Positions 1 through 20,000 of a stretch of 20,000 bases of DNA are shown here, one piece after another. The position numbers and the translations under genes were made by a program. The stretch comes from an uncultured virus (IMG/VR IMGVR_UViG_3300027659_000028). Its lineage: Duplodnaviria; Heunggongvirae; Uroviricota; Caudoviricetes. The notes beneath the pieces were generated by a model. The model saw nothing but the letters and a program-made list of their open reading frames with translations, was not told where the DNA came from and ran no database searches. Position 1 is the first letter of the stretch; each line of letters opens with the position of its first letter. The DNA is taken from the IMG/VR virus record IMGVR_UViG_3300027659_000028. The stretch is one strand, 5' to 3'.

Positions 1-3000
1 ACCCACGGTGTCCGTGATCCGGCCTTCATACTTGCTCTTGATCTTGGCGGTCCATGAATTGATCCCCTGATACGCCTTGAGCAGAGCCAAGATGGACCCC
101 GACTTGTCGGACTTGCTCAGCGCGTGCTTTGCGGAGCCAAACTCCTCGCCGTCAAAATCAGGGAACGCCGAGTCCAACGACTCAAACTCCTCCTGATCGT
201 TGTCGTTGACCTCTTTGTTGAAAAGGAAACCGCCCGTTCTTTCGTAGTCGCTGGCGCTGGTTCCAATCTCAAGCTTTCCAAGCTGGGAACTGACCCAGTA
301 ATTCAGGAACAGGTTCTTGCCCACGAAGTCGGCGTTCGACTCCATCGTTTGTTGGTAAATCTCAAGACCAGCGTTCCAGTCCTCTTGCTCTTGCGTCAGA
401 GTTTTCCCGGCCTTTGGCCATACCGCTTTGGCTCCGTAACTGTAAACGCTCTCGCCAGCCATCAGTCCCTTGAAGACATCATCCGACCCATAAGCGTGCT
501 CCAACGTATCAGACAAGCTCTTGAACTCAAGCGAGCCAGCCTCACCCGTCGGGACGTTCAAGTCCGCCAAGTTGATCCCGAAGTCCTCGCTGCTCTTCCA
601 AAACTCACCGACGGAACGGTTTTTGACGAATTGGATGGAATCGTTGTAGTCGTCAACGGCTTGCTGAAACTCCATGTATTCCCTGTAAACCGCTTGGGCC
701 TTGGCGCGGGCTTCAGGGTCTTGGTTCTCGTCACGCTCAAAGACGTTGTCCTGACGCTTATGGCTGATTTCCTTCTTCTTTTGAGAAGCGTCAAACTTTT
801 CTTGAGAATAAGCACGGAGCTTTTCAATCATCTCCGTCATCTCCGCCACCTTGGACTCCTGTTCCTTTAGTCGGGCTAAAGAGTCAACCACTGGTCCTGA
901 GAAGGTTTTCGCAAACCGCTCGTGCAAATCACCGGTAATGTAGTTCTCGGAGACAAGGAGGGATTGGAGAATAGACGTCTTGTAAGACTCAAGAGCCGCC
1001 GCAAATTCTTCTGGATTGGCCCGTTCAAGACGCTCACGTGGAGACCACTCAACAGACTGATCCACACTTGCAACCAAGGGAGACAACGCGATATTTGTCT
1101 GATCGGTGGACTTGCTTGGTCGCTTGAGATTTCCAACCGGGCGAGCAACGTCGTCAATCTCAAGATTCGTGGAGACCTTGTATTTGCCGGGCTTGAGATT
1201 CTTCCTGAATCCAACGCTGGTCAAACGTCCCCACTTCAAGAGCTCTTTGATTGACGCCGAGCCACTGACCTTGGTGTCGATGTCTTGAACGGCACGAATG
1301 GCGTGAGCATATGCCTCGTTTGCCGTGCGGTTCATCTCGTCCACCGCAAGACCTCTGGCTTCCATCAAAGGAGTCAAAGGGCGCGTTGAAGATTCCTCCG
1401 CAGGCATCCCGTCCAGAATGGTGCGCCACAGCAACATGCGCTTCGCAGCGTTGGCCTCCTTGCGTTGGGTTGGGGACAGGTCGGGGTTGTTGTCGTCGCG
1501 GATGGTGTCGAACAAATCAAGTGGATTGAAGGACAGGCTGTCCCGTCTCATCTCCATGACCTGTTGCTTCATGAAGGCCACCGTCATCGCCTGCTGGTAA
1601 GCCGGTGCCTTCCCACCCTTGTCATTCAGGTCGAACAAAAACCCTTCCACCTGCTCCATCTCCTCATCAGTCAAGGTCTTGTATTCCGCAATGTGAGCCT
1701 TGATCCGTGGATGGAGATCCAGCGTCATGGTCTCGTGGTCGACGACCAAGGACTGACTGAGGTTCATGTGACCAAACTGCCTGCTGATCGAGCGCAGCTT
1801 CATCGCGGTCTTCGACTGGAGACGGGCAATCTTCCCGACCTCCTCCTTGAATGCCTTCTCGTAAACATCACGACGACGTTCCGCCTCCTTGGTCGCCTCG
1901 TCATAGCCGTAGTCCACGTCTCCTTGAATGCCCTCATTCCGGTAAGCCCGGTTCATGCTTGCCAACATTTCACGCGCCTGTGGCGGCAGGGTGCCTGTCT
2001 GCCACTTCATCCAGAGAATGTTCCTGACCCGTTCGGCATAGCGGCGGATCATGTGTCCAATGACGCGCAGAGGACTTTTGGAGAGGCTTCCTTGCGTCTC
2101 GTTGGCCTTGTCAAAGGCGTCCCCGTAAATGGCGTCCTGAAGCTGGCGGGAGAGAGCTGTATCGCGCTCCGTGGTCGTCCCCTTGGTCGCCATCTGGTGA
2201 AGCTTGCGGATCAGCTCCGTTGCCACCGTATAGGTGATTTCCAGTTCTTTGGCGTCCGCTCCCACCGAATCATCCATGTCCGCATCGTCAATTGACGCGT
2301 CGAGCGGCCTACCATTGGTTCCAGTCGGAAAGCGCTCTTTCAACGTTTCTTTCAAAAGACGGGTGAACTCATGGTCCGATCCGTCTTTGTTCTTAGGCAG
2401 GTCGAGAATAGCTTTGTAAAACGACCGAAGTTCGTCGGCGGAGAAAATCTTGAATCCAATCAAGTGGGTGAGCTCTTCGTCAATCCATGCTGAAATAACC
2501 CGAGCGGCATCCATCCCGAGCAGCGTGTTGGACGCGGAATCGTTGGTGTTGGCTGTCCGGTAAATCTTGGCGAGCTGCACAGCCATCTTGGCGTAGTCCA
2601 CCTTGATCGTGCCATACTCGGTTGAATCGACGTTTGGCTCAGCGTAAAGGAAGCTGTCACCGCTCATCTCCTCCTTGACGACCTTGAAGGTCTTCTTCGG
2701 AGACACCACCTTCATCACCTTGGCGAACAGCTTCTCCATGTTCTCTGGAGTGATGTCTCCTTTGGCAATGCTCTTGAAGTGTTTCTGAACCTCCTTGGCA
2801 ACGTTAGCAAGCAAGGAGCGGGTGTATTTGTTTCCTTGGTTTATCAGACCTTTGTCGGTGATGAGGTCGCCAGCAGCTTCGGCAGTGGTTTTCTTGGAGA
2901 ACTCCCAACGTCCATTTACCACATTCGTCACCTGAAGAAACTCGTCAGGCTTGCCCTCAATCGCCACCACCTCGCCAATCGACAATGACAGCGAGCTGCC

Positions 3001-6000
3001 AGTAGGCGGACGGTAGCTGTAAACAACCTCCTTGGTTTCCGAGACGTCCATCGTCCAGTTGCCGCCAATCGAGTCGTCACCTCCCTTGATCAACTCCGGG
3101 TCGGCGACGTAAACCACATCCTGATAAACCGTCGAAGCCGCATTGTCCGCTGTCTTGTCCTGCGTCTTCAGGGCGTCGGCTTTGGAATGGCCAGCAAGAC
3201 GGGCCTGCATGGACTTGATGGCGACAGAACGAGTGCCGCCCCCCTTGGACAACTCATTGTCAATCGCTTCGTCGGTGACGTAGGTTTTGCCGTTCTTGGC
3301 GACGGGTTTGAAGACGCCGTTGTCATGGATGTAGTTCGGATCGTTTTCACCCAATGGCGGAAGCCCGCGCTGGATGTCGCTTCCAAGCTTGTTGCGGACC
3401 ACCTCCCGGTCGTTGTTGGTAGGTGTGGCTGGAGCTGCCGGGGTGGATTCCTCGGCAGCTCCTTCGTTCAGCAGCCCTTGCCTTTTGGCTTCGACATCGG
3501 CATCGGCTTTCCTTTTGGCATCGGTTTCGCTTTGGTTTTCATCGGTTGGTGGTGTTGGTTTCTTGGTTTCTTCCGCCGGAGTGGCGGAAGGAGTTGGGCC
3601 GGTCGTCGGGGCGTCGGGTGAATTCGTTTCTTTTCTCGCGGTTTTGAGTTTTGTGACCTTGCCCCCGAATATCGTGAGAACCGTTCTTGGTGCATGACTA
3701 CCTCCAGTTGCAAACTTCCCGTCACCAATACTCCACCATACCACGCCTTGCTCGTCGATGATTTCTTCAGCCTGCGAAGCCTGTTCTAGTATCTGTGCTT
3801 CGAACGATTTCCGCTTTTTACTTAGTTCCACCGCCGCCTGTTCACGGGTAAGGCCTTCCGCCATTCGCTTTTTGGTATATTCGCGGCCGTCTTTCAGCTC
3901 ATTGGGTAATTGTGGGACAGCATCCCCGATATTTAATGGCGTTTGTGGCGTGGCGGAGGGAGCTTCTTTAACCGGGCTAACTTCAGATGGAGATAAGTCA
4001 ATTTCGTTGTCGCTCAGCCCTTCACTAGATGCCACAGCGCCTGCGCTTGATGTCTTGAGAGATGCGCCAGCACTTGCAGCTTCGCCACCGCTGTTTCCTT
4101 CGGCATCTCGAACATCGGCCAAATCTTCTTCGCCGGTAACGGTGATTTCTGCATCAGTTGTTGGATTTGCTCCATCTTGTTCGGACCATTCATCGTGGTA
4201 GGTTGTGTCGTTTGCATTGGTTGAAAATTTATCTGACCATCGTTTGGCCATGCTGGCGTCTTTCGGCTTGATCACCTGCTTCACCGTTCTGAGCGCGGTG
4301 GCGGCTTGAGGCGGACTGAGATACTCGGTAGTGACGGTGCCGTCTGGATTGACCGTTTCCTTCTTGGCGGCGACGTAGGTGGCCAAGCTCCGTCCTTCCC
4401 CGGACGGGACAGACATCGGAGTGATGGTGACGTTGTTGGCAATCTTCAATGGCGTCGCACCTTCGGTCGGGACCATGGCGATATCCGCCCGCCATTTCTT
4501 GCCAGTGGGGGCGGTGATGCTGGAAGAACTCAAGACATCGCCAAGTGTGCCCACTGGAGGGGGTGTTGCTGCGACTCCCTGTGCCGCAGGAGGCTCTTGA
4601 ATTGGATTGGTGGCACTTGGTGCCGCAGGTGGCGTCGTGGTGGCAGACGTGGGCTCTGGTGCCACGGAAGGGATTGGAGCTGTTGTGGGCGTTACAGCGC
4701 CAACGAAGTCCGCGTTGATCGACTGGCCGCGTGCTAGAGCCAACAACGCCTTTGACTTCTGCTCCACCGACACCTTGTCGTCTGGCATCGCAATGTATTC
4801 CGCCATGTTCTTGGCTCCTGACGCAGTGCCCTTGAACTCGTATTGGTCCAAACTCTGGAAAGTTTCCACCTTGGTCTTTAGCTGGTCCCACGCGGCCTTC
4901 TGGATGTCGTAGCCCTCGCTTTTGCCGAAGGTTCCCTTGGCATCCATCACCGTCCCGGACGCATCCCCCATCGCACCACCCACCGCACCCAAGATACCGG
5001 CCTTGACGTATTCCTTCCACTTGGTGCCGATGTTGCCCCAAACGTCTTCGGTCCACGTCTTGGAGTCGTCGAGCATCGAGCTGATGACGTCGGAGATGAT
5101 CTCGTCAGAGGACTCCTCCACCGCTTCAGCGCCCATGTTGCCGAGCACTCCAACACCTTTCAAACCAAGCTGTTTGGCGGACGTGTTCATCACGCCTTTC
5201 AGATCCTTGGCGAACTGCGTGCGAAGAGAGGCTCCCGCATCACCACCCAAGTCGGAGATGGTTTTCTGGACGGCCTCCATGCTCTCACGAGTGAGGGCCT
5301 TGTTCTTGAGATTCTGGATGAACCCACCACCCACTGCGCCATCACCCATCCCGAACGCCTTGCCCATACCGGGGGCGACACGGTTCATGACACTGGTGGC
5401 GATGAACGCACTGAGACCGTCTGACGTCGCTTCGATGTTCGCCGCCTTTAACGCCTTCTCGCGGTCGCCGTGAAGGTTCATCTCTTGGTTGAACGTCTTG
5501 CCGAAGCTAGTACCTGACGCCTGAAGCGAGCCAAGCCACACCTCCGGATCGGTGCCAATAGATTTTAGCCCGGCTAAAGTCTTTTCCCCGAGAGTGCGTG
5601 TTCCGGCAGCGGCAGCGGCTTCGGTCTTGGCGACCGTGGACAGCAGGACACCCGCCTCGTTGACCGCATAACGACTCGCGCCCGCAGCCCCAACCTTGGT
5701 CAAACCCTTGCCCGCCAACGCGCCCATCCCACCCATCGCGACGAACGAGCCAATCTGTCCGGTGAGCTCGGTCAAGTCGCGGCGATTGATGTCAACGCCA
5801 AACAACTCGAACGCCTTACCATTGGAGTAAGCACCCGCCGTGTCTTCGGCCAAACCTCCCCAAGCTTCCGCAGGCGACGTGTAGTTGCCCGCAGACGCCA
5901 GCCACAAGGCACCAGTCCCCGTCGCCATCATCGCGTCGCGGAACGTCGCCGCGATCTCGGAGCCGACGCCGTAGGAGTCCTTGTCCATCCGGTCCTTGTT

Positions 6001-6951
6001 GGCCTTCAAAAACTCGTAGCCACTGGCTCCGGGCTTCTTCATCGCCTCCATGAACTCGTCCCGCAGCGGAGAGCTCACGATGGAGCCCAAGACGCCCGCG
6101 TCCGCCGCAGCGAACTGGTTGACCGTCTTGCCGATGTTCTCCTCCACCTTCGAACGGTAGTCGATGAGCATCATCTTCTTGTCCGCAGCGGAAAGGTCCA
6201 AACCGTTGATGGCGGCTTCCATCTTGTCGATTTGGTTGAAATTCTTCGGGTTCATCACATACTGATCCCTGACCTTACCAATCATCACCTCGTCACCCAA
6301 CGACGACGGGTCAAAGGTGCGCTTCGCCGACTCGGCGTAGAACGCTTTCTCCATCTCCTTGTTCTCAGGATCAAGGTGGGCCTCGCCGTTCTTCACCTCG
6401 GCGTTGGCGAAGTCGGTGTATTCCTTGTAGGTTAAAGACGGGGACTCCCCCTCCTTGGTGATCTTCTGCCTCTCTTGGATGTAAGCTCCCATGTCCGAGA
6501 ACCGGTCGGGCTGCTTCTCTCTCTTCTGTGTGAGAATGTTTTCAAGAGCAGGGTTGACCTCCCACTCCCGAGTTTCAGGGTTGCGTCTCACGCCACCACC
6601 CGGCAATGAAGCCGCCACTTCCAAATACTCTTTAGCCCGGCTAAAACGTTCCTTGCCATCCTCCGTCAATCCTCCAGCAGTATTGAACATGGGGACCTCA
6701 GCCTCCACCTCCTCGGAGACACCCGCATCGTTTTTGCGCCGAACCAGCCCTTTGATTTTTTTGGTCTTGTCCGCTTCTTCAGTTGTCGCCCAATCCAAAA
6801 ACCCTTCCCCTGCCGTGGCTTTTTGATCCAAGCTGTCAATGTATTGAGCCGAAAGGAGGTAGTCGTTCAAAGAGGACGTCAACTCGTTCTGCACCGGAGA
6901 GTCGGTGGGAAAAAGAGACTCGTCGCCGGTGTTCAGATTGTTGAAATCCAT
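1..6951 (-). CDS. Giant phage protein (>=2317 aa, 3' end outside window); probable internal virion/DNA-ejection large polyvalent-type protein
   Basis: ATG at 6951-6949 after an A/C-rich leader. Hand translation of most of the frame (MDFNNLNTGDESLFPTDSPVQNELTSS...NSWTAKIKSKYEGRITDTVG) found no stop, and its absence from the ORF track implies none down to base 1. Strong GC3 bias. Gly/Ala-rich hydrophobic segments (GQIGSFVAMGGMGALAGKG; AEAVEESSDE...AGILGAVGGAMG), Pro/Thr linkers, and a zincin-like EELTH motif. Last and largest gene of the structural run. Confidence 0.9.
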   Translation of the reverse strand, partial: MDFNNLNTGDESLFPTDSPVQNELTSSLNDYLLSAQYIDSLDQKATAGEGFLDWATTEEADKTKKIKGLVRRKNDAGVSEEVEAEVPMFNTAGGLTEDGKERFSRAKEYLEVAASLPGGGVRRNPETREWEVNPALENILTQKREKQPDRFSDMGAYIQERQKITKEGESPSLTYKEYTDFANAEVKNGEAHLDPENKEMEKAFYAESAKRTFDPSSLGDEVMIGKVRDQYVMNPKNFNQIDKMEAAINGLDLSAADKKMMLIDYRSKVEENIGKTVNQFAAADAGVLGSIVSSPLRDEFMEAMKKPGASGYEFLKANKDRMDKDSYGVGSEIAATFRDAMMATGTGALWLASAGNYTSPAEAWGGLAEDTAGAYSNGKAFELFGVDINRRDLTELTGQIGSFVAMGGMGALAGKGLTKVGAAGASRYAVNEAGVLLSTVAKTEAAAAAGTRTLGEKTLAGLKSIGTDPEVWLGSLQASGTSFGKTFNQEMNLHGDREKALKAANIEATSDGLSAFIATSVMNRVAPGMGKAFGMGDGAVGGGFIQNLKNKALTRESMEAVQKTISDLGGDAGASLRTQFAKDLKGVMNTSAKQLGLKGVGVLGNMGAEAVEESSDEIISDVISSMLDDSKTWTEDVWGNIGTKWKEYVKAGILGAVGGAMGDASGTVMDAKGTFGKSEGYDIQKAAWDQLKTKVETFQSLDQYEFKGTASGAKNMAEYIAMPDDKVSVEQKSKALLALARGQSINADFVGAVTPTTAPIPSVAPEPTSATTTPPAAPSATNPIQEPPAAQGVAATPPPVGTLGDVLSSSSITAPTGKKWRADIAMVPTEGATPLKIANNVTITPMSVPSGEGRSLATYVAAKKETVNPDGTVTTEYLSPPQAATALRTVKQVIKPKDASMAKRWSDKFSTNANDTTYHDEWSEQDGANPTTDAEITVTGEEDLADVRDAEGNSGGEAASAGASLKTSSAGAVASSEGLSDNEIDLSPSEVSPVKEAPSATPQTPLNIGDAVPQLPNELKDGREYTKKRMAEGLTREQAAVELSKKRKSFEAQILEQASQAEEIIDEQGVVWWSIGDGKFATGGSHAPRTVLTIFGGKVTKLKTARKETNSPDAPTTGPTPSATPAEETKKPTPPTDENQSETDAKRKADADVEAKRQGLLNEGAAEESTPAAPATPTNNDREVVRNKLGSDIQRGLPPLGENDPNYIHDNGVFKPVAKNGKTYVTDEAIDNELSKGGGTRSVAIKSMQARLAGHSKADALKTQDKTADNAASTVYQDVVYVADPELIKGGDDSIGGNWTMDVSETKEVVYSYRPPTGSSLSLSIGEVVAIEGKPDEFLQVTNVVNGRWEFSKKTTAEAAGDLITDKGLINQGNKYTRSLLANVAKEVQKHFKSIAKGDITPENMEKLFAKVMKVVSPKKTFKVVKEEMSGDSFLYAEPNVDSTEYGTIKVDYAKMAVQLAKIYRTANTNDSASNTLLGMDAARVISAWIDEELTHLIGFKIFSADELRSFYKAILDLPKNKDGSDHEFTRLLKETLKERFPTGTNGRPLDASIDDADMDDSVGADAKELEITYTVATELIRKLHQMATKGTTTERDTALSRQLQDAIYGDAFDKANETQGSLSKSPLRVIGHMIRRYAERVRNILWMKWQTGTLPPQAREMLASMNRAYRNEGIQGDVDYGYDEATKEAERRRDVYEKAFKEEVGKIARLQSKTAMKLRSISRQFGHMNLSQSLVVDHETMTLDLHPRIKAHIAEYKTLTDEEMEQVEGFLFDLNDKGGKAPAYQQAMTVAFMKQQVMEMRRDSLSFNPLDLFDTIRDDNNPDLSPTQRKEANAAKRMLLWRTILDGMPAEESSTRPLTPLMEARGLAVDEMNRTANEAYAHAIRAVQDIDTKVSGSASIKELLKWGRLTSVGFRKNLKPGKYKVSTNLEIDDVARPVGNLKRPSKSTDQTNIALSPLVASVDQSVEWSPRERLERANPEEFAAALESYKTSILQSLLVSENYITGDLHERFAKTFSGPVVDSLARLKEQESKVAEMTEMIEKLRAYSQEKFDASQKKKEISHKRQDNVFERDENQDPEARAKAQAVYREYMEFQQAVDDYNDSIQFVKNRSVGEFWKSSEDFGINLADLNVPTGEAGSLEFKSLSDTLEHAYGSDDVFKGLMAGESVYSYGAKAVWPKAGKTLTQEQEDWNAGLEIYQQTMESNADFVGKNLFLNYWVSSQLGKLEIGTSASDYERTGGFLFNKEVNDNDQEEFESLDSAFPDFDGEEFGSAKHALSKSDKSGSILALLKAYQGINSWTAKIKSKYEGRITDTVG
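866..880. repeat. 15-bp palindromic motif copy 1 (TTTAGTCGGGCTAAA)
   Basis: Read directly; inside the giant ORF, encoding L-A-R-L-K with rare TTA/CTA codons. Confidence 0.9.
3468..3542 (-). CDS. Candidate overprinted 24-aa basic peptide MKTKAKPMPKGKPMPMSKPKGKGC (+1 frame of giant ORF)
   Basis: ATG 3542-3540, TGA 3470-3468. Preceded by AAGAAACCAAGAAACCAACACCACCAACCG, resembling the leader of the 11338 gene. Lys/Pro/Met/Gly composition is unlike ordinary shadow frames. Confidence 0.5.
   Translation of the reverse strand: MKTKAKPMPKGKPMPMSKPKGKGC
3967..3981. repeat. Degenerate copy of the palindromic motif (TTTAACCGGGCTAAC)
   Basis: Two mismatches to TTTAGCCNGGCTAAA. Confidence 0.5.
4014..4217 (-). 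CDS. Candidate overprinted 67-aa protein (+1 frame of giant ORF)
   Basis: Leader GATAAATTTTCAACCA-ATG resembles the giant gene's own TAATATTTTCAACACACCCCT-ATG. Protein-like M/Q/K/L-rich translation. Host-frame third positions are about 40/60 A/T over 4021-4200. Confidence 0.4.
   Translation of the reverse strand: MQTTQPTTMNGPNKMEQIQQLMQKSPLPAKKIWPMFEMPKETAVAKLQVLAHLSRHQAQALWHLVKG
5564..5578. repeat. 15-bp palindromic motif copy 2 (TTTAGCCCGGCTAAA)
   Basis: Perfect 7-1-7 inverted repeat inside the giant ORF (L-A-G-L-K). Confidence 0.92.
6631..6645. repeat. 15-bp palindromic motif copy 3 (TTTAGCCCGGCTAAA)
   Basis: Perfect 7-1-7 inverted repeat inside the giant ORF, in a different codon phase (F-S-R-A-K). 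Confidence 0.92.
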
Positions 6952-6969
6952 AGGGGTGTGTTGAAAATA

Positions 6970-8304
6970 TTATTTGCGGGTTTTGTCGAATCCAGTGGAT
7001 GAGGTTTTCAGGGTTTTCTCGGCAGCGGATCTGACCTTGTCCGCTTTTGCGCTGATCGCTTCAGGTGACCCCGTGAGGTTTTTCGGGTCCTTGTAGAAAT
7101 CAATCATGATTTGCTTGATCGCTGAGTTGGCCTTCTCTTCTTTTTCTTGCTGGAACCTTTGGCGGGCCAGCTGGGAATCCCCCTCGCGATCCCCGATCTG
7201 ACTGTTCGTGTTGCTTGCGGCAAGATCTGCTTTTTTCCTTTCGCGTTCAAGCTCATCCTCTTTTTGGCGGGCACTAAAGTCCATCCAATCCTTGTCGATC
7301 CGGCCAACCAGCGGACGCATGTGCGCGTTCATCTCGGCCATCTTCACCTTGAACGCATCTTTGGTTGCCGGGTCTTTCATGTCCAAACGCTCCGATGCAA
7401 TCTTAAGGAGATTGTCCGAAAGTGCCTTGCGGGTGGAGGTGGCTTGATAAAGGGACGCGTGAGCTTTCACGGCAGACTCAATCGCCTTGTCTTCAGGAGA
7501 TCCTTCAGGAGCCACGTTGCGAGCGTTACCATATTGGATTTCAATCTCCTCTGGAGAAAGATCATTACTTAGGTTCACTCCCTTGCCTTTGAGGCCGTTG
7601 ATGATGGGTTGGATCTGGTCGATGATCTTCTTGTTGTATTTTTCAAGATTGGACGCCTTGCCCAATCCCTCAACCATCATGCCCATCTGCCTGACATCCG
7701 AAGCCATGTCGGGATCATTGCCGTAATGCTGGCCCCATCCAGCCAGCTGGACCGAGAGATCATGATGGTCATCGCTGATTTGACCGGACAGCTGGTAAAG
7801 GTTGTTCACCGAGTTGGAATCGACATCATCTTGTAAAATCTTGTTCTGGCTCGAGAGGAGACGTCCTGACGACAACGCGTTATCCATATTTAAACTAGCA
7901 AGCTCTTTCCTTTTAGGTTCATTGGCATCCCACTCGTCCATGGCGGTTGACTCCGCTTTCATCTTCCTTGCTTTGTGCGTAGATTCCGAAGCGTTGGTCA
8001 GGGCGTCTGCCGCCTCCTTGATCCGCTTGTTGCCGGGATTGCGCATCTGAAGCTGGGCGAGCACCTTGGCGTTGCCCTCGTAGTCGTCAGGAGCAATCCC
8101 CATCTTCCTGTATTCCTCGTCGAACGCGTCAAACTGCTGGGATTCTTTCTCCTCCTTGGCCGCGTCTCGCTTCATCTTGTCAATCCCAAGCGCTCCAGAT
8201 TCATTCCCTTGTCGCAACCTAATCAGGTTCTCTACCGCCATGCTTTCGGGCAGGACGTTAAAAGCGGAGACCGCTGTGTCGTAATCGGAGGAAGAGTAGG
8301 GCAT
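6970..8304 (-). CDS. 444-aa helical/coiled-coil protein, probable internal virion (ejection) protein
   Basis: Long ORF, charged alpha-helical composition, immediately upstream of the giant gene. Function inferred from position. Confidence 0.75.
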   Translation of the reverse strand: MPYSSSDYDTAVSAFNVLPESMAVENLIRLRQGNESGALGIDKMKRDAAKEEKESQQFDAFDEEYRKMGIAPDDYEGNAKVLAQLQMRNPGNKRIKEAADALTNASESTHKARKMKAESTAMDEWDANEPKRKELASLNMDNALSSGRLLSSQNKILQDDVDSNSVNNLYQLSGQISDDHHDLSVQLAGWGQHYGNDPDMASDVRQMGMMVEGLGKASNLEKYNKKIIDQIQPIINGLKGKGVNLSNDLSPEEIEIQYGNARNVAPEGSPEDKAIESAVKAHASLYQATSTRKALSDNLLKIASERLDMKDPATKDAFKVKMAEMNAHMRPLVGRIDKDWMDFSARQKEDELERERKKADLAASNTNSQIGDREGDSQLARQRFQQEKEEKANSAIKQIMIDFYKDPKNLTGSPEAISAKADKVRSAAEKTLKTSSTGFDKTRK

Positions 8305-8311
8305 GGGCGTG

Positions 8312-8326
8312 TTTAGTCAGGCTAAA
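8312..8326. promoter_or_regulatory. 15-bp palindromic motif copy 4 (TTTAGTCAGGCTAAA), intergenic, operator-like
   Basis: Fills most of the 26-bp gap and lies 7 nt upstream of the ATG at 8304. Confidence 0.7.
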
Positions 8327-8330
8327 GTTA

Positions 8331-9962
8331 TCAGGCGTATCTCTGAAGGAAGTTGGATCGTTCACGGACTTCGTTGATCGGGGCTTGGTAGGCAGCGGCC
8401 CGCTGCTGGAGCTTGTTGTCTATGGAGGCTTGGTCGGGTGATCTTGCCTCTTTTTTAAGGGAATCGTTGGTTTTGCTTATGATACGATTTCCAGTAACAC
8501 CAGTAGCCATGTCATCGTAAGTATGCTCTTTTGATCCATACTCAAGATTTTGAGCGACTCCGTCGAGGTAAGCGATCCTGCTTTTTCGAGATTCCTGTTC
8601 TTTGTCTGCAATCTCAATCTCAGTTTTCCTGTATTCAGCGGACTGTCTTGATGTTTCTTCCTTTTCGATTTGTTCTGGAGACTTGGCTGAAGGAGACTTG
8701 ATCTTATCCGCCAAAGCCTTCATGGCGTTGATATTCTCATCGCCAAGACTGGGGAATTTTTCAGAAAAGCTTCTTCGGCTTTCCTCAAGACGTGATTTCT
8801 CCGCTTCTTCTGGGGTTGGCTCCTTAGCGGAAAGCGTCGGCATCCGGCTGTCCGTCTGCGGCTCCGCCAGCTGATCATTGGAGGCTTGATACAGGGGGTC
8901 GATGGAGTCGCCTTTGCCTGTGTTCTTCGACAAAGACGCAACACCTTTGTCAATCTGCTTGAGCATCTGATCCTTGGTTATTCCAAGGCTTTCCCCATAA
9001 GCATAAAGCTCGTCGTTTGGAGTTCCAGAAAGATGTTCTTCAGGGTTTTTTCGGTTTTTGTCCACTGGTGCGCGGCCAAGTTCGAGCAAATCTTTACCGA
9101 GCTTCTGTCTCTTGAAAACATTCGCCTGCTCTTCAATCGCGTTCTTGCGCTTCGTCTCCCACTCCATTGGTGCTGGCTTGCCCTTTCCCGCCCCACCCTG
9201 TGCCACAGGAGGCGTCGTAGCGGGGACCGGGGCACCTTGTCCCACAGGCTCGCTCGGAGCGCTCACAAGGCCATTCTCGTCCGTCGTCGGAGGAGTAATC
9301 CTAGTCCCGCCCGCAGGCGCAGCTGGATAACCATCTACGCGAGTGCCAACCTCCCCAGTGGATGCACCGTCGCGTTCGGGGATGTAGTTTAAATTTGAGC
9401 GAGGCTGGGCGCTGCCGGGACCGTATTTATCGGTGTTCGTAGCGCTTATGGACGGCTTTGCGTTTGAAGTTGGAGTATCAGCTTGTGATGTTCCCAGCTT
9501 TGAATTCCCTCCGTCAGCGGTGGACGTTCCAATTTTCGAATTCGTTCCACCATCAGCCGTAGCGACACCAACATTCTTGTTTACAGCGTCAGCCTGACCG
9601 GCAACCACATCGGCTGAATTCTGTTTGCCTTGGAGCCGTAGGCCCTCTTTCGTGAAGTTGTCCGCCGTTTGACTGTCTTGATTCCGGTTTTGTTCCGCGT
9701 CCCTTATTCCGCGACCGTTGATATATCCCGGCGTGTCTCTTCGATTTTGCTGCTCTTTGGCCGCCGCAATTCTCACGGATGCTGGCTGGCTGGAATCGCG
9801 CATCGTCTTCGACAGCATCCGGTCAGAAGCAGCCTGATCCATCCTGTCTGCTTTTGCCGCCCGCTCACCAGCGCTTGGGGCCGCCATGCTATACTTCCTG
9901 CTTCCCGTTGGCTTATCCAGCGAGGAGGTTCCGTTCATTCGTCTTCCGTCTCCGAGTCCCAT
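8331..9962 (-). CDS. 543-aa low-complexity, largely disordered protein, probable internal virion protein
   Basis: Long ORF; hydrophilic and Pro/Gly/Thr-rich; short internal repeat (TADGGTNSKIGTSTADGGNSKLGTS). Function inferred from position. Confidence 0.72.
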   Translation of the reverse strand: MGLGDGRRMNGTSSLDKPTGSRKYSMAAPSAGERAAKADRMDQAASDRMLSKTMRDSSQPASVRIAAAKEQQNRRDTPGYINGRGIRDAEQNRNQDSQTADNFTKEGLRLQGKQNSADVVAGQADAVNKNVGVATADGGTNSKIGTSTADGGNSKLGTSQADTPTSNAKPSISATNTDKYGPGSAQPRSNLNYIPERDGASTGEVGTRVDGYPAAPAGGTRITPPTTDENGLVSAPSEPVGQGAPVPATTPPVAQGGAGKGKPAPMEWETKRKNAIEEQANVFKRQKLGKDLLELGRAPVDKNRKNPEEHLSGTPNDELYAYGESLGITKDQMLKQIDKGVASLSKNTGKGDSIDPLYQASNDQLAEPQTDSRMPTLSAKEPTPEEAEKSRLEESRRSFSEKFPSLGDENINAMKALADKIKSPSAKSPEQIEKEETSRQSAEYRKTEIEIADKEQESRKSRIAYLDGVAQNLEYGSKEHTYDDMATGVTGNRIISKTNDSLKKEARSPDQASIDNKLQQRAAAYQAPINEVRERSNFLQRYA

Positions 9963-9964
9963 AT

Positions 9965-9979
9965 TTTAGTCAGGCTAAA
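9965..9979. promoter_or_regulatory. 15-bp palindromic motif copy 5 (TTTAGTCAGGCTAAA), intergenic, operator-like
   Basis: Occupies 15 of the 19 intergenic bases, 2 nt upstream of the ATG at 9962; identical to the 8312 copy. Confidence 0.7.
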
Positions 9980-9981
9980 GG

Positions 9982-10638
9982 TTAATTGAATTGGCGCGGC
10001 TTTCTCCGCAGGCTGGAATCCATCCCCAGATTGAACTTCTTGGGACCGTGCACCTGTCTCTCCGACAGCTTGATGAACTGGTCAAAGCTCTGCCAATGGC
10101 CCATCGCTTCGGCGTCGTTGCCGACCACCTCCGCGCACACGGCCCGGATGGCACATTTAAGCGCCCCGGAGCTCTCGACGGGGATGACGGAGTCCTCGCT
10201 CAACACAGGGGCTTCCAGCTTCATCAGGACGTAGTAAGGACCGCCCGTGGGAGCAAACCCCAGCGGCATCCGGTATTTGCGGACCAGAACCTCGTCCACC
10301 TCCACCGTCCCCATGTCCACCACCGACAGGTCGCCGCCGTTCACCCCGTTCTTGAACAGGATGGTCTGGTCCATGATCGACCAGCCTCGCGACTGGTTCC
10401 TGAACCCCACCATCCCGTTGTAAGTTTGCTCGTTGAAATGGAGGAAGTATTCCACCAGATCGGCGTCGTAGATGAAATCCTCGTCTGCCAGCTCCACCTG
10501 CACCGTCGTCCCCGGCCAGCGGCCCATCTCATACACCCGGTCCACCGCCTCTTGGATCGCGTCCTCGATGCTGATGTCCGTGGTGACAAGAGAGCCAAAA
10601 CGGACAGCAGCTTCGGAGAATGTCATGAGCTTCGCCAT
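9982..10638 (-). CDS. 218-aa putative head-tail adaptor / tail tubular protein A-like
   Basis: N-terminal 'IEDAIQEAVDRVYEMGRW' helix and C-terminal 'ALKCAIRA...A..HW' helices resemble podovirus adaptors; size and position fit; high GC3. Confidence 0.6.
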   Translation of the reverse strand: MAKLMTFSEAAVRFGSLVTTDISIEDAIQEAVDRVYEMGRWPGTTVQVELADEDFIYDADLVEYFLHFNEQTYNGMVGFRNQSRGWSIMDQTILFKNGVNGGDLSVVDMGTVEVDEVLVRKYRMPLGFAPTGGPYYVLMKLEAPVLSEDSVIPVESSGALKCAIRAVCAEVVGNDAEAMGHWQSFDQFIKLSERQVHGPKKFNLGMDSSLRRKPRQFN

Positions 10639-10646
10639 ATTTTTTG

Positions 10647-10674
10647 ATTATGCTGATTGTAAGGAAAGATTCAA
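10647..10674 (-). promoter_or_regulatory. Sigma70-like promoter TTGAAT-N16-CATAAT
   Basis: -35 at 10674-10669, -10 at 10652-10647. Lies just downstream of a terminator and 8 nt before the ATG at 10638. Confidence 0.55.
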
Positions 10675-10688
10675 GAACCGATTCATGC

Positions 10689-10727
10689 AAATAAAAGGAA
10701 CCCGCCGCCTTGAAGACGACGGGTCCC
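10689..10727 (-). terminator. Rho-independent terminator
   Basis: Minus strand GGGACCCGTCGTC-TTCAA-GGCGGCGGGTTCC (13-bp stem with G-U pairs) followed by TTTTATTT, 11 nt after the stop at 10739. Confidence 0.85.
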
Positions 10728-10738
10728 GAAAAACCGAA

Positions 10739-11338
10739 TCACTCGTCGGTGACCTCGACGGCGCTGGCGGTGGTGACAACGGTCACAAAATAAGAACGGG
10801 TGATCACCCCGGTGTTGTCGTCAATGCTGGAACTGCGGGTGATCGTCAGTTTGGATGAACGGTCCCCGACAGCGAGACCGGTGTAGCGCCAGTAGAGCAT
10901 CTCCATGATGCCGAAGACCACCTTGCGCCAGTCGCCCACGGTGGATGCGGTGGCCTCGGTGTCCGTCACTTCGTCGAGCAAGCCCATAACTTGGCAGGTG
11001 TTGGCGGCGGTCCCCCCAACAGTGATTGCCAGCGTGTCGCCGCCACGGGTGGCAGACAGGGTGATCGTGTCCGTGGTGGGTGTGGTTTTTACGTAGTAAT
11101 CCGTAGACTCGGAAATCCCGGTCGGCAAAGCAGGGGTTGTCCCCGCCAATGAAAAGCGGACCCGGTCCCCGACGATGAGCCCGTGATCGGCGGCGAACAG
11201 GAGGATGTCATCGGTCGCGCACGAAACCGTGGTGCCGGTAGTGGTTCCTGCTGCTGTGTTGGTTTTCAGGCTGATCGCGCTGGAGGCGAGGGAGTAGGAT
11301 TTGCCGAAGAAGGCAAGCGGTGATTTGGAATAGGCCAT
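10739..11338 (-). CDS. 199-aa phage structural protein with an 'HGL..GD.V' beta domain (possible decoration protein)
   Basis: DHGLIVGDRVRFS...LPTGIS..TDYYV...TITLSATRGG pattern is typical of small beta-barrel modules in virion proteins; Thr-rich; has its own promoter and terminator. Confidence 0.7.
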   Translation of the reverse strand: MAYSKSPLAFFGKSYSLASSAISLKTNTAAGTTTGTTVSCATDDILLFAADHGLIVGDRVRFSLAGTTPALPTGISESTDYYVKTTPTTDTITLSATRGGDTLAITVGGTAANTCQVMGLLDEVTDTEATASTVGDWRKVVFGIMEMLYWRYTGLAVGDRSSKLTITRSSSIDDNTGVITRSYFVTVVTTASAVEVTDE

Positions 11339-11378
11339 GGTCGTATTTGGTTGTTGGTTGTTGGTTGGATGCGTGAGA

Positions 11379-11407
11379 GTTATAGGGTTTTAGTGGAGCT
11401 GAGACAA
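11379..11407 (-). promoter_or_regulatory. Sigma70-like promoter TTGTCT-N17-TATAAC
   Basis: -35 at 11407-11402, -10 at 11384-11379, followed by a CCAA/CAA-rich leader to the ATG at 11338. Confidence 0.55.
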
Positions 11408-11409
11408 GC

Positions 11410-13314
11410 TCATTCAGGCGTTAAGCGATAACCCACCACCTTCACCCCCGTGCCCGGAGCTGGGGTCGGTAAATTTGTGAAGGCCACCATCGGGATAGTG
11501 GCATCCGACCCTCTTGTTGGGACGGGCAGTTTGGTCCATGTTTGAGAAATAACCTTTGCCCCGGCTCCGGAAGCCGAATCGCACCGTACATAAAAGCCGC
11601 CACCTGCCCCATCATGTTTTCCGGAATAAGTTGTAGATATGTTGGTGTTGCTTGGAGTTGGAGTTGTACCGCCGGAGGGTTTATAAAAGTAGGGCTTATA
11701 GTCGCTGGGGGTCCAGTCAATTCCACCAGCAACCGCTTTGTATTTTGAGGCGACAGGTTCAAGGGGGTCGCTTGAGGTGTCTGAGTATTCCTCCATCACT
11801 TCAAGGCTAAATCTACCGCTTACACTCGTCGCTCCACAGCTGGGCTTCTCGCCATCGGCCTTGATCCCTAAGTTTGCCACGGTGGTCTTTACTCGGTAGG
11901 TAGACTCCGAAGTCTTAAACCCAGAATGCCCCCAAGTATTTCCTTCACGGTATCGGGTATAGGCTAGCGCCACGACATTGAATCCCGGGGTGCTTGAGAC
12001 GATTCCATCTTTAACAACGACCCACTCCCACTTAATCACCGTGGTTCCGGGTGTGAGTCCGGGTTTTTCTACCGCAGTCCAGCGTTCAATCTTTGGAACG
12101 GAAACTTGCGCACCCATCATGCCATCCGGATTAGTAGCTGGAAATCTATACTTCACCTGCAAAGTAGACGAATCTGTTGTGACAGCCGTCCGACTAATAA
12201 TGTCACGCCCCGTAAAATAATCAGTTGCCCGCACTTCAAGTGTGAGCCTCAACTTGGTGCCATCAATGGATATGAAAACAACTTCATGGCCCCGCCCGTC
12301 GCCGTTGTAATATGGCGATGCGTGATTGCCAGCCAGCTTGGGGGCCTTATTGAGTACGGTGTCGTTGCCGAAAAGACCCCAATCATCCACGTATTTTTTA
12401 TTATTCGGCACGCGGTTTGAAAGGACCGTATTCCAAGACCCGGTATTATACATTTCATACCCCGCGGACACATAGCCCGAGCCGCCGTATTCACCTTTTT
12501 TCATCAAGGCGGGGATTAACTGTTGGGTTTCAATCAAGACATGCACAGAGTATTTACCGTCCCAGAACTCGTATTCACTCTCGCCACTTGGGACGGTCTT
12601 TGAGAAATTTGGGTACGAGTCGCCATAACTATAATCACAAACGCAAACTGCGCCACCACTTTTGGTTGATTCAGTATGATATGCCATGGAGATTGCGGTA
12701 TTCCCCACTTTGGAGTTCCCGCTCAAGGCGCTCCACGCGGAAAGAACCGGCACAAGATTCTCGGTGGTGACCGGCTCGCTAAGCCCGACGCTGTGGGTAA
12801 AACCAACTGTGCTGCCTTCTGTCTCTGGTGGTTCTGGAGGAATCCAAGTCTTGAATACGACCGAAGATTCGGTCTGGGCGTGGGCCGTCCCGAATACATG
12901 ATTACCCCCGCCGAGATAGCGGTAGTTATCCCCCGTATGGTTTTCCTTGATTTCTATTACTCCGTTTGATTTAACATTATAACTGTAGTTTTCATTATAG
13001 GTATAGTTCTTTACTACCCGTTCTAGGGAGCCATCATCCTGAATTTCCCACGACCATGCCTGCCAATCCGTCCGGCTCTTGGAATAAATATTTTCACCGC
13101 ATATTACAGTTCTTATACCCGGTGTTTGTAGAGCGTTTGAGTACGTAAATTGGCTGAAATTGATTGCGCCTAAACCGAGTGCGGTAGCCCTCGTGGCGGG
13201 CAAGGACTGCCGTGTCTCCCCAAGAGTTAGCGGGTAAACGTAACCATACGAACTCCCCCCTCCATGGGTATACACCGGGACAACCAAGTCGTTGTGTGTA
13301 AGTTCGTAAAACAT
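11410..13314 (-). CDS. 634-aa beta-rich (Gly/Ser/Thr/Tyr) protein, putative tail/receptor-binding component
   Basis: Long ORF coupled to the upstream gene by a TAATG overlap; visibly more AT-rich than its neighbours. Confidence 0.75.
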   Translation of the reverse strand: MFYELTHNDLVVPVYTHGGGSSYGYVYPLTLGETRQSLPATRATALGLGAINFSQFTYSNALQTPGIRTVICGENIYSKSRTDWQAWSWEIQDDGSLERVVKNYTYNENYSYNVKSNGVIEIKENHTGDNYRYLGGGNHVFGTAHAQTESSVVFKTWIPPEPPETEGSTVGFTHSVGLSEPVTTENLVPVLSAWSALSGNSKVGNTAISMAYHTESTKSGGAVCVCDYSYGDSYPNFSKTVPSGESEYEFWDGKYSVHVLIETQQLIPALMKKGEYGGSGYVSAGYEMYNTGSWNTVLSNRVPNNKKYVDDWGLFGNDTVLNKAPKLAGNHASPYYNGDGRGHEVVFISIDGTKLRLTLEVRATDYFTGRDIISRTAVTTDSSTLQVKYRFPATNPDGMMGAQVSVPKIERWTAVEKPGLTPGTTVIKWEWVVVKDGIVSSTPGFNVVALAYTRYREGNTWGHSGFKTSESTYRVKTTVANLGIKADGEKPSCGATSVSGRFSLEVMEEYSDTSSDPLEPVASKYKAVAGGIDWTPSDYKPYFYKPSGGTTPTPSNTNISTTYSGKHDGAGGGFYVRCDSASGAGAKVISQTWTKLPVPTRGSDATIPMVAFTNLPTPAPGTGVKVVGYRLTPE

Positions 13315-14030
13315 TAGACGCGGTGGTGGGACAATAATTTTGTGAGTATCACATCCCCGGCAGACCCACCAGCAATGTTTGAAACGTGCTCCGTCACCAT
13401 AACACTGCCGTAATTCGGGTTGATATAAAACGATCCTTCGGTAGACACGTAAACCGAACCCAAACTGAACACATAAAATTCAGGTCGTTCACCACCCGCC
13501 ATCCACTCTGGAGTCTCATGGGCATCCCAATTGGACGCTTGGAGTATCTTAAAGTTGGTTACCGCAAGGGATTTCTTGGGCCCAAAAAAGACCTTAGCAA
13601 AAAAATAACTATTGCGACTCGTACCCAAGCCTACGTCAAAGTGTTCGTCCCAATTGTCCGCTATGGCGTTGTTAACGGTCCCCCATGTTACATAAATCCT
13701 TACTGTGTTTTTGGGGGATTCACCCGGATCAGGAATGTAGGCGGGGCGAGATGCTGTAAGCTCAAGGGGATTCTTCTTTTGACCCTTGCGGTCCGGAGTG
13801 AGGGTGATCTTGAGCTCGGTCTTGTTGCGGAGATACGGCTCCGGGGTCGCGTAGGCTCCGATCTTGGCAGGGACATAGTTACTGCCTTGGCCGGGGCCGA
13901 AGAAAGAGTTGGGGTTGCGCGGACCAGTGTCCCACGGGTCGCGGGTAATCGGCGTGCCCCTGCTCCCGGTCCCTCTGCCCGCGCCAGCGGTAGCCGCATC
14001 ATTCACCGTGCCTGTGTCCTTGAGTCCCAT
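13314..14030 (-). CDS. 238-aa putative tail-associated structural protein
   Basis: Coupled at both ends (TGATG at 14028-14032, TAATG at 13312-13316); 'YVTWGTVNN' beta motif. Confidence 0.72.
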   Translation of the reverse strand: MGLKDTGTVNDAATAGAGRGTGSRGTPITRDPWDTGPRNPNSFFGPGQGSNYVPAKIGAYATPEPYLRNKTELKITLTPDRKGQKKNPLELTASRPAYIPDPGESPKNTVRIYVTWGTVNNAIADNWDEHFDVGLGTSRNSYFFAKVFFGPKKSLAVTNFKILQASNWDAHETPEWMAGGERPEFYVFSLGSVYVSTEGSFYINPNYGSVMVTEHVSNIAGGSAGDVILTKLLSHHRV

Positions 14031-17000
14031 CAGTCTTTATATTTGACTTGGATTTCCTTGACCAGATAGCCGTCCTCAAACGGGTCGATCTGGATCGCGT
14101 AGTTCTGCCATCCTTTTGGTATTTCAGGAGGCTCGGTGGCTGGAATGTTTGTGAAAGTATTAGGGAGCTTTTGGAGCGAAACGTAGTCCGGGTCGTTGGT
14201 CCCGATGATGTCGACTAACGTCATTTGTCGGTGCAGGGTCTCGCCGATGGACACCTGATACTGGATGCCGTCGTAGTCGATTCGCTTGGTCTTGAAGAGC
14301 AGTTGTTTGAATTTTTCCGCCTTAGCGGCGTCTCTGGTGAAATACTCCGTGATCTTGGCCGGGAACAGACCGCTGTAGCCTTCCTCGATGTCGGCGCGGA
14401 TGCAGATCTTGTCGCGGACGGGGCCTTCGCTGTTCGGCTTGCGCTTGATCGGCTCACGGAGAATCGCTTTGAGCACGCTCGGCGTCTGCGCGTTGATCAC
14501 CGAGTAGTAAATTACCGTTCTATTCGGCTCAACTTTTCGCACCGTTTTCTCAAACACCCGCTCCGTCCCTTGGGCGAACACCAGCCGGGTTTGGGAATTG
14601 GGTTCGGACGCTTCAGAACTCTTGGTAAAACTGGTGGTTTCGGTAACCGTGTAAGTAGGAGTGGTTTTTTTCGCCGACTGGAAAGATCTTTCAAGCGGCT
14701 TGACCGTCGGGGTCTCATTGAGGTAGACGCTGCCGCCGGGGCCGGAATAAACTTGGCGGCTTTTTCCGTTCGAGCCTGCACTAGAGCTTTTAGAGTAAGT
14801 CCCTTTCCATGTGATTGATCCCCACGAGTTGGCATCAATTTCCTCGGTGCTACCTTCAGGTTGTAGAGTAGCGTTCTCATTGAGGAACACCGTGGTGTCG
14901 CCGACACGGGCGACCTGACGTGATTTCTGCCCTCCGGAAGAGGTGGCGTAAGTCCCGTCCCACGTGATTGACCCCCATGCGTTGGGGTCAATCTCCTTGG
15001 TGCCGCCGCTAACCTTGAGGGCGGCCGTTTCGTTGAAAAACACCTGCTCGACGCCGTTGCTCCACACTTGACGCGAGCGGGTGCCGCTGGTGGTTTTGGC
15101 GTAGGTCCCGTTCCACTCGATCTGGCCCCATTGCTGGGAATCCACATCCTTGCCGGTGCCGGAGGTGGTCGCCGTGGTTGTCGTGGTCTCATAAACCGTT
15201 GTCTGCCCGTCATTGTAAACGAGGTTGACTGATCCGCCGGAAGGCGCTTTGTCGCTGGTGGTGTAATCGGTGGTGCTTTTAATCGAGCCCCACTGCTGGG
15301 CGTTGGTCTCGATTCCTTTCAGCCCGGGCTTGGCTGTCGAGGTGACCTCGTTGATCTCGAAGACCTTCACGTCACCATCGTCGTAGATCTTGTTGGAAGC
15401 GCCTGTCTTGGTGTTGACGGTGTTGCTCGTGTCGTAGCGTTTGGCGGTCTTGATTGTGACGTATGGCTTCTCATCTTTCTCCTGACCAGCTTCGCCCGGC
15501 TTGGCCACGGCGGTGACTTCATTCACCTCGTAGACTTGGACCTTGCCGTCGTTAAAGACGATATTGGCCGAGCCCGTTTTGGTCGCCACATCTGCGTTAG
15601 GTGAGTAGCGTTTCTTGGTCTCGATCTTTACGAACGGCTTCTCGTCCTTTTCGGTTCCAGCAGGGCCGGAGCGTGCGGTCGCGGTATCGACCTTTTTTTC
15701 ATACACCGTGGTGGACCCGTCGTCGTAGATCTTGTTGGTGCTGCCGACCTCTCCCGTGCCAAGCGTTCCGGTGTTCTGGTATGTGGCCGTGGACGTGATC
15801 GAGACAAATGGCTTGGTCTGCTGCTCCACGCCCGCCGAGCCGAATCGCCCGGTGGATGTCACCTCGCTGACTTCGTAGATCTGGGTGGCCCCGTCGTTGA
15901 AGACCACGTTGGCGCTGCCAGTGAGCGTGCTGATGTTAGCCGTGGTGCTGAACCGCTTGGCGGTTTTGATGGTGACGAACGGCTTGGTGTCCTTCTCCTC
16001 CCCGGAAGGACCGGGGCGGGCGGTGGCGATCTCCGCCGTGTTCTCGTAAATCTTGCTGCCGTTCGGAGCTTCATAGACCAGTTTGGCCGAACCGTTGCCG
16101 GAAGCCGGGACCACGGGCGCGGTGCCGGGGGTCATCTTAGAAGTGATCTTGACGAATGGCTTCTGCTCCACGGCCTCGTCCACCGATGAGGTGTTGAGGG
16201 TGAAGCTCTGGCTGACCACCGTCTCCTCGGCGCGGTCGGGCGTTTCCTTCTGGTAGCTCTTGGCGACTTCGTCACCGGACAGAGACGGCGTGATTGGAAT
16301 CGCGCTTGCCGCAATCTTGCGGGTGGTCTTGGTCCGGGTCAGGTCCTTGCGGTAGCGCGGCGGCGGAGTGTCCGCGCCTTCCTTGCTGACCTCCTTGTTG
16401 ATGGGGTCAGACCAGCCACCCTTGGCGGTCTTGGTCTGCTTGACGCTCTTGCCGTTGCCAATGGGCTCGACCATGGAAGAGATGACGTTGAACCCTGAAT
16501 CGGCGGGGGTGCCGTCATTTACCAGAACCTCAGACACCGACTTGGTGACAATCTCTCCATACTCCTCGCCTTCGAGCGGGATGAGGTTTTCGGCAATCGT
16601 TTCGGTGATGGTCCGCTTCTCGTAGCGGTAGTCGTTGACCTTTTCGTGCTCGATGACGGTTTGTGGCGAGACGGGGCTGGCCGGATCTGGAATGTCGTCC
16701 ACGTTTACCGCAGCCAACGCGACCTGCTCGGTGGTCACCGAGGTGACGGTCTGGCCGCGATATTTCTGCGGGGTCAGGTTGTCCGTGCCCTTGGACTTCT
16801 TCTGCTTGTTCGGCCAGCCGTCCACGGTTGCGTCCGACGTGTCGCGCTTCTTCGCGGTGGAGGTTTGGCGAACACTCTTGCCGTTGCCAATCGGGTCCAC
16901 CGTGCTCTGGGAAACGTTCACGCTCTTGTCCGCGCTCGTTCCGTCCAGCACAAGGTCTTCCGAGGTGGCGAGCAACGTGCCGTCGGGGGCGAACTGCTGG

Positions 17001-17488
17001 CCCTCCAAGGCGGCGGAGTTCTCGGCAATGGTCTCGGTGACCTCGCTGAGCACTGCCTTGCCCGTGTTCGGGGTCTGGGTGACGACCGAGGACACAAGGT
17101 CGCCTGCAAGCGCCGTGGGCGCGGTGCCGGGGTCCACCTCCTGCTCGGTCTTGACCACCACGGTCTGGCTCCGGTATTTCTGCGGAGTGAGGTTGTCCTT
17201 GGATTTGGAAGTGGTCGTCCAAGCGGGGCCATCCAGCTTCTGGAAAATCCAGTAATGGTCCTTGCCACCCTTGTCAGCTGGCTCAATGGAGACCAGCGTG
17301 TAGCCCGCGTATTTCGCCGTGTCTTTCGCCGCCAGACCAATCTCGGTGATGGCTGTTCCAAACGGCTTGTCGGGAAACTTGGACGCCAGCGTCGGGTCCA
17401 TTCTGACGATGACCTCGTAGTGTCCCGCAGACGGTTCCAGCACCTTCATGATGCGCGGAGTGCTGAACGGTGGGTCTGGAACTGCCAT
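14030..17488 (-). CDS. 1152-aa Thr-rich tandem beta-repeat virion protein
   Basis: Three ~137-aa repeats (DNLTPQKYR...ETIAEN..LEG...PIGNGKSV.QT; third partial and diverged), then about ten 51-58-aa repeats (KPFV.I...YDDG/FNDG..VYE; later WG.I.W.GTY...SRQV...NE). Confidence 0.88.
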   Translation of the reverse strand: MAVPDPPFSTPRIMKVLEPSAGHYEVIVRMDPTLASKFPDKPFGTAITEIGLAAKDTAKYAGYTLVSIEPADKGGKDHYWIFQKLDGPAWTTTSKSKDNLTPQKYRSQTVVVKTEQEVDPGTAPTALAGDLVSSVVTQTPNTGKAVLSEVTETIAENSAALEGQQFAPDGTLLATSEDLVLDGTSADKSVNVSQSTVDPIGNGKSVRQTSTAKKRDTSDATVDGWPNKQKKSKGTDNLTPQKYRGQTVTSVTTEQVALAAVNVDDIPDPASPVSPQTVIEHEKVNDYRYEKRTITETIAENLIPLEGEEYGEIVTKSVSEVLVNDGTPADSGFNVISSMVEPIGNGKSVKQTKTAKGGWSDPINKEVSKEGADTPPPRYRKDLTRTKTTRKIAASAIPITPSLSGDEVAKSYQKETPDRAEETVVSQSFTLNTSSVDEAVEQKPFVKITSKMTPGTAPVVPASGNGSAKLVYEAPNGSKIYENTAEIATARPGPSGEEKDTKPFVTIKTAKRFSTTANISTLTGSANVVFNDGATQIYEVSEVTSTGRFGSAGVEQQTKPFVSITSTATYQNTGTLGTGEVGSTNKIYDDGSTTVYEKKVDTATARSGPAGTEKDEKPFVKIETKKRYSPNADVATKTGSANIVFNDGKVQVYEVNEVTAVAKPGEAGQEKDEKPYVTIKTAKRYDTSNTVNTKTGASNKIYDDGDVKVFEINEVTSTAKPGLKGIETNAQQWGSIKSTTDYTTSDKAPSGGSVNLVYNDGQTTVYETTTTTATTSGTGKDVDSQQWGQIEWNGTYAKTTSGTRSRQVWSNGVEQVFFNETAALKVSGGTKEIDPNAWGSITWDGTYATSSGGQKSRQVARVGDTTVFLNENATLQPEGSTEEIDANSWGSITWKGTYSKSSSAGSNGKSRQVYSGPGGSVYLNETPTVKPLERSFQSAKKTTPTYTVTETTSFTKSSEASEPNSQTRLVFAQGTERVFEKTVRKVEPNRTVIYYSVINAQTPSVLKAILREPIKRKPNSEGPVRDKICIRADIEEGYSGLFPAKITEYFTRDAAKAEKFKQLLFKTKRIDYDGIQYQVSIGETLHRQMTLVDIIGTNDPDYVSLQKLPNTFTNIPATEPPEIPKGWQNYAIQIDPFEDGYLVKEIQVKYKD

Positions 17489-17522
17489 GGCTTTAGTTAC
17501 ATTGAAAGTAAGGAGAAGTCAA

Positions 17523-18110
17523 TCAGTTGATCGGACCTTCGATGAGAATAAAAGAGAACCTCTTTAGCCCGGCTAAATGAAGTGTCTCGTTGAGGGTGCG
17601 GCGAAAATCACCCCATTGTTCGGGAGGTAGGGTGCAGCAGCCTTCAGAGGAGGTGCCGTTAACCCCGCCCAGATGAAGGTTGATCCCGAACTCTCCAGAC
17701 TCAGTCATGGCAACCGTGCCGTCTTTTTTGATGCGCTCGACGGTGACTAGATCAGGCCCCTGTCCAAACGCCTGATACCTGCCCCGGTGAATGAGTGGCT
17801 TGAACCACCAGCAGCCGGGTTTGAGGCGAGCCATGAATTTGCCCGCGCCCGCGTTCCACCCGTATCTGGAAGGGTCGGTGTTGCCGTTCCAAGCGGTTAT
17901 GGCTTGTGGCGTCACGATGAAAAACGCGTCGTCGTAGGCGGAGAGGTCGTTGCCAGCCTCGCCGATGGTCTCGGCATAGTAGCCCCTCACCGCCAGAACA
18001 AACCGCTCCGGCGGTGGGGATGTGCCGTGCTTGGAGGCCCACGCTTCGGTGGCCTTGGCGACAACAAGATCGCGGCTGGCCTTCGGTTTGCTTTTGGGAA
18101 TGGGGATCAT
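17523..18110 (-). CDS. Putative endolysin with L,D-transpeptidase (YkuD-like) catalytic motif
   Basis: GINLHLGG...TSSEGCCTL contains the His...S-x-G-Cys signature; directly downstream of holin and lipoprotein genes. Confidence 0.75.
   Translation of the reverse strand: MIPIPKSKPKASRDLVVAKATEAWASKHGTSPPPERFVLAVRGYYAETIGEAGNDLSAYDDAFFIVTPQAITAWNGNTDPSRYGWNAGAGKFMARLKPGCWWFKPLIHRGRYQAFGQGPDLVTVERIKKDGTVAMTESGEFGINLHLGGVNGTSSEGCCTLPPEQWGDFRRTLNETLHLAGLKRFSFILIEGPIN
17563..17577. repeat. 15-bp palindromic motif copy 6 (TTTAGCCCGGCTAAA)
   Basis: Perfect copy near the 3' end of the endolysin gene (L-A-G-L-K), about 75 nt upstream of the ATG at 17488. Confidence 0.92.
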
Positions 18111-18114
18111 GGCG

Positions 18115-18228
18115 TCAGCATTTCACGAACAGATAGGCCATCCAAAAGGCCGCAAGAAACAACATGGCGATGAGCCCCGGCCACCACGGTGGGGTGTTCG
18201 CAGGCTCCATGTCGTAGTTCGAGGACAT
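18115..18228 (-). CDS. 37-aa single-TM peptide MSSNYDMEPANTPPWWPGLIAMLFLAAFWMAYLFVKC (lysis accessory?)
   Basis: Not in the ORF track. ATG overlaps the upstream TAA (TAATG); ends 4 nt before the endolysin ATG; one strongly hydrophobic helix. Confidence 0.7.
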   Translation of the reverse strand: MSSNYDMEPANTPPWWPGLIAMLFLAAFWMAYLFVKC

Positions 18229-18365
18229 TACTTCTCGGCGAGGATTTCGATCACCCGCATGGCGGACGGTGCATCAACGCTAACGTCCTTACTGCCATCC
18301 GGATTGACCCGGACGGAGCATGAGGCAAGACAGACAATGGCAACAAGTGTGGCGATGGTTTTCAT
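18228..18365 (-). CDS. 45-aa lipoprotein (spanin-like)
   Basis: MKTIATLVAIVCLAS-C signal peptide with lipobox LASC. Likely start 18365 overlaps the holin stop (ATGA). Confidence 0.75.
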   Translation of the reverse strand: MKTIATLVAIVCLASCSVRVNPDGSKDVSVDAPSAMRVIEILAEK

Positions 18366-18526
18366 GGCTCTTGGGTTGGGGCTGCGTCTTTGGCAAGGTA
18401 GCCCAAAACGGCGAGGGTGACAGGTAAAACCCAAGTCTTCCAGTCGTCGATGGAGTGTCCCTGTTGGACGATTCCTTGGATGGCGGCGGCGGCTGCGCAG
18501 AGCAGTCCGATCAGTGTTGTTTTCAT
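18362..18526 (-). CDS. 54-aa putative holin MKTTLIGLLCAAAAAIQGIVQQGHSIDDWKTWVLPVTLAVLGYLAKDAAPTQEP
   Basis: Not in the ORF track. Two hydrophobic segments with a KTT..G ... LG.LAKD pattern typical of small phage holin-like proteins; fills the gap exactly. Confidence 0.75.
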   Translation of the reverse strand: MKTTLIGLLCAAAAAIQGIVQQGHSIDDWKTWVLPVTLAVLGYLAKDAAPTQEP

Positions 18527-18532
18527 AACGGT

Positions 18533-18805
18533 TTATTTCCAGAACTTCGAGATGAGGTATAGAACGAACACTCCGAGAGCGTTGAGCAGGACCGCTGCAC
18601 CAATGATCTTGTGCTTGTCCGCTTCCAGCTCGCTGACCCGTTTATTCACGGCCTCAAGCTGGTGAATCCGAACATACTCAAGCCGCATCTCCGTGATCTG
18701 GGACAGCAACAAATCCACCTTGGCTTCGGTGCTTTTGATGGATGCGCCGACAGAGAGACGCCATTCGCGCTGGAGCTCAGAAACTTCGGAGTGGGGTTCG
18801 GACAT
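18533..18805 (-). CDS. 90-aa coiled-coil protein with C-terminal TM helix (lysis-cassette membrane protein)
   Basis: Heptad-like N-terminus, then IIGAAVLLNALGVFVLYLISKFWK. Confidence 0.75.
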   Translation of the reverse strand: MSEPHSEVSELQREWRLSVGASIKSTEAKVDLLLSQITEMRLEYVRIHQLEAVNKRVSELEADKHKIIGAAVLLNALGVFVLYLISKFWK

Positions 18806-18825
18806 GGGATTGGGGGGTGAAAGTG

Positions 18826-19191
18826 TTACGGCTCAGGCTCAGGCTCAGGCTCTGGCGGCGCGATGAAGACGAACGCGGCTCCGTTGAAAACGATGTCAGT
18901 GCGACCAGCCGTTACAGGGGCGCGGGTGGCGAATCTCGGCACAGCCAGCGCATCGAGGCTGGCGTTGACTTGCAGGCCCAATGCCGTGTTCGCGGCGAAG
19001 GTGGCGAGCGTAGCAGGAATGTCGGCGTTCAGCACGGCAAGCAGGCGGTCAGTTGGGAGGCTCCAGAACTGCGCGTTGGTTGTTGCGAGCGTCGAAGCTA
19101 GATGGTGGGTAGCTTCTCCAGCTTGCAGGACGAGTTGCTCTTTGGCCTGTAAGTCGGCTTCGGCGGTGGTGAGTTGGCGGATGATGGACAT
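18826..19191 (-). CDS. 121-aa protein following the tail fibre (possible fibre chaperone), with Pro-Glu tail
   Basis: ORF starts 4 nt after the fibre stop; C-terminal PPEPEPEPEP is encoded by (GGCTCA)n at 18830-18852. Confidence 0.7.
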   Translation of the reverse strand: MSIIRQLTTAEADLQAKEQLVLQAGEATHHLASTLATTNAQFWSLPTDRLLAVLNADIPATLATFAANTALGLQVNASLDALAVPRFATRAPVTAGRTDIVFNGAAFVFIAPPEPEPEPEP

Positions 19192-19195
19192 GGTG

Positions 19196-20000
19196 TTAAA
19201 TTTTCACTTCAAGGCTGAATGATAGCAGGACGAAAAATAAAGTGACAGAGTCCACGCATTGGACGTTGGCCTGCACGCCCCGTGCGCCGGTTTGGGTTCC
19301 AGTCGGACCTGTTAAAGATCCCAGAAGTGTTCCGTTGACGTAAAAAGCAACGGTCCCCGATCCGTTGGAATCTGCGACACAATCCGCCAGAGTTTGATTA
19401 AGCCCGAAATCCACAAATTCGGTCGTGATCCGTGCGGTGGTTCCGTCGTGGGTGTGGCCGTACACTTTGTTGCCGATGACTACAAAGCCGATGCCTTTCG
19501 TGGTTAATCTACCAGTCGTGTAGATTATTGAAACGGGCCAGAGGTATCGCGCTTCACCCGTCACGGAAGCCGTGTTTGGGGAAAGAATCGAAGCTCTAAA
19601 AATCGTGCGACGGTCAAAATCGGCAATGGTAATCGACCCAGCTGGGTTCATCGCCATGTAGGTTCCGTAACGATACCCGTTATAGTTTCCGTTAGTCGCG
19701 GAGGATTGCCCTGCGCTGTACCCCAAGGTTGCGGATTCGCTGCTTCCTCCTGATTTCACGTTCGTCGCGCCAGTGAAATTCGTGCAATGGAATGACATCC
19801 ATCCGCGTTTTGCATTTTCGGAATCCGCCTGCGTGATGAGGCTCGTCGGTGCTGGCGTCCCCGTGCCGCTCGATGTCGGGCGGGTGGTGGAGTCGAAGAT
19901 CTGCGCCCCGCTGAACGTCTGCGTTCCGGTGGACGGGTTGATCAGCGCGACCGTGCCGGAGGCGTCGGGCAGGGTGTAGGTGCGGTCTGCGGTAAGGGTA
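19196..20000 (-). CDS. Tail fibre / receptor-binding protein, C-terminal part (5' end outside window)
   Basis: Frame stays open upstream of the track's Met at 19798 to the window edge: TLTADRTYTLPDASGTVALINPSTGTQTFSGAQIF..., fibre-shaft-type motifs. C-terminal beta-sandwich-like domain (VAFYVNGTLLGS). Confidence 0.8.
   Translation of the reverse strand, partial: TLTADRTYTLPDASGTVALINPSTGTQTFSGAQIFDSTTRPTSSGTGTPAPTSLITQADSENAKRGWMSFHCTNFTGATNVKSGGSSESATLGYSAGQSSATNGNYNGYRYGTYMAMNPAGSITIADFDRRTIFRASILSPNTASVTGEARYLWPVSIIYTTGRLTTKGIGFVVIGNKVYGHTHDGTTARITTEFVDFGLNQTLADCVADSNGSGTVAFYVNGTLLGSLTGPTGTQTGARGVQANVQCVDSVTLFFVLLSFSLEVKI

Follow-up and report, generated by a model that had tools for sequence, protein, structure and literature searches.

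A candidate overprinted mini-gene within a modular linker of a giant phage protein

The DNA analysed here, referred to as the window, is a stretch of 20,000 nucleotides from a freshwater phage with a genome of more than 52 kb. On the minus strand, positions 1..6951 hold the 5′ 2317 codons of a giant ORF, with the start codon at 6951, which is read as a protein of 4848 aa in the near-identical record G001. This host gene sits in a structural-gene block and encodes a member of a family of phage proteins of 4000-6400 aa, which do not themselves match any Pfam or PHROG entry and which carry variable inserted modules, e.g., a CHAP domain in the relative L007 and PF18760, listed for the relative P0029. 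No Pfam domain at E ≤ 0.001 was found in the host protein or in eight relatives, and a search of ten proteins of the window against Pfam and PHROGs returned only phrog_3000 and a weak phrog_14139.

Inside this gene, in the +1 frame relative to the giant ORF, an ATG at 3542-3540 and a TGA at 3470-3468 delimit a 24-codon ORF, MKTKAKPMPKGKPMPMSKPKGKGC (3468..3542, minus strand; peptide start at CDS offset 3409). Its start and stop both lie within the host gene, so that it is a complete alternative-frame ORF overlapping the host frame by 75 nt, across which frame 0 reads ETKKPTPPTDENQSETDAKRKADADVEAKR. The peptide is rich in Lys, Pro, Met and Gly, with 8 Lys among its 24 residues, neither Asp nor Glu, and a Cys at the C-terminus, in agreement with an earlier reading of this DNA made from the sequence alone (hereafter, the sequence-only reading). 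The stop-to-stop opening of the +1 frame spans 105 codons, i.e., 86 when counted from a TTG and 75 from ATG 3695. Directly 5′ of ATG 3542 lies an A/C-rich, G-poor and unstructured tract, AAACCAAGAAACCAACACCACCAACCG (3543..3569, minus strand), a putative Shine-Dalgarno-independent leader. The sequence-only reading had compared this tract with the leader of the gene at 11338; the tract is indeed present upstream of ATG 3542, and the 11338 leader was quoted correctly.

The surroundings of the ORF, all on the minus strand, are unusual in composition and structure. A low-GC3 island (3472..4254, residues ~900-1160) has a GC3 of 0.35-0.53 vs. 0.69 gene-wide, and its upstream part (~3590-3950) is missing or replaced in relatives. 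Imperfect in-frame direct repeats of 16-17 nt with spacings of 30, 18 and 24 (3477..3533) build the Asp/Ala/Lys/Arg part of the host linker as well as the KP/MP repeats of the +1 peptide. An upstream stem-loop (3570..3590) with an 8-bp perfect stem and a 5-nt loop marks the 5′ edge of what we describe below as a cassette, and a downstream stem-loop (3431..3462) with 13-nt arms, 92% complementary, and a 6-nt loop begins 5 nt past the +1 stop. A further 10-nt inverted repeat pair, 3456-3465 / 3587-3596, is 90% complementary and weak.

The existence, length, basic charge and openness of the nested ORF are unexceptional, because the codons of the host frame are hydrophilic. Among the 59 ATG ORFs in the +1 frame of the giant gene, 22 have at least 24 codons, compared with 23.9 ± 3.3 expected from 500 codon-order shuffles and 25.5 ± 3.2 from 500 synonymous shuffles, and 318 of 500 synonymous shuffles retain an ATG ORF of at least 20 codons on the linker. 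Given the host protein and its codon usage, the probability that the +1 frame is open over the span is 0.97 in the window and 0.79 in the more distant homologue L006, since +1 stops need a T at host codon position 2. ORF length was consequently rejected as evidence. The composition of the peptide follows a similar logic, its ATG arising from GAT-G and its Lys codons from GAA-A or AAA-A; the peptide is polycationic and non-acidic, yet every long +1 ORF of the giant gene is basic, including all 25 of the longest.

The start context of the ORF is distinctive. The genes of this phage have no Shine-Dalgarno sites, and their leaders are often CAA/ACC-rich and G-poor, with a G content of 0.15 vs. 0.28 in the upstream regions of 44 gene starts. 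ATG 3542 ranks 4th of 681 internal ATGs in leader-like composition, and the minimum free energy around it (−30 to +30) is 0.0 kcal/mol, with only 2 of 600 sampled internal ATGs equally unstructured. In L006, a phage that likewise does without Shine-Dalgarno sites, the first +1 ATG at the corresponding place ranks 1st of 749 internal ATGs, and its surroundings, like those of ATG 3542, are among the least structured. The context at ATG 3542 is therefore akin to the initiation signal of the genome's own genes, and the leader resemblance first drawn with the 11338 gene proves to be both real and general. No sigma-70 promoter and no terminator was found in 3300-3900.

Natural variants were collected from Logan contigs of four metagenome runs, aligned over 3000-4000 at 80% likeness. 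Within the nested ORF, 7 of 10 variable sites fall on frame-0 codon position 1, where they alter the host protein and leave the +1 frame silent, the other three alter both frames, and no change affects the +1 frame alone. Of the single changes that could occur in the ORF, 33 are host-changing and +1-silent vs. 40 host-silent and +1-changing, which gives P = 0.0026-0.0039 for a 7:0 outcome under constraint from frame 0 alone. Elsewhere in the aligned stretch 12 changes were listed, a single one of them +1-silent (Fisher P = 0.005 vs. the ORF), and in the linker just outside the ORF none of five changes is at position 1 (Fisher P = 0.019). Variation within the ORF recurs with a three-base period in phase with the +1 frame. 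These figures are to be read with the caveat that there are only 10 sites, that some contigs have a depth of 2.5-6.7, that the stretch is repetitive and of low complexity, and that the variable site 3502 is a possible artefact of deletion alignment. Moreover, 7 of 10 at position 1 is by itself unremarkable (P = 0.17), since about half of the single-step replacements in this protein family are position-1 changes. The test hence depends on the lack of host-silent changes, which would also be expected with very young variants driven by selection on the host protein.

Four variant haplotypes were rebuilt from the four metagenomes, and in all of them the ATG and the TGA are constant, as they are in all aligned contigs. 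One haplotype differs from the window by five host residues and two 2-codon deletions, with zero substitutions in the +1 peptide. Neither the loss of the ATG nor the breakage of the +1 frame that would speak against a nested gene was seen in the four haplotypes or in L006; retention of start, frame and stop has little power as a test, given that the frame is almost bound to be open. Two variant sites 12-15 nt 5′ of the ATG alter the +1 reading, and those downstream of it are mostly +1-silent. The linker also varies in length and origin: 6-nt deletions occur at the direct repeats 3477..3533 in contigs X11 and X17, one contig has a linker divergence 10-fold that of its flank, and 3612-3917 has zero cover in all four runs, being replaced or absent in these contigs.

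A second line of evidence comes from L006, a homologue with 49% aa identity and 39% GC, to which the metagenome contig L012 is identical over the 510 nt compared. At the aligned place, the +1 frame of L006 reads MMKPSAKPKAMPKKMAKSMPKKMAKKKMC-stop, a similar Lys/Met/Pro peptide with a Cys-stop end. Over the same codons, the window and L006 are identical at 10 of 23 residues in the +1 frame vs. 6 of 23 in frame 0, whereas synonymous resampling predicts a +1 identity of 3.2 ± 1.5 with gene-wide codon usage, 3.1 ± 1.4 with context-aware usage, and 4.7 ± 1.5 with local usage (P = 0.0013). The ORF has the highest +1 excess among 3536 aligned 23-codon windows (z = 4.78), and +1 scores top among the five alternative frames. 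However, identity is raised in all alternative frames, so that part of the signal comes from a codon dialect common to the two phages. At third positions, identity reaches 0.54 in the linker vs. 0.31 gene-wide, where these positions are saturated, and in a six-frame scan of ten sources Lys/Met/Pro-rich stretches of this kind were found solely at the homologous place.

In L006, Ala is encoded by GCC in 5 of 5 cases within the ORF vs. 7-8% in that gene, and 14 rare C- or G-ending codons lie exactly inside the span of the +1 ORF, with the usual codons resuming right after the +1 stop and the adjoining hairpin written in the genome's usual codons. In the window, GCC accounts for 4 of 4 Ala codons in the ORF vs. 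0.21 in the surrounding low-GC3 island.

No 48-nt window of the giant gene is more stable than the downstream hairpin (rank 1 of 1208), and the counterpart of this hairpin in L006, with a 15-bp stem, ranks 1st of 1358, so that in both phages the most stable hairpin of the gene stands 5-7 nt after the +1 stop. Its stability slightly exceeds that of synonymous recodings in the two phages (P = 0.05 and 0.03); in the window it is built with the Ala codons GCT, GCA and GCT, which are uncommon there, and one of its base pairs, C-G in the window, is U-A in L006. It showed no variants across the four runs. At the same time, the hairpin encodes the conserved frame-0 motif GAAEESTPAAP, and resamples average −17.8 vs. 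a gene mean of −10.0, indicating that the motif GAA...PAA by itself gives a strong hairpin. Folds of the whole region have z = −4.64 and −3.13, whereas the ORF part proper has no significant structure (z = −0.94). The upstream hairpin was not seen in L006.

Other relatives show where the resemblance stops. P0002, P0003, P0005, P0027, P0028 and P0029 are represented by protein sequences alone, and the host replacements at the ORF in three of them are of ordinary kinds (position-1 replacements: 3 of 9 in P0002, 3 of 8 in P0029, 7 of 17 in P0003), so that the +1 peptide must differ there. In P0002, which is 80% identical overall, a 6-codon deletion means that the same +1 stop cannot be kept. The feature is absent from the more distant homologues L007, L009 and L011 (L008 was not alignable at that place), and within the host-gene clade as a whole the nested product is therefore not conserved, as P0002, P0029, P0003, L007, L009 and L011 attest. 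The refuting outcome named in the sequence-only reading did not arise in any relative with readable DNA, i.e., the four haplotypes and L006; the peptide is not well kept in P0002, P0029 and P0003. The peptide length ranges over about 20-41 aa, and 2-residue deletions are tolerated.

The linker itself was described in the sequence-only reading as being of low constraint; it is better described as a discrete, hairpin-bounded cassette of ~160 nt that assorts among mosaic relatives. The mosaic junctions lie at 3431, at the edge of the downstream hairpin, and at ~3587, inside the upstream stem-loop, with loose ends at 3587-3588 in X2, X4 and X11. The cassette of P0029 matches at 40 of 54 residues on a backbone of just 33% identity, and together with the two junctions this implies that linker alleles move by recombination.

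Searches for further copies were made at several levels. GenBank phages gave no match by blastn or tblastn, viral contigs gave none with a single protein piece, and an alignment of the linkers from the window, P0029 and P0028 gave 93 pattern matches in viral contigs, none of which was confirmed. Queries A2 and A1 against genome contigs yielded nothing confirmed, metagenome contigs gave nothing beyond L012, and none of 4374 shorter candidate proteins spanning the linker scored. A degenerate DNA pattern of the peptide core hit five loci in viral contigs, in two unrelated families and other contexts, and these were dismissed as chance matches. Sequencing runs sharing words with the query numbered 20, from 12 studies, the four that supplied the variants among them, and one RNA run contains 6% of the words. 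The 24-aa, 75-aa and L006 41-aa products have no Pfam or PHROG match at E ≤ 1; the proposed likeness to known basic phage peptides thus found no matching family, and the idea of a formerly free-standing gene found no free-standing or other copy. A multi-copy in-frame palindromic mobile element was rejected, as blastn-short with the 186-nt cassette returned the cassette itself, all others being ≤16 nt, and so was a diversity-generating retroelement, as the variable sites show no specificity for adenine across codon positions and a template copy did not turn up. In the literature retrieved, by a search that was not aimed at such genes and from which we claim no absence, we found no report of a nested gene in a giant phage protein.

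Four tests, namely the variants, L006, the start context and the hairpin, point to a second layer of selection on this stretch. We tentatively favour the reading that the 24-codon +1 ORF is a genuine overprinted mini-gene within a modular linker cassette of ~160 nt, a reading to which we give somewhat less than an even chance. The claim of a real nested gene in the sequence-only reading accordingly gains from the signs of selection among the variants and in L006, and loses from the poor retention of the peptide in P0002, P0029 and P0003. If the mini-gene is real, ribosomes that do not use Shine-Dalgarno pairing would load on the unstructured, G-poor A/C tract 3569-3543 of a long late mRNA, initiate at ATG 3542, and make a strongly positive Lys/Pro/Met/Gly peptide of ~2.6 kDa with a C-terminal Cys, terminating at TGA 3468, 5 nt ahead of the strongest hairpin of the gene. 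The ORF may then be translated, its product could act as a polycation, e.g., by binding nucleic acid, and the downstream hairpin may be part of its expression unit; a DNA-condensing role for the peptide is purely conjectural. A bolder extension, which we consider rather unlikely, is that the ~160-nt cassette would be a self-contained, horizontally shuffled unit riding in frame in the linkers of giant proteins with its own mini-gene (a Shine-Dalgarno-independent leader, a polycationic Lys/Pro/Met peptide of 20-41 aa and a terminal hairpin), i.e., a "moron within a linker", whose host-frame translation would be merely tolerated as a spacer.

The evidence for a mini-gene is still thin, and a side effect of linker composition could explain the ORF. 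The linker would then be a hydrophilic, slippage-prone, recombining polyampholyte, perhaps diversifying in frame 0, and its ORF, Lys/Met/Pro content, leader-like tract and stop at the first hydrophobic residues would all derive from host composition, with the codon dialect reflecting imported linker alleles and with no peptide that matters. This by-product explanation we hold to be less probable, though it comes close to the mini-gene reading: comparable +1 ORFs are as frequent as in shuffles and uniformly basic, the frame is nearly bound to be open given the protein, and the ATG, the Lys codons and the scarcity of +1 stops follow from host codons. It is further favoured by the in-frame direct repeats with their 6-nt indels, by the mosaic junctions and the P0029 cassette on its divergent backbone, by the contig with an excessively divergent linker, by the ordinary replacements in P0002, P0029 and P0003, and by the position of the linker in the low-GC3 island, in which the gene's codon usage is at its most atypical and which lies mostly outside the ORF. 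What composition does not readily yield is the 7 vs. 0 split of the variants (P ~0.003-0.004), the top rank of the ORF among the 3536 aligned windows, the third-position identity at the linker against saturation elsewhere, the exclusive use of GCC for Ala within the ORF of the window, and the confinement of the 14 rare codons of L006 to the ORF span beside a hairpin in usual codons, for which an imported patch would need to match the ORF borders.

Alternatively, the cassette (hairpin, A/C stretch, purine-rich repeats, hairpin) may work as RNA or DNA, e.g., as a site for processing or stability, as a place where ribosomes pause or stand by, or as a junction at which modules of the giant gene recombine, with the ORF incidental. 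Such a nucleotide-level element would account for the top-ranking post-stop hairpins of both phages, their slight excess stability over synonymous recodings, the uncommon Ala codons, the C-G to U-A exchange, the invariance of the hairpin next to a variable ORF, the whole-region folds and the junctions at the hairpin edges. We nonetheless regard it as improbable, since it does not predict a three-base period locked to the +1 frame, the ORF part lacks significant structure, the protein motif alone yields a strong hairpin, the upstream hairpin was not seen in L006, and 3300-3900 holds no sigma-70-like promoter or terminator-like site. An antisense gene, i.e., a plus-strand ORF at 3187-3621 (144 aa, hydrophobic and Gly/Phe/Ile-rich over the linker, with a basic tail after it), has wobble positions that coincide with host codon position 1, five of the ten variable sites silent with two more being Phe/Leu swaps, and a window-L006 identity of 10 of 24 (z = 3.98). 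It was rejected chiefly because L006 has no ATG, GTG or TTG between the upstream stop and the region of atypical codons, so that no antisense ORF could cover that region; it also fits the variants less well than the sense +1 frame (5 silent vs. 7), its flank 3187-3463 varies in ordinary frame-0 fashion, the neighbouring genes are all on the opposite strand, and hydrophobic residues follow automatically when Lys/Glu codons are read in antisense. We give it very little probability, and the same applies to a programmed +1 frameshift, in which ribosomes on the giant ORF would slip in the linker and end at TGA 3468 with an N-terminal product of ~1150 aa bearing a polybasic tail. Two AAA-AGG pairs in the ORF (AGG being 13% of Arg codons) and the strong hairpin after the +1 stop would suit it, but neither phage has an X-XXY-YYZ or any other shared slippery site 5-9 nt ahead of the hairpin, L006 lacks AGG at that place, and the change from +1-altering variants upstream of the ATG to mostly silent ones downstream is more in keeping with initiation at the ATG than with a frameshift 5′ of it.

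Should the mini-gene be real, linkers of giant phage proteins could host overprinted genes expressed without Shine-Dalgarno signals, and such mini-genes could travel between phages as linker modules. ORFs nested in long genes escape gene callers altogether, and disordered linkers tend to be dismissed as unconstrained. The case is testable in that a single GAT-to-GAC change removes the nested start and leaves the host protein untouched, and it shows by example how far one can get with a candidate of 75 nt by counting the variants of public metagenomes in a frame-aware manner. If the mini-gene is not real, the case is a warning that dual coding can be imitated in several of its signatures by the combination of hydrophilic repeats, recombination and a shared codon dialect.

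We note likenesses to and differences from several known systems. In phage lambda, Rz1 is nested in Rz on the same strand in the +1 frame, with its own internal start, a proline-rich sequence and a functionally placed Cys; as a lipoprotein, it has an N-terminal signal and a lipobox, together with a known partner and a role in lysis. The candidate is likewise a short ORF that a longer phage gene encloses completely, with the strand shared, the offset +1, and Pro and Cys in the product, whereas it has 24 aa, is polycationic, is without a signal sequence, has its Cys at the C-terminus, and lies in a linker of a 4848-aa structural-module protein; a sequence relation to Rz1 is not expected. In small viruses, overprinted genes such as phiX174 E in D and K across A and C occur in tiny genomes under size pressure and have genetic proof. 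Overprinting has been reviewed (PMC8227390, PMC6195259), and a method for the detection of overprinted genes from a single genome has been described (PMC6188560). The candidate shares with the phiX174 cases a second frame on coding DNA and a short, biased, probably disordered product, and with overprinted genes in general the signature of constraint on the silent sites of the host frame; it differs from the phiX174 cases in a genome of more than 52 kb, a 75-nt overlap and evidence that is comparative only.

Small basic peptides that bind or condense DNA include phiX174 J, adenovirus mu and histone-H1-like Lys/Ala/Pro tails. The candidate resembles them in its small size, its 8 Lys of 24 residues with no acidic residue, and its Pro/Ala/Gly spacers, and departs from them in being Met-rich and in matching no Pfam or PHROG family. 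The cassette, for its part, recalls the Rickettsia palindromic elements, which are in-frame selfish inserts in protein genes: it is ~150 nt long, has inverted repeats, is in frame, encodes a hydrophilic surface or linker segment, and occurs on unrelated backbones. It differs in being single-copy in the 52-kb genome and six related loci, in having a weak 10-nt outer repeat, and in bearing no sign of transposition. Lastly, the host gene, rather than the nested ORF, may be compared with the giant multi-domain "polyvalent" proteins of phages. Such proteins have been treated in the literature (PMC7824862, PMC9503650). The host protein is unlike them in that it and its eight relatives contain no Pfam domain at E ≤ 0.001; it is like them in its family's length of 4000-6400 aa, its place in a structural-gene block and its variable inserted modules.

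The candidate is an ORF of 24 codons (MKTKAKPMPKGKPMPMSKPKGKGC) in the +1 frame of the giant phage gene, running on the minus strand from an ATG at 3542 to a TGA at 3470–3468 behind an A/C-rich tract, exactly as described in the sequence-only reading, which took it for a nested gene. Its existence, length and charge are no evidence for a gene. ATG ORFs of at least 24 codons number 22 of 59 in the giant gene's +1 frame, the candidate among them, with 23.9 ± 3.3 expected from codon-order shuffles and 25.5 ± 3.2 from synonymous shuffles. An ATG ORF of at least 20 codons is retained on the linker, the segment of the giant protein carrying the candidate, in 318 of 500 synonymous shuffles, and all of the 25 longest +1 ORFs of the giant gene are basic, with at most three acidic residues each. 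This commonness, openness and basic charge result from the codon make-up of the host frame (frame 0): as read from the codons, a +1 stop requires T at the host second codon position, i.e., a hydrophobic residue, a +1 ATG arises from host GAT followed by G, and a +1 Lys arises from GAA or AAA followed by A or G. Conditional on the host protein, the +1 frame is open with a probability of 0.97 in the window and 0.79 in the homologous locus L006.

No purine-rich Shine–Dalgarno tract was found at the phage's 44 gene starts, and the G content of the upstream 25 nt is 15% at gene starts vs. 28% at internal ATGs, suggesting a host that may initiate without Shine–Dalgarno pairing; our guess is a Bacteroidota-like host. 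CAA/ACC-rich leaders precede many gene starts and a conserved small palindrome, TTTAGCCTGACTAAA, precedes others, and L006 likewise has both leaders and a palindrome of this type. The 15-nt palindrome (arms TTTAG/CTAAA) lies on the minus strand at 8312–8326 and 9965–9979, with variants at 866–880, 5564–5578, 6631–6645 and 17563–17577, and recurs in L006 and in the near-identical viral record G001. It precedes many start codons of the window phage and L006 by 3–25 nt, has nine matches in the window with at most two mismatches vs. 0.01 expected, and may be a phage promoter, operator or RNA hairpin signal of the group. For leader-like composition, the candidate ATG ranks 4th of 681 internal ATGs, several of those above or near it probably being true starts missed by a crude gene list, and the first ATG of the L006 +1 ORF ranks 1st of 749. 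The resemblance to a gene leader pointed out earlier is borne out by these ranks, and Lys/Pro/Thr/Gln codons yield the same. The candidate has an MFE of 0.0 from −30 to +30, an openness equalled by just 2 of the 600 internal ATGs sampled.

The candidate lies in a mosaic region. Contigs of all four runs examined depart from the window sequence at ~3587 and do not cover 3612–3917. In one contig, 3139–3430 is swapped for 295 other bases, yet 3431–3587 is kept with a single difference, so this cassette is a module assorting independently of its two flanks. Two minus-strand stem-loops, at 3570–3590 and 3431–3462, mark its edges, and the likeness of P0029, a relative known from protein sequence, to the window spans one edge stem-loop to the other, with 40 of 54 cassette residues identical and 33% identity in the surrounding region. 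The linker is uneven among such relatives: that of P0027 is identical to the window's, P0028 shows five replacements and two 2-codon deletions, and P0002, 80% identical overall, has a much altered linker with a 6-codon deletion. Since P0002, P0028 and P0029 are represented by protein sequence, statements on their +1 frames are drawn from possible codons. A low-GC3 island (~3472–4254, minus strand; giant-protein residues ~900–1160; GC3 0.35–0.53 vs. 0.69) has the giant gene's most atypical codon usage and, with its 3612–3917 uncovered by all four contig sets, is probably a recently swapped module.

Variants were read from contigs of 4 of the 20 runs containing part of the window, mapped on 3000–4000. 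The candidate ORF holds 10 variable sites, taken from short or low-depth contigs in a repetitive stretch. Seven fall at host codon position 1 and change the host residue (Gly>Arg, Gln>Lys, Lys>Glu twice, Lys>Gln, Thr>Ala, Glu>Lys), all being silent in the +1 frame, the remaining three alter both frames, and no site is silent solely in the host frame. The ORF admits 33 single changes of the host-changing, +1-silent class vs. 40 of the reverse class; if frame 0 alone mattered, the 7:0 asymmetry would have P = 0.0026–0.0039 on these 10 sites. Four of seven changes in the conserved flank 3000–3463 are host-silent, and in the linker immediately outside the ORF all five changes lie at host position 2 (Fisher P = 0.019 vs. 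the ORF). The rebuilt haplotypes retain the candidate's ATG and TGA, one of them with five host residues changed, two 2-codon deletions and no substitution in the +1 peptide.

Relatives' DNA was read at six IMG/VR loci and one metagenome locus, of which L006 (49% protein identity; GC 39% vs. 55% in the window) is the sole one aligning in the linker, L012 being identical to it across the 510 nt compared. At the aligned place, its +1 frame reads MMKPSAKPKAMPKKMAKSMPKKMAKKKMC-stop, or 41 codons counting upstream ATGs. The +1 frame is kept better than frame 0 (10/23 vs. 6/23 identities), the outcome that the sequence-only reading had proposed to look for. Synonymous resampling gives an expected +1 identity of 3.2 ± 1.5 with gene-wide usage, 3.1 with context-aware usage and 4.7 ± 1.5 with local codon usage (P = 0.0013 for the observed 10/23). 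This 23-codon stretch of the linker has the largest +1 excess (z = 4.78) among all 3536 ungapped 23-codon windows of the two genes, the other high-scoring ones being those with high protein identity. This excess is due to codon choice: the L006 +1 ORF uses a rare C- or G-ending codon for every amino acid of at least three-fold degeneracy except the last (Ala is GCC in 5 of 5 cases vs. 7–8% across that gene), and its usual codons resume in the hairpin after the +1 stop. Third-position identity is 0.54 at the candidate vs. 0.31, i.e., saturated, for the two genes. The shared codon dialect raises all five alternative frames, the +1 frame most (z = 4.59).

We tentatively rank first the reading that the candidate is a real, translated +1 mini-ORF. 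Three points are hard for accounts based on frame 0 only, namely the 7:0 asymmetry, the rare L006 codons confined to the +1 ORF, and the third-position identity between genomes of opposite GC3, and they strain the second-ranked and more doubtful reading, a by-product of frame 0, recombination and slippage. That reading nevertheless explains the ORF, its charge, openness, leader-like tract and stop at the first Leu-Leu from frame 0, and, with recombination and slippage added, also covers a large part of the unusual codon usage. The variable sites are few, about half of the single-step replacements in the giant protein family are position-1 changes in any case, and young variants, if selection on the host linker drives them, would be expected to lack silent changes. 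Replacement patterns in three protein-only relatives are of the ordinary kind, and the nested peptide matches no Pfam or PHROG family.

An element acting at the nucleotide level is unlikely. The downstream stem-loop, which starts 5 nt past the +1 stop in the window and 7 nt past it in L006 (~12935–12970), occupies homologous positions in the two phages and in each giant gene surpasses all other 48-nt windows in stability (1st of 1208 and of 1358, respectively). It is free of variants in the four runs, and one of its pairs differs between the phages, C-G against U-A. It also codes the linker's best-kept host motif, GAA...PAA, which alone favours pairing (on average −17.8 in resamples and −10.0 over the gene), the real hairpins being modestly more stable than resamples (P = 0.05 and 0.03). 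An antisense gene is very improbable: the opposite frame comes next after +1 in the gain between the window and L006 (z = 3.98), but in L006 this frame has no start codon from which the region could be covered. On the plus strand, a 144-aa ORF at 3187–3621 renders the linker as a hydrophobic segment rich in Gly, Phe and Ile and followed by a basic tail; such an ORF most likely arises automatically wherever Lys/Glu/Ala codons are read on the opposite strand. Frameshifting is just as improbable.

The window derives from a freshwater phage, parts of it being present in 20 public runs from 12 studies of lakes, an estuary and further freshwater sites, and all its large genes are encoded on the minus strand. 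It is identical to G001 (50,124 bp, estimated 75% complete) over the first 17,885 bases, and 17886–20000 extends 2115 bases past the end of this nearest record; therefore, the window's source assembly is longer than the G001 record. The giant ORF (1–6951) runs off the window's start and encodes 4848 aa at full length in G001. In L006, giant-protein residues ~358–410 (own ~346–400) have that gene's most atypical codon usage (z = −4.9), with protein 87% identical to the window's over 30 residues and third positions ~0.5 identical. Among 10 window proteins searched, the giant protein and its neighbours have no Pfam match, and two match PHROGs of unknown function. A full HMMER search returned 25 relatives of the giant protein, nearly all of 4000–6400 aa, and P0029 is listed with PF18760. 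A CHAP domain of the peptidoglycan hydrolase type is inserted near the place equivalent to the linker in the more distant locus L007 (13677–14129; E = 4e-6) and also occurs in L011 (protein residues ~1700–1800), which would fit a giant virion protein acting on the cell wall at entry.
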